Part shown: positions 1 through 64,000 of the stretch, one piece after another | Layout of the letters: each line of letters begins with the position of its first letter | Position numbering within the stretch: the stretch's first letter is position 1 | Assembly (NCBI GenBank): GCA_963812155.1 | Contig: CAWETW010000003.1 | Location: forward strand, 384,001-448,000 | Direction: 5' to 3' | DNA: 64,000 bases | Source: Vulcanimicrobiota bacterium | GTDB taxonomy: Bacteria > Vulcanimicrobiota > Vulcanimicrobiia > Vulcanimicrobiales > Vulcanimicrobiaceae | Program-made: the position numbers and the translations under genes | The notes under the pieces: generated by a model | Told to the model about the DNA's origin: nothing | What the model saw: the letters and a program-made list of their open reading frames with translations, nothing else | The model's database searches: none

Positions 1-1
1 G

Positions 2-907
2 CTGGTCACGGCGCTGGTCGCCATCGGCATTCGTGAGTCCGCAAGCGTCAACGGTGCGCTGGTCGTGGTGCAGATCGTTTCGATGATCGTCTTCATCGCG
101 GTCGTCGCGCACGCGGTGACGCCGGCAAACCTGCATCCGCTGGCTCCGTTCGGCTATCACGGCATCCTCGCGAGCACCGCGCTGGTCTTTTTTGCCTACA
201 TCGGCTTCGATACCGTGACGGTCGCGTCGGAAGAGTCGAAACGTCCCGAACGCGACGTGCCGATCGGCATCATTCTCGCGCTGACGCTCGGCGGAATTCT
301 GTACGTCGGATTGACGATCTGCACGGTGGGCGTGATGCGGTGGGATCGTCTTTCGGACGGCGCGGCAATGCTCGACGCGCTCGGTGCGGTGACGAAGAAT
401 CACGCGTACTACTGGATCGTCGCGGCCGGCGGGATCGCGGGCAATGCGACCGTCATGCTGACGTCGCTATTGGGACAAGTGCGCATCTTCTACGTCATGG
501 CGCGGGATCGCATGCTGCCGCCCGGCGTCGCGCGCGTCCATCGCGTCTTCCGCACGCCGGCGCGCATGACGGCGATCACGGGCGTCCTCGTCGCGGTGTT
601 CGCCGCCGTCTTTCCGTTGAACGAACTGCTGAAGCTGGTCAACGTCGGAACGCTCGCGGCGTTCGCGATCGTGTGCGCCGGCGTGCTCGTGCTGCGCCTG
701 GTCAACCCGGGCGCGCACCGGCCGTTTCGCGCGCCGCTGCTTCCGTTGTTTTCCGTCGCCGGAACGGGGGCGTGTCTCTACCTGATCACCGGTCTCAATC
801 TCGATACGTGGAAGCGCTACGCGATCTGGTTCGTCGTGGGGATCCTCGTCTACGCGCTCTACGGGTTCAGGAATAGCCGCTTGCGGGTGAATTTACCTCA
901 GCCCTGA
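2..907 (+). CDS. APC-family amino acid permease (5' partial)
   Basis: Multiple TM segments; FFAYIGFD..EE motif; RIFYVMARDRMLP and RPFRAP motifs of cationic amino-acid permeases; frame open from the window edge. Confidence 0.9.
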   Translation: MVTALVAIGIRESASVNGALVVVQIVSMIVFIAVVAHAVTPANLHPLAPFGYHGILASTALVFFAYIGFDTVTVASEESKRPERDVPIGIILALTLGGILYVGLTICTVGVMRWDRLSDGAAMLDALGAVTKNHAYYWIVAAGGIAGNATVMLTSLLGQVRIFYVMARDRMLPPGVARVHRVFRTPARMTAITGVLVAVFAAVFPLNELLKLVNVGTLAAFAIVCAGVLVLRLVNPGAHRPFRAPLLPLFSVAGTGACLYLITGLNLDTWKRYAIWFVVGILVYALYGFRNSRLRVNLPQP

Positions 908-935
908 AACCGAAGGATTGCCGCAGGCGTTGGGG

Positions 936-957
936 TGGTATAATCCGCCGACGGAGG
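936..957 (+). promoter_or_regulatory. Putative extended -10 promoter (TGnTATAAT) and Shine-Dalgarno for egtD
   Basis: TGGTATAAT at 936-944 in GC-rich DNA; GGAGG at 953-957 before ATG 962. Confidence 0.55.
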
Positions 958-961
958 TCCC

Positions 962-1963
962 ATGCAGAGTCCCGATACCGCGGTCGCCGATCGCTTCCAA
1001 CTCATCGAGGTTCCGCGTGGAAGCGGCGTCGCATCGTTTGCCGACGACGTGCGCGCGGGCTTGAGCGCTCCGTCGAAGCACCTTCCCTCGAAGTACCTCT
1101 ACGACCGCGTCGGGTCGGCACTCTTCGACGCGATCATGCACCTTCCGGAATATTACCTCTCGAACGCCGAAACCGAGATCCTCCGCGAGAGCGGCTGGGA
1201 GATCGTGCGCGTGCTCGACGAGCCGATCGACTTCCTCGAACTGGGCAGCGGCAGCGCCGTCAAGACGCGCCTGCTGATCGCCGAGGCGCTGCGCGTGCAG
1301 GGACGATTGCGCTATAGTCCGATCGACATCTCGATCGAAGCGCTGAGCGCGTCGTCGCTCGCATTGGTCGAATCGTTTCAGGGACTTTCGGTGCGCGCGT
1401 ACGCCGGCGATTATTTCGACGTGCTTGCGTCGCGCGCGCTCCGTTTCGATCGGCGGATGCTGGCAATGTACATGGGCTCGAATATCGGCAACTACGAACC
1501 AGCGCAAGCGCGGCGCCTGTTAAAACTGCTGGCGGCCGCGTTGCGTCCGGGAGACGGGCTGCTGCTCGGCACCGATCTCAAGAAAGATCGCGCGACCCTG
1601 GAGGCCGCGTACGACGATCCGGTCGGCGTGACCGCGGCGTTCAACAAGAATTTGCTCGAGCGCATGAATAACGAGCTGGGTGCCGGCTTCGACGCGCGCG
1701 ACTTCACGCACGTCGCCTACTACGACGAGACCCGCGGAAGCGTCGACTCGTTTCTCGAGGCGCGCCGGCCATGCGAAGTCGCCATCGAGTCGCTCGGGAT
1801 GCACGTCGCATTTGCCGAAGGCGAACGCATTCACACCGAATCGTCGTACAAGTTCTCGGACCGCGACGTCGCCGAACTCGGCGCGGCGAGCGGCTTCCGG
1901 CTGGCATCCACGTGGCACGATCGCGCGCACCGCTTCAGCGTGCACCTGCTCGTCCGCGCGTAG
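962..1963 (+). CDS. egtD: L-histidine N-alpha-methyltransferase (ergothioneine biosynthesis)
   Basis: KHLPSKYLYD..GS.LF, LPEYYL, ELGSGS..KT, GSNIGN, AAYDDPVGVTAAFNKN, IHTESSYKF motifs. Confidence 0.92.
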   Translation: MQSPDTAVADRFQLIEVPRGSGVASFADDVRAGLSAPSKHLPSKYLYDRVGSALFDAIMHLPEYYLSNAETEILRESGWEIVRVLDEPIDFLELGSGSAVKTRLLIAEALRVQGRLRYSPIDISIEALSASSLALVESFQGLSVRAYAGDYFDVLASRALRFDRRMLAMYMGSNIGNYEPAQARRLLKLLAAALRPGDGLLLGTDLKKDRATLEAAYDDPVGVTAAFNKNLLERMNNELGAGFDARDFTHVAYYDETRGSVDSFLEARRPCEVAIESLGMHVAFAEGERIHTESSYKFSDRDVAELGAASGFRLASTWHDRAHRFSVHLLVRA

Positions 1964-2901
1964 ACGCGAGCGTCGTCCCGGCCGGACCCGACGCGGCCAC
2001 GGTCGACGTCGACGGCCGCGCGGTCGCGCTGACGAACCTCAACAAAACGTTCTTTCCCGCGCTCGCGCTGAACAAGGGCGACTTGCTGCGTTACTACGAG
2101 CGCATCGCTCCCGCCGTGATTCCGCACGTCGCCGGTAAGGCGATGGTGATGAAGCGGTATCCGCACGGCGCAACCGGCGACTTTTTCTTCATGAAACGCG
2201 CGCCGTCGCCGCGGCCGCCATGGATTCGCACCTGTGCGGTCGAGCATCGCTCGGGCAACGTCATCGATTTTCCGGTGATCGACGATCTCGCCTCGCTCTT
2301 ATGGCTCGTGAATCTGGGGTGCATCGATCTCAACCCGTGGTATGCGCCCTGCGACGACGTCAACCGGCCGGACTATCTGCACCTCGATCTCGATCCGTTC
2401 GACGCGCCGTTCGAAGCCGTCGCCGAGGCAGCGCTCATCGTGCGCGACGTCTTCACGTCGGTCGGCATGACGCCGTACGTCAAGACGACCGGCAGCAAAG
2501 GCATGCACGTGTACGTCGCGATCCGGCGCGGACCGACGCAGCACGAAGTGTGGGAGATCGCCAAGGCGCTTTCGCACGCCATCGCAAAGGCGCATCCCGA
2601 TCTGCTCATCGTGGAGTATCGCGTTGCGAAACGGCCGCACGGCCGGGTGCTCCTCGACTACAATCAAAATGCTTTCGGGCGCACGCTGGCATCGATCTAT
2701 TCCGTTCGCCCGAACGAAGCGGCGATGGTGTCGGCGCCGGTTTCGTGGGAGGAGGTCGAAGGCGGCTGCCGGCCCGAGGATTTCACGATGCTCGACGTGC
2801 CCGAGCGCATCGAGCGGCTCGGCGATCTGTGGGCGCCGCTGCTGCGCAAGACGGGGCGCTTCGATCTCGCACGCCTCACCGGTGTGCCGAAGGCGCGGTA
2901 G
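1960..2901 (+). CDS. LigD-type primase-polymerase (NHEJ Pol domain), stand-alone; start codon unresolved
   Basis: LTNLNK.F, KGDLLRYY, KRYPHG, FFMK, DLDP, KTTGSKGMHVY, DYNQN, YSVR motifs of the AEP LigD-Pol family. Confidence 0.88.
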   Translation, partial: VDASVVPAGPDAATVDVDGRAVALTNLNKTFFPALALNKGDLLRYYERIAPAVIPHVAGKAMVMKRYPHGATGDFFFMKRAPSPRPPWIRTCAVEHRSGNVIDFPVIDDLASLLWLVNLGCIDLNPWYAPCDDVNRPDYLHLDLDPFDAPFEAVAEAALIVRDVFTSVGMTPYVKTTGSKGMHVYVAIRRGPTQHEVWEIAKALSHAIAKAHPDLLIVEYRVAKRPHGRVLLDYNQNAFGRTLASIYSVRPNEAAMVSAPVSWEEVEGGCRPEDFTMLDVPERIERLGDLWAPLLRKTGRFDLARLTGVPKAR

Positions 2902-2909
2902 GGAGGCTC

Positions 2910-3923
2910 GTGCGGTTTGCCGATCTGCCGTTGCGGCCGCCGATCGAGCCGATGAAGTCGCGCCAGGTTGCGGCGATTCCGCTCGGCGAGCCCTGGCTCT
3001 ACGAACCGAAGTGGGATGGATTCCGCTGCGTCGCATTCCGCAGCGGAGACGACGTCGAGTTGGAATCGAAGTCGGGGCAGTCACTCACGCGTTACTTTCC
3101 CGAGATCGTCGCGGCGCTGCTCGAGATTCGTGCGCACCGGTTCGCAATCGACGGCGAACTCTTCATCGAATCGGGTGGCGGCTTCGATTTCGACGCACTG
3201 CTTCAACGCATTCATCCGGCGGCCAGCCGCGTTGCGCGTCTCGCGCAGGAGACGCCGGCGAAGTACGCGGTTTTCGATATTCTCGTCGACCAGGAAAAGC
3301 ATGCGCTCTACGAGCAGCCTCTCGCGGCCCGGCGGAGCGCGCTCGAAGCGTTCGCCGAAACGAATTTTCGCAAGGGAACTCTGCTGGTCGTGTCGCCGGC
3401 GACGAGCGATGCGGCGTTGGCGCGCGCGTGGCTCGCGGGCGATGCGGCGCGCCTCGACGGCGTCATCGCGAAGCGTCTCGATCTCGCCTACGATTTCGGC
3501 GGACGCGACGCGGTCGTCAAAATCAAGCGGCGTTACACGGCCGATTGCGTCGTCGGCGGATTCCGGCGCACCAGTGACGGAAAAGTGGCATCGTTGCTGC
3601 TCGGACTCTACGACGGCACGGCCCTCGATCACGTCGGCTTCGTCGGCAGCATGAGCGCGCAGCAGCGTGAACGCGCCGCCGAATTCCTGGAACCGATCGT
3701 CGAGCCGCCGGGATTTACCGGGGTCGCGCCGGGCGGCCCGAGCCGCTGGCGCAAAGGCGATGCCGAGTCGGAATGGTTTCCGGTACGCCCGTCGGTCGTG
3801 GTCGAGGTGGCGTTCGATCACGTCACCGGCCGGCGCTTCCGGCACGGAGCAAAACTTTTGCGCTGGCGTCCCGACAAAGCGCCGCGCGAGTGCACGATCG
3901 ATCAGTTACTGGAGCCGGCGTAG
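2910..3923 (+). CDS. ATP-dependent DNA ligase (LigC-like)
   Basis: YEPKWDGFR adenylation motif, IDGE, FDIL, DGVIAK, VKIK, C-terminal RFRHG..LRWRPDK; GGGAGG RBS before GTG 2910. Confidence 0.9.
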   Translation: MRFADLPLRPPIEPMKSRQVAAIPLGEPWLYEPKWDGFRCVAFRSGDDVELESKSGQSLTRYFPEIVAALLEIRAHRFAIDGELFIESGGGFDFDALLQRIHPAASRVARLAQETPAKYAVFDILVDQEKHALYEQPLAARRSALEAFAETNFRKGTLLVVSPATSDAALARAWLAGDAARLDGVIAKRLDLAYDFGGRDAVVKIKRRYTADCVVGGFRRTSDGKVASLLLGLYDGTALDHVGFVGSMSAQQRERAAEFLEPIVEPPGFTGVAPGGPSRWRKGDAESEWFPVRPSVVVEVAFDHVTGRRFRHGAKLLRWRPDKAPRECTIDQLLEPA

Positions 3924-4064
3924 CTCGAACGGGTGACTCCCGATGCAAGCGAGGAGCCGACCGTGCTTGAATTGCCTGCTTGAGGTGACAGGGACGCAGG
4001 CGGGAGGCGCCAAACTAAAGGCGCTTTGCTACCCCCAACTCATATATTGAGGAGTCTTAACGCG

Positions 4065-5024
4065 ATGGATAAGCTTTCGCGGCTCGTCGGTATTGCTGCG
4101 TGCGTTTCGGCGCTCGCAGCTGCGGGATGTGCGTCGAACTCCGGCGTCACCCCCACTTCCGGCTCGCCGATGTCCCTTCAACAGCAATCCGCTACAAGCG
4201 GCGGCTGGGTTCACGACGGCGGCGTGACCTATCACGTGCCCCATTACATGGCGACCCGCTACTCGGCCCGCCAAGACGCGAAGCCGAACATCCTACTGGC
4301 TTACGGCAACGGCCCCGTGCTCGTCGCTCCGAAGATGTATCTGATCTTCTGGGGCTTCACAGCGAACGGCGACCCGAACAAAGTGAAGCCGCTTCTGAAG
4401 AACTACGCGAAGAATATCGGCGCCACGGCGTACGACAACATCTACACCCAGTACTATCAAATCGTGAGCGGCGTCACGACGAACATCACCAACCCGCGCA
4501 ACCAGGGCAACAAGACGACATTCTGGGCCGATAATACGAACGCGATTCCGGCGCACCCGACGGATGCGCAGGTTGCCTCCGAGGCGCTCCAGGGCGTCAA
4601 TCATTTCGGCTACGATCCGAACGGCTCGTACGTCGTCGTGACCGCCCACAACCACAGCTCGTCGGGCTTCGGCACGCAGTACTGCGCTTACCACAGCGCC
4701 ACGACGTCGGGCGGCAAGCTGGTTTCGTACACGAACCTGCCGTACATTCCGGACGCCGGACCGAACTGCGGCGCGAACTACATCAGCCCGCCGACGGACG
4801 AGACGGGCGCCGATGAAGGCGTGACGATCGTCGAAGGCCACGAGTACGGCGAATCGGTCACCGATCCGAACCCGCCGAGCGGCTGGTACAACAACCAAAA
4901 TGGCGAAATCGGCGACATCTGCGCGTGGGGAACCCACATTGCAAACGATCCGTACAATGCCAAGACCTACACGGCGCAGTCCATGTTCAGCAACGCGACC
5001 CAGTCCTGCGTTCACTCCTACTAA
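4065..5024 (+). CDS. Secreted lipoprotein with Phi-1/EXORDIUM-like domain
   Basis: Lipobox LAAAGC; YLIFWG, CAYH, HEYGESVTDP, GWY..GEIGDIC motifs; GAGGAG RBS. Confidence 0.65.
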   Translation: MDKLSRLVGIAACVSALAAAGCASNSGVTPTSGSPMSLQQQSATSGGWVHDGGVTYHVPHYMATRYSARQDAKPNILLAYGNGPVLVAPKMYLIFWGFTANGDPNKVKPLLKNYAKNIGATAYDNIYTQYYQIVSGVTTNITNPRNQGNKTTFWADNTNAIPAHPTDAQVASEALQGVNHFGYDPNGSYVVVTAHNHSSSGFGTQYCAYHSATTSGGKLVSYTNLPYIPDAGPNCGANYISPPTDETGADEGVTIVEGHEYGESVTDPNPPSGWYNNQNGEIGDICAWGTHIANDPYNAKTYTAQSMFSNATQSCVHSY

Positions 5025-5051
5025 ACGCGCGTCAACGTTCGCATCAACTCG

Positions 5052-5082
5052 AAGGGACCGGCTTGCGCCGGTCCCTTTTCTT
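5052..5082 (+). terminator. Rho-independent terminator
   Basis: AAGGGACCGG-cttgcg-CCGGTCCCTT hairpin followed by TTTCTT. Confidence 0.8.
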
Positions 5083-5083
5083 A

Positions 5084-5124
5084 TGTCATCCTGAGCGGAG
5101 GCGCGCAGCGCCGCAGTCGAAGGA
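5084..5124 (+). repeat. Single full-length TGTCATCC REP-like unit
   Basis: TGTCATCCTGAGCGGA-GGCGC-GCA-GCGCC-GCAGTCGAAGGA between convergent genes. Confidence 0.9.
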
Positions 5125-5133
5125 CGACGTGAG

Positions 5134-5757
5134 TCACGACGACATCGCGCGACGGGCGCGCCGCTCGGCGAGGCGCAGCAGCGCGTCGACGGCTATCGCC
5201 AGCGCCGAGGCTGCGAGACTGCCGGCCACGATCATCTCGGGTTGATGCAACGTCAACCCGTTGAAGACCAGCACGCCCAGTCCGCTACCGCCGACGTAAC
5301 CGCCGAGCGTCGCAATCGCGATCGCGGCGATCGCCGCCACCCGGACGCCGCCCAGCATGACGGGAAGCGCCTGCGGAAACTCAACGCGCCACAAAATCTG
5401 GCGCGGCGACATGCCGATTCCGCGTGCGGCATCCACTTGCGCCCGGTCGACGCCGTTGATGCCGGCGACGACGCTGCGCGCCAGCATGAACTGCGCGTAG
5501 GCAACGAGCGCAACGAAGATCGGCGCGAAACCTAAGCCGAAAAGTTGAACGAGGACCGCCAGCAGCGCGAGGCTTGGAATCGTGTAGAGCGCGCCGAGGA
5601 TGCCGAGCACCCAACTCGAGATGTGCGGGCGGCGCGCGGCGTAGACGCCCAGCGGAACGGCAACGAGCAGCGCCACCGCGAGCGCCGCCGCCACGATTTC
5701 GAGGTGCGCCGCCGTCAGCAACGCGAGTTTTCCCGGATGCGCGAGCGCGTACCCCAT
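5134..5757 (-). CDS. Osmoprotectant/betaine-type ABC transporter permease
   Basis: YTIPSLALL, DAARGIGM..ILWRVEFPQALP (EAA loop), ATLGGYVGGSGLG. Confidence 0.88.
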   Translation of the reverse strand: MGYALAHPGKLALLTAAHLEIVAAALAVALLVAVPLGVYAARRPHISSWVLGILGALYTIPSLALLAVLVQLFGLGFAPIFVALVAYAQFMLARSVVAGINGVDRAQVDAARGIGMSPRQILWRVEFPQALPVMLGGVRVAAIAAIAIATLGGYVGGSGLGVLVFNGLTLHQPEMIVAGSLAASALAIAVDALLRLAERRARRAMSS

Positions 5758-5759
5758 GC

Positions 5760-6559
5760 GGCCGTTACCCTGCGCGCGATCGAGTCGCGCACGTGCAGGT
5801 AGTAGCGCCGGTAGACGTCGTCGCCGGCATGCACGAGATCGCGCACGTACGCGCGTCGCGGGACGGTCGAGCAGCTCGCCGGGTGCGGCGACTTGTTCGA
5901 TCCGGCCGCCGTGCATAACGACGATGCGGTCGGCAAGTTTGAGCGCCTCGTCGAAGTCGTGCGTCACGAACAGCGTCGTCGTTCCGAGGTCGCGCACGAT
6001 CCGCGCGAGTTCGCGCTGCAGCGATGCGCGCACCAGCGCGTCGACGGCGCCGAACGGTTCGTCCATCAGCAGCACGCGCGGTCGCGCGGCAATCGCGCGC
6101 GCGACGCCGACGCGCTGCGCCTCGCCGCCGGAGAGTTCGCGGGGATGCCGGCTGCGGTAACGCGACGGTTCCAAACCGACCAGCGCGAGCAGCTCGTCGA
6201 CGCGAGCCGCGATGTCGGATGCCGGCCATCCGAGCAGGGACGGAACGACCGCAACGTTCTGCGCGACCGTCATGTGCGCGAACAATCCCACCGCTTGAAT
6301 CGCGTAGCCGATGGTGCGCCGCAGCTCGACCGCATCGACGCGACGCGACGTCGCGACCGTCGACCGACACGCTTCCCGCATCGAGCGTCACGAGCCGGTT
6401 GACGGTGCGCAGCAGGGTCGATTTTCCGCAGCCGGACGGGCCGAGCAACACGATCAGTTCGCCCGGCGCGGCCTCGAACGATACGTCGTCGACGGCGGCG
6501 CGATCGGCGCCGGCGTAACGAACGGTCGCGTTCGCAAAACGGATCGCGGCGCCGTTCAC
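5760..6559 (-). CDS. Osmoprotectant ABC transporter ATP-binding subunit (frameshifted in this sequence; end approximate)
   Basis: Walker A GPSGCGKS, LSGGEAQR, LLMDEPF and FVTHD split over ORFs 5765..7279 and 5134..6381. Confidence 0.85.
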
Positions 6560-7439
6560 GGTTTGACGCCCGCGAGGAAATGCCGCCGCGACGTCGGCCG
6601 GATCGCGATGCTCGCTCTCGACGGCGGCATTCATGCGTTGTGCGGCGCGGTCGGTGATCTTCGGTGAAACCGCGTCGAGCGTCGCGGCGATGCGCGGCAG
6701 GCGCCGCAGCGTCGCCTCGCGTACGACCGGCGCGACGTTGTACGGCGGCCAGAGATGGCGATCGTCGCGCAAGACGACGAGATCGTTGGTCGCGATCGCG
6801 CCGTCGGTGGTGAAGGCGCTGGCCACGTCGGCGCGGCCGTCGATCAACGCTTCGTATTTCAATGCGATGTCGTACGTGCGCACGTCGCGGAATTGAAATC
6901 CGCCGTAGACGCGCTGCAGGCCCGGCAGCCCGTCGGGACGGCTGAGGAACTCTTGAATCGTCGCCAAGCGCAGGCGCGCGGCGACCGGCGCGAGTTGCGA
7001 GAGCGTTTCGATGCCTTCGCGCTGCGAGATCGCGCGCGTCGTCGCGAGCGCTTGCGAATCGTTCATCGGGGACGGCGTCAGCCACGTCAGCGCGTAGCGG
7101 CGCTGGAACTCGCGAGCGACGGTTGCGTACAGCGCGCGCGGATCCTGCATCGGCGGAAGGTGCAGCACGTCGATGAGCGCCGTACCGGTGTATTCCGGGT
7201 AGAGGTCGATGTCGCCGCGTTCCATCGCGGCCATCGCGATTTGCGTCGACCCGAGGTTGAAAAGGCGGCGGACGCGCATTCCCGCGCGCTCGAGCGCTTG
7301 CGCGTAGATCTCCGCGATGATGAAACTCTCGGTGAAGTTCTTCGAGCCGACGACGACGCCGTCGTTGCGGCTTGCCGCACGCCGCCAGCAGCGAGGCGCC
7401 GCCGAGCATGGCGAGCGCGTGCGCGCGACTGACGCTCAC
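6556..7439 (-). CDS. Betaine-type ABC substrate-binding lipoprotein (frameshifted)
   Basis: Lipobox LLAAC; GSKNFTES, LGST, DIDLYPEYTGT, AFTTDG motifs; GTGA overlaps with both neighbours. Confidence 0.85.
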
Positions 7440-8039
7440 GCCGCGGCCTCGATGCGCCGTCCGACGCGTCCGAGAACGAGTTCGACGCCGAGCGCCAGCG
7501 CGGCGACCGCCAGCGCGCCGGCCAGCAGCAGCGGTCACGTCGCCGGTCTGAAGCCCGCGAACGATCTCGTCGCCCAAGCCGCCCCCGCCGACGAACGTGG
7601 CCAGCGTTGCGCTGGCGATGGTCTCGGTCGCGGCCGTACGCACGCCCGCGAACGCCACCGGCAGCGCGAGCGGAACGATCACGCGGGCGAAGGTCTGGGC
7701 CGGCCTCATGCCCATGCCGGCGGCGGCGTCGAGCACGGTGGCCGGAACGCCGCGGATGCCCAGATCGACTCCGATGACGACCGGCGGCGTCGCCAACAGC
7801 GCCAGCGCGACGATGGCCGGCGCAGCGCCGACGCCGAGAAACGGCAGAAGCAGCGTGAGGACGGCCAGGCTCGGCAGCGTGCGGCCGATCCCTGCCAGCG
7901 CCAGGGCCGGGTTGCGCAGCGGAGCGATGGTCGCGGCGGCGATTCCGAGCGGAATCCCGGCCAGCAGCGCGAGGGCGAGGGCGCTCGCCGCCAACGCCGC
8001 GTGCTGGCCGGCGTGCGTCGCCAAATCGGCTACCATCAT
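7436..8039 (-). CDS. Osmoprotectant ABC transporter permease (frameshift near 3' end)
   Basis: RTLPSLAVL, DAAAGMGM, ASATLATFVGGGGLG. Confidence 0.85.
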
Positions 8040-8087
8040 GGTCGCCAGAGTTTTGCCGCGCGGAGGCGAAACCCGTTGCTCCAACCT

Positions 8088-10199
8088 ATGATCGAACCGT
8101 CACTCCTGCGCAAGCCCCCGCCTCCGGCCGTCGCGATCGACGATGCCGCGCTATACATCAGCCGCGAACTCTCCTGGGTCGAGTTCAACGACCGGGTGCT
8201 CGAGGAAGGCCTCGACCCGAACAATCCGCTGCTCGAACGCCTCAAGTTCGTGGCCATTTACGAGACGAATCTCGACGAGTTTTTCATGATCCGGGTCGCG
8301 GCGATCAAGCAGCAGATCGAAGCGCAGGTCGTCCGCCGCTCCGACGACGGCCGCATGCCCGCCGAGCACCTTTCGGCGATTTCCGAGCGGTTGCGCACGT
8401 CGCTGCACACGCAAATGCGCTTGCTCAACGACGACCTGCTGCCGGCGCTCGAACGCGAAGGCATCCGGCTGATGCGCGTCTCCGATCTCGACGACGAAAC
8501 CCAAGCCGCGCTCGAGCGGGCGTTCGACGACACCGTCTTTCCCGTGCTGACGCCGCTTGCGGTCGATAGCGGCCATCCGTTTCCGTACATCTCGAACCTG
8601 TCGCTTTCGCTGGCCGTCGAACTCGAGGAGACGACGCGCGACGGCATCGAGCTGCATTTCGCGCGCGTGAAAATTCCGCCGACGCTGCCGCGCTTCATTC
8701 CGATCGAGACGGCGCCTCCGGGCGAACGGCGCTTCGTGCTGCTCGAAGATCTCATCGCGCATCACCTCGACGGACTCTTTCCCGGCATGCGCGTGCGCGA
8801 CGCGTATCTCTTCCGCGTCACGCGCGACGCCGACTTGGATCTGCAGGAAGACGAAGCCGACGATCTGCTGCGCGAGATCGAGTCGGAACTCCAGCGCCGC
8901 CGCTTCGGCAAGCCGGTGCGGCTGGAGATCGAACGCGGCATGCCCGAATATTTGCGCGATTTTCTGCTCAACGCGCTCGAACTGACCGCGGTCGACTGCT
9001 ACGACGTCGACGGCCTCATGGCGCTGAGCGACTTGTGGCAAATCGTCAACCTTCCCGGCTACGATCAGTTGCGAGACAAGCCGTTCCTGCCGGCGATCCC
9101 CAAGCGTCTCATCGGCGTGACCGACATGTTTGCGGCGATTCGGGAAGGCGACATACTGCTGCACCATCCGTACGAGTCGTTCGACCCGGTCGTTCAGTTT
9201 TTGCAGCAGGCCGCCAAAGACGAAAAAGTGCTCGCGATCAAAGCGACGCTCTACCGCACGTCGGGAAAAAACTCGCCGGTCACGCAAGCGCTCCTCGAGG
9301 CCGCCGAAAATGAAAAGCAGGTTGCGGTCGTCATCGAACTCAAGGCACGCTTCGACGAAGAGAACAACATCGAATGGGCCAGACGCCTGGAGCGTGCCGG
9401 CGCGCACGTCGTCTACGGCTTTGCGAATCAGAAAGTGCACGCGAAAACGCTGTTGGTGGTGCGCGAAGACGAAGACGGCTTACGGCGCTACATGCACTTC
9501 GGTACGGGCAACTACAACGAGAAATCCGCCCGGCTCTACACCGACGTCAGCCTGTTCACGTGCCGTCCGGAACTCGGCGGAGACGACGCGCAACTGTTCA
9601 ACGCGCTGACGGGTTTCTCGAAAATCACCGACTACGAAGAGCTCTGGGTCGCGCCGGTCACGCTGCGGCGCGAACTGATTTCGATGATCGAACGCGAAAC
9701 CGAACACGCGAAAGCGGGCCGCCCGGCGGGCATTCGCGCCAAACTCAACCACATCAGCGACGGTGAAGTGATTCGCACGCTCTACCGCGCCTCGCAAGCC
9801 GGCGTCGCGATCGACCTCTTGGTACGCGGGCAATGCGTGCTCCGGCCCGGCGTGCCGGGGTTGAGCGAACGCATCAGCGTCCGTAGCATCGTAGGACGCT
9901 TCCTCGAACATTCGCGCATCTACGCGTTCGAGAACGGCGGCGACCGCGAGGTCTTCATCGCGAGCGCCGACTGGATGGGGCGCAATCTCGACGGACGCGT
10001 CGAAATCGTCACGCCGGTGATCGATCCGATCGTGGCCGAAACGATCGACGGGCAAATCCTCACCGTGCTCTTCGCCGATAACGTCAAGGCGCGCGAACTG
10101 CTCGAAAACGGCACCTACCGCCGGCGCACGCCGGCTCCGGGCGAAATGCCGATCGACGCCCAGCGCGTGTTTCTCACCCAAGCGCAGTCCATCGGTTAA
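8088..10199 (+). CDS. ppk1: Polyphosphate kinase 1
   Basis: RELSWVEFNDRVL, NLDEFFMIRVA, HHPYESF, ELKARFDEENN, KVHAK, GTGNYN, GRFLEHSR, SADWM.RNL. Confidence 0.96.
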   Translation: MIEPSLLRKPPPPAVAIDDAALYISRELSWVEFNDRVLEEGLDPNNPLLERLKFVAIYETNLDEFFMIRVAAIKQQIEAQVVRRSDDGRMPAEHLSAISERLRTSLHTQMRLLNDDLLPALEREGIRLMRVSDLDDETQAALERAFDDTVFPVLTPLAVDSGHPFPYISNLSLSLAVELEETTRDGIELHFARVKIPPTLPRFIPIETAPPGERRFVLLEDLIAHHLDGLFPGMRVRDAYLFRVTRDADLDLQEDEADDLLREIESELQRRRFGKPVRLEIERGMPEYLRDFLLNALELTAVDCYDVDGLMALSDLWQIVNLPGYDQLRDKPFLPAIPKRLIGVTDMFAAIREGDILLHHPYESFDPVVQFLQQAAKDEKVLAIKATLYRTSGKNSPVTQALLEAAENEKQVAVVIELKARFDEENNIEWARRLERAGAHVVYGFANQKVHAKTLLVVREDEDGLRRYMHFGTGNYNEKSARLYTDVSLFTCRPELGGDDAQLFNALTGFSKITDYEELWVAPVTLRRELISMIERETEHAKAGRPAGIRAKLNHISDGEVIRTLYRASQAGVAIDLLVRGQCVLRPGVPGLSERISVRSIVGRFLEHSRIYAFENGGDREVFIASADWMGRNLDGRVEIVTPVIDPIVAETIDGQILTVLFADNVKARELLENGTYRRRTPAPGEMPIDAQRVFLTQAQSIG

Positions 10200-10663
10200 C
10201 CCAACGGGCGAGAAGCCAGCTCCAACACGACGTTCCACTCGTGGGACATCACCGGCTGCACCGATAAGCGTTGACCGCGTTTGAGCAGCGCCATGCCGGT
10301 GAGCCGCGGCTCGGCCCGCATGCGCGCGAGCGTCACCGGATGCGCGAACGATTCGACGTACTCGACGTCGACCATCATCCAAATCGGCTTGTCGGGTTTG
10401 GCGCGCCCGTCGAAGTATTCACCGCCGCGCTGGAACTGCGTGAAATCGGGATAGGCCTCTTTGACGACGCGGCAGATACCCACGGCGGCCGGCTCGGCGA
10501 TGCTGGAGTGATAGAAGAGCCCCAGGTCGCCGAGTTTCATCTCCATCATGTTGTTGCGCGCTTGAAAGCTGCGCACGCCGCTCCACGGCGTCGTCTTGTC
10601 GGCCCGCAGCTGGTCGAATGAGAATGCGTGCGGCTCGGTTTTGAACAGCCAGTATCGCGGCAT
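10196..10663 (-). CDS. EVE domain protein
   Basis: YWLFKTEP..FS, WSGVRSFQARN, FYHS, YPD.TQF, RLSVQPV. Confidence 0.92.
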   Translation of the reverse strand: MPRYWLFKTEPHAFSFDQLRADKTTPWSGVRSFQARNNMMEMKLGDLGLFYHSSIAEPAAVGICRVVKEAYPDFTQFQRGGEYFDGRAKPDKPIWMMVDVEYVESFAHPVTLARMRAEPRLTGMALLKRGQRLSVQPVMSHEWNVVLELASRPLG

Positions 10664-10748
10664 GAGGGCGTTCGGCTATACCGCCGCCGCCGGGACTTCC
10701 TCCCGCCGTGGCGCCGTGCGGCTCTCGTGTGTTAAGGTAGGTGGCGCA

Positions 10749-11237
10749 ATGCAGCGAAACGTGATCCGCGCGACGCCCGCCGGGTGGCAGGACGTCGCAA
10801 TCGAAGGCTACCGGCCCGGTGACGATCCCGGTGGGACCGGCGTTTCCCGGCATACGATCGTCGGCGGACGGAAGATCGACGCTCGCGATCCGGGCCCTGC
10901 GATGGAGTTACGCTATTTCGAACTGCAGCCCGGCGCCGCTTCGCGGCTGGAGAAACACGAGCACGAACACTACGTGATCGTCCGCCGCGGCGACGGGTAT
11001 GCGATCGTCGGCGACGTCGCGACGGAAATATCGGCCGGCGACGTCGTCTACGTCGGCGCGCTGGAACTGCATCAGTTCGTCAATCGCGGTGAGACGCCGT
11101 TCGGATTCTTCTGTTTCGTCGACGCGTGCCGTGACTTTTCGCAGCAGCCGTCGAGCGAAGATCTCGAGCGGCTGGCGGCCTCGCCGGCCGGCGCGGTCGC
11201 AAAACCTTTCGCCGTTCCGCCCGCGCGTTCGCGCTAG
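10749..11237 (+). CDS. Cupin domain protein
   Basis: LRYFELQPG..SRLEKHEHEH and HQF.N cupin metal motifs. Confidence 0.85.
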   Translation: MQRNVIRATPAGWQDVAIEGYRPGDDPGGTGVSRHTIVGGRKIDARDPGPAMELRYFELQPGAASRLEKHEHEHYVIVRRGDGYAIVGDVATEISAGDVVYVGALELHQFVNRGETPFGFFCFVDACRDFSQQPSSEDLERLAASPAGAVAKPFAVPPARSR

Positions 11238-12115
11238 CGCTCCGCGCCTTCCGGTCCCGTCGCGATCGGTCGCGACGGATCGGCGATCCATTCGCTCCAG
11301 GAGCCGCCGTAGACCCGCGATCCGTGCAGCCCGGCATGCACCATCGCGAGCTGGTTGGCCGCCGCCGATACCCCGGAGCCGCAGTTGTGCACGACCCGTT
11401 GCGGATCGACGCCGTGCGCCGCAAACTCCTCACGCAGTGCGGCCGGCGATTTGAACGTTCCGTCGCCGGCGAAATTTCGTTTGAACCAGCGGTTGCGCGC
11501 GCCGGGGATGTGCCCGGCAACAGGGTCGATCGTTTCGTTCAGGCCGGCAAAACGGTCTTCGGCGCGCGCATCGAGCAGCTGCATGCCGTCGTTGCCGAGA
11601 TGCGCTTGCACGTAGGCTGCGTCGACGAGCGCGCGTGCATCGGGATGCGCGGTGATATCGCCCTGGCGCGGCGCGCGTGGTGTTGCGGCGCTGACGGGAT
11701 AGCCGGCCGCCTGCCACGCGGCGAAACCGCCATCGAGCACGGCCACGGCTTGGTGGCCGATCCAGCGGCATAAAAACCACATTCGCGCCGCAAACATGTC
11801 GGCGCCCGCGTCGTAGGCGACGATTTGCGTCGCCGCGTTGACGCCGATGCTGCGGAGAAACGTCGCGAACGCATCCGGGTCGGGCATCGGATGACGGCCG
11901 TTCTTGCCGGTCTTGCTTCCGGCTAAGTCGTCCTCAACGCCGGCAAAAAAGGCACCGGGGACGTGCGCTTCCTCGTACTGGCGGCGTCCGAGACCAAAAT
12001 CGGCGAGCGCATGACGGCAGTCGACGATCGCGTACGACGCATCGTCGAGGTGCGCGTGAAGCGCCTCGGCCGGTATCAGCGTCGTGAACGGGCCCGAGTC
12101 GCGCGCGACGCTCAA
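11234..12115 (-). CDS. Two-domain rhodanese / 3-mercaptopyruvate sulfurtransferase (SseA-like); start approximate
   Basis: HVPGA, GRHP.P, VLDGG, LDAR, GHIPGA, CGSGVSA active site, YGGSWSEW. Confidence 0.9.
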   Translation of the reverse strand: MSVARDSGPFTTLIPAEALHAHLDDASYAIVDCRHALADFGLGRRQYEEAHVPGAFFAGVEDDLAGSKTGKNGRHPMPDPDAFATFLRSIGVNAATQIVAYDAGADMFAARMWFLCRWIGHQAVAVLDGGFAAWQAAGYPVSAATPRAPRQGDITAHPDARALVDAAYVQAHLGNDGMQLLDARAEDRFAGLNETIDPVAGHIPGARNRWFKRNFAGDGTFKSPAALREEFAAHGVDPQRVVHNCGSGVSAAANQLAMVHAGLHGSRVYGGSWSEWIADPSRPIATGPEGAER

Positions 12116-12489
12116 TGCAGGTTGATCGTTTGCTTCGCCGCGGGCTCGGCACCGTCGAAGGCGCTGCTCAACAGTGTCTGGAGTTCGCCGTTCTGCGCCA
12201 TCGGTCCGAGGATGTCGGTGTCGCCGTAAAACGCTCCCTTGATGAAGACCTTCGGCAGCGTGGGCCAATCGGTCATCGCGGCGAGCGCTTCGCGTTTAGG
12301 CCCGTTCTCGAGCACGTCGATGACTTCGAACGGATAGCCGAAACGATCGAAGAATTGAATCGTCTCGAGCGTGAAGCCGCAACGCGGAGCGGTCTTGGTT
12401 CCTTTACCGTAGACGAGAATCGTATGTTCGGCGACTTCGCGCTGAATCTCGTCGTTGAGTTGCTGGGATTCGGGCATCGTGGTTGTCAA
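12112..12489 (-). CDS. grxD: Monothiol glutaredoxin (Grx4-like)
   Basis: KGT..APRCGFT, WPTLPKVFI.G.FYGDTDI. Confidence 0.85.
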   Translation of the reverse strand: MTTTMPESQQLNDEIQREVAEHTILVYGKGTKTAPRCGFTLETIQFFDRFGYPFEVIDVLENGPKREALAAMTDWPTLPKVFIKGAFYGDTDILGPMAQNGELQTLLSSAFDGAEPAAKQTINLH

Positions 12490-12722
12490 CTTTCCGCAGG
12501 CAGAGTGGTGAGTTCGACGGCGTGCACGCGGCCGTCGTCGAGCGCGGGTTTCAGCGCCGCGTAGACGAGGCGGTGCTGCGCGAGGAGCGTTTGTCCCTCG
12601 AACGCGCGCGAACGAACCGTCACGTTAAAATGATCCATCGTTCCCGTCCGGTCGAAGACGCGCACGTCGGCGTCGGGCAGCTGCTCGCGAATCAGGTTGG
12701 CTAGCGATGCGTCGTCGATCAC
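12486..12722 (-). CDS. BolA family protein
   Basis: DHFNVTVRS.AFEG.TLLAQHRLVY.AL and VHAVEL.T; adjacent to Grx. Confidence 0.88.
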   Translation of the reverse strand: MIDDASLANLIREQLPDADVRVFDRTGTMDHFNVTVRSRAFEGQTLLAQHRLVYAALKPALDDGRVHAVELTTLPAES

Positions 12723-12974
12723 GATTTCAGACGCGGCGAGCCGCCGCTCAACGTTTGCGCCAACCCGCGCGCTTCGCCGAGGGTTTCGGGCAGACGGTTG
12801 GCACTCTGGCTGAGCGCTGTCGTGACCCCGGTCGCGATAATGATGCCGCTCGCGCCGATCAGAATCGCGGGAACGCCGGTCGCCCGGAAACGGTCCGATT
12901 TCAAGGGTAAAGGTCTTTTGCAGTTTCGCGGCTCCGCGAAAGAAGGCTGCGAGCGTTCGCATGCGTCTTTTCAT
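12719..12974 (-). CDS. Small putative membrane protein (probably one frameshift)
   Basis: Hydrophobic GVPAILIGASGIIIATGV segment; stop overlaps the BolA GTG (GTGA); start uncertain. Confidence 0.4.
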
Positions 12975-13040
12975 GGGCGGCCCTTCTACGGCGCGGCAGC
13001 GTGGAAGGCCTGGCCCGCGACGCTGCGAGAATGCCGCCGG

Positions 13041-14048
13041 ATGCGCGCCGTTCGATTACACGAGCTCGGTGGTCCGCAATGCCTGCGTCTCGACGAGGTT
13101 CCGATGCCGCAGCCGGCTGCGGGGGAGGCGCTCGTTCGCGTGGGCGCCGCGGCCTTCAACCGGCGCGACGTGTTCATCACGCAAGGACTCTACCCGGGCA
13201 TTGCACTGCCCAAAACACTTGGTTCGGACGGTGCCGGCGTCCTGGAAGCGCTCGGCGGCGACGCCGCCTGCAGCGCGCGCGTGGGCGATGCGGTCGTGAT
13301 CGATCCGATGCTCGATTGGGGCAGCGACGCGCGCGTTTGGGACGCGAAGCGTTCGAGCATCCTCGGGATGCCGCGCGACGGAACGTTCGCGCAATACGTC
13401 ACCGTGCCGGCCGGAAATGTGTATCCGAAGCCGGCGCGTTTGTCCGCGCAGGAAGCGGCGGCAATTCCGCTCGCGGGATTGACGGCCTATCGCGCGCTCT
13501 TCACGCGCGGCGCGCTGCGCGCGGGCGAAACGGTGCTGATCCCCGGGATCGGCGGCGGCGTGCAGACGTTCGTGCTGCTCTTCGCCAAGCACGCCGGAGC
13601 GCGCACGATCGTAACGTCGGGCAGCGACGAGAAACTCGAACGCGCGAAGGCGCTCGGCGCCGACGTGACGCTGAACTATGCGACCGTGCCGGACTGGCAC
13701 AAGCGCGCGCGCGCCGAGGGCCCGGTCGATCTCGTCGTGGATTCGTCGGGCGGCGATACGCTTGCCAAAGCGCTCGACGCCGTCGTACCGGGCGGCCGCG
13801 TCGTCCTCTACGGCGGGACGCGCGGTGAAGCGACCGTAAAACTCTTTCCGCTGTTCTGGAAGCACGTGTCGATTCTTGGAACGTCAATGGGGAGTCCGCA
13901 AGACTTCACCGCGATGTTGAAACTGTTCGAAGAAAGCACGATCGTACCGGCGATCGACCGCGTCTTTGCGCTGGACGAAGCGGCAGCCGCAGCGGAGCGC
14001 ATGGCGGAATCGAATCAGTTCGGCAAGATCGTGCTGCGCGTGGAGTAG
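13041..14048 (+). CDS. MDR-family NAD(P)H quinone oxidoreductase / zinc-ADH-like
   Basis: MRAVRLHELGGP, LGSDGAG, AIPLAGLTAYRAL, GIGGGV, GTSMGS, FGKIVL. Confidence 0.9.
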   Translation: MRAVRLHELGGPQCLRLDEVPMPQPAAGEALVRVGAAAFNRRDVFITQGLYPGIALPKTLGSDGAGVLEALGGDAACSARVGDAVVIDPMLDWGSDARVWDAKRSSILGMPRDGTFAQYVTVPAGNVYPKPARLSAQEAAAIPLAGLTAYRALFTRGALRAGETVLIPGIGGGVQTFVLLFAKHAGARTIVTSGSDEKLERAKALGADVTLNYATVPDWHKRARAEGPVDLVVDSSGGDTLAKALDAVVPGGRVVLYGGTRGEATVKLFPLFWKHVSILGTSMGSPQDFTAMLKLFEESTIVPAIDRVFALDEAAAAAERMAESNQFGKIVLRVE

Positions 14049-14058
14049 CCGGCCCCCG

Positions 14059-14664
14059 CTAAACCGCGTTGTTCTCCGGGACGCCAAAACACGTCCCTTC
14101 CGGCGGCGGCGCGTCTTGGTAGATCGGCCCCGCGTTTTCGACCGGCAAACCGTCTTGCGGATTCAGCACGGCCGCTACTTTGCCGTCCGGCGTCAGATGA
14201 TTCTCGCACCAGAAAACGGCGTGCGGTTTCGACGCTTTGTCGCCGCCGATCCAGAGATCGAACCACAGGCCGGAGCAGCCGTTGTGACCGTGTCCACGAT
14301 GCGGTCCCGAATGGGCGCAGTCGTCTTCACGAATGAAGTACTGCTGCAAAAACGGCACGTAAATCTTCATGCCATAGGGAATTTGCGCGTCGTTCTTGCG
14401 CTCGGTTGCAAACGTCGTCGGGTTGCAGTAACTGCCGTCGCCCGACGCAACCTTGTGAATCACCGGATGCGCGATCCGCGCCCCCGGCGGGCTATTGTCG
14501 GGCCAGCCATAGAACGTGATCGTCGCCTTCACGTTCGTGGGGTCGATCTTCGTCACGTAACAGCCGAACGGCAGCGCCGAAAATCCGGTACCGTTTGGAA
14601 CGGAGGTGGACGTAACGTTCGGGCCCGCGCACGATGCGAGCAGCGCGCCGCCCAAAGTGACCAT
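14059..14664 (-). CDS. Cys-rich hypothetical lipoprotein (possible 3D/double-psi-barrel-like fold)
   Basis: Lipobox LLASC; TFYGWPDNSPPG, G.KIYVP, IREDDC, FDLWIGG pattern. Confidence 0.55.
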   Translation of the reverse strand: MVTLGGALLASCAGPNVTSTSVPNGTGFSALPFGCYVTKIDPTNVKATITFYGWPDNSPPGARIAHPVIHKVASGDGSYCNPTTFATERKNDAQIPYGMKIYVPFLQQYFIREDDCAHSGPHRGHGHNGCSGLWFDLWIGGDKASKPHAVFWCENHLTPDGKVAAVLNPQDGLPVENAGPIYQDAPPPEGTCFGVPENNAV

Positions 14665-14700
14665 AAAACTAATTCCCGCGGATCGTCATCGTGGACTCCT

Positions 14701-15615
14701 TTATACGAGACGGTAAGCGTAAACGTCGGTGACCGCCATCGCGGCGCCGAGTTCGGCCGCGACGACGGCGGCTTGATCGCGTCCGACGAGACGTTCGAGA
14801 TCGGGATTGAGCGTTTCCGATTCGGCCGCGGTCATCGCCCGCTCGAGGCGTCGCGCGACGACGCGGCCCTCGGCTTCGAGTGCGATGAGGTGGGCGAGCA
14901 GTTGTCGCGCCATGGCGGGATAGAGTTCCGAGCGCGCGGTTCCGTAGATACCCACGACGAGTTCGGGAATCGTTTGCGCGCCGCGCTCGGCGAGTGCACC
15001 GAGCAGCTCGCGCTCGCGCATTTCGCGGTGCGCGATGTATTCCGCGATCTTGCCCTGCGCGTCCGCAACGATAGGACCGTGTCCGCCGTAGATCGTGCGC
15101 GCATCGCCGAACTCGCGGGCCAGGCGCTGCAGCGTGTGCTGATACGGGCGCATCGCGCCGTGCGGCGGCGCGATCACGACGGTTCCTTCGCCGAGGATCA
15201 CGTCGCCGGTGAACAGCGCGTGCTCTTCGCGCAGGTGGAAGACGACGTGATCGAACGTGTGGCCGGGCGCATCCATGACGTCGAGCGCGATGCTGCCGGC
15301 GTGCAGCGGCGCGTCTAACGGCAGATCCCGGTCGCGCACGACGCTTCCGGCGGGATGGGCGTAGACGGGCGCGCCGGTGCGCGCGGCTAGGTGCGCCGCC
15401 GCAGGTGCGTGATCGGGATGCCCGTGCGTAACGGCGATCGCGGCGATCGTCAGGCCGCGCGCGCGTGCCGTCTCGACGATTGCGTCGACGTGCCCAGGAA
15501 TCGGCGGCCCGGGATCGATGACGAGCGCGTTGCCGCCTCCGCAATCGACGACGTATGAATTCGTTCCGCTCAGCGTCATCGGCGACGGATTCGGAGCGCG
15601 AACGAGCGTTACCAT
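14701..15615 (-). CDS. MBL-fold metallo-hydrolase (LACTB2-like)
   Basis: APNPSPMTLSGTNSY, IDPGP, THGHPDH, PGHT, FTGD, GHG. Confidence 0.92.
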   Translation of the reverse strand: MVTLVRAPNPSPMTLSGTNSYVVDCGGGNALVIDPGPPIPGHVDAIVETARARGLTIAAIAVTHGHPDHAPAAAHLAARTGAPVYAHPAGSVVRDRDLPLDAPLHAGSIALDVMDAPGHTFDHVVFHLREEHALFTGDVILGEGTVVIAPPHGAMRPYQHTLQRLAREFGDARTIYGGHGPIVADAQGKIAEYIAHREMRERELLGALAERGAQTIPELVVGIYGTARSELYPAMARQLLAHLIALEAEGRVVARRLERAMTAAESETLNPDLERLVGRDQAAVVAAELGAAMAVTDVYAYRLV

Positions 15616-16418
15616 GCGTTCTCCACGCTTGGAGGAATCGCGAATCCGTCGTCCCCGGTATTCGGAAGAATCGTCAGCACGGGTTTCGCGGCCGCGAACG
15701 CGACGGCGTCGTCGAGCGATTCGAACGGCGCGAGGCGCTCGAGGTGTTTGATCGTCGGATAGACGAGACGAAACGTTCCGGCGCGAAAACGCTCCAGTGC
15801 CGCGGCCGGCGCGAGCCACACGCCTTCGTGCGTCTCGATTGCGTCGGCTAGGCCCGCCTGGCCCGGTGGTGCGAGCGCAAAGAAGAAGTGCGTGTTGAAG
15901 CGGCGGTTCTCGTTGGGCGGCGTGATCCAGTGCGAGAAGAGCGTGAGCGCGCGGGCGTCGGCGAACCAGTCGCGCCGTTCCAGAAACGTCGCGAACGGCA
16001 GCATTCCGCTCGCAATCGCGGAGCGCGCATCGTGCACGTCGCTCGAAAGGATCTCCGCGACGGCGACCGCGTCGCCCGAACGCGTGCGCGCGAGCAGAAT
16101 GCCCGACTCTTCGAACAACTCGCGCAGTGCGGCGGCAAAGAGCGCGGCGGCCCTCGCGGGATCGACGGTCGCTTCCGTGCTCGGGAGTTCGTCGGGGATG
16201 CGCGCGCGAAACTGCGCCGCGACGCGTTCGGATTCCAGCCCGACCGTACGCGCGGCCGTCTGCGCCGAGAAGTCCTGCGGATCGAGCGCGCCGCCCGGAA
16301 AAACGAAGGCGCCGGCGGCGAATGCGCTGCGTCCGCTGCGCCGCGTCATGTACACCTCGAATCCGGGCGCCGCAGGTCGCGCCAGGATTACGGTCGCCGC
16401 CAATCGAGGAGCGTTCAC
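15609..16418 (-). CDS. NUDIX hydrolase (Nudt19-like)
   Basis: AATVIL, VFPGG, AALRELFEESG Nudix box, HWITP...RRFNTHFF. Confidence 0.9.
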   Translation of the reverse strand: MNAPRLAATVILARPAAPGFEVYMTRRSGRSAFAAGAFVFPGGALDPQDFSAQTAARTVGLESERVAAQFRARIPDELPSTEATVDPARAAALFAAALRELFEESGILLARTRSGDAVAVAEILSSDVHDARSAIASGMLPFATFLERRDWFADARALTLFSHWITPPNENRRFNTHFFFALAPPGQAGLADAIETHEGVWLAPAAALERFRAGTFRLVYPTIKHLERLAPFESLDDAVAFAAAKPVLTILPNTGDDGFAIPPSVENAW

Positions 16419-16607
16419 GGTGCAAATACCAGTTGTCGTTCGGACGCACCGTCGCCTTTTGGCAGCGTATTTAATGAGTCTTAAGAACCAAGGACGCGTT
16501 ATTGAAGGCAATGGAACCGCCGCAGGGGGCGCTCGCACTGCCACCGTAGTCCGTGCCCTCGCGGCCGGACGGCGAATTTCAGCCGGCAAATTTTTGGAGG
16601 AACGCAG

Positions 16608-18995
16608 ATGGCGAATTCCAACCGCAAGGACGGCTCCTCGAAAAGCGTTCAGCGCGGCGTGCTCCCGATTCCGGACAAGCCCTACGCCGGCTTCGTCGCG
16701 TACGATGCGAAGGATCCCGATTCAAAGTTTCCGCCGATTGAGCCGCTGCGGCCGCCCGAACGTGCGCCCAACGTGCTCGTCGTGCTGATCGACGACGTCG
16801 GCTTCGGCGCGTCGAGCGTCTTCGGCGGCCCGTGTCAAGCGCCGACCGCGGAGCGAGTCGCGAAGGATGGGCTGCGCTACACGCGATTTCACACGACGGC
16901 CCTATGTTCGCCGACCCGCGCCGCATTGCTGACCGGACGCAACCATCACACGGTTGGGATGGGCGGCATCACCGAAATCGCAACGTCCGCTCCCGGCTAT
17001 AGTTCCGTGCGGCCGAACTCGATGGCGACGCTCCCTGAAATCCTTCGCCTCAACGGTTATTCGACCGCGCAGTTCGGAAAGTGCCACGAGGTTCCGGTGT
17101 GGGAAGCGAGTCCCGTCGGGCCGTTCGACCGCTGGCCGACCGGTTCGGGGTTCGAATACTTCTACGGGTTCGTCGCGGGTGAGACCAATCAGTGGTATCC
17201 ATCGATTCACGAGGGCACGAAAATCGTCGAGCCCTCGAAGACTCCGGAAGAAGGCTATCACTTTATGGCCGACATGACGGACAAAGCGATTGGGTGGGTG
17301 CGTCAGCAGCGATTGCTCGCCGGTGACAAACCCTTCTTCATGTACTTTGCGCCCGGAGCCACGCACGCACCGCACCACGTACCCAAAGAGTGGGCCGACA
17401 AGTACAAAGGCAAGTTCGACGAAGGCTGGGATAAGCTCCGCGAAGAGACCTTTGCGCGACAGAAAAAACTCGGCGTCGTTCCGGCGGACTGCGAGCTGAC
17501 GCCGCGACCGAAAGAGATACCGTCGTGGGATTCGCAAACGCCGCAGCTCCGGCGGGTGCTTGCGCGCCAAATGGAAGTCTATGCAGGCTTTTTTGAGTAC
17601 ACCGATCATCACATCGGCCGCCTGATTGATGCGCTCGAACAAATCGAAGCTCTTGACGATACCCTGATTTACTACATCATCGGCGATAACGGCGCTTCCG
17701 CCGAGGGTACGCCGCAAGGTACGTTCAACGAAGTCATTCCTTTCAACGGGGTGAGCGCGCTGGAAACGGTCGACTTCATGACGCAACACATGGACCGTCT
17801 GGGCGGCCCGGAGTCGTACAATCACTACGCGGTCGGTTGGGCGCACGCCATGGACACGCCGTACCAGTGGACCAAGCAGGTCGCGTCGCACTGGGGCGGT
17901 ACGCGAAACGGCACCATCGTACGCTGGCCGAAGGGCATCAAAGCGAAGGGTGAGGTACGCCATCAATTCCACCACGTCATCGATATCGCGCCGACGGTTC
18001 TGGAAGCCGCGCAACTGCCGGAACCATACATGGTCAACAGCGTCGCGCAGGCTCCCATGCAGGGCGTCAGCATGCTCTACAGCTTCGATGACGCGGCGGC
18101 GGCGGAGCGTCACGAGACCCAATACTTCGAAATGTTCGGCAATCGCGGAATCTATCATAAGGGTTGGACGGCGGTCACCCGGCATCGCACGCCCTGGATC
18201 CTGACGGGAGAGACGCCGCCGTTCGACGACGATGTTTGGGAGCTCTACAACACGAACGAGGATTGGTCGCAAGCACGCGACCTCTCGAAAGAAATGCCCG
18301 GCAAGTTGCACGAGCTGCAACGTCTTTGGATCATCGAGGCTACGCGAAACGGCGTGCTGCCGATGGACGACCGCGGAGCCGAGCGATTCAACTCGGACCT
18401 TGCAGGCCGGCCGGTGCTCGTACGCGGGACTTCGCAAGTGCTTGCCAACGGCATGGGTGGGCTCAATGAAAACGGCATCGTCAACGTCAAGAACAAGAGC
18501 CACTCCATCACCGCGCAGATCGTTGTGCCGGACGGAACCACGCCGCACGGAGTAATTCTCTCGCAAGGCGGCATCGCCGGCGGCTGGATGTTTTACGTCG
18601 AAGGCGGAAAGCCGGCGTACTACTACAACTTTTGCGGCCTGGTTAGAACCGATATCGTCGCCACGCAGACTATTCCGGCTGGAAAGCATCAGGTGCGGAT
18701 GGAGTTTGCCTACGACGGCGGCGGCCTCGCGAAGGGCGGCACCGTCACGTTCTATATCGACGGAAAGGTGGCAGGGAGCGGTCGCGTCGAGCAGACCGTT
18801 CCGATGATATTCTCGGGCGACGAAACGTCGGACGTCGGCCTGAAGCGCGGCTCTCCGATGAAGCCGGAGATGCCGACGGCCGAGAGTGCTTTCAATGGGA
18901 CGGTGGAGGTCGTGGTCATCGAAACCAGCGGCGAAAGCACCGACCACCTCTTGGATCGCGATCAGGTCCTCAATATGATCATGGCGCGACAGTAA
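16608..18995 (+). CDS. Arylsulfatase
   Basis: PNVLVVLIDD, formylglycine motif CSPTRAALLTGR, GDNG, C-terminal beta-sandwich extension; GGAGG RBS. Confidence 0.94.
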   Translation: MANSNRKDGSSKSVQRGVLPIPDKPYAGFVAYDAKDPDSKFPPIEPLRPPERAPNVLVVLIDDVGFGASSVFGGPCQAPTAERVAKDGLRYTRFHTTALCSPTRAALLTGRNHHTVGMGGITEIATSAPGYSSVRPNSMATLPEILRLNGYSTAQFGKCHEVPVWEASPVGPFDRWPTGSGFEYFYGFVAGETNQWYPSIHEGTKIVEPSKTPEEGYHFMADMTDKAIGWVRQQRLLAGDKPFFMYFAPGATHAPHHVPKEWADKYKGKFDEGWDKLREETFARQKKLGVVPADCELTPRPKEIPSWDSQTPQLRRVLARQMEVYAGFFEYTDHHIGRLIDALEQIEALDDTLIYYIIGDNGASAEGTPQGTFNEVIPFNGVSALETVDFMTQHMDRLGGPESYNHYAVGWAHAMDTPYQWTKQVASHWGGTRNGTIVRWPKGIKAKGEVRHQFHHVIDIAPTVLEAAQLPEPYMVNSVAQAPMQGVSMLYSFDDAAAAERHETQYFEMFGNRGIYHKGWTAVTRHRTPWILTGETPPFDDDVWELYNTNEDWSQARDLSKEMPGKLHELQRLWIIEATRNGVLPMDDRGAERFNSDLAGRPVLVRGTSQVLANGMGGLNENGIVNVKNKSHSITAQIVVPDGTTPHGVILSQGGIAGGWMFYVEGGKPAYYYNFCGLVRTDIVATQTIPAGKHQVRMEFAYDGGGLAKGGTVTFYIDGKVAGSGRVEQTVPMIFSGDETSDVGLKRGSPMKPEMPTAESAFNGTVEVVVIETSGESTDHLLDRDQVLNMIMARQ

Positions 18996-19058
18996 TCGGC
19001 GACGCTCGGCCGGTCATCGTGGGCGTCGCCGCGACCCCATCGGAAACTCGGTAACGGT

Positions 19059-19502
19059 ATGCGAATTGCGCTTGGAAGCGATATGATTGGCAGCCTTCCA
19101 CACTCGATCGAGGCGTGGCTGCGCGCGCACGGGCACGACGTCGAACGGTACGGCGCGCTCGTCTCCGGCGCGACGCCCGAGGCGCAAGCATGGACCTCGG
19201 TTGGAGGCGCAGTCGGCGAAGCGGTGGCTCGCGGTGCGGCCGATTACGGTGTGCTCTGCTGCTGGACGGGCACCGGCGTAAGCATCGCAGCCAACAAAGT
19301 GCCGGGCGTCCGAGCGGCGCTTTGCGCCGATCCGCAGACTGCGGCGGGCGCGCGCGAGTGGAACGACGCCAACGTACTCTGCCTGAGCCTGCGCTCGGTT
19401 TCCGGGCCGATGGCCGAGGAGATACTCGATGCCTGGTTTGAGGCGGCGCCGACGTCGCGGCCCGAGTACCGCGCGATGATCGACGAGCTGCGAGGGCGGT
19501 AG
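19059..19502 (+). CDS. RpiB/LacA/LacB sugar-phosphate isomerase
   Basis: MRIALGSD, CWTGTGVSIAANKVPGVRAA, AREWNDANVL. Confidence 0.9.
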   Translation: MRIALGSDMIGSLPHSIEAWLRAHGHDVERYGALVSGATPEAQAWTSVGGAVGEAVARGAADYGVLCCWTGTGVSIAANKVPGVRAALCADPQTAAGAREWNDANVLCLSLRSVSGPMAEEILDAWFEAAPTSRPEYRAMIDELRGR

Positions 19503-19584
19503 GCAATCCAAGGCGCCGCTGGGCGCGTTATGCCAGCGAATTGCTCTTCTTCGCTCGCATTCGAGAAAGGCTCAGTCTGAAATC

Positions 19585-20214
19585 ATGAAATCTCGTTGGA
19601 TGGCAACGCTCGGCGTGGCCGCGCTCTTGGCCGCGGCGCTGCCCGTAGCGGCAGCGGAAATGTGGATGCCGAACGTGACCGACTCGCCGTCGCGCTTCTC
19701 GGGACCCGGAGTCTACACCGGAAAGCCGGCGCTTCCCGTAACGCTCTCGATGGTGATCGCCGGAGGCGGTCCCCAGCACTTCGCCACGCTCACCCTCGTG
19801 AAGGTGCTCGCCGGCGACAAGACCGACGCCGAAGTCGCCGCGCTCAAGCAGAAATTCGGCGACGCGAAAGTCACGAACTTCGTCACGATCTTCCCGTTCG
19901 TCGTGAGCGACTCGCTGAGAATCGCTAAGGAGAAAGGCGTCGCGCTGCCCTCGGCCCCGAATCCGGATCCGAAAAACGGTGAGGCGCTCGCCGGCGCGCT
20001 TTGGGCGGCCGGGCAAACCGGGCACGGCTACAACGTCGAGGTGATGCTCGACCGCGCCGTTTCGCATCCGATTCACATGCAAGTGATGACGGACATCGAT
20101 GCAAAGTACGGCATCGCCGCGGATGCCGACTACCACGCCGTGCTCAATCAAGCCATGCACGATCTGGCAACGGTCTATCATTTCAACTCGATGGGCCAAC
20201 CCCAATCGATGTAA
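19585..20214 (+). CDS. Secreted hypothetical protein
   Basis: Sec signal peptide ending AAA; coherent codon usage; no family recognised. Confidence 0.7.
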   Translation: MKSRWMATLGVAALLAAALPVAAAEMWMPNVTDSPSRFSGPGVYTGKPALPVTLSMVIAGGGPQHFATLTLVKVLAGDKTDAEVAALKQKFGDAKVTNFVTIFPFVVSDSLRIAKEKGVALPSAPNPDPKNGEALAGALWAAGQTGHGYNVEVMLDRAVSHPIHMQVMTDIDAKYGIAADADYHAVLNQAMHDLATVYHFNSMGQPQSM

Positions 20215-20315
20215 TGCCACGTATGGTGTAACGCCGCGCATTCGCTTCGCAGCGTTAGCGTGAGGGCCGTAGGCCGGGGGCCCCAGCGGCTGGGGGCCGA
20301 GCGGCCGTAAGACAG

Positions 20316-20346
20316 GAGGGTGGCGCAATCGCGTCACCCTCTTTTC
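20316..20346 (+). terminator. Terminator-like hairpin
   Basis: GAGGGTGGCGC-aatc-GCGTCACCCTC followed by TTTTCT. Confidence 0.65.
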
Positions 20347-20447
20347 TGCCGTTCGAGCCGGCCGCAGACTCACGCTGCGTTCGGCTACTCCACCTCCGAC
20401 GGCAGGGTCAATGCGCAACTCCGCCCGGAGAAGGCGATTCTACCGGA

Positions 20448-20852
20448 TTACGTGCTCGAAAACAATACGCCCGCGCTCAAAAGCCACCCGTAAATTGCGG
20501 CCAACGCCCAGTTCACGATGTGGCCCGTCCAGCAATACGCGCAAGGTCGCCTCGTTACGAAGAGGAGCGAGTATGCGAGCACGGCCGACGTGAGCGCCGC
20601 AAACGCGATTGCGGCCCCCAGCGCCGCGGCCGTCAACGGCGTTCGAACGAGCCACACCGCGATCGCCACAACGGGGTAGTAGGCTGCGCCGAGCAGTGCG
20701 TTGGAGGCTCCTCCGTAGAGCCGCGCCCGCGGCGTCTGGACGACGCTCTCCTCCGTCAGCTCGCCGCGCTCGGCGCGGCGGGTCTTCGCCAGCATGAAAA
20801 GCGCGGCGTAGAGACCAACACCGCACAGCAACGTCATGATAGCCTTTGGCAC
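20448..20852 (-). CDS. VKOR-like membrane protein
   Basis: Four hydrophobic segments; SNALLG..YY and C-terminal CAYCW..H motif. Confidence 0.7.
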   Translation of the reverse strand: MPKAIMTLLCGVGLYAALFMLAKTRRAERGELTEESVVQTPRARLYGGASNALLGAAYYPVVAIAVWLVRTPLTAAALGAAIAFAALTSAVLAYSLLFVTRRPCAYCWTGHIVNWALAAIYGWLLSAGVLFSST

Positions 20853-20855
20853 CGC

Positions 20856-21518
20856 TTGACTCGATTCTTTCGGCGTAGCGCCGGGCTGGGGATATTGCTG
20901 GCCTCCTTTGCGCTGGCCTACTTCGTCATCCGCTATCAGCCGCAGGTCGAGCACGAGATCCGCAGCATCGGCCTGCTCGCCTACCCGCTGGCAATAGCCG
21001 TCTTCGCGCTCGTGGCTTCGGCGCCGTTCTCCGTGACCGATGCGCTGGCCGTCATGAACGGCGCCATCTTCGGACCCGTGCACGGCACCATCGTGGATAC
21101 GATCGGCCTGGTGCTCGCCGCGATGATCGGCTACTGGGTGAACGTGCGCGCCTCCGCGCTGCTCGATCTGAACGACTATCTGCAGCGCCTGCCGCCGTGG
21201 GTCAAGCGTTTCCCGGTGGGCTCGCCCGCCTTCCTGATCGCGGTCCGCGTCATACCCGGGTTCGGTGGAACCGTAGCGACGGCGACCGCCGCCACCTTCA
21301 AAGTCCCGTTGTGGGTGCACGTCTGGACGATGTGCGCGATTGCGGTACCGATCTGCACGGTGTTGACGATTTTCGGGGATCGCGTCACCGTTTTCGTGCA
21401 CGGCGTCACCAAGCGCTACGAATATCGCTTCCATCACTACTGCCAGACGCACCGCTGTCCGCACTTCCGCTTCCGAGTACACGAAAGCCCGCCGCCGGCG
21501 GTGCGGCCCTCGCCGTGA
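20856..21518 (+). CDS. VTT/DedA (TVP38-like) membrane protein
   Basis: Hydrophobic; GAIFGPVHG and RVIPG motifs; start approximate. Confidence 0.75.
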   Translation: MTRFFRRSAGLGILLASFALAYFVIRYQPQVEHEIRSIGLLAYPLAIAVFALVASAPFSVTDALAVMNGAIFGPVHGTIVDTIGLVLAAMIGYWVNVRASALLDLNDYLQRLPPWVKRFPVGSPAFLIAVRVIPGFGGTVATATAATFKVPLWVHVWTMCAIAVPICTVLTIFGDRVTVFVHGVTKRYEYRFHHYCQTHRCPHFRFRVHESPPPAVRPSP

Positions 21519-22709
21519 ACGCGCCGCTCATCGTCGCCGACGCCGGCTCGTTCGAGCGACTCTGCGCGCGCGTCGAAACCGAACGGCGCATCGCGCTCGA
21601 CACGGAGTTTCATACCGAACGCAGTTACGCGCCGAGATTGATGGTCGTGCAGCTCGCCTTCGACGACGGCACGGCTATCGTCGATCCGCTTGGCGATCGC
21701 CGATCTGCGTCCGCTGGTCGCCCGCCTCGTCGAAAAAACGATCGTCGGACACGCCCTCTCGTCGGATCTCAAGATTTTCGCCGATCGCTTCGAGATGGTG
21801 CCGGCGAACGTCTTCGACACGCAAGTCGCGGCGGCGTTTCTCGGTTACGGCATGCAGATTTCGCTCGCGGATTTGGTGCGCGACGTGCAGCACGTCCGTT
21901 TGGCGAAATCGCAAACGGTGAGCGACTGGTCGGCGCGTCCGTTCACGCCTAAGCAACTCGAATATCTCGTCGACGACGTCGCGCATCTGCTGCCGATGTA
22001 CGACGCGCTGCGCGAACGGTTGGAGCATATGGGGCGGTACGAGTGGGCGCTCGAGGAGTGCGTCGAGCTGGGTGAAATCGCGCGCTACCGTAACGACGAG
22101 CAGCGCGCGTACCTGCGAATTCCCGGCGCGATGCGAATGAACCGGCGCGAACTCGGCATCCTCAACGAACTCGTGAAGCTGCGCGATCGCATCGCGCGCG
22201 AGCGCGACATTCCGCTCAAGTACGTGATGCCCGACGACGTCGTCAGGCGGCCTGGCGACGCTGCGGCCCAAACGCATCGACGATCTCGCGCAGCTGCGCC
22301 GGCTCGACGCGGGCGCGCGCCGCCAGCTGGGCCCCGCAATTCTGGAAGCCGTGGCGCGCGGCGAAGCCCTCGACGAACGCGTCCTCCCGGAAAGGCCGAA
22401 GCGGCCCCTCGGGTGCGTCGCGCGATACGCTGGCAGCGCTGCTGGGCGTGGTTGTCGGCGAGATCGCCCGCGAGACGGGACTACCGCCCAACCTGCTCGT
22501 GCCGCGTGCCGCGCTCGAACGCGTCGCACGCGAAGTGCCGCGCGATCGCGAACGCTTCGAAGAACTGCTCGCATTGCGTCCGTGGCGTCTCGATCTCGTG
22601 GCCGATCCGTTGTGGCGACTGCTCTCGGGCGAGGCCGGCCTCGACGATCGAAGGCTACGCGGACGGGAACCCGAAAATACGATTTTCCCATGACCTCGCA
22701 CGCGAATAG
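21515..22709 (+). CDS. rnd: Ribonuclease D (frameshifted in this sequence)
   Basis: ALDTEF..ERSY.P.L, FDTQVAAAFLG, SDWS.RP, HRDC RD.IARERD.P spread over several frames. Confidence 0.88.
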
Positions 22710-25442
22710 CTTCAACGCGATCGATACGCTTCGCGTCGGCGATCGCGACTACACGTACTTTCGACTCGACGCGCTCGAACGCGCCGGCCTCGCGAAGCTC
22801 GCGCGACTGCCGTTTTCGCTGAAGATTCTGCTCGAAAATTTGCTGCGCTTCGAAGACGGACGTTCGGTTACCGAAGCGCGACGTCGAAGCGCTCGCGCGA
22901 TGGTCGCCCACGGCTCGACACGAGAAGGAGATCGCGTTCCGGCCCGCGCGCGTGCTGCTGCAAGATTTCACCGGCGTTCCGTGCGTCGTCGATCTTGGCG
23001 GCGATGCGCGACGCGATGGCCGAGATGGGCGGCGATCCCACGGCGATCAATCCGCTGCAGCCGGTCGAACTGGTCATCGATCACTCGGTGCAGGTCGACT
23101 ACTTCGGCTCGGACGCCGCGCTGGCGAAGAATGCCGATCTCGAGTTCGAGCGCAACCGCGAGCGCTATGCGTTCCTGAAGTGGGGACAGTCGGCGCTGCG
23201 CGGCTTCCGCGCGGTTCCGCCCGACACCGGCATCGTGCATCAGGTCAACATCGAGTATCTCGCGCGCGTCGTCTTCGGCGTGGCGACGCGATGCGTCGCG
23301 AGACGTCCGCGTCGCCTATCCCGACACCGCGGTCGGCACCGATTCGCACACGACGATGGTCAACGGGCTCGGCGTGCTCGCGTGGGGCGTCGGCGGTATC
23401 GAAGCCGAAGCCGCGATGCTCGGTCAGCCGGTGACGATGCTCATTCCCGAAGTCGTCGGCGTCCGGCTCGACGGCGAGTTGCGCGAGGGCGTCACGGCGA
23501 CCGATCTCGTGCTGACGATCACGCGAGATGCTGCGCACGCAGGGCGTCGTCGGAAAGTTCGTCGAGTTCTTCGGCAAGCGGTCTCTCCGCGCTGCCCGTC
23601 GCCGATCGCACGACGATCGGCAACATGTCGCCGGAGTTCGGTTCGACCGTCGCGATCTTTCCGATCGACGATCGCACGCTCGAGTATCTGCGCCTCACGG
23701 GACGGGCGCCCGCGCACATCGCGCTCGTCGAAGCGTATGCGAAGGCGCAAGGGCTGTTTCGCACCGACGCGACGCCCGATCCTGAGTTCACCGACGGTGC
23801 TACACCTCGATCTCTCGACCGTCGAACCGAGCCTCGCCGGGCCGCGCCGTCCGCAGGACCGCGTCGCGCTCGCCGACGTCAAGCGCACGTTCGGCGTTGC
23901 GATGGAAGAGTGGATCGCGCAGCGCAGCGGTGCAAACAATGCGATCGCGCGCTTTCAGGACGAAGGCGGCGGCGGAACCGCGACGATCGCGCAGACGGCG
24001 ACCGACGTCTCGCGACGGCGCGGTCGTCATTGCGGCGATCACGAGCTGCACGAACACGTCGAATCCGTCGGTGCTCGTCGGCGCCGGATTGCTCGCGCGC
24101 AACGCGCTTCGGCGCGGACTGAAGACGCAGCCGTGGGTGAAGACGTCGCTTGCGCCGGGTTCGAAAGTCGTGACCGATTATCTTGGCAAAGGCGGGTCTG
24201 CAAGAGTACCTCGACGCGCTCGGCTTCAACCTCGTCGGATACGGCTGCACGACGTGCATCGGAAACTCCGGACCGCTGCCGCCCGACGTCGCGGAAACCG
24301 TCGCCGATCAGCGACCTCGATCGTCGCGGCGGTGCTCTCCGGCAATCGCAACTTCGAAGGGCGCATCCATCCGCAGGTGCGCGCGAACTATCTCGCGTCG
24401 CCGCCGCTGGTCGTCGCCTACGCGCTGACCGGTCGCATGGACGTCGATCTCACCACCGAGCCGCTCGGCCGCGGCAGCGACGGCAAGCCGGTCTACCTCA
24501 AGGACATCTGGCCGAGCGACGACGAGATCGACGAGGTGATGGCGCGCTGCGTCAACGACGAGATGTTCAAAGCGCGCTACTCCGACGTCTTCCGCGGCGA
24601 CGACAACTGGGCGAAGCTCACGGTGCCGACGAGCGAGCGTTACGCGTGGGATCCCGCAGTCGGAGTACGTCAAGAAGCCGCCGTACTTCGACGGGCATGC
24701 CCGCGCAGCCGGTGCCGCCGCTCGACATCGCCGGCGCGCGCGCGCTCGCCGTGCTCGGCGATTCGGTGACGACCGATCACATCTCGCCGGCCGGCAACAT
24801 CGCGCGCAACAGCCCCGCCGGCGAAGTACTCTGATGGAACACGGCATCGAGCCGAAGGATTTCAACTCGTACGGCTCGCGGCGCGGCAATCACGAGGTGA
24901 TGGTGCGCGGCACGTTCGCCAACGTGCGGCTGCGCAACCATCTCGTTCCCGGCGTCGAAGGCGGCGTCACGCGGCATTTGCCGACCGGCGAAGCAGATGT
25001 CGATCTTCGATGCTGCGATGAAATATCGCGACGAGGGCACGCCGCTGATCGTGCTTGCCGGCCGGGAGTACGGTTCGGGGTCGTCGCGCGACTGGGCGGC
25101 CAAGGGGCCGTATCTGCTCGGGATCAAGGCCGTGATCGCGGAGTCGTTCGAGCGCATTCACCGCAGCAATCTCATCGGCATGGGCATGCTGCCGCTCGAG
25201 TACATCGACGGCACACGCATCAGTCGACGTACGGCCTCACCGGCGAAGAAATCTTCGACGTCACCGGGATCGCCGCCGGCATCACGCCGCGCATGCGCGC
25301 AACGGTCAAAGCCACCGACGCCGCAACCGGCAGGTCGATCGAGTTCAAGGTTCGCGTCCGCATCGACACGCCCGACGAAGCCGAATACTACCGCCACGGC
25401 GGCATCTTGCAGTACGTCCTGCGCCAACTCATGGTGTCATAG
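22690..25442 (+). CDS. acnA: Aconitate hydratase A (multiple frameshifts)
   Basis: [84 protein letters not shown]. Confidence 0.95.
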
Positions 25443-25453
25443 CACGCTTTGGG

Positions 25454-25544
25454 TATTATCGTGAGCGTCGTTTAGGTGTCATCCTGAGCAACCTTTGGGT
25501 GTCATCCTGAGCGGAGCATCGCGAAGCGATGCGCAGTCGAAGGA
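25454..25544 (+). repeat. TGTCATCC repeat array, left of TMEM175 gene
   Basis: Units at 25454 (degenerate), 25477 (short) and 25500 (full; hairpin GCATCGC-GAA-GCGATGC); 23-bp spacing. Confidence 0.9.
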
Positions 25545-25554
25545 CGGGCGTGAA

Positions 25555-26190
25555 ATGAACGGCGACGAGCGTACGCTCCATCGGCTCGAAGCGTTCTCCG
25601 ACATCGTCATCGGATTTTGCATCGCCGAGATGGGCCTCAACCTGGTCGTGCCGAAAACGGCCGCGCAACTGCCGTCAATCGTCATCGGAACCGACGGTTT
25701 CGTTACCTCATTCGTTCTCATCGCGATCGTCTGGTGGATCCACCATCGGCTCTTCAAAAGCATATTCGTGCTCAATACCGCAATGGTGATCGTGAACTTC
25801 GCGATGCTGGGTGCGCTGGTGTTGATGGTGTACTTCCAGCAGATCTGCGTGCACCTGATCGCGATTGGCGACGACGTAACCGTCGCGGTGCAGCTCTGGC
25901 TCGTCAGTTACAGCGTGGTCTATGCGCTCGTTGCCGTCATGCTGTGGTACGGCCTGCGGGTCCGATGGCGGATGCTCTCCGAGGATGATTTGCGCTGGGC
26001 GTTCGGCCGCGCCGCCTTAGTCTCGCTCGGATCGCTCATCTTCATCGCCTACGCGCTCATCTTTAAGTATCGAGTCCACTCGAGCGAACTCTTCCTCATA
26101 CTGGCCGTCGTGATAGTGGCGGCACGCTTTGCCGTCAACGGCGTCGTCTCGCGCGTTATCAGCCGCCGCGCGCCGGCTGTGCCAAGCTAA
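25555..26190 (+). CDS. TMEM175 family (DUF1211) putative K+ channel
   Basis: RLEAFSD signature, WWIHHRLF, about six TM segments. Confidence 0.85.
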   Translation: MNGDERTLHRLEAFSDIVIGFCIAEMGLNLVVPKTAAQLPSIVIGTDGFVTSFVLIAIVWWIHHRLFKSIFVLNTAMVIVNFAMLGALVLMVYFQQICVHLIAIGDDVTVAVQLWLVSYSVVYALVAVMLWYGLRVRWRMLSEDDLRWAFGRAALVSLGSLIFIAYALIFKYRVHSSELFLILAVVIVAARFAVNGVVSRVISRRAPAVPS

Positions 26191-26193
26191 CCG

Positions 26194-26271
26194 TCCTTCG
26201 ACTGCGGGCTCCTTCGACGCGCTCGCTGCGCGAACTCCACTCAGGATGACATGCCTCCGCTCGGGATAACA
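26194..26271 (-). repeat. TGTCATCC repeat array, right of TMEM175 gene (inverted)
   Basis: TCCTTCGACTGC at 26194; near-full unit 26210-26251; short unit CTCCGCTCGGGATAACA ending 26271. Confidence 0.88.
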
Positions 26272-26348
26272 TGGTTGTTCAACACGGCTACGCCGCTCGA
26301 GTACTGCCCGCGGAGATGGCGCTCACAGCGACGAAGCACAGTGGGTCT

Positions 26349-28829
26349 ATGGAAAGCGAGGGGCGCCACAGCATCTCTTTGGATTTTGGACGCCTGTTGC
26401 GGCGACTTCGCTTAGGGGCGGGGCTTTCACAGGAGGCGCTTGCGGAACGGGCGCGGATGAGTACCACCGGAGTCGGTGCGCTGGAACGCGGCTATCGCCG
26501 AAATCCCCAACGCGAGACGATCGCGCTTTTGTCCGAGGCATTGGCGCTGAACGACGACCAGCTACGGGAGTTCGAGGCGGTGGCGCGCTCGGGAGCATCG
26601 CGACGCGTCGGCGGCGGCTCGCGCGCCGCTGAATCCGTCTGCGACACCACACGGTCGAATCTTCCGCGGCCGCTAACCAGTTTTTTTGGCCGCGACGACG
26701 ACGTGGCCAGCGTCAAAGATTCGTTGAAGAGCCACCGCCTGGTCACGCTCACCGGGTCCGCAGGCGTCGGAAAGACGCGCCTTGCCATTCACGTCGGCGA
26801 GGAACTTCTCGATCGATATCTTGACGGCGTATGGTTTGCGGATTTCGCTACAATAAGCGATCCGGAGCTCGTCGCGAGCGTCGCCGCTCAAGCCGTCGGG
26901 ATGAGCCAAAAGGAAGAACGTCGCGTCGATGAGGCGATTGCACAATGGCTTCGACGCAAGAACGTGTTGCTGATCTTCGACAACTGCGAGCACGTTTGGG
27001 AGGTGGCGGCGGCGCTCGCACACACAATTTTGACGGCGGCGCAGGACGTCCGCATTTTAGCGACGTCGCGTCGACGCCTTTACGTCGGCGGAGAAACGGT
27101 TTATCGGCTACCGTCACTCGCCGTTCCCCAAGAATCATCCCGCTTGACGAGCGACCTCGCGCTGCGCTACAGCGCCGTAGCGCTGTTCGCAGATCGCGCC
27201 AAAGCCGCCGACGCAGCTTTTGCGCTCGATGACGAAAGCGCACCAATCATTTCGAAGATCTGCCGGCGGCTCGACGGCATTCCACTCGCGATCGAACTCG
27301 CAGCCGCGCGCGTCACGGTGCTATCGATTCCTAACCTCGCGCAGCGGCTCAACGAACGCTTCGGGCTTCTCACCAGCGGAAGCCGTCTCGCGCTTCCGCG
27401 GCAACAGACGCTCTTGGCATTAATCGACTGGAGCTTCGAGTTGCTTGAACCGAAAGAACAATTATTTTTTGCTCGTTTAGGCATTCTTGCCGGCGGTTTC
27501 GATATCGATACCGCTGCGTCGGTGTGCGCAGGCGACGCTCTCGAGGAACCCTCCGTCCTCGAGCTACTCGTATCGCTGGTCGACAAATCACTCATCGTTG
27601 CCGATACGACCGGCGAACGGGAGCGCTTCCGGCTTCTCGAATCGACAGCGGCGTACGCGCTGGAGAAACTGAAGGCGTTGGGCGAATACGAACGCTTGGC
27701 ACGCCGTCACGCCGAGTATTTTCGTAACCAGGCCACGATTGCCGACGAAAAATACGGCTCGGACTCAACGATCGGGTGGGTTAAGGCCGCCAAACTCGAA
27801 CTTGACAATTATAGAGCCGCGTTGGAGTGGACGTTAACGCGAGAGAACGATGCCGTGGTGGGCGGCGCAATTGCGGGCGCGTTGGGATGGCTTTGGTGGC
27901 AAGCTGCTCTGGGAGTCGAAGGCCGTTACTGGATTGAACTCGCTCTCGCGCGCGTCGGCAAAGACGATCACCCGGCAATCGTGGCGAGCCTCTGGATGGC
28001 GTCGAGCCTGCTTACCAATGGGAAGCGCAAATACGAGGCGGCTCAGAAGGCCGTAGCGCTGTATGAGGCATCATGTAATCTGCAAGGTACCGCTCGTGCG
28101 CGCCGATTTATTGGTTGGTCGTTGTATCATATGGGGCGCTTCGATGAGGCGCGCGAGGAGATCGATCGGGCGGCCGGCGCGTCGTTGTCGTGCGGGGACG
28201 AGTCGAGCGCGGCATACTGTCTCCTCCTGATGGGTCTTATCGAGATGAGCCGAGGCGACTTTGCGACCGGACGCACGCTATTCAATCAGGGAATAGCCAA
28301 GCTCAATGCGCTTGGGGACGAACTCGGCAGTTCCATTGCATTGGGCAACATGGCGGAACTGGAATTTGCATCGGACGATCCGATGCAAGCCTTGCGGTAT
28401 GCCAACCAGGCACTCGCCATCGTCGCGACGGGGAGGACGCTAGCGCTGACGGCCATGTGGCATGCCAACAGTGCGATTTATCGCGTCGCCGTCGGCGATT
28501 TGGCTGGAGCAACCGAGTCGGCGCGCTCGGCGGTGGAGCTGGCTCAGCCCGAACAAGACAATCTATCCGTGGCTACTGCCCTTCAACACCTTGCCCTACT
28601 CGCATCGCTCGCCGGCGATAAACGACGCGCAGCTCAGGTGCTAGGCTACGTGAATAAGCAATACGACCGGTTTGGTATCACACGCGGGCATACGGAGCAA
28701 TGGGGCTACACGAAGCTCGTGACGGCGTTGCGCGAGGAGTTGATGGATGATGAGATCGCGGAACGTGCAATCGAAGGCGGATCTTGGACGGAAGATCGAG
28801 CGGTCGAAGAGGCGCTAAAAGAGCAATAG
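26349..28829 (+). CDS. XRE HTH - STAND (NB-ARC-like) ATPase - TPR regulator; start uncertain (ORF open from 26271)
   Basis: LSQEALAERA..LERG HTH; NLP.PLTSFFGR, GSAGVGKTRLA, LLIFDNCEH, RLDGIPLAIELAAAR; TPR-like helical C-terminus. Confidence 0.88.
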   Translation: MESEGRHSISLDFGRLLRRLRLGAGLSQEALAERARMSTTGVGALERGYRRNPQRETIALLSEALALNDDQLREFEAVARSGASRRVGGGSRAAESVCDTTRSNLPRPLTSFFGRDDDVASVKDSLKSHRLVTLTGSAGVGKTRLAIHVGEELLDRYLDGVWFADFATISDPELVASVAAQAVGMSQKEERRVDEAIAQWLRRKNVLLIFDNCEHVWEVAAALAHTILTAAQDVRILATSRRRLYVGGETVYRLPSLAVPQESSRLTSDLALRYSAVALFADRAKAADAAFALDDESAPIISKICRRLDGIPLAIELAAARVTVLSIPNLAQRLNERFGLLTSGSRLALPRQQTLLALIDWSFELLEPKEQLFFARLGILAGGFDIDTAASVCAGDALEEPSVLELLVSLVDKSLIVADTTGERERFRLLESTAAYALEKLKALGEYERLARRHAEYFRNQATIADEKYGSDSTIGWVKAAKLELDNYRAALEWTLTRENDAVVGGAIAGALGWLWWQAALGVEGRYWIELALARVGKDDHPAIVASLWMASSLLTNGKRKYEAAQKAVALYEASCNLQGTARARRFIGWSLYHMGRFDEAREEIDRAAGASLSCGDESSAAYCLLLMGLIEMSRGDFATGRTLFNQGIAKLNALGDELGSSIALGNMAELEFASDDPMQALRYANQALAIVATGRTLALTAMWHANSAIYRVAVGDLAGATESARSAVELAQPEQDNLSVATALQHLALLASLAGDKRRAAQVLGYVNKQYDRFGITRGHTEQWGYTKLVTALREELMDDEIAERAIEGGSWTEDRAVEEALKEQ

Positions 28830-28837
28830 GAGAGCGC

Positions 28838-30431
28838 CTAGAGCGAGACCCGTTTGAAATCGCGCAGCAGCGCGGCGACGTAGGCGAGGAAACGCGCGGC
28901 GCCGGCGCCGTCGATGACGCGATGATCGTAACTGACGCTGATCGGCAGCATGAGGCGCGGAACGAACTCGCTGCCGTTCCATACCGGTTTCATCGACGTT
29001 CTCACCGCGCCAAGTATCGCGACTTCGGGGGCGTTGACGATTTGCGTGAAGGCGGTGCCGCCGATGCCGCCGATCGACGAGATCGTAAACGTTCCGCCCT
29101 GCATGTCGCCCAAGCCCAGTTTGCCGTCGCGCGCTTTTGCCGCGAGTTCCGACGTCTCGGGCGGCGATTTCGAGCAAGCCCTTCGAGTCGGCGCCCTTGA
29201 GAACCGGAACGACCAGGCCGTTCGGCGTGTCGGCGGCGAAGCCGATGTTGTAGTAGCGCTTGTAGACGAGTTCGTCGCCGTCGAGCGATGCGTTGAACTC
29301 GGGAAAGCGCTGCAGCGCGGCGACCGACACCTTGATGAGGAACGCCAGCATCGTGAGTTTGGCGCCGCCCGCGTTTGCTTTGTTCCGCGTTGATTTCGTT
29401 GCGGAACGCTTCGAGATCGGTGACGTCGGCTTCGTCGTAGTTCGTGATGTGCGGAATCTGCAGCCAGTTGCGATGCAGGTTCGGTCCGGAGAGCTTCTTG
29501 ATGCGCGGCAGCGGCTTGCGTTCGATCTCACCGAACTGCGCGAAGTCGACCTTCGGCCACGCGGGAAGGCCCGCAAACGTGGCCGCCGCTCGACGGCTCG
29601 CTGCGCGCAGCGCGCTCTTCACGAAACCCTGCACGTCTTCGCGCGTGATCCGGCCGTGCGGGCCGCTGCCGCGCAGACCGGCGAGATTCACGCCGAGTTC
29701 GCGCGCGAAACGCCGGATCGCCGGGCTCGCATGCACGCCGCCGGCTGCCGCAACCGGTTCGGGCGAAGCGGAGGGCGTAGCCGCTGAGGAAGGTTGCGGT
29801 TGCGCCGGCTTCGTTTGTGGCTGCGATTGCGCCGCGGAAGCAGCGGGGGCCGTTTCCGCTTTAGCGTCCGCCGCTGGTTTGCAGCGTTGCGATGACGCTG
29901 CCGTGCGACACTTTGTCGCCGGGTTTGACGCTGACGGTCTGCGATCGTCCCGGCGGCCGACGCCGGCACTTCCATCGACGCCTTCTCGCTCTCGAGCACC
30001 GCGAGCGGCGCTTCCTTGACGATCGTCTGCCCGGGCTTGACGAGCACTTCGACGACCGGCACGTCTTTGAAATCGCCGATGTCGGGCACGACGAGATCGA
30101 TCGTCGTGCCACCCGCGCTCGCGGCAGATTCCGGCGGTGCAGGCGCCGGCGACGCCGCCGGTTTTTCGTCGCGTGCGGCACTCGCGTCGCCGTTCGCAGC
30201 GATCGTGAGCAGCACGGTTCCTTCCGAGACCTTGTCGCCGACTCGTACCTTCACGTCGCGTACCGTCCCGGACGCCGTCGAAGGCACTTCCATCGACGCC
30301 TTTTCGCTCTCGAGCACGACGAGCGGCGCTTCTTTGGAGACGCTTTGCCCCGGCTTGACCAGCACTTCAACCACCGGAACGTCTTTGAAATCGCCGATAT
30401 CGGGAACGCTGACGTCGATCGTCCGGCTCAT
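28838..30431 (-). CDS. aceF: Pyruvate dehydrogenase E2, two lipoyl domains (frameshifted)
   Basis: Two [18 protein letters not shown] lipoyl domains, [22 protein letters not shown]. Confidence 0.93.
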
Positions 30432-30441
30432 TGCACGCTCC

Positions 30442-33107
30442 TCATACGGTGATCGGATTGGGCTTGTTCGGATCGATGGCGTATTTCTTCAGCGCTTTGC
30501 TCACGGTTGCCGGCGGGACGGTTCCTTCGTCGGCCAGCGACTTGAGCGCGGCAATCGCCACGAAATGGCGATTCACTTCGAAGAACTCGCGCAGCTTGCG
30601 CCGGTAGTCGCTGCGGCCGTAGCCGTCGGTGCCGAGCGTCGCGTAACGCGCGGCCGACGAACGGGCGAATCTGCTCGGCGAACGTGTGGATGTAGTCGGT
30701 GGCCGCGATGCCGGGGCCGCTTCGCCCTTGCAGCGACTCTTCGACGAACGAACGGCGCGGCGTCTCTTGCGGATGCAGCATGTTCCAGCGGCGCGTTGCC
30801 ACGCCGTCGCGCTGCAACTCGTTGAAACTGGTGACGCTCCAAACGTCGCTGCGAACGTGCCAGTCGTTTTCGAGCAACTCGGCACCCGCGAGCACTTCGC
30901 GCAGGATTGCGCCCGAACCGAAAAGCTGCACGCGCGGCTCGTTCTTGGCGCTTACGCCGCCGTCGCGCAGCAGATACATGCCGCGCAGAATTCCGTCGCG
31001 CGCGCCTTCGGGCATCGGCGGGATGCGGATAGTTCTCGTTGAGCAGCGTGATGTAGTAGTAGACGTCTTCCTGATCGGCGAGCATGCGCCGCAGGCCGTC
31101 TTGCACGATCGTCGCGACTTCGTAACCGTAGGTCGGATCGTAGCTGCGGCAGTTGGGAATGAACGACGCGACGACTTGGCTGCTGCCGTCTTCGTGCTGC
31201 AGTCCCTCGCCGTTGAGCGTCGTGCGCCCCGACGTCGCGCCGAGCAGAAACCCGCGCGTGCGGCTGTCGCCCGCAGCCCACGCGAGATCGCCGATGCGTT
31301 GGAATCCGAACATCGAGTAGAAGATGTAGAACGGAATCATCGGCAGGTCGTGATTCGAATACGACGTTCCCGCGGCGATCCACGACGAGAACGCACCGGC
31401 TTCGTTGATGCCCTCTTGCAGGATCTGACCGAGCTTGTCTTCGCGATACCACATGAGCTGTTCGGCGTCTTGCGGATGGTAGAGCTGGCCGACCGACGAG
31501 TAGATGCCGAGTTGCCGGAACATGCCTTCCATGCCGAAGGTACGCGACTCGTCGGCCACGATCGGAACGACGCGCGCGCCGACCGTCTGATCGCGCACGA
31601 TCGTGTTGAGAATGCGCACGAACGACATCGTCGTCGAGATCTCGCGATCGCCGGTGCCGGCCGTCTGCGCTTCGAACGCGGAGAGTTCCGGCACCGCCAG
31701 CGAGGCCGACGTGCGGCGGCGCTGCGGCACGCGACCGAGCGCCTTCACGCGTTCGCGCAGGTACGCCATTTCGGCGCTGTCTTCGGCGGGGCGGTAAAAC
31801 GGAATCTTCTCGATGTCGGCGTCGCTGACCGGAATGTTGAAGCGATCGCGGAACGCCCGCATCGCTTCGACTTCCATTTTCTTGGCTTGATGCGCGATGT
31901 TGCGCGCTTCGCCGGCTTCGCCCATGCCGTATCCCTTGATCGTTTTTGCCAGGACGACCGTAGGCTGGCCGCGATGTTCGAACGCGCGCTTGTACGCCGC
32001 GTAAATCTTGCTCGGATCGTGCCCGCCGCGCTGCAGCGCCCAGATCGCGTCGTCGGTCCAGTCGGCGACGAGCTCGGCGGTTTCCGGGTAACGCCCGAAA
32101 AACTCGTCGCGCACGTATTTTCCGTTCCGCGATTTGAACGTTTGGTAATCGCCGTCGACGCACTCCGTCATCAGCGCGACGAGCCGGCCGCTCGCGTCGG
32201 CGCGCAGCAGCGGATCCCAGCTTCGCCCCCAAATCACCTTGATGACGTTCCAGCCCGCGCCCTTGAAGACGCGCTCGAGCTCTTGAATAATTTTTCCGTT
32301 GCCGCGCACGGGACCGTCGAGCCGCTGCAGGTTGCAGTTGATCACCCAAACGAGATTGTCGAGTTTTTCCCGTCCGGCGAGCGAGATCGCGCCGAGCGAC
32401 TCCGGCTCGTCCATCTCGCCGTCGCCGTGGAAGGCCCACACTTTGCGATCTTGCGCGTCGATCAATCCACGGTCGTGCAAGTAGCGCATGAAGCGCGCTT
32501 GATAGATCGACATGATCGGCCCGAGCCCCATCGAGACCGTCGGGAATTGCCAAAAGTCGGGCATCAGCCACGGATGCGGATACGACGAGAGTCCCTTACC
32601 GCCGACCTCTTGGCGGAAGTGGTCGAGCTGCTCTTCGCTAATGCGTCCTTCGAGAAATGCGCGCGCGTAAAAGCCGGGTGCCGAGTGGCCCTGTAAGTAA
32701 ACGAGGTCGCCGCCGAACGTCTCGGACGGAGCGCGAAAGAAGTAGTTGAAACCAACGTCGTAGAGCGTCGCCGCCGACGCGAAGCTGGCAACGTGTCCGC
32801 CGAGTTCGGAACTCACCTTGTTGGCGCGCACCACCATCGCGAGCGCGTTCCAGCGCACGTAGTGGCGGATGCGCGCTTCCACCTCGAGATCTCCCGGAAT
32901 CTTGGCCTGCTGCTCGAGCGGGATCGTGTTGACGTAGGGCGTCTCGAGCCCGAGCGAGATCGGCACACCCCCGTGCTGCGCTTCGTCGACGAGCCGGCCG
33001 ATGAGCTGGCGCGCCCGGTCGGGACCCTCGGACGCGAGCACGCCGCGCATCGCGTCGATCCATTCTTGGGTTTCTTGCGGGTCCGGGTCGTGCGCGAGGG
33101 TCGTCAT
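30442..33107 (-). CDS. aceE: Pyruvate dehydrogenase E1, homodimeric type (frameshifted near 3' end)
   Basis: DPDPQETQEW, GGHVASF, QFPTVSMGLG, GDGEMDEPES, NLQRLDGPVRGNG, YSMFGFQR, LGTDGYGRSD. Confidence 0.96.
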
Positions 33108-33211
33108 AGGTTGCGCTCCATTCCGCGGCGGGTGTGGATATCTTGCGCGAACCCAGGCACGCCGGCGGTACAGCCCCCGGTTACAGTCGCAAGCGTGAGG
33201 TACACCGCATC

Positions 33212-33649
33212 ATGCGAACGCTAGCGCTGCTGCTCTTCGTCGTCGCCGTCGTCGAAGGGTTCGTCATTTGGACGCTCTGGACGCACCGCGCGCCGTGCGC
33301 GCCCGCACCGGCAGCGTCGCCGCAAGGGTTGCTTAACGGCGGTTCGGGCGGCGACGCGACGCAAGGCGGTTCCGGCAGTACGCCGCCGTTGACGCCTGCA
33401 TCGCCGGCGCCGTCGGGACCGGGTCCCGATGCGAGCGCGTCGACGTCGGGAGGCGGAACGAATACGAGCGTATCCGGGGATCTCAATCAGGTTCCCGATC
33501 CCAACTGCGTCGCGAAGACGACCGCGTCGCTGCTAAGCACCGATCGAGCGAGCGCGCGGCCGTCGTGCGCGCCGATGAGTCCGCCGCCACAGTTACGGCA
33601 AGCCGCCAAACAGTTGCAAGACGGCACGGTTCCTGCGAGTTCGCCGTGA
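33212..33649 (+). CDS. Pro/Ser/Gly-rich membrane-anchored hypothetical protein
   Basis: N-terminal TM helix, low-complexity linker; stop overlaps the GTG of the next gene. Confidence 0.55.
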   Translation: MRTLALLLFVVAVVEGFVIWTLWTHRAPCAPAPAASPQGLLNGGSGGDATQGGSGSTPPLTPASPAPSGPGPDASASTSGGGTNTSVSGDLNQVPDPNCVAKTTASLLSTDRASARPSCAPMSPPPQLRQAAKQLQDGTVPASSP

Positions 33650-35715
33650 AAATGCTGGCCGCGCTGTGCGCCGTCCTCGCCGTCGCCGGATGCTCGAACG
33701 CGCAACGTGCGCAATCGCCGCAGTCACCGTCGAGCTCCCCGTTCGCGGCGGTCACTGCGGCGCCGAGCGCAACGGATATCGCCACGGCGGCACCGGCGAC
33801 CGCCGCGACGCCCACGACGGCAACGACCGCGTCGCCGCCGCCAACTGCAACCCCGAATCCGAATCTGCTCACGATTACGAACGGCACGTTCGTCCGGCGC
33901 TGGACGACCGGCGTATCGGACTATGGCGTCAACGCGCTCGTGCGCGGCTCTGGATGGACGATAAAAACGGGCGTAACCAAACCGATCGACGTCGTTTTCG
34001 AACTTCCCGCGCAAGCGCACGTCACGGCGATCGCAATGCGAACCTATCCGGCGTCCGAAGCGACGTTTGCGATTTCCGCCGACGATCGCGCGTACCAAAA
34101 CATCGGAAAGGTGACGACGGCCGATGCATCGAGCGCAGCGCCGGTTGCCGTCGACGCACGCGGCCGGTTCGTTCGCGTGACGGTGGTGCCGCCGGGGCCG
34201 CAAACCTTCTCGATCGTGTTGCTCAACGCGATGGGAACGATGGGTGCGCCTTCGCCGGCGCCGCTCGACGGCCAATGGGTTGCCGCCGACGACGAAGACG
34301 GCAACGCCGATCGCATCGTCAACGGCGTTGCGGGCATCGTTCCGCCCTCGTGGAACGTCACGGCGAAGCGGGGACAGTACGCAACCTTCGTTCACGACGG
34401 AACGCTGACCGCGTTCTCGTGCAACAGCGATACCAACGTCAACGTCTGGCGCGGCGCGATCGGCGCAAACGGCGCGGCGTCGGGCGACGAATCTCTGCAC
34501 GTCGTCGCCGGCGGAACGCTGCTGATCGGGCGCGCGAACCTGCGAAGCGTCGTCGCGTATCGGGTCGCGCACGCGCCCGCATGCTCGACCACGGTTCGCG
34601 GCAACGGGCCGGAGGTCACGCTCTTCACGCGGTCTTCCAGTTTAGACATTCCAGCCGGGGATACGAAGTTTGTGGCCGGACACCGGTTCGTGCGTACGCC
34701 GTTGCCGTTGCTCGACCGGCACGCCATCGGCAGTGCCCGCGTCGCGGTCATCGCCGACAGTTGCCAGGTGGCTAAGGACCTCGCGCCGTGGCAAATAGCC
34801 GAGTTGCTGCAGTGGGTTCACGACGGGCACGTGCTGGTCGTTCGCGATGCCGACCGTTGCACGTCTTCCGACTATACCTTCATGCCGTACGCCTTTACGA
34901 CGTCGGCCGGCGGCCATGCGGCGGCCAGCGGGAAGCGTCTCGACGTCGTGGCCTCATCTACGCTTGGCAGCAGCAACCGCAGCGATCGCGCGCACTACAT
35001 CGATACCGCCGCGTATTTGCATTACGAACTGCAGCAACTCGGCGACACCGATTTGATGACCACCCACGACGAGCACTGGTGCGGCTTGATGTACGGGGTC
35101 AACGTCTACAACGTCGGCGGTTGGGTGCACGCGTACGCGCGCTACGGCAGAGGCCTCATGCTGTACAACGGCTTCGACGAAGACGACCTCTATTCACAAA
35201 TTCCGGAGGCCAAGCGTATCTCGCAACTCGAGTACGGGCAGTCTCCGTCGGAAAGTTTGCCGTGCAACGCGCACGTCGCCGACGGTCCACCGCACGCTGC
35301 CGCAAGCGCGCAGCACGCCGCAACCGTACGCGCGCCCGCGACGAAAACGACGATTGCGAAAGCTCTGCTGCAGAGCAAGCGCGCGCGCATCTACGGCATT
35401 CATTTCGACGTCGCGAGCGCGCACATTCAATCCGGATCCGAGCGCGTCATCGGTGAGATCGCGCAGGTGCTCCGCGAGTATCCATCCTGGCGCATGCTGG
35501 TCGAAGGACACACCGATTCGGACGGCGGCGCCGCGTATAATCTCAACCTTTCGCAACGGCGCGCCGCAGCGGTCGTCGCCGATTTAACGCACCGCTACCA
35601 CATCGCAGCCGCGCGCTTGCGCGCGGTCGGGTATGGCGAAACGCATCCGGTTGCATCGAACGCGGCGGCGTCGGGCAAAGCGCTCAACCGGCGCGTGGAG
35701 CTGGTGCGCTCCTAG
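33646..35715 (+). CDS. Lipoprotein with discoidin-like region and C-terminal OmpA peptidoglycan-binding domain
   Basis: Lipobox VAGC, Thr/Pro linker, IYGIHFD, VEGHTDSDG..YNL.LS.RRA, GYGE..PV.SN, NRRVEL. Confidence 0.85.
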   Translation: MKMLAALCAVLAVAGCSNAQRAQSPQSPSSSPFAAVTAAPSATDIATAAPATAATPTTATTASPPPTATPNPNLLTITNGTFVRRWTTGVSDYGVNALVRGSGWTIKTGVTKPIDVVFELPAQAHVTAIAMRTYPASEATFAISADDRAYQNIGKVTTADASSAAPVAVDARGRFVRVTVVPPGPQTFSIVLLNAMGTMGAPSPAPLDGQWVAADDEDGNADRIVNGVAGIVPPSWNVTAKRGQYATFVHDGTLTAFSCNSDTNVNVWRGAIGANGAASGDESLHVVAGGTLLIGRANLRSVVAYRVAHAPACSTTVRGNGPEVTLFTRSSSLDIPAGDTKFVAGHRFVRTPLPLLDRHAIGSARVAVIADSCQVAKDLAPWQIAELLQWVHDGHVLVVRDADRCTSSDYTFMPYAFTTSAGGHAAASGKRLDVVASSTLGSSNRSDRAHYIDTAAYLHYELQQLGDTDLMTTHDEHWCGLMYGVNVYNVGGWVHAYARYGRGLMLYNGFDEDDLYSQIPEAKRISQLEYGQSPSESLPCNAHVADGPPHAAASAQHAATVRAPATKTTIAKALLQSKRARIYGIHFDVASAHIQSGSERVIGEIAQVLREYPSWRMLVEGHTDSDGGAAYNLNLSQRRAAAVVADLTHRYHIAAARLRAVGYGETHPVASNAAASGKALNRRVELVRS

Positions 35716-35718
35716 CTC

Positions 35719-36051
35719 CTAGCGAGCCTCTGAAGAAGGCTCGCCGCCTTCCTCGGGTCGCTCGTCGATTGTGTAGAGCCACCACTGCGTTGCGCCGCGA
35801 CGCGCCTCGCGGTCGTAGTACACTTCGATCGTTGCGCCCTCCACCGTTCGCAACTCGAACCAGTGGCGCTTGAGATAGGTGTCGCCGCGGTCGTCCTTGG
35901 TGCTTTTCCAACGGCGCAGCACGGCGGCGATTTCGAGCACGCGCTCGTCCCACGCAAACGCGCGCGGCACCGGCGGCTCGTTGCCTTGCGTTTCGGCTAC
36001 GTAACCTTCGCCGCTCGGTTTGAGCGGACGGCTGACGAAACTTCGCGCCAT
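35719..36051 (-). CDS. Small hypothetical protein (DUF6504-like)
   Basis: P.AFAW, VL..WK, HWFEL, WWLY pattern; family assignment from memory. Confidence 0.55.
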   Translation of the reverse strand: MARSFVSRPLKPSGEGYVAETQGNEPPVPRAFAWDERVLEIAAVLRRWKSTKDDRGDTYLKRHWFELRTVEGATIEVYYDREARRGATQWWLYTIDERPEEGGEPSSEAR

Positions 36052-36069
36052 TCGATACCGGAAAAGAAC

Positions 36070-37467
36070 TTAGGAAAAGCAGTACGAATCCGACGATGCG
36101 TCGCCGCCTTGCAGGCGAACTTGGTGAGCGCGGTACGCCGGATCGAACTCCACGAAGAACTTCTCGTCGAAGGCGATTTTGCCATCGTCGGCGACGTCGA
36201 GCTTCACCATCCAGTTTCCAACGCCGTCCGGGTAGAACTGATCGTCCCACGCGCGGTACAGCGAGTTGGTGAAGTACACGCGGCGTCCGTCCCGGCTGAT
36301 CTCGACCATCTGCGGTCCGCCGGCGAGCGCCTTGTCCGGACGTGCGGGGTGCGGCGTGCGCTTCGCGATGCCGCCGATGCGCACCGAGCCGACGAATTTT
36401 GGATCGAACGGATCGGTGACGTCGTATTGCCGCATTTCGCCGGTTCCCCAGCACGACGCGTAAAGATAGCGATCGTCCACGGAAAGATCGATGTCGCTCA
36501 GCAGCGGCGGGACGGCCGAGAAGCCCTTGAGCAAATCGGGCAGCTGCTCCGGTGTCGCGGGCTCGGCGGGAATCTCGATCACTTTCTTCGCCGTCCACTC
36601 GCCGTTCTTGCGGTGCCACAACCAAATCGAGCTCGATAGATCCTTGAGCGAGACGACGACGCCGGCGAATCCCCATTCATTGTTGGGGTCATGCGACGGC
36701 CGCAGTTCGAGCACCATTTGCTGCTCGGCGCCAAGATCGACGCTCTGCCGGTGCCTGCGGCTCTTGAGGTCCCAGAAATGGAGATGGTGGCCGTATTTTC
36801 CGGCGAGGAGCAGCTCGGGATCGATGCCGCCCTCGATCATCTTCGGCGTGCCCCATTCGCTCGTGATCATAACGTCGCGGTTGAGGTGCCACCAAAAATC
36901 GTAGGCGAAGTACTGGGAGCCGCGATCTTTTTCCCACGGACCGATGATGTCGAACGTATCGCAGTCCATCATGAAGATGCCGCCGGGTCCGTCGCCGTCC
37001 GCGTTGCCGAGCGCGCTGACGTAGATCGCGTCGGGACCGCAATGCACGGTGTGCGGCCGTGAGTACCCGGTGCGGGAAATCATCTCTGCCGGTTCGATGA
37101 CGCGCACGATCCGCGGTTGCGACGGATCCGCTTTCGTGTCGAGAATGTACATGCGCGACGACCGCAGACCCGGCACGACGAGATAGCGCCGTTCGACGTG
37201 CGGATGCGGTGCGAACGGACAGAGCGCCGCGCTGCACGCGTTCCAGCCGAAATGATGCAGCTCGTCGCCCGACGTGGGCAGCGCCACGCCGCCGATGGAT
37301 TGCGCGTACCGGGGCGACGTCGCGTCGGTGTCGATGACGGCGATGCGGTCGGTGACGCCGTTGCCGGTCGCGCTTAGCAGCGCGACGTAGGCCAGCGTCT
37401 CGGGCGGTGCATTTATGGCGTCCTTCGCGGAGGCATAAAAGGTCGGATCCGGTTTCAAAAGCTGCAT
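36070..37467 (-). CDS. SBP56 selenium-binding protein / methanethiol oxidase family
   Basis: DELHHFGWNACS, RYLVVPGL.SSR, PHTVHC, YDFWW, GGPQM..S.DG.R.Y.TNSL, GGDASSD. Confidence 0.92.
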   Translation of the reverse strand: MQLLKPDPTFYASAKDAINAPPETLAYVALLSATGNGVTDRIAVIDTDATSPRYAQSIGGVALPTSGDELHHFGWNACSAALCPFAPHPHVERRYLVVPGLRSSRMYILDTKADPSQPRIVRVIEPAEMISRTGYSRPHTVHCGPDAIYVSALGNADGDGPGGIFMMDCDTFDIIGPWEKDRGSQYFAYDFWWHLNRDVMITSEWGTPKMIEGGIDPELLLAGKYGHHLHFWDLKSRRHRQSVDLGAEQQMVLELRPSHDPNNEWGFAGVVVSLKDLSSSIWLWHRKNGEWTAKKVIEIPAEPATPEQLPDLLKGFSAVPPLLSDIDLSVDDRYLYASCWGTGEMRQYDVTDPFDPKFVGSVRIGGIAKRTPHPARPDKALAGGPQMVEISRDGRRVYFTNSLYRAWDDQFYPDGVGNWMVKLDVADDGKIAFDEKFFVEFDPAYRAHQVRLQGGDASSDSYCFS

Positions 37468-37499
37468 GGAGCCTACTGCGATTGAGTGACCCAGGGCTC

Positions 37500-38144
37500 C
37501 TATGTGATGAGCGCGACGACGCCCGTGAGGATGAGGGCCGCGGCCCATATGAGGTCGAGGTTGATCCAGCCTGTCCGCAAGAACCGCACACCGATCTTCG
37601 TGTAGACGAGCAGCGCAATCGCCGTTGCCGCCGCGACATAGCCGAGCGTGTGCAGCCCGATCATCAGCCAACTGGTCACCAGCATGGCGTGCGGCACGTG
37701 CGCGAACGGCATCGGCATCGTCATCGCGCTCGCCGCATTCACGCGGCTCGTCGTCACGAAAGGCAGCAGCATGAGCCCCGCACCGTGCGCGCTCGACATC
37801 AGAAATCCCCACAGCGCGAGCCCCCAAAATCCGACGCGCATGCCGACCCAACGAACGTGCCGCGCGCGAACCAGCCGGTAAGCGCCGAACGCGATTAAAA
37901 TTCCCGCGGCGGCGACGTGCACGGCGCGATGCGGAAACTGCGCGGCCGCGTACGTCGCAACGAGCACGACCAGCGCGACCGACACGAGGTGTCCGAGCGT
38001 CAGCGGTACGATCGCGCGCACCACCGCGGCAGCGCTGCGTTCCTGGAATCCGAGTCCGACCGCAAACAGCCACCCCATGCCGGGATTCAGCCCGTGATAG
38101 CAGCCAAGCAAGAATAGCGCCGGCCAGACGAGACGGTCGCTCAC
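37500..38144 (-). CDS. Membrane protein associated with SBP56
   Basis: HGLNPGMGWLFAV, GH, FLMSSAHGAGLML; multi-TM with several His. Confidence 0.75.
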   Translation of the reverse strand: MSDRLVWPALFLLGCYHGLNPGMGWLFAVGLGFQERSAAAVVRAIVPLTLGHLVSVALVVLVATYAAAQFPHRAVHVAAAGILIAFGAYRLVRARHVRWVGMRVGFWGLALWGFLMSSAHGAGLMLLPFVTTSRVNAASAMTMPMPFAHVPHAMLVTSWLMIGLHTLGYVAAATAIALLVYTKIGVRFLRTGWINLDLIWAAALILTGVVALIT

Positions 38145-38212
38145 GCTTTCACCATTGGAGACACTCTATTCGCACGAGGAGAAAGTGAGCATTTCGCCGA
38201 GTAACGGCGGCG

Positions 38213-39214
38213 ATGGTCGTCAGCGGTTTCTCCGGCGCCGTCGGCAATACGCCGCTCGTCGAGCTGCGCGCCCTTTCGCGGGCCCTTGGACGGCGCGTTC
38301 TCGGTAAGGCGGAATTCCTCAATCCCGGCGGATCGGTGAAGGATCGGGCCGCTCGCGGCATCGTCGATGAGGCAGAAGCGCACGGCGCACTGCAGCCCGG
38401 CGGTACCATAGTGGAAGGGACGGCCGGTAACACCGGCATCGCGCTCGCACTCGTCGCGAACGAGCGGGGCTATCGGAGTATCATCGTCATTCCCGACGAT
38501 CAATCGCAAGAGAAGATCGATCTGCTGCGCGCCTACGGTTCCGACGTGCGCGTCGTCCCCGCGGTGGCATTCACCAATTCCGAAAATTACTACCACGTCG
38601 CGCGGCGCATCGCGGGCGAATTGCCTGGCGCGTTTTGGGCAAACCAGTTCGAGAACACCGCCAACAGGCGCGCTCACGAGGCGACGACCGGACCGGAGAT
38701 TTGGGATCAAACCGGCGGCCGAATCGACGCATTCGTTGCCGCCGCCGGCACCGGCGGGACGATCGCCGGCGTTGCACGCGCGCTCAAAAGCCGAAGCTCC
38801 GACGTGTTGACGGTGCTATGCGATCCAATGGGCTCGGCGCTCTATAACTACGTGAATGCGGGCTCGCTCGAGCCCGAAGGGGATTCGGATCTCGAAGGCA
38901 TCGGTATCAAACGGCTGACGGCGAATTTCAAAGGCGCGCCGATTGACCGCGCGGTACGGGGAAGCGACGCGCAAGCGGTCGCGATGGCGCATTGGCTGCT
39001 CGAGCACGAAGGGATATTCGTGGGCGGCTCCAGCGGGCTCAATGCCGTGGGCGCCGCAACGATCGCGCGAACCCTCCCCAGCGGCTCGACCGTCGTCACG
39101 ATTCTGTGCGACGGCGGCGGACGCCATCTGTCGCGCATTTTCAACGATAGCTGGCTGCACGAGAAGAGTTTTGGGAAGAGCCGGCCGCTCGACGCAATTT
39201 TAGCCGGCCCGTAG
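38213..39214 (+). CDS. Cysteine synthase family PLP enzyme
   Basis: GNTPL, KAEFLNPGGSVKDR, TAGNTG, NQFEN, GTGGT, EGIG, GGSSG. Confidence 0.93.
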   Translation: MVVSGFSGAVGNTPLVELRALSRALGRRVLGKAEFLNPGGSVKDRAARGIVDEAEAHGALQPGGTIVEGTAGNTGIALALVANERGYRSIIVIPDDQSQEKIDLLRAYGSDVRVVPAVAFTNSENYYHVARRIAGELPGAFWANQFENTANRRAHEATTGPEIWDQTGGRIDAFVAAAGTGGTIAGVARALKSRSSDVLTVLCDPMGSALYNYVNAGSLEPEGDSDLEGIGIKRLTANFKGAPIDRAVRGSDAQAVAMAHWLLEHEGIFVGGSSGLNAVGAATIARTLPSGSTVVTILCDGGGRHLSRIFNDSWLHEKSFGKSRPLDAILAGP

Positions 39215-39221
39215 GCGCCCC

Positions 39222-40172
39222 TCACATCGTTGCGTCTGGCATGACGCCGGAACGTTCTTCGCTCAGCACGACGCCGATCGCAGCGAGCAGGATGACGCCG
39301 CCGGCAATCGCGGCCGGACCAACGCCTTCGCCGAAGATGAAGAAGGCGAGCACGGCTGCAGAAACTGGTTCAATCAAGGTGCTGAAGGCGACCGCGCTCG
39401 GCGAGAACCAGCGCAGGGCGGCGTTGAGCGCCGTATGTCCGAGCAGTTGCGAGACGAGCGCCATGCCGAGAATGCCGCCCCAGGCCGGTAGATCCGCGAG
39501 CGCGGGTGGCCCCTGCCGCATCAGCACTGCGGCCGCGACGAGCACGATCGCCGCCCAGGCGTAGGTGCGCGTCACGATCGTGCGCGTGCCGAGCGAGCCG
39601 CGAACGTCGCGCACAATCAGCAGGTAGATTGCCATTGCGAGACTGCCGGCGAGCGCGAGCGCGGCGCCGAAAAGCGGATGTCCGGGTATCGGTGGCGCTG
39701 CGGCGTTAAAGCCGACCACCAGGGCGAGACCGGCTGCGCCGCCCGCAAACCCGCAAAGCGTGCGCAACGACGGCGTCCGGCGTCGAATCACTGCATCGTA
39801 GACGGCCGTCCAAATCGGCGCCGTCGCGACCAGCAGCGTGGAGACCGCCACCGTCGTGTATTGCAGCGATGCGATCCAGCCGGCAAAGTGGACGGCGAGT
39901 GCGACCCCGGCAAGCGCCAGCCCGCGCGACTGCCGCGGCAGCGGGGCAGTGCGATCGCGGCGGACCGTCGCGACCGCGAGCAGCACGGCCGCCGCAATCC
40001 CCAGGCGCAACGCCGATACGGCGAGTGGGCCCGCGCCCGTCAGCGCGAAGCGCGCGAAGATCGCGGCCGCCCCGACGGCGAGCTGCGCGCCGCCAAGCAG
40101 CGTGTAGGGAACGAAAAGCGGGCGCGGCGTTCTCTCGATGGCGCGCCGTTCGGCGCATCCGGCGGCGCGCAC
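39222..40172 (-). CDS. DMT/EamA transporter; start uncertain
   Basis: About ten TM helices; LAVHF..WI.SL.YT.VA, QLLGH..LN.AL, EPV.A. Confidence 0.85.
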   Translation of the reverse strand: MRAAGCAERRAIERTPRPLFVPYTLLGGAQLAVGAAAIFARFALTGAGPLAVSALRLGIAAAVLLAVATVRRDRTAPLPRQSRGLALAGVALAVHFAGWIASLQYTTVAVSTLLVATAPIWTAVYDAVIRRRTPSLRTLCGFAGGAAGLALVVGFNAAAPPIPGHPLFGAALALAGSLAMAIYLLIVRDVRGSLGTRTIVTRTYAWAAIVLVAAAVLMRQGPPALADLPAWGGILGMALVSQLLGHTALNAALRWFSPSAVAFSTLIEPVSAAVLAFFIFGEGVGPAAIAGGVILLAAIGVVLSEERSGVMPDATM

Positions 40173-40211
40173 TCTTCGCAACGCCGGAGGCGGGCGCTGC
40201 CGCGCGTGTAA

Positions 40212-42477
<2,266 letters not shown>

Positions 42478-42497
<20 letters not shown>

Positions 42498-43113
42498 GCC
42501 AGTATGCGGCGTCGGGAGTTTCTGCGAGTGCGAGCGCGTCGGATGGAACGCGTACCGTCTTCGAAAGATGGTGCCACGCGTCGAGCACGCGCACGACGTA
42601 AGTTTCCGTCTCGTAGAACGGCGGGATGCCGCCGTATTGGGTGACGGCTTTCGGGCCGGCGTTATAGGCGGCGAACACCAAACTATAGTGCGGGCCGAAG
42701 CGATGCATGAGGCCGCTGAGATAACGGGCGGCGCCGGAGAGATTCTCACCGGCGTTGCGCGGATTGACGCCGAGGCCCGCGGCGGTCCCAGGCATCAACT
42801 GGCCCAGCCCGATCGCCCCGGCCCGTGAGACCGCGTGCGTGTGCCAACGGGATTCCACCGTAACGACCGCGATCAGCATGTTGGCGTCGAGCCGCCAGCG
42901 CTCGGCGTTGACGAGAACGCGGCGCGCGAGGTCGCGGCTCTGCCAGCGAGGCAGCTTGGGGTTAATTCCGTGCAGGACGGTGGCGTAGACCGCGATGGTT
43001 TCCGGGGTCGCGGCGACCGTTGCTTGAACCGCTGCACGAGCGGGCCGGCAACCGGCAGCAAGCGCGAAGCCAAACGCTGCAACAGCAGCGATGAAGGCTA
43101 GCCTCCTGTGCAT
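42478..43113 (-). CDS. Lytic transglycosylase (SLT domain)
   Basis: VES catalytic Glu, AVSRAGAIGLGQLMP.TA, AAYNAGP, IPPF.ET..YV; signal peptide. Confidence 0.92.
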
Positions 43114-43189
43114 GAGCCTCGGGGGTTCAAGCCGCACCTGGGCGGCGCCTCCCCGGAGACCGGACGCTTGCGGGAGAAGGGCGGCCCCG

Positions 43190-43363
43190 ATGAGCCGCCG
43201 CCACATGTCCCCGCGCGCCCGGCGCGCATGGACGATCGGAATCGTCGCATTCTTCGTGGTCATGTGCGCCGCAATTGCGATTTCGCAGTGGTGGGCCGTT
43301 CACGTCAACGTTCCGCAGTACGAGTCGCACCATCGCGCGCACGCTCGCGCCTCGCACGTTTGA
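43190..43363 (+). CDS. Small single-TM protein
   Basis: Basic N-terminus, one TM helix, His-rich tail; fills the intergenic gap. Confidence 0.45.
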   Translation: MSRRHMSPRARRAWTIGIVAFFVVMCAAIAISQWWAVHVNVPQYESHHRAHARASHV

Positions 43364-43421
43364 TGCATCTTTGAGGCATTGCGCGCAGGAGTAGCGCGCG
43401 CAGGTATGGGACCCGGCGATT

Positions 43422-46400
43422 ATGATTCGCCGTTTACTTCTTATCGCGGTCGCGCTCGTCGCCGCGGCCGTTTCGACCCATGCTCCGCTGCGCGCGCAGA
43501 GCGCGGAGAACCCGCAGCCGGCCGCCGCGCCGACCACGACGCCGACCGTATCGCCGTCTCCGACCCCCACGCCCGGGCCGGCCTTCGGAAATATGAAATG
43601 GCGGGAGATCGGACCGGCCGGAACGGGAGGTCGCGTCGCTGCGGTCGCGGGCTCGGCAACCGATCCGAAACTCTATTACATCGGCGCCGCGGGCGGCGGC
43701 GTCTGGAAATCGTCAAACGGCGGACAGACGTGGGATCCGGTCTTCGACAAGCATACCGCAGCCATCGGCGCGGTCACGATCGATCCCACGAACAACCAAA
43801 CGGTCTGGGTCGGAACCGGTGAGACGAACCCGCGCAACGACGTTTCGGTCGGCGACGGGCTCTATAAGACGACCGACGGGGGCGACACCTGGACCAACGT
43901 CGGCTTAAAAAATACGCGCTACATCTCGCGCATCGCGGTCGATCCGCGCAATCACAATCACGTCGTCGTCGGCGCGCTCGGCGACGCCTTTGCCGACTCG
44001 CAGGACCGCGGAATCTACGTGACCGACGACGGCGGCAAGACGTGGAAGCAAACGCTCTACGTGGGGCCGCAGAGCGGCGTCGCCGACCTCGCGATGAGCG
44101 CACAAGATCCAAACGTGCTCTTCGCCGGCGTGTGGCAGTTCCAGCGGCGGCCGTGGACCTTTACCAGCGGCGGCGACGCAGACGGGCTCTATAAGTCGAC
44201 CGACGGCGGCGCGACCTGGACGAAACTCACCGGCCACGGTTTGCCCGAGGGGACGCTCGGCCGCATCGGCGTCGCGGTCGCACCGAGCGACGGAAATCGC
44301 GTCTACGCGGTCATCGAATCGAAGAAGGGCGTGCTGTGGCGTTCCGACAACGGCGGCGCAGACTGGAAGATGGTCAGCGACGATTCCCGCGTCGACGCGC
44401 GCTTTTTCTACTTCTCGCACGTCGAAGTGGATCCGAAGAATCCGAACCGACTCTTTGCGCTCTCCTTCGAAGTCATGATGAGCACCGACGGCGGTCAAAC
44501 GTTCAAATCGGTCGCCGATGACGTGCACAGCGATTTTCACGCCATTTGGATCGCGCCCAACGATCCCACGCGCGCGATCATCGGTCACGACGGCGGTATC
44601 GTGCTCACCGTCGACGGCGGCCAGAACTGGTTCTTCCCGGGCAACATGCCGATCGGCCAAGTCTACCGCGTCGGTTTGGGCAACGACAATCCGTATACCG
44701 TCTGCGCCGGCCTGCAAGATAACAACGGCTGGTGCGGCCCGTCGAACTCGCTCGATCCGTCCGGCATTCAGAACAAGAATTGGATCGCCACGGCGGGCGG
44801 CGACGGAACGTGGGGCATTCCCGAACCCGACGATCCGAACTGGATTTGGTCGGACTCGCAAGACGGTTCGCTCGGCGTCTACAATCGCGTAACGCAAGAC
44901 GGATGGTCGGCACAGCCCTACCTGCAAAACGGCAAAGAGTCGTGGGAACTGAACACGAGCAAGTATCGCTTCAACTGGGAATCGCCGCTTGCGTTCGCGC
45001 CGTGGCGCAGCTCGAGCGGGAAGCTCATCGCGTGGTACGGCGGCAACGTTGTCTTTCAAACCACGGACCGCGGACGCTCGTGGACCGTCATCAGCCCCGA
45101 TCTCACGCGCAACGACAAATCGCATCAGAACCCCGCCGGCGGCCCCATCAATAACGACGTGTCGGGCGCCGAGTATACCGACACGATTCTGGATATCGAG
45201 GCCTCGCAACGCACGAATGGCGAGATCTGGGTCGGCACCGACGACGGAGTGGTGCAGCTGACGCGCGACGGCGGCAAGCACTGGAGCAACGTGACGCCCG
45301 CAGGCGCGCCGCAGAACGGCCGCTTCGCGACCGTCGCGCCGTCGACGCTGGTCGCCGGCACGGCATACGCCATCGAAGACGATCACGAAATGGGCGACAG
45401 CGCTCCGTGGGCGTTCGTCACCCGCGACTATGGTCGGACCTGGACGAAAATCGTCGACGGATTGCCGGCCGACCAGTGGGCGCGGTCCATCCGCCCCGAC
45501 ATTCGCGATCGCAACATCGTCTATCTCGGCAACGAAGAAGGCATCTACATTTCATTCGATGCCGGCGCGCACTGGCAATCGTTCCAAAACGATTTGCCCA
45601 AGGTATCGGTGCACGACATCCGCATGCAGCCGCGCGAGGACGACATCGTCATCGCGACGCACGGCCGCAGCGTCTACATCATGGACGACGTGCGCGCGGT
45701 GCAAGAACTGCAATCGGCGGTTTCGACCGGGACCGCGCTGTTTGCGCCGCGCAAAGCCTACGAGTGGTCGCTGCACGAAAACGACGAAGGGACCTACACC
45801 AACTTCGCGGCGGACAATCCGCCGTACGGCGTGATGATCACGTATTATCAAAAGGAGCCGCAGAAGAGCGCGCCGTCGCTGGATATCCTCGATGCAAACG
45901 GCCGCGTGATTCGCAGCGTATCCGGAACGCACAAAGTCGGCGGTAAAGACGTGCCGTACGTTTCGAATGAAGTGGGATTGAATCGTTACGTCTGGGACTT
46001 TGCCGTCAACGGTCCGGTGCGCTGGAACGCTCCGACGCAAGAGTTTCTCAAAGGCCCGCGGACCGGACCCGGTGTCGTGCCGGGCAACTACGCGGTACGC
46101 ATGACGCTCTCGGGCCACACCTACGTGCAGCGGTTCAGCGTCGGGCCCGATCTACGTTCGCGTTTCACCCAGGCCGAGTATCAGCAGACGTTCGACGAAG
46201 CGATGCGGCAGATGACGCGTCTTTCGAAGGTGGATACGATGCTCAATAATCTCGACGACGTCAAGAAGGCGCTAACTACGGGCACGGATGCGGCGAATAA
46301 GGCCAATGCGACGGCGTTGACGACGAAGCTGCAAGACACGCAGACGGCGCTTACGACGCTCTACGATTCGCTGGCGGCGAACGTGCGCGGCGAAGGCACC

Positions 46401-46625
46401 GAGGACGAGACGAAGCTTCAGCAAGATCAACTCGGCGCGTACTTCACGTCGACCGGTCTCATCACGCCGGCGGTGACCGAATTCATCGCGCGCGTCAACG
46501 TCGACTATCGCGCCGGCATCGGACGTTACAATGACTTCGTCAACAAGGTTCTTCCGGGCGCCAATGCGGCGCTGAAAGCAGGCGGGCAGAAGGCGCTACC
46601 CGCAATTTCCACAATGACTCCGTAA
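43422..46625 (+). CDS. Secreted VPS10/BNR-repeat beta-propeller protein (putative glycosyl hydrolase)
   Basis: Signal peptide; WREIGP..GGRV; many S/T.DGG.TW Asp-boxes; GLQDN; YRFNW; ATHGR. Confidence 0.9.
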   Translation: MIRRLLLIAVALVAAAVSTHAPLRAQSAENPQPAAAPTTTPTVSPSPTPTPGPAFGNMKWREIGPAGTGGRVAAVAGSATDPKLYYIGAAGGGVWKSSNGGQTWDPVFDKHTAAIGAVTIDPTNNQTVWVGTGETNPRNDVSVGDGLYKTTDGGDTWTNVGLKNTRYISRIAVDPRNHNHVVVGALGDAFADSQDRGIYVTDDGGKTWKQTLYVGPQSGVADLAMSAQDPNVLFAGVWQFQRRPWTFTSGGDADGLYKSTDGGATWTKLTGHGLPEGTLGRIGVAVAPSDGNRVYAVIESKKGVLWRSDNGGADWKMVSDDSRVDARFFYFSHVEVDPKNPNRLFALSFEVMMSTDGGQTFKSVADDVHSDFHAIWIAPNDPTRAIIGHDGGIVLTVDGGQNWFFPGNMPIGQVYRVGLGNDNPYTVCAGLQDNNGWCGPSNSLDPSGIQNKNWIATAGGDGTWGIPEPDDPNWIWSDSQDGSLGVYNRVTQDGWSAQPYLQNGKESWELNTSKYRFNWESPLAFAPWRSSSGKLIAWYGGNVVFQTTDRGRSWTVISPDLTRNDKSHQNPAGGPINNDVSGAEYTDTILDIEASQRTNGEIWVGTDDGVVQLTRDGGKHWSNVTPAGAPQNGRFATVAPSTLVAGTAYAIEDDHEMGDSAPWAFVTRDYGRTWTKIVDGLPADQWARSIRPDIRDRNIVYLGNEEGIYISFDAGAHWQSFQNDLPKVSVHDIRMQPREDDIVIATHGRSVYIMDDVRAVQELQSAVSTGTALFAPRKAYEWSLHENDEGTYTNFAADNPPYGVMITYYQKEPQKSAPSLDILDANGRVIRSVSGTHKVGGKDVPYVSNEVGLNRYVWDFAVNGPVRWNAPTQEFLKGPRTGPGVVPGNYAVRMTLSGHTYVQRFSVGPDLRSRFTQAEYQQTFDEAMRQMTRLSKVDTMLNNLDDVKKALTTGTDAANKANATALTTKLQDTQTALTTLYDSLAANVRGEGTEDETKLQQDQLGAYFTSTGLITPAVTEFIARVNVDYRAGIGRYNDFVNKVLPGANAALKAGGQKALPAISTMTP

Positions 46626-49600
46626 TGAACGCGCTGCGCGCCGCCGTGCTGGTGTCGGCGTTGGCGGCAGCCGGCGCTGCGCCGGCGGCAGCCGCATCTG
46701 CACCGCAGGGTTCTCCGGGGTTCGGTAACCTCACGTGGCGTTCGATCGGACCGGCGGTGGCCGGCGGTCGCGTCGCAGCCGTTGCCGGTACGCCGCAAGA
46801 CGATCGTCTCTACTACGTCGGCACGGCCGGCGGCGGCGTGTGGAAGAGCGTGAACGGCGGAGCGACGTGGGATCCCGTCTTCGACAAGCAACCGTCGCCG
46901 GCGATCGGTGCGATCGCGATCGACCCGCGCAACGAAAGCGTCGTCTACGCGGGCACCGGCGAAAGCAATCCGCGCAACGACGTGAGCTACGGCGACGGAC
47001 TCTATAAATCGACCGACGGCGGCAAAACGTGGAGCAACGCCGGTCTGCGCGGTACGCGGCATATTTCCCGTATCGTTATCGATCCGAAGAATCCGGCGCA
47101 CCTCGTTGTCGGCGCGCTCGGCGACGTTTTCGCCGATTCGCCCGACCGCGGCGTTTACGTTTCGTACGATGCCGGGCGCTCGTGGCGTAAAACGCTTTAC
47201 GTGGGCCCCCGCAGCGGTGCGAGCGACGTGGCGATGGACGTTCGCAATCCCGATGTCGTCTACGCCGGGATCTGGGAGTTTCGCCGGCAGCCGTGGACGT
47301 TCGGCAGCGGCGGCCCGGACGACGGACTCTACCGTTCGAGCGACGGCGGTAAAACGTGGAAACGCTTGAGCGGGAACGGATTGCCGGCGGGCATCACCGG
47401 TCGCATCGGGCTCGCCGTCGCTCCGAGCGACGGCAATCGGGTCTACGCGCTGATCGAAGCCAAGGGTGGAATTCTATGGCGCTCCGACGATGCCGGTGCA
47501 ACCTGGAAGATGACGTCGAGCGACACGCTCGTCGATCAGCGGCCGTTTTACTTTTCACACATCGCCGTCGATCCGCGCAATCGCGATCACGTCTACGCCG
47601 TTTCCGAAGCGCTCTCCGAGAGTAAGGACGGCGGCAAAAAATTCACCGAGATCGCAAAAGACGTGCACGTCGACTACCATGCGATTTGGATCGCACCGAA
47701 CGAGCCCTCGCGCATCATCGTCGGCGAGGACGGCGGCTATGCGATCACGACCGATGGCGGCAAGACGTGGCCGTTCTCGCGAAACCTCGCGATCGGCCAG
47801 TTCTACCACATCGCAGCCTCGAACGAAAACCCGTATTGGGTGTGCGGCGGCCTGCAGGACAACAGCGCGTTCTGCGGTCCGTCGAACTCGCTCGACCGCG
47901 AAGGTATTTCCGATGGAGCGTGGATGAACGTCGTCGGCGGCGACGGCATGTGGGCGGTTCCGGATCCGATCGATCCGAACCTAATTTGGACGGACCTTCA
48001 GGACGGCCGCGTTTCGATTTTCAATCGCAAGACGCAGACCAGCCGCTTCATCCTTCCCTATTACGATTTCGCAAAGAACGACTTCGACGTCGCGCAGAGC
48101 AAATATCGCTTCAACTGGGATTCGCCGATTGCGTTCGCGCCGTGGGACGGCCACGTCGCCTGGTATGGCGGCAACGTCGTCTTTCAAACCAGCGATCGCG
48201 GCGAACATTGGACGCCGATCAGTCCCGACCTCACGCTCGATCTCAAAGAGCACCAGCACCCCGCCGGCGGTCCGCTGGCCTACGACGTATCCGGAGCCGA
48301 GTATTCCGACACGATTCTCACCATCGAAGGCTCCTCGTTGCTCAAAGGCGAGATTTGGGTGGGCACCGATGACGGACTCGTTCAACTCACGCGCGACGGC
48401 GGCGCGCACTGGCAGAACGTCACGCCGCCCGGCGTCGCGCCGTACGGGCGCGTCGAGACGGTTGCGCCGTCGCCGCTTGCGCGACGGCATGGCCTACGCC
48501 AACGTCGACCGTCATCGCTCGGGCGATTACGCACCATATCTGTTCGTAACGACGGATTATGGAAAAACCTGGACCAAGATCGTGAACGGGTTGCCGCCGA
48601 ACGAGTACGTGCGCACGGTGCGGCCGGATTCGGTCACGCCGCAGCTCGCATACGCAGGCACCGAACGCGGCATTTACGTGTCGTACGACGCCGGCGCGCA
48701 TTGGCAGAGCCTGCAGTTGAATCTGCCGCCGGTCTCGGTGCGCGATATTCGCGTGCAGCCGCAGTTCAACGACCTGCTCGTCGCGACGCACGGGCGGGCG
48801 TTGTGGATCATGGATTCGATTGCGGCGCTGCAGGGCAATCCGGGCGCGCAGGGAGCCGGCATCGCCCTGTTCCCGATGCGCGCGGCGTACGAGTACCACC
48901 AGCACTCCAACGATCTCGGGCTCTACACGCGGTTCGCCGGCGAAAATCCGCCGCTCGGCGCGATCGTCGATTTCTATCAGGCTCGCCCGCAAGGCAAGAC
49001 GCCCGTCATCGAAATTCTCGACGCCAAAGGCAACGTCGTGCGCCGCGTGACCGGGACGCATAAAGTAAAGGAGAAAGACGTCCCCGACGTGCCGAACAAA
49101 ATCGGCGTCAATCGCTACGTGTGGGATTTCCACGAAGACGGGCCCGTGCAGTGGATGGGTGCGGCGCGCGAAGAGTATCGCGGCCCAAAGACCGGCGCGC
49201 TCGTGGTACCTGGAACGTACACGGTCCGGATGACGCTCGACGGGAAGCCGCTGACGCAGAACGTCGTGGTGAAGCCCGATCCGCGCGACGGCTGGACGCA
49301 GGCCGACTACGAAGCGGGTTACGCATTCAGCAAGAAGTATCTCGGCGACTACGGCAAGATCGACACGGTGCTCAACAATCTCGATGCGTTGAAGAAGTCG
49401 CTCGCAGCCGCGTCGCAGGCGGCGTCGAAAGCCGGCAATGCGTCGCTGGTATCGCAAATCGCGTCGGCGGAGTCGGCGCGCGCCGTCGTGTTCGCGATGT
49501 TTACCGCCGACTATCACAACGACGAGGATTCGATCCAGCGTCCCGGCGCATTGCGTGAGGACGTTCCCAGCGGTGGTTTTCTCCGCGGCGGAAACCAGCC

Positions 49601-49763
49601 GCCGACCGCGTCGCTTTTGGAATATGCCGCGCGCTTCGACACTGCGTACGCCGACGCGTTCGCAAAATACAACGCCTACGTCAACGGACTCTCACCGCTG
49701 CAGGCGGCGCTCGCCACCGCCGGCATCGCAGCCCTCACCGGCGCCACCCCCGTCTCACCTTAA
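46625..49763 (+). CDS. Second VPS10/BNR-repeat paralog (frameshift near 48480)
   Basis: Colinear with the preceding gene; ORFs 46625..49063 and 48129..49763 join; TAATG stop/start overlap. Confidence 0.9.
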
Positions 49764-49768
49764 CGCTT

Positions 49769-49992
49769 TGTCATCCTGAGCGGAGCGCGCCCCTGTCATC
49801 CTGAGCGGAGCGCCGCAGGCGCGCAGTCGAAGGACCCGCGCACTGTCATCCCGAGCGGAGCGTGCGCCCCATGTCATCCCGAGCGGAGCGCCGCCCCATG
49901 TCATCCCGAGCGGAGCGCCGCCCCATGTCATCCTGAGCGAAGCGCGCTCCATGTCATCCTGAGCGAAGCGCCGTAGGCGCGCAGTCGAAGGA
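49769..49992 (+). repeat. TGTCATCC repeat array (7 units), left of GIY-YIG gene
   Basis: TGTCATCC(T/C)GAGCG(G/A)AGCG at 49769, 49794 (full), 49844, 49872, 49899, 49926 and 49952 (full). Confidence 0.97.
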
Positions 49993-50044
49993 CGCGCCAG
50001 CCAACGCGTCTTGCCGTTTTTCCGCGCGGCGCAGATGAAGCGAC

Positions 50045-50356
50045 GTGGAGAAATACTTCGTTTACATGTTGCTTTGCGCGGACGATTCATTCTACGTCGG
50101 CGTCACGAACAATGTGGAAGGACGCGTATGGCAGCACAACACGGGCTGGGACGCCGATTCCTACACGCATCGGCGTCGTCCCGTCCAGTTGGTACACTGC
50201 TCGGGTTTCAGGAACGTTTTCGATGCAATCAGTTGGGAGAAGCAACTCAAGGGATGGTCACGCGCCAAGAAGCGCGCTCTCATGCATGACGATTGGCAGG
50301 GCGTTCATCAGATCGTTACCAACGAGCGCCGCAGGCGCAAAAAACAGAAAGCGTAG
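50045..50356 (+). CDS. Small stand-alone GIY-YIG nuclease (YhbQ/UPF0213-like)
   Basis: YFVYML...FYVGVTNN (GIY/YIG equivalents), conserved Arg (GRV.QH), YT..RRP..LV, Glu in WEKQLKGWSRAKK.AL. Confidence 0.93.
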   Translation: MEKYFVYMLLCADDSFYVGVTNNVEGRVWQHNTGWDADSYTHRRRPVQLVHCSGFRNVFDAISWEKQLKGWSRAKKRALMHDDWQGVHQIVTNERRRRKKQKA

Positions 50357-50359
50357 CCG

Positions 50360-50565
50360 TCCTTCGACTGCGGCGTGCTTCGCACGCCTTCGCTCAGGAT
50401 GACATAGTGAGGTGGCGTGCTTCGGACGCCTTCGCTCAGGATGACATAGTGAGGTGGCGTGCTTCGCACGCCTTCGCTCAGGATGAGTGAGATGGCGTGC
50501 TTCGCACGCCTTCGCTCGAGATGACCGAGGAGCTCCGCTCGGGATGACACCGACATCCGCTCAGG
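50360..50565 (-). repeat. TGTCATCC repeat array (5-6 units), right of GIY-YIG gene (inverted)
   Basis: Full unit 50360-50404; further units ending about 50446, 50486, 50525 and 50549; partial at 50556-50565; first units have about 42-bp period. Confidence 0.96.
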
Positions 50566-50577
50566 CGGCGAGGGCAC

Positions 50578-50621
50578 TTGACGAGAGCGATACCGTGTGG
50601 TACACACTATGTGTACTACAC
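50578..50621 (+). promoter_or_regulatory. Putative promoter with palindromic operator for the PadR gene
   Basis: TTGACG (50578) N17 TACACA; inverted repeat GTGTGGTACACA-cta-TGTGTACTACAC (11/12) over the -10. Confidence 0.6.
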
Positions 50622-50641
50622 TATATGCCACATAGGAAACG

Positions 50642-51004
50642 ATGAACGAAGGCGCCCTCGAGAACTTGCGCTTGGAACTGCGGCGGGGTTCGGTGATCTT
50701 GGCGGTCCTGGGCGAGCTGCGCACCGAGCGGTACGGTTACGTGCTGCGTCGGGCGCTCGCCGAACGGGGACTGGAGATCGACGAAAATACCCTCTACCCG
50801 CTGCTCCGGCGCCTCGAGGATCAGGGTTTGCTCACCAGCGTCTGGCGCGAAGAGGAGAAGCGGCGGAAGCGCTTCTACCGCCTGTCGCCCGGCGGAGCGG
50901 AGACCCTCGAGCGTTTGACGGACGAATGGCGCCGTCTGAACGACTCGCTCGAGAGAATTCTCGATGAATCCGCGCATCGTCCCATCGCCGTTTCCGGGGA
51001 GTAA
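50642..51004 (+). CDS. PadR family transcriptional regulator
   Basis: ELRRG...LAVL, YGY.L, TLYPLLRRLE.QGLL, RRKRFYRLS..G. Confidence 0.92.
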   Translation: MNEGALENLRLELRRGSVILAVLGELRTERYGYVLRRALAERGLEIDENTLYPLLRRLEDQGLLTSVWREEEKRRKRFYRLSPGGAETLERLTDEWRRLNDSLERILDESAHRPIAVSGE

Positions 51005-51009
51005 TCGGA

Positions 51010-52138
51010 ATGGAACTCATCGATCGCTACGTCCAAGCCGTCGGAACGTATCTGCCTCGAGCGCAACGCTCCGACATCGTCGACGAACTCTCCGAAGACC
51101 TGCGGTGCGAAGTCGACGATCGCCAGCGCAGTCTCGGGCGTCCGCTCACCGAAGCCGAAGAAGAAGCGCTGCTGCTCCAGCGCGGCCATCCGATGACCGT
51201 TGCGGGCGCGTATTTGCCGCAGCAATCGCTGATCGGACCGGCACTCCTTCCAGCGTATCACCTTCGTGCTCAAACTCGTGATCGCGGTATTCGCCGTCAT
51301 CTTCATGCTGATCGTCGGGCCGATCCGCATTGGTGAGGGTGCCGGCACCCTCGAAGCGATCGCGACGTCGGCGATGAACCTCTGGATCTACGTTTGGATT
51401 CCGATCGGCATCGTGACGGTCGTTTTCGCTGCGGTCGAGCGCGCCCAGCAGCGCGACGCCGGCTACGGATGGAATCCTCGCTCGCTCCCAGGGGTTGGCA
51501 ACGTCAGCCTCATTCCTCGTTCGGAATCGATCGCGCAAGCCGCGTTCGGCACGATCTTCGTTCTGTGGTGGGCGAGCGGCGCTCCGATGTTACCGGCCGG
51601 CGATGCCGCGAGCGTGCAGCATTCGATGCTGCGGCTGTTCGTGCCGGTGCTGTTCGTCGCGCTGTGCTCGGTGGCGCTTGGCGTCGCCAACGCCTTGCAT
51701 CCGTATTGGTCGCGCTTACGCCTCGCGCTGCGGGTAGGGATCGACGCGCTGACGGCAGCGATCGCGCTGTGGATCGTTAGCGCCTGCTGGAGCGGCATCG
51801 TCGTGGACGCGTCGCAATTGAATCATCCGCAACTGCTCTCCGCCGGCCAATGGACGAACCTCAGTCTGGCACTCGGGCTCGCCGTCACGGCCGTTATCGC
51901 AGCGATATCCTGCGTCGCGTATGCGGTTCGTCTCGTGCGTCTTGTTCGTGTCGCGAGGATGCCGCTACAGAAGGCGTTTGAGGAACGTCTCGTGTTTGAA
52001 CGAAGCGCTCTTTCCGAAGCGCACGATGACGGCGTCGAGCGACGGCACGAGATAGAGCGCCTGGCCGCCCGCACCGCTCGCGTATGCCGACATCGCGAAG
52101 GCGCGCGCGGAGGCGCGAGCCACCATCCCAGGCCGTAG
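51010..52138 (+). CDS. PadR-associated membrane protein (frameshift near 51260; 3' end uncertain)
   Basis: MELIDRYV..V..YLP..QR.DI..EL N-terminal domain, LIGP motif, then about six TMs. Confidence 0.7.
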
Positions 52139-52789
52139 CGCGCGTTTGCCGCCGACCCCGTGAAGCACTCGGCGAGCGAGTCGCGTTCGCGCAACACGTA
52201 GCGGCCGTATGCAAGCCAGTTTTCGGCGGTGAGAAACGCGCCCGTCGGCAGCGGGTGAGTACCGTCGGAAAGGGTGCGCCACTTCGCGACTTCGACGCCG
52301 GCGGGCCGTAGAATGCGCTCGCGCAGGTAGTCGTGCGGCGTTTGGCTGCGAGCTGCGAGTTTGCGCGCGAGCACGGCGCCGAAAACCTGCAGCGCGATGC
52401 CGCCATAGGTGAACGTCGTTCCGGGTTCGTTCTTGAGCGTCATTCCCAGCGCGCGATCGTACGTCGGCACGGCGCTGCCCGAGCCCGCCGAATCCGAACC
52501 CGGCCGTGAGCGCGAGCAGCATGCGCAGCGTCACGCGCCGTTTCCACGGATCGTCGCGCCACGATTCGACGGTTGAGGCAACCGGTTCGTCGAGTTCCAG
52601 CAGCCCGTCGGATTGCGCCGCCAACGCCACCGGTCCCCAAAAACTCTTCGTTCCGCTGTAAAGCGCGTGCGGCGTTCGCGCCTCGAATGCGTCGCCGTAT
52701 TCGCACGCGAGCGTCTCGCCGCCACGCGTTATGACGAGCGCCTCCAGCGCGTGTTTGCGCGCGTACTCGATTGCAGCGTCCATCTGCAT
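51965..52789 (-). CDS. Serine hydrolase, beta-lactamase family (frameshifted)
   Basis: YSGTKS (SxxK), VTLR.LL..TAG, EPGT.F.Y, YGLGWW, ASGAGGQ. Confidence 0.82.
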   Translation of the reverse strand: MQMDAAIEYARKHALEALVITRGGETLACEYGDAFEARTPHALYSGTKSFWGPVALAAQSDGLLELDEPVASTVESWRDDPWKRRVTLRMLLALTAGFGFGGLGQRRADVRSRAGNDAQERTRNDVHLWRHRAAGFRRRARAQTRSSQPNAARLPARAHSTARRRRSREVAHPFRRYSPAADGRVSHRRKLACIRPLRVARTRLARRVLHGVGGKRALRPGMVARASARAFAMSAYASGAGGQALYLVPSLDAVIVRFGKSASFKHETFLKRLL

Positions 52790-52827
52790 CGGAAGGGCGT
52801 TCGACCGCCGGTAAGAAAAGCGCCTTC

Positions 52828-54153
52828 ATGAGGCCCTACGTCCTTTTGGTCGCCTCGGTCGCCGCGTTGGGAGGATTGCTCTTCGGTTACGACACCGGGG
52901 TGATCTCCGGCGCAATTCTTTTCATTAGCAAAGACTTCTCGCTCAGCACGAAGCTGCAAGAGTTCACGATCAGCGTCGTGCTGATCGGGTGCATCGGGGG
53001 TGCGGCGGTGGCAGGCACCGTCGCCGACGCGATCGGCCGGCGTCTGACGCTCTTTGCCGCCGGCGTGATTTTCCTCGTGGGCGCGCTGGTGTCGGCGTTT
53101 ACGCCGGACGAAACGACGCTGCTCGCGGGGCGTTTCGTCGTCGGCATCGGCATCGGTTTCAGTTCGGTCGTCGCGCCGCTCTACATTTCGGAGGTCGCGC
53201 CGGCGGCCGTTCGCGGCGCGCTCGTCTCGCTCTATCAGTTTGCGATCACGGTGGGCATCCTCGGTGCGTATCTCATCGACTACGTATTCGCGCGCGGGGG
53301 CCAGTGGCGCGAAATGCTCGGCTTCGCCGTCGTTCCTTCGCTCGTCCTGATCGTCGGGATGATTTTCATGCCGGAGAGCCCGCGGTACCTGTTCCGGCGC
53401 GGTCACGACTCTCGCGCACGCGACGAACTCCAGCGTATCGCCGTCGATCGCGCCGCGTCGGACGAAGAGGAGCGGTCGATTCGCGAGAGCCTGAAGGTCA
53501 AGAGCGCCGGTTTCGCCGCCTTCAAGGCGCCGGCGGTGGGGTTGGCGCTCTTCATCGGCGTGACGCTCGCCCTCTTGCAGCAAGTGACCGGCATCAACAC
53601 GGTAATCTACTACGGTCCGCAAATTTTTCAAATGGCCGGCATCGGTTCGGATGCGGCGTCGATCCTCGCGCAGACATTGGTCGGCACGGTCAACGTCGTG
53701 CTGACGCTGGTCGCGATCTTTTTCGTCGACCGCGTCGGACGCAAGCCGCTGCTGTATATCGGCTTGGCCGGCATGTTTCTTGCGCTGGCGACCCTCGGCA
53801 TCGCGTTCGCGCAGCCGCACCTCTCAGGATCGCTCGGCACGATCGCGCTGGCGAGCATGATGGTTTACGTCGGTTGTTTCGCCTTTAGCCTCGGGCCGAT
53901 CGTCTGGCTCCTCATATCGGAGATCTTCCCGTTGCCGGTGCGCGGCTTGGGCATGTCGATTTCGACGCTCGCGAACTGGGTAGGAAACTTTCTAGTGTCG
54001 CAATTCTTCCTCACCATGATTAACAAGCTCGGGCGGCCGCTCACGTTCTGGGTGTATGCGGCGCTTTGCATCGTGACCATTCTCTTCGTTCGGGCGATGG
54101 TGCCCGAGACCAAACGCGAACTGCTCGAAGACATTCGCGTCCAACCGGCGTAG
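52828..54153 (+). CDS. Sugar porter family MFS transporter
   Basis: GGLLFGYDTGVISGA, D.IGRR, YISE.AP..RG, PESPR, QQVTGIN..IYY, DRVGRK, PETK. Confidence 0.95.
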   Translation: MRPYVLLVASVAALGGLLFGYDTGVISGAILFISKDFSLSTKLQEFTISVVLIGCIGGAAVAGTVADAIGRRLTLFAAGVIFLVGALVSAFTPDETTLLAGRFVVGIGIGFSSVVAPLYISEVAPAAVRGALVSLYQFAITVGILGAYLIDYVFARGGQWREMLGFAVVPSLVLIVGMIFMPESPRYLFRRGHDSRARDELQRIAVDRAASDEEERSIRESLKVKSAGFAAFKAPAVGLALFIGVTLALLQQVTGINTVIYYGPQIFQMAGIGSDAASILAQTLVGTVNVVLTLVAIFFVDRVGRKPLLYIGLAGMFLALATLGIAFAQPHLSGSLGTIALASMMVYVGCFAFSLGPIVWLLISEIFPLPVRGLGMSISTLANWVGNFLVSQFFLTMINKLGRPLTFWVYAALCIVTILFVRAMVPETKRELLEDIRVQPA

Positions 54154-54158
54154 CGCGT

Positions 54159-55151
54159 ATGATTGCAGCGGTGCGCCGTGCGGCCGATCCGTACGGCACG
54201 GTTCGAATCGAGGAATCCCCGATGCCGGAGCTGCGTCGCGGTGAGGTGCTGTTGCGCGTGCGCGCGTGCGGGGTGTGCCGGACCGATTTGCATATCGTCG
54301 ACGCCGAACTGCCGCCGCATCGCGAACGCGTGATTCCCGGCCACCAAATCGTCGGTGACGTTGCGGCGACCGGCGACGGAGTCGACGCGGCCTTAGAAGG
54401 CCGGCGCGTCGGCGTGTCGTGGCTCGGCGGCACCGACGGCACGTGCGAGCAATGCCAGGCCGCACGCGAGAACCTCTGCGACAACCCGGTTTTTACCGGA
54501 TACGATCGCGACGGCGGATACGCGCAGTACGCGAGCGCGCGCGCCGACTTCACGATTCCCCTGCCCTCCGAACTCGACGATCTCCACGCCGCGCCGCTGC
54601 TCTGCGCCGGAATCATCGGTTTTCGCGCGTTGCGCGTCGCGGGCGTCCAGCCCGGCGAACGCGTCGGGTTGTTCGGATTCGGTGCGTCGGCGCATCTCGC
54701 GCTCCAAGTGCTGCATGCGTGGGGATGCGCGACCTACGTCGCGACGCGAGGCGAAGGTCATCGCGCGTTTGCGCGCCGCTTGGGCGCAACCTGGGTGGGC
54801 GACGCGCTCGAAAAGCCGCCGGTAGGGCTCGATCGCGCGGTGACGTTCGCGCCGGCGGGCGAGGTGGTCGTCTCCGCGCTCGGATCGTTGCGCAAAGGCG
54901 GTGTGGTGGCGATCAACGCCATTCATCTCGATGCGATGCCGTCGTTCGACTACGATTCGCTGCTGTGGGGCGAACGCCAAATTCGCAGCGTTACGAACTC
55001 GACCCGTGCCGACGCTCGCGACTTTCTCGCGGTTGCGGCGGCGGAGCGCATCGTCGCCGAAGCGACCGCATTTTCGCTGCACGACGCATCGCGCGCCCTC
55101 GACGCGGTGCGCGGCGACGCGCTCGACGGCGCGGCGGTCATCGTTCCGTGA
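54159..55151 (+). CDS. Zinc-dependent alcohol dehydrogenase family protein
   Basis: CGVCRTDLH, PGHQIVG, APLLCAG.IG, GFGASAH. Confidence 0.92.
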   Translation: MIAAVRRAADPYGTVRIEESPMPELRRGEVLLRVRACGVCRTDLHIVDAELPPHRERVIPGHQIVGDVAATGDGVDAALEGRRVGVSWLGGTDGTCEQCQAARENLCDNPVFTGYDRDGGYAQYASARADFTIPLPSELDDLHAAPLLCAGIIGFRALRVAGVQPGERVGLFGFGASAHLALQVLHAWGCATYVATRGEGHRAFARRLGATWVGDALEKPPVGLDRAVTFAPAGEVVVSALGSLRKGGVVAINAIHLDAMPSFDYDSLLWGERQIRSVTNSTRADARDFLAVAAAERIVAEATAFSLHDASRALDAVRGDALDGAAVIVP

Positions 55152-55597
55152 GCCGTGGTTTCGTCAAGGACGACGACGACCGTCCCGAACGTCCGGCGGC
55201 GCGTCCCGTCAGCGACAAACCGAACTACGTGACGAGCCGCGGTTTGGCGGCGCTGCGGGCTGCGGCGGACCGAGCGCGAGCGGCCGGCGACAAGCGCAAC
55301 GCAGAATATTACGACGAGCGCGTCGCCAGCGCGGAAGTTCTCAACCCGAAATCCAGCGGCGATAAGGGCACGGTTGCATTCGGCCGAACCGTCGTCGGCC
55401 GCGACGAGCGCAGCGGCGCACCGATTCGGCTGCGGATCGTCGGAGAAGACGAAGCCGATCCGGCACACGGAACGATCAGTTGGATGTCGCCGTACGCCTC
55501 GGCGCTGCTCGGCCACCGCGCCGGCGACCGCGTCGTCGTGCAACGGCCCGCCGGTCCTGCGACCGTGGTCATCGAGGCAGTCGAGATCGAGAGCTGA
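55148..55597 (+). CDS. GreA/GreB family protein (short type)
   Basis: SRGFVKD, NYVT..GL, VAFG, RIVGEDEAD...G.ISW.SP.A.ALLG...GD.V. Confidence 0.85.
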   Translation: MSRGFVKDDDDRPERPAARPVSDKPNYVTSRGLAALRAAADRARAAGDKRNAEYYDERVASAEVLNPKSSGDKGTVAFGRTVVGRDERSGAPIRLRIVGEDEADPAHGTISWMSPYASALLGHRAGDRVVVQRPAGPATVVIEAVEIES

Positions 55598-55605
55598 GCG
55601 AGCGA

Positions 55606-57237
55606 GTGGATCCGCGGCTCAGCATCGTCATTCCCGTCTACGACAATTGGTGGCTGACGGCGCGATCGCTGCGCGCGCTCGACGCTTTGCGCGACGTCGC
55701 GCCGCGATTTGAAACGATCGTCGTCGACAACGCGTCGAGTGACGAAACGCCCGAAGGAATGCGCGCCTTCCCCTGGGTGCGCTACGATCGGCTCGAGCGC
55801 AATCAAAACTTTGCGGGGGCGTGTAACGCCGGCGCGCGCGCCGCAGCCGCACCCGTCGTGCTGTTTCTCAACAACGATGCCTATCCGATCGGCGATGCCC
55901 TGACGCCGCTGGTTGCGGCGTTCGATCGTCCCGAGGTCGCGATCGCCGGTGGCGCGCTCTTCTTCGAAGACGGCGTCACGCAGTGCGCCGGATTCGTCTT
56001 GCTCCCCAACGCACATTGGCACTATTCGCACCGCAATCTTCCGCCGTCTCTTCCCGGCGTCGCGCAATCGCGCGAAGCGCTCGCCGTGTCCGGCGCGGCG
56101 ATGGCGGTGCGCACGCAATCGTTTCTCGACGCGGGCGGTTTCGACGAAACGCTCGTCAACGGATTCGAAGACGTCGATCTCTGTATGCGCGTGCGCGAAC
56201 GCGGCGGCGCGATCGGCTACGTCGCGGAGTCGCGCTTCGCGCACTACGAAGCGGCCTCGGCTCGCCGCTACGCGCGCGAAGCCGACAACGAGGTGAAGTT
56301 TTACGCGCGCTGGGCGTCGCAGCTGGCCGCGCTGCCGCGAACCGGTCGAGGCAGCGTCGGCGCGATCGCGGTGCGCTCCGCGGGTTCGTCCCCGCTGGCG
56401 ATGGCGGCGCTCGAGGATCTGGAAGCCGCACTGCGCGCCTTCGGGCATCCGCTCGTGCCCGGCAGCATACGCCCGTGGCAGCGCCTCGACGCACGCTTCC
56501 GGGAAGGCGCGTCGCTCGGGTGGTTTGCCTCCGGGGTCGCCGCGCCGGGAGTCACCGTTGAAGGCGACGGCACGGCGCCGGCCGTGCTGCGCGCGCATGG
56601 TGCCTCCAACGTGTGCGTTCCGTGGCTTCCCTGCGCGAATGCCGAACGCGCCGCTGCGTTACCGTTGCGCTTCGATCCCGCGACCGAAACGATCGCCGTC
56701 GCCGGATTCGATGCGGCGCCGCCCGCGCGGCGCCACGATCTCGTCGCCGCGCTCGACGCGGTTGCATCGCGGCGGGATGCGATGCGTATTCTCGTTCTCA
56801 CGAACGACGGCGCGGCGAACGAACTCGTGCGGCATTTCGGCGGTCGGGCCGAATCCGTTTCGCTGCTCGCGACCGACGCCGCGGGGCGCTTTGCGACGGC
56901 GGGCGTCGTACACGCCGGCCTCACCGATCCGGCGGCATTCGGCAACGTGCTGCTTGCGCAAGCAGAACTGCCGTCGATCGTCGTCAACGACGATCTGCGC
57001 GCGATCTTCGCACGCGATGTGGCGACCTACGCCGGCGGCGATGCGAGCGCCGCGATCGAGCGCGTTCTCGCCGACGCCGATTTGCGGCTTCGCAACGCGC
57101 GTCTCGGTTCGGCCGATGCGCGCCGCCGCTTTTCGCCGCGGCGCTCGGCGGTTCGCGTCGTCGATGTGCTGTGCGCCGCGCGCTTCGGCCTCGAACGCCC
57201 CGAGCCCGCCCGCACCAACTCTCCGCTCGAGCGCTGA
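55606..57237 (+). CDS. GT2 family glycosyltransferase with C-terminal extension
   Basis: LSIVIPVY, VVDNASSD, NFAGACNAGA, FLNND, GGFDE, FEDVDLC.R. Confidence 0.88.
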   Translation: MDPRLSIVIPVYDNWWLTARSLRALDALRDVAPRFETIVVDNASSDETPEGMRAFPWVRYDRLERNQNFAGACNAGARAAAAPVVLFLNNDAYPIGDALTPLVAAFDRPEVAIAGGALFFEDGVTQCAGFVLLPNAHWHYSHRNLPPSLPGVAQSREALAVSGAAMAVRTQSFLDAGGFDETLVNGFEDVDLCMRVRERGGAIGYVAESRFAHYEAASARRYAREADNEVKFYARWASQLAALPRTGRGSVGAIAVRSAGSSPLAMAALEDLEAALRAFGHPLVPGSIRPWQRLDARFREGASLGWFASGVAAPGVTVEGDGTAPAVLRAHGASNVCVPWLPCANAERAAALPLRFDPATETIAVAGFDAAPPARRHDLVAALDAVASRRDAMRILVLTNDGAANELVRHFGGRAESVSLLATDAAGRFATAGVVHAGLTDPAAFGNVLLAQAELPSIVVNDDLRAIFARDVATYAGGDASAAIERVLADADLRLRNARLGSADARRRFSPRRSAVRVVDVLCAARFGLERPEPARTNSPLER

Positions 57238-57244
57238 CGCGAGC

Positions 57245-57362
57245 TCCTTCGACTGCGCGCCGTCGGCGCTCCGCTCAGGATGACACAGAGGACGCCTTCG
57301 CTCAGGATGACACAGAGAAGCTCCACTCAGGATGACACCGAGGAGTTCCGCTTAGGATGACA
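57245..57362 (-). repeat. TGTCATCC repeat array (4 units) between convergent genes
   Basis: Full unit 57245-57285; short units ending 57312, 57337 and 57362. Confidence 0.95.
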
Positions 57363-58942
57363 CAAGGGGCGGGCCGTAGCCGCCGCCGCCGGGCGTTTGC
57401 ACGACGAGCACGTCGCCGGGTTCGAGCGTGAGCGTCGCTTTTGCACGCGAGCGGCGTTTCGCGTCCGTCGCGAATCAACGCGTGGCGGCCGCACGTTCCG
57501 GGTTCGCCGCCTTGCGCGCCGGCCGGCGCCAGCGTATGGCGATCGGCGAGCAGCGATGCTTGCGCGGTGCCGTCAACGAGTTCGATCGCGCGCACGAGAC
57601 CGCAGCCGCCGCGGTAGCGTCCGGCACCGCCGGTGCCGCCGGCGAATTCGTACCGCACGACGCGTAACGGATAGTCGCGTTCGATCGCTTCGATCGGCGT
57701 GTTCGACGTGTTGGTCATGTGGCATTGAATGCCGTCGATGCCGTCGTCGTTCGGACGCGCGCCCATGCCGCAGCCGATCGTCTCGTAGAACGCCCAAGTT
57801 CGTCCGTCTGCGCGCGTGCCGCCGAGCATCACGTTGCTCATCGTGCCGCCGCTCGACGCCGGAACGCGATCCGGTACGGCGCGCGCCAGCGCTTGCAGCA
57901 CGACCTCGGCGTTGCGCGTGCTCGTTTCGACGTTGCCGCCCGAAACCGGCGCCGGCCGCCGCGGATTCAACAGCGTTCCCTCGGGAACGAACACGTCAAC
58001 CGGTCGAAAGCAGCCGTCGTTCATCGGAATCGTGGGATCGGTCACGGCCCGCAGGGCGTAATGGACGCCCGACAGCGTGACGCCGAAGACGGCGTTGAGC
58101 GGAGCCGCGATCTGCCGGCACGTTCCGGTGTAGTCCAAACTTGCGCTTCCATCGCGCAACGTCAACGCGAGCGCGATGCGCAGCGACGGCACGCCGCCGG
58201 CATCCTCGAGGAAATCCTCGGCTTCGAAGCGTCCGTCGCCGAGCTCGACGAGCGCGTTGCGCATGCGCGTTTCGCTGTCGTCGAGAATACGATCGACGGC
58301 ACGCGCGAGAAATTGCGCGCCATACCGTTCGCAGAGTTCGATCAGCCGGCGTTCGCCCGTGTAGTTGCCGGCCGTCTGCGCGCGCAAATCTCCGCCGCGC
58401 GCCTCCGGCGTCCGGGAGTTGGCGGCGAACAACGCGAGCGTCGCCGCGACCGGCGCGTCGTTTTCGACCAGCCGCATCGGCGGCACGACGAGACCTTCCG
58501 CAAACAAATCCACCGCGGCGACCGGCATCGAACCCGGCGCGCTGCCGCCGACGTCGGCGTGATGCGCTTTGTTGGCCGCATAACCAACGAGCGCGTCATG
58601 GAAGAAAACGGGACGCACGACGGTGACGTCGTTGAGGTGGGTGCCGGTAACGTACGGATCGTTGGCGACCCACATGTCGCCGGCGCGCATTCCGCCGCAC
58701 TCCGCCTCGATCACGCGCAGCATCTGCGTCAGCCCCCACGGCAGCGATCCCAGATGCACGGGAATGTGCTCGGCCTGCGCGATCAAACGTCCGCGCGCGT
58801 CGAAGAGCGCGCACGAATGGTCGAGGCGTTCCTTGACGTTCGGCGAGTATGCGCTATTGCGAACGGCGACGCCCATCTCTTCGCTCGCGTACACGAGCGC
58901 GTTGGCAATCACTTCGACTGCAACCGGATCGACTCGTTTCAC
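57352..58942 (-). CDS. Hydantoinase B / 5-oxoprolinase subunit (frameshift near 57445)
   Basis: EEMG....SAYSPNVKERLD.SC, HIPVHLG, NDPY..GTHLND, HHAD.GG, TN..NTPIE; the other frame gives TPGGGGYG ending at TAA 57354-57352. Confidence 0.92.
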
Positions 58943-61063
58943 GCTTTTGCCTCGCGGTCGAGCACCAGCAGGTCTTCGTGCACGCGCAACGTCCAGCCGG
59001 GCGCGACGTACGTCGTCGTGTCGTACTGCTCGACGATCGCAGCACCGCGTATCATGTCGCCGCCGGCAAGCGCGTCGCGCGCATACACCGGTGACGACGC
59101 GAAACGATTTCCAAGCCACACGGGGCGTTCGCCGGCCTGCGGCACCTCTCGCGCTTCGACGCCGCGGCCCGCGGCCGCTTCGCTCAGCGTGACACTGGGA
59201 GGCGCGGCGCTCGGCGTGACGGCGGCAGCGGTCGCCGGCGCGAAACTGCCGGTGGCGGTGAGACGGGCGCCGACGATTTCGATGCGTTCGTCCGGCGCGT
59301 CGTATCCGTAACGCGCGCGGTGCGCGGCGTGGAAGGCTTGCGCGGCGCCGTCTCGGGAGCCGTCGTACGGAATCGTCAGCTCGAAGCTTTGGCCCACGTA
59401 TCGCGCTTCGAGTTCCCGTCGAAACTCAATCGTGCCGTCATCTGCGCCTTGTGCGCGCAGCGCGTCGCGTCCGCGCGCTTCCCATTCGTCGAACGTGCGA
59501 TCGAGGGCGGCGGGGTCAACGTCGTCGAGCACGCGCATGACCGGCGCGGTGAAGCGTTCGCGCAGCTCTGCAGCGAGCAAACCTTGGGCCGAGAAGACCC
59601 CGGGGCGCGCGGGAACGAGAATGCGCGCGATGCCGAGTTCCTCGGCGAGCGCGCACGCGTGCAGCGGGCCGCCTCCCCCGAACGCTGCTAGCGTGAAGGC
59701 GCGCGGATCGAGTCCCCGTTCGAGCGTCACGATGCGCAGCGCCTTAGCCATCTGCGCGTCGACGATCGTCACGATGCCGGCGGCGGTCTGCTCGACGCTC
59801 AGGCCTACAGCGTTGGCGAGCGCCGAGATCGCGGCGTGGGAGCGACTCGACTCGATTGGAAACGTGCCGCCGAGTAACGCGCCGGAATTCGAGCCGTCCG
59901 AGCACGACGTTCGCGTCGGTGACCGTCGCGCGATCCGATTCGCCGTAACACGCCGGCCCCGGATCGGCGCCTGCCGATAGCGGTCCCACGCGCAGCGCGC
60001 CCGCGCCGTCGACCCACGCGATCGTGCCGCCGCCCGCGCTTACCTCTGCGAGATCGACGAACGGAAAGCGCACCGGATAGCCGCTGCCTTTGACCGCGCG
60101 GCCGCTGTGCGTTCGTCCTGCGGCCTCGAACTCCGACGTGACTTGCGCGACGCCGTCGACGATCGCGCCGGCCTTCGCCGTCGTGCCGCCCATGTCGAAC
60201 GAAAGGAGGCGGCGCACGCCGTTTTGCCGGCCGAGCGCCGCGGCGGCGACCGCGCCGCCGGCCGGTCCGCTTTCGATGGTTGCCGCGGGATGCGTCGCAG
60301 CGCGGGCGGCAGTCGCCAATCCGCCGTCGCTGTGCATGACGTACAGCGGAACGCGTACGCCGCGCTCGTGCAACGCCGCCGAAACGCGGTCGAGATAACG
60401 GGCGACGATCGGCACGAGCGCCGCGTTGACGACGGCGGTCGAGAAGCGTTCGTACTCGCGATACTCCGGATCGACGTCTGACGACGCGACGACGGCGGCG
60501 TTCGGGAGCGCCTTCGCGACGGCTTCGGCAACGCGCCGCTCGTGCGCGCCGTTCGCATAGGCGTTGAGCAAACACACGGCGACCGCGGCCACGCCGGGAC
60601 GCGCCCGGAGATCGTCGCACACGCCGGCGAGCGACGCTTCGTCGAGCGGCTCGACGATTTCGCCGCCGGCGCCGATCCGTTCGCCCACGGTCAGACGGTC
60701 GTCGCGCGCGACCAGCGGCACCGGCCGCCGCACGAAAAGATCGTAGATCGCGCTGCGGTTTTGGCGCCCGATTTCGATGACGTCGCGAAAGCCGCGCGTG
60801 GTGACCATCGCGATGCGCGGCAACTCCAGGCCGATTTGGCCGAGCAGTGCGTTGGTGGCAATCGTGGTCGAAAGGCCGAGAAAGTCGACGGCTGAGGCGT
60901 CGCACCGGCACGCGTCGAGGGCGGCGTCGAAAGCAGCGAGCACGCCGCGTTCCGGTTCGCGCGGCGTGCTCGGGATCTTCAACGAAAGTACGTTGCCGGT
61001 TTCGGAATCGAGCGCCGCGACGTCCGTAAACGTGCCGCCGACGTCGATGCCTACACGCAACAT
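58939..61063 (-). CDS. Hydantoinase A / 5-oxoprolinase subunit (frameshift near 59890)
   Basis: GIDVGGTFTD, REYERFST, ESGPAGG, DMGGTT, GP.SAGADPGPACY, AFGGGGPLHA; GAGGAG RBS. Confidence 0.93.
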
Positions 61064-61067
61064 CTCC

Positions 61068-61430
61068 TCAATCGGGGCTGATGCAGGCCAGTTGATTCTT
61101 CCACTTCACTTGGACGTTCTTCGCGTTGACCGTGTGCGCGTGTCCGTTGGCCGTTGCAACGGCCGATTTTCCGGTCGCGTCGTTGGTGAACGTCACCGTA
61201 TCGACGCCTGACGTGGACGTATCGACGTCTTCGGAAACGCCGGGCTGGGCGGCGACGCGGGCGTGACCCAGCGTAAACGTGACGCTGCCCAACGAACCGC
61301 TGCACGCGGAAATGGCCTGTTTGAACGAGAGCGACGACGGCTGCAGCGTCACCGTCTGCGAGGCGGCGCCGGCGGCGGCCGTGGCGATCAGGAGCGCAAA
61401 CGATGCCGTAATACCGGCGAGTGCTTTCAT
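61068..61430 (-). CDS. Small secreted hypothetical protein
   Basis: Signal peptide MKALAG...AAGA; beta-rich; two Cys. Confidence 0.6.
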   Translation of the reverse strand: MKALAGITASFALLIATAAAGAASQTVTLQPSSLSFKQAISACSGSLGSVTFTLGHARVAAQPGVSEDVDTSTSGVDTVTFTNDATGKSAVATANGHAHTVNAKNVQVKWKNQLACISPD

Positions 61431-61446
61431 AACGAAGATGACCCCC

Positions 61447-64000
61447 TCAAATTGAGCGATTGCGCTCACCTTGGCGCGCGGGTTCGGCGGCCCCTCTCTC
61501 GGCACGCTCGGCAAACGCGCAAAGCAAGTTGGCCAGAGCCATCTGCTCGGGCGTGCGGCAGGGGATGTCGAGCAAGCGCGGGCTGCAAACCAATATACTC
61601 AACGCTCGGGCGCGCGAGATTGCGACGTTGAAGCGGTTTCGTTCGAAAAGGAACTCCATCGTGCGCGGCAGTTGCTCGCCGCTCGAGGTCGCCATCGAGT
61701 AAAAGACCACGGCGGCCTCGCGGCCTTGGAACTTATCGACCGTTCCGACCTCCACCGAGGATCCGTTCGAGCGTCAGCATTCGCCGGATTAGACGGCGCT
61801 GCGCGTTGTAGGGCGAGACGACGATGACGTCTTCATCGGTGAGCGGGCGCCGCATGCCCGCCTTCGTCGCGGGCTGCGAATCGCTCACCTCACCGCCGCG
61901 CAATCGCAAAATCTCGCGCACGACCGCCTCGGCCTCTTCGATCGACGATGAGGCGTTGCCGTCGTGCTCGATAGGAAAATACTCGAGCCCGGCGCGCCGT
62001 TCGCCGGCAACGTAGACCGCGTGCAGCTCCGCCTCCGGCTTGGGCATCAGACGGCCTTCGTAGGATGCGTCGGAGACGTAGGCGCAGATCTCCGGCTGCA
62101 TCCGGTACGAGACGTCGAGAAAGACGCCGCGGCGTTCGGGTACCGTCTCGTGCGGGCCGAGCAGATGCTGCAGCACCGAGTCGCCGGCCGCAAGCGGCTG
62201 AATGCCTTGGCTCACCTGCGCCAGTTGTGCCGGATCGCCGAGCAGCACGACGTTCTTGGCACAGCCCGAAACGGCCAGCGCGTCGGCGAGTGCGACTTGC
62301 CCGGCTTCGTCGATGAAGATGTAATCGAACGCGCCGTCGAGTTCTTTGCGCGCGAAGAGCCACGACGTGCCGGCCGCGAGATCGAAGTCCCAGCCGTCGA
62401 AATCCTCGTTCTTTGCCGTGACGCCGATCATCGCGTCCGGCAGCGGCGACACGTACAGCGATCCTTCGTTGTCTTTGGTGTACTTGTAGAGGCCGCGGAA
62501 GCGCAGTTCGCGCTCGGCCATCTCGCGCTCGACGCGGTGCAGCAGCGTGTGAATCGCTTTATGTCCGGTGCTCGTGACGCCGACGCGCTTCCCTCGCTGG
62601 AGCAAGTCGCAAATCACGTGTGCCCCGGTCGTGGTCTTCCCGCTTCCCGGAGGGCCCTGGATGAAAAGATAACTCGAATCCAGCGATTGGACGATCGCGC
62701 TGACCGCCGCAGCGTCGACATGGCGAGGTTGAATCGGCGCTCCGGGTGCGACGCCGCCTACGCGCGGATCGCTCGCGCAGAGCAGATCGAAGGTCGCCGG
62801 GCGTTGCGCCGGCAGCGCCCCCGCGACGAAGGATTCGGCAATGCGCCGGAGCGCGCCGCGCTGCGCGCGAGTTGAGGGCGGCCCGGCCGGGATCAGCGCG
62901 GTGACCGCGCGCGCGCTGTCGAGATCGCCGGTCCATTTCAGTTCGAGCCGGTTCTCCGTTCCGTCGTCGTGCAGTGAGACGATCGTGCCGCTCTTCCTCG
63001 TGAGCGGGTCGCACACCGCATCGTGCGGCCCGAGTTTGTAATGCTGATTTGGAAACGCGTACGTATAGATGAAGCTCTTTTTCACGGGCCGCGGCGCAAT
63101 TCGTTCGTCGAGGTGCATGCCGCCGATCGCTTCGCGATCGAATTCCTGGAGTTCGTCGACGTTTTCGCAGCGATCGAAATACTGCCACCACGCCGGCTTT
63201 TCTTCGCGGCGGTGATATGCCAGCAGATTGCCCAGCAGATAGCGCGCGCGCTTGAGCGGCGCCATCGCGCGGAACTCGCCTTCCGACTGCGGCGCAAGGA
63301 CGTCGCGCAGCAGAAGGCGCTCGAGTTCGCTCGTCCGCTCTTCCTCGCGCTGGGCTGCGCGGCGGCCGTCGCACGTTTTGCAGCCGTCGACGTACTCGGC
63401 GTGGCAGGGTTCGTCGGGCGACTTCAACGGCCGCAGCGGCAGATCGACGCCGAACGCCGCGATGGCCTCAGGGCGTCGCGCCAGCAGCCACTCGCGCAGG
63501 CGATACGTCGATTCGCAATCGTCTTTGTTGTACGCTTCGATGTCGGCGAGAATTGCCGGGTCGCGACGTTGAAGCCACTCCTCGAACATGACGATCGACT
63601 CGTCGCCTTTCTTGACGTCCGTTTCGCGAATCTGCTGGTAGAGTTTCTCGACGTTCTTGAGGCCGTAGCGTTCCTCGGAGACCACCAGCGTCTGGCGTAC
63701 GACGGCGAAAAGATCGACGAACACCTCGCCGCGCAAAAGGACGTCAATCTCGTTTTCGCGCGTGCAGTGCGCTTGCGCGAGGCGGCGCAGCGCCGTTTTT
63801 TCGTACGACGCGTAGTGATAGACGTGCAGGCCGGGATATGTCCGGCGACGCGTCCACGATGAAATCGACGAAGGCTTCGAACGCCGCTCTTTCGGCGTCG
63901 CGATCGCAGCCCCAAAAGGCCCGGAAGCGCGGCTCGTCGTCGGGGAGCCAGCAGCCGAAGAGATACTCGAGCCCGCGACGCGGTTCGTAGAGCGGGTCGC
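61447..64000 (-). CDS. TM0106-family RecB-like nuclease / RNase-H-like / SF1 helicase fusion (5' partial, frameshifted)
   Basis: YHYA.YE, FVDL, YGLK.VE, YNKDDCEST, QGPPGSGKT, FIDEAGQ, LLGDPAQL, SYRM, PYNAQ, GTVDKFQG.E, RFNVAISRAR. Confidence 0.9.

Follow-up and report, generated by a model that had tools for sequence, protein, structure and literature searches.

The allele of a resident TMEM175 gene between inward-facing repeat arrays was replaced from a related species in a Vulcanimicrobiota genome

The TMEM175-family gene that lies between two inward-facing repeat arrays in the window (the whole stretch of 64,000 nucleotides analysed here) was found to be resident in a variable slot, which has acnA on one side and a 2-oxoacid dehydrogenase E2 gene on the other. 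Its allele has been replaced in place by a version from the lineage of G007, a related species. The arrays at the edges are likely entry points for such exchange, probably because a repeat-associated GIY-YIG nuclease cuts incoming single-stranded DNA (ssDNA) just before the repeat head. We give this reading as a whole a probability of about 0.55.

The features of the locus are collected in Table 1. The arrays around TMEM175 face inward in the same way as those around the nuclease gene, and all coordinates given for them by the first-pass annotation hold. It was also confirmed on the sequence that the bracket contains almost nothing but the ORF and lies directly after acnA. The heads of the left array start at 25434, 25453, 25476 and 25499, the first two being degenerate and the outermost overlapping the acnA stop; the tail ends at 25544, which leaves 10 nt before the ATG of TMEM175 (25555). 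The right array stands 3 nt from the TMEM175 stop, with TAA at 26188-26190 followed by CCGTCCTTCGACTGCGG at 26191-26207. The acnA gene is present in frameshifted pieces in the assembly, and these ORF pieces matched Aconitase and Aconitase_C in Pfam. Frameshifts were seen in acnA and several of its neighbours, both at 22351-25442 of the window and elsewhere. Those in the acnA region are probably sequencing errors, because contigs from a related population differ from the assembly by single bases there (24823, 24831 and 24994).

Table 1. Positions of the genes and repeat arrays in the window, with the basis of each assignment.
Feature	Position	Strand	Basis and remarks
acnA (aconitase), 3' part	23356..25442	+	Pfam PF00330, PF00694; relatives; conserved left flank of the slot
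Left repeat array	25434..25549	+	Sequence, relatives; four heads, 9-nt spacers, one inner hairpin, one tail
TMEM175-family potassium channel gene, 211 aa	25555..26190	+	PF06736, E 3e-10
Right repeat array	26191..26271	-	Sequence; tail beside TMEM175 stop; heads 26238-26251, 26258-26271
XRE-HTH / NB-ARC / TPR regulator gene	26271..28829 (start 26271 or 26349)	+	Pfam
2-oxoacid dehydrogenase E2 gene, 3' part (labelled pdhC here)	28838..29576	-	PF00198; conserved, flanks the slot on its right
Left array of the nuclease gene, seven units	49768..49994	+	Sequence
GIY-YIG nuclease gene, 103 aa	50045..50356	+	PF01541, E 6e-16
Right array of the nuclease gene	50357..50551	-	Sequence
Further array of the same repeat family	5082-5127	+	
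Further array of the same repeat family	57245-57361	-	
Further array of the same repeat family	59154-59196	-	

The repeat is CGTC-like and forms about 90-110 arrays genome-wide (109 with an HMM caller, 94 with a stricter head-based caller); the reversed genome sequence, used as a control, gave 0 arrays. The HMM caller mis-orients compound arrays in the relative G001, and the head-based caller was applied afterwards; this one misses some variant heads, for example in the left array of the 313-aa insert of G001 described below. Each unit consists of a head (TGTCATCCTGAGCG; consensus in the left array of TMEM175, TGTCATCCTGAGC), a variable inner hairpin and a tail (GCAGTCGAAGGA), and the arrays are built of heads in tandem closed by one full unit. 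The units are 33-63 nt long with the inner hairpin, and 49 of 51 contain TGTCA, the unpaired (C/T)GTC end. The published SRM pattern was matched by 0 of the 51 units, and whole units folded no better than shuffled sequence (z -1.7 to 0.8). Stepwise local spread was ruled out, since the similarity of units did not fall off as they lie further apart (Mantel rho 0.00 in each of the two genomes).

An identical stop-repeat junction at TMEM175 and at the nuclease gene had been taken as a sign of a cassette. The letters after the stop are exactly the same at both loci (at the nuclease gene TAG at 50354-50356, then the 17-mer CCGTCCTTCGACTGCGG at 50357-50373), but the shared part is the conserved end of the repeat. 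The 17-mer occurs three times in the genome, the third time without a preceding stop, and CCG stands in front of 11 of the 54 tails of this genome. A stop codon was found at most 16 nt from the tail in 23 of 43 cases, and a stop triplet exactly 3 nt from it at two of 54 tails, those of the TMEM175 and nuclease junctions. The junction was discarded as a cassette signature, since the CCG belongs to the loose end of the repeat, and the match is at most a mild coincidence.

A TMEM175 match was detected in 12 of the 14 same-genus genomes, with acnA directly upstream in 11 of them; in the twelfth the contig ends inside the gene. The linkage to acnA was also kept at two of seven loci from other genera. 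In five of the 11 linked genomes the head pattern is missing from the entire genome. Beside TMEM175, seven of the 11 have no array, two have one on the left only and two on the right only, and TMEM175 with arrays on both sides was found in this genome only. As the linkage exists in repeat-free genomes, TMEM175 adjoined acnA before the arrays did; this is at odds with a mobile element as well as with a replaced nuclease gene. Both had been suggested by the first-pass annotation, and the acnA synteny (11 of 12, five repeat-free genomes included) contradicts both; stable synteny with acnA in relatives lacking the repeats, which it had named beforehand as refuting the cargo reading, is what was found. 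In G017, acnA is followed by two tandem TMEM175 genes, the first of which is separated from acnA by a + array.

The closest relative, G001, is 92% identical to this genome (G000) and colinear with it (2.80 of 2.96 Mb examined). TMEM175 differs from its G001 counterpart by 21%, as compared to a median of 7%, and ranks 34th of 1769 genes in divergence. The sites uniting G000 with G007, which is more distant than G001, outnumber those uniting G000 with G001 by 34 to 1 in TMEM175, and the corresponding counts are 8 versus 22 in acnA and 9 versus 52 in the E2 gene. AU tests with 7-8 taxa rejected the grouping (G000,G001) for TMEM175 (p 0.0015) and the grouping (G000,G007) for both flanks (p 0.015 and 0.014). 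The data fit a single event with G000 as the recipient, as we infer from the branch lengths: the G001-G007 distance scales with the faster rate of TMEM175, and the G000-G007 distance is shorter than in the flanks. The swap can be bounded no more closely than about 25425-25550 at its left end and 26190-28830 at its right end, and both flanks regain the species topology at the arrays (on the left at 125-nt resolution, on the right coarsely).

The slot also varies among the relatives. The left array is old at the site; in G007, G014 and soil contigs a single head is what remains of it after collapse. In G007 only GTGTCATCCTGAG stands in front of the TMEM175 start codon, and G007 and G014 both break off after this head at the same base. 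The spacer AACCTTTGG is common to G001 and the left array of the window. At the position of the right array, an array is also present in G007 and G003 and none in G001. In soil contigs of three out of four runs (three studies), 25440 is joined to 25548 with 7 letters between them, which means that the array has collapsed and the gene has been kept. Comparison of the region downstream of acnA revealed no empty site, the gene being there in 11 of 12 genomes, but another gene occupies it in G014, where the order is acnA, a truncated head, an unrelated 210-aa ORF on the opposite strand and the E2 gene. This ORF (L197:257-889) had no Pfam match; by eye its start is lipoprotein-like. In this genome the accessory gene of the slot is the XRE/NB-ARC/TPR gene, which lies outside the bracket on the head side of the right array and was found at the slot in 0 of 14 same-genus genomes. 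Paralogues of it, about 68% identical, occur elsewhere in the genus. In the repeat-free genomes G004, G010 and G013, 1-2 kb of other DNA lies between TMEM175 and the E2 gene. The slot of G008 has IS pieces (rve integrase core; DDE_Tnp_1_4) at both edges, with contig breaks (L198:288-722, L199:486-1118).

Elsewhere in the genomes, genes also lie between arrays. In G001 a 313-aa ORF stands between inward arrays (2523686-2524950). No more than about 440 nt separate its two flanks in any of the 14 other genomes, which indicates a clean gain in G001. The same genome holds a second nuclease gene and a gene for a 446-aa choice-of-anchor repeat protein (L092:2737-4971) between arrays that are adjacent in G000; this nuclease has its own repeat variant, with the head GTCACGCTGAGC. 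At G000:C1:389337-391910, two tandem genes of ~320 aa each lie between array copies, in what looks like a small cassette stack, and G001 has only a decayed repeat there. The suggestion that the repeats delimit exchangeable units is thus supported by the allele swapped in place, by the alternative gene of G014 and by the single-gene gains between inward arrays in G001, but TMEM175 itself is not a jumper.

Measured against chance, inward bracketing is borderline, being significant with a local shuffle and not with a genome-wide one. Within 3 kb, this genome has four inward pairs and 0 outward, with 1.8 expected (P 0.086 genome-wide, 0.009 local), and G001 has five and 0, with 3.6 expected (P 0.27 and 0.043). 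A looser caller gave five inward pairs in this genome against 1.9 expected (P 0.026). The four pairs here comprise two that enclose conserved DNA (11-12% divergent), one that is half private and that of TMEM175.

A side preference was seen where arrays border species-private DNA. Among the 442 ends of private stretches, an array points inward with its tail at 24 and with its head at 2, some events being counted in both genomes; arrays mark only these 26 ends, and in most array-edged stretches just one of the two ends carries an array. Counted by gene, private DNA lies on the tail side in 19 cases and on the head side in 5 (two events counted twice), with p 0.007 against even odds and p 0.07 after allowing for the tail side's 63% share of the free space. 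Unannotated ORFs are among the 17 private ORFs scanned, alongside NHL-propeller, alpha/beta-hydrolase, YceI and PDZ proteins. Point divergence beside private arrays showed no tail-side excess (p 0.2-0.8), and co-conversion tracts in the form of raised point divergence were ruled out there, none being found. Genes adjacent to arrays exceed 15% divergence from G001 more often (11 of 80) than other genes (76 of 1689; p 0.0014), and the medians of the two groups are equal (7.1-7.3%). The arrays themselves are labile: 31 of 62 are common to this genome and G001, and the array states at the TMEM175 site differ among relatives.

The orientation of the arrays changes along the chromosome. Up to the nuclease gene this contig has 9+/3- arrays, and past it 2+/37-. 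In G001 the counts are 15+/5- between dnaA (1.798 Mb) and the nuclease gene (2.329 Mb), and 7+/30- between the nuclease gene and the skew terminus near 0.3 Mb; the stretch past the terminus, up to 1.02 Mb, has 5+/47-. Arrays are sparse in the 0.8 Mb to the left of dnaA. The GC skew of G001 turns near 1.8 and 0.3 Mb and the arrays stay on - across 0.3 Mb, which rules out a replichore rule in G001. Private arrays alone follow the same pattern (11+/2- before the nuclease gene, 2+/18- after; p 3e-5), so an old rearrangement was ruled out as well. Gene context was likewise rejected as the cause, the flip appearing among co-oriented and convergent neighbours alike. The flip at the nuclease gene is thus kept even by young arrays, and replication direction gives no explanation for it. 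The maximum-likelihood change-point on this contig falls between the two arrays of TMEM175, with support reaching past the nuclease gene; a second, weaker range lies near 575-596 kb, and in G001 the support is wider (about 2.03 to 2.34 Mb). TMEM175 lies in this flip zone, and its inward pair is therefore partly a by-product.

In G007, 69 of the 70 tails listed on contig 3 are on the - strand (among the best 100 of 170 matches). G019 has one + locus before the nuclease gene and six - loci after it. In G023, whose nuclease gene lies near the expected terminus, the counts are 11-/2+ up to dnaA and 20+/9- beyond it, and G011 gave a weak signal, with 4+/3- before a broken nuclease copy and - after it. 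G020, with mixed clusters, and a broader listing of G019 with + matches only were left out of the comparison. The orientation in all these lineages is compatible with convergence on the nuclease gene, and in G023, possibly also in G019, it fits replichores equally. The flip in mid-replichore comes from one lineage, because G000, G001 and G007 are kin. In the literature outside subscription papers, nothing was found on the orientation of such arrays relative to replichores or on a tail-side rule.

The best surviving alternative is that the repeats are selfish, REP-like insertions in tolerant intergenic sites, with the arrays passive and homologous recombination of the ordinary kind, between the conserved flanks of TMEM175, responsible for its swap. 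Such passive repeats would agree with the variable slot of repeat-free genomes, with the conserved genes found on both sides of 155 of the 183 arrays and with the inward excess, which is not significant against the genome-wide shuffle; a +/- pair is also to be expected where the change-point falls, between the arrays of TMEM175. They sit poorly with the species topology being regained on both flanks directly at the arrays, with two species breaking at the same base after the head and with the clean bracketed gain in G001. The weakening of the tail bias under spacing control speaks for them, the orientation of 24 versus 2 at private ends against them. On balance we regard this alternative as rather unlikely.

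The nuclease of the window has a single GIY-YIG domain (PF01541 over residues 3-76 of 103 aa). Close homologues (E below 1e-15) were found in 11 of 41 genomes with repeats alongside, the repeat variants being lineage-specific, and the location of the gene changes from species to species, with inward arrays around it. Repeat heads lie beside all 10 intact close homologues, as compared to 0 of 20 distant, housekeeping-type homologues. No close homologue was detected in the repeat-bearing G006, G008, G009 and G014, whose assemblies consist of 30-330 contigs. The protein is 32% identical to an NTS-flanked gonococcal SsnA homologue, with 36.6 bits and a pairwise E of 3e-9 (the Ssn paper used a cut of E < 1e-10), and its score against YazA is higher, 55.5 bits. 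It also matched the UPF0213 structures 1ZG2 and 1YWL, and an NCBIfam search assigned no family. A tree of 49 rows (quick search, midpoint root; the G036 row and the broken copy of G011 excluded) placed the clade of the window nuclease (SH-aLRT 92) outside the SsnA clade (98). These two and a third clade with flanking repeats formed one group (94), separate from YazA and the housekeeping types. Judged by its sequence, the nuclease putatively belongs to a lineage that is sister to the Ssn ssDNA nucleases, is flanked by repeats and falls outside the SsnA clade; it is Ssn-like by layout and not assigned as an Ssn member. The third clade consists of small GIY-YIG genes from Nocardioides and Methylobacterium (L194, L195, L196, L202) with other flanking repeats (GGTGGTTGAGG..., CCTCATCCTGAGG...) and is likewise outside the SsnA clade. 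Repeat-paired nucleases would accordingly form a wider group than the described family. A ComEC family gene is present in the genome. If the predicted ssDNA cutting is true, it would represent a new specificity outside the described Ssn clade.

For the exchange through arrays that we favour, we infer the enzymatic steps from SsnA. The nuclease would cut ssDNA a few bases 5' of the GTCA end, on one strand only, and the cut fragment would begin with the head and carry tail-side DNA only. A crossover at the resident head, together with RecA-type recombination further along, would then swap or add the tail-side genes, and the same exchange could rebuild or collapse the array at the head. A single array would suffice. 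It is predicted that heads persist, that tail-side DNA changes and that arrays grow or collapse at the head, which agrees with the observed states; the counter-point is that the slot varies in genomes without repeats too and that the accessory gene of this genome lies on the head side.

A broader version, in which cutting before the heads makes up a directional system of gene capture and swapping and the repeats of the chromosome are kept pointing at the nuclease gene independently of the terminus, is tentative, and we consider it doubtful. If true, it would imply a strand-specific process organised around the nuclease gene.

It could also be supposed that each inward pair forms the two ends of a non-autonomous element, the nuclease cutting both outer heads and moving the unit, with TMEM175 as an old, fixed passenger and the inserts of G001 as younger ones. 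The inward arrays around nuclease genes at different sites across species would suit such an element, as would the second nuclease and 446-aa genes of G001 between arrays juxtaposed in G000 and the four and five inward pairs against 0 and 0 outward. We nevertheless find it improbable: no bracketed TMEM175 copy was found at another site, two paralogues in this genome have no array within 10 kb, and the one-ended arrays of most array-edged private stretches do not fit two ends. Further, none of the joints listed skipped or circled TMEM175 in the contigs of four runs (contigs drop rare forms), and no target duplication was seen by eye. That the arrays instead protect the enclosed gene, the nuclease restricting incoming ssDNA at the repeats and lowering replacement, with the swap as a rare escape, is highly improbable, for although deletion of ssnA is reported to give approximately five-fold higher transformation with NTS-bearing DNA (PMC11893778), array-adjacent genes here are more often highly divergent, not less, and TMEM175 itself was swapped.

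By analogy, the TMEM175 slot would work like the array-linked gene exchange of the dRS3 and NTS-SsnA systems of Neisseria. In the part of Chenal et al. 2025 (PMC11893778) drawn on here, SsnA binds its repeat on one ssDNA strand and cuts a few bases upstream, and in N. meningitidis it restricts transformation with NTS-gene-NTS DNA. The same text remarks on the IS-like repeat-gene-repeat layout of NTS and on their clusters around membrane-protein genes. The likeness lies in a small single-domain GIY-YIG gene between oriented, GTCA-headed hairpin repeats that are also scattered over the genome (PMC11893778, same part). The repeat here differs in being longer, with a variable inner hairpin and no SRM pattern, and the nuclease in having its own clade. 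As far as that portion of PMC11893778 goes, restriction of transformation is reported, not tail-side gain or chromosome polarity. The names Eremiobacter, Vulcanimicrobium, UPF0213 and cd10456 are absent from 13 of the 14 supplements of this paper.

For the dRS3/NIME arrays, the text available from Bentley et al. 2007 (PMC1797815) describes syntenic sites with dynamic content, lower identity of flanking orthologues and recombination end points at arrays. It proposes a first crossover at the repeat that RecA completes, exchange of an enclosed gene by array pairs, and insertion of array-flanked genes into arrays (PMC1797815). The present case concerns another phylum and a soil organism, and a between-species allele swap is shown by a tree test. 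The arrays here are of one orientation, those of Neisseria mixed, and new DNA leans to one side here. The candidate enzyme is a GIY-YIG nuclease, as compared to a phage recombinase in Neisseria (PMC1797815). The CGTC-tagged REPs, in the part of Di Nocera et al. 2013 (PMC3733652) consulted, share with our repeat the TGTC/CGTC unpaired end, the intergenic position, the many copies and the proximity to stop codons. Their 8-9 bp stem, 4-5 nt loop and CCA tail were not met here, and tandem heads with one tail dominate rather than the head-head dimers of that account (PMC3733652).

Literature searches gave nothing that links UPF0213, GIY-YIG and repeats and nothing relevant on TMEM175 with aconitase, and the name Eremiobacter was absent among the matches listed for such repeats. 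In REPtrons, the gene of a RAYT (an HUH enzyme) is bracketed by its own REP/BIME repeats, which are also dispersed. The likeness is that of a gene for an ssDNA-acting enzyme bracketed by its own dispersed repeats, the enzyme here being a predicted GIY-YIG nuclease and not HUH. IS200/IS605 elements show a lagging-strand bias, whereas orientation here is independent of the replichore in G000 and G001.

For Neisseria, REP-type repeats have been proposed as drivers of exchange in adjacent genes, without a direction in the parts of PMC11893778 and PMC1797815 used here. Relative to the Neisseria systems, the directionality and the chromosome polarity look new, and the side rule would follow from the known cut position of SsnA. 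The soil lineage offers a dated between-species swap inside an array pair, alternative cargo at the same base and a bracketed gain with an empty ancestral site.
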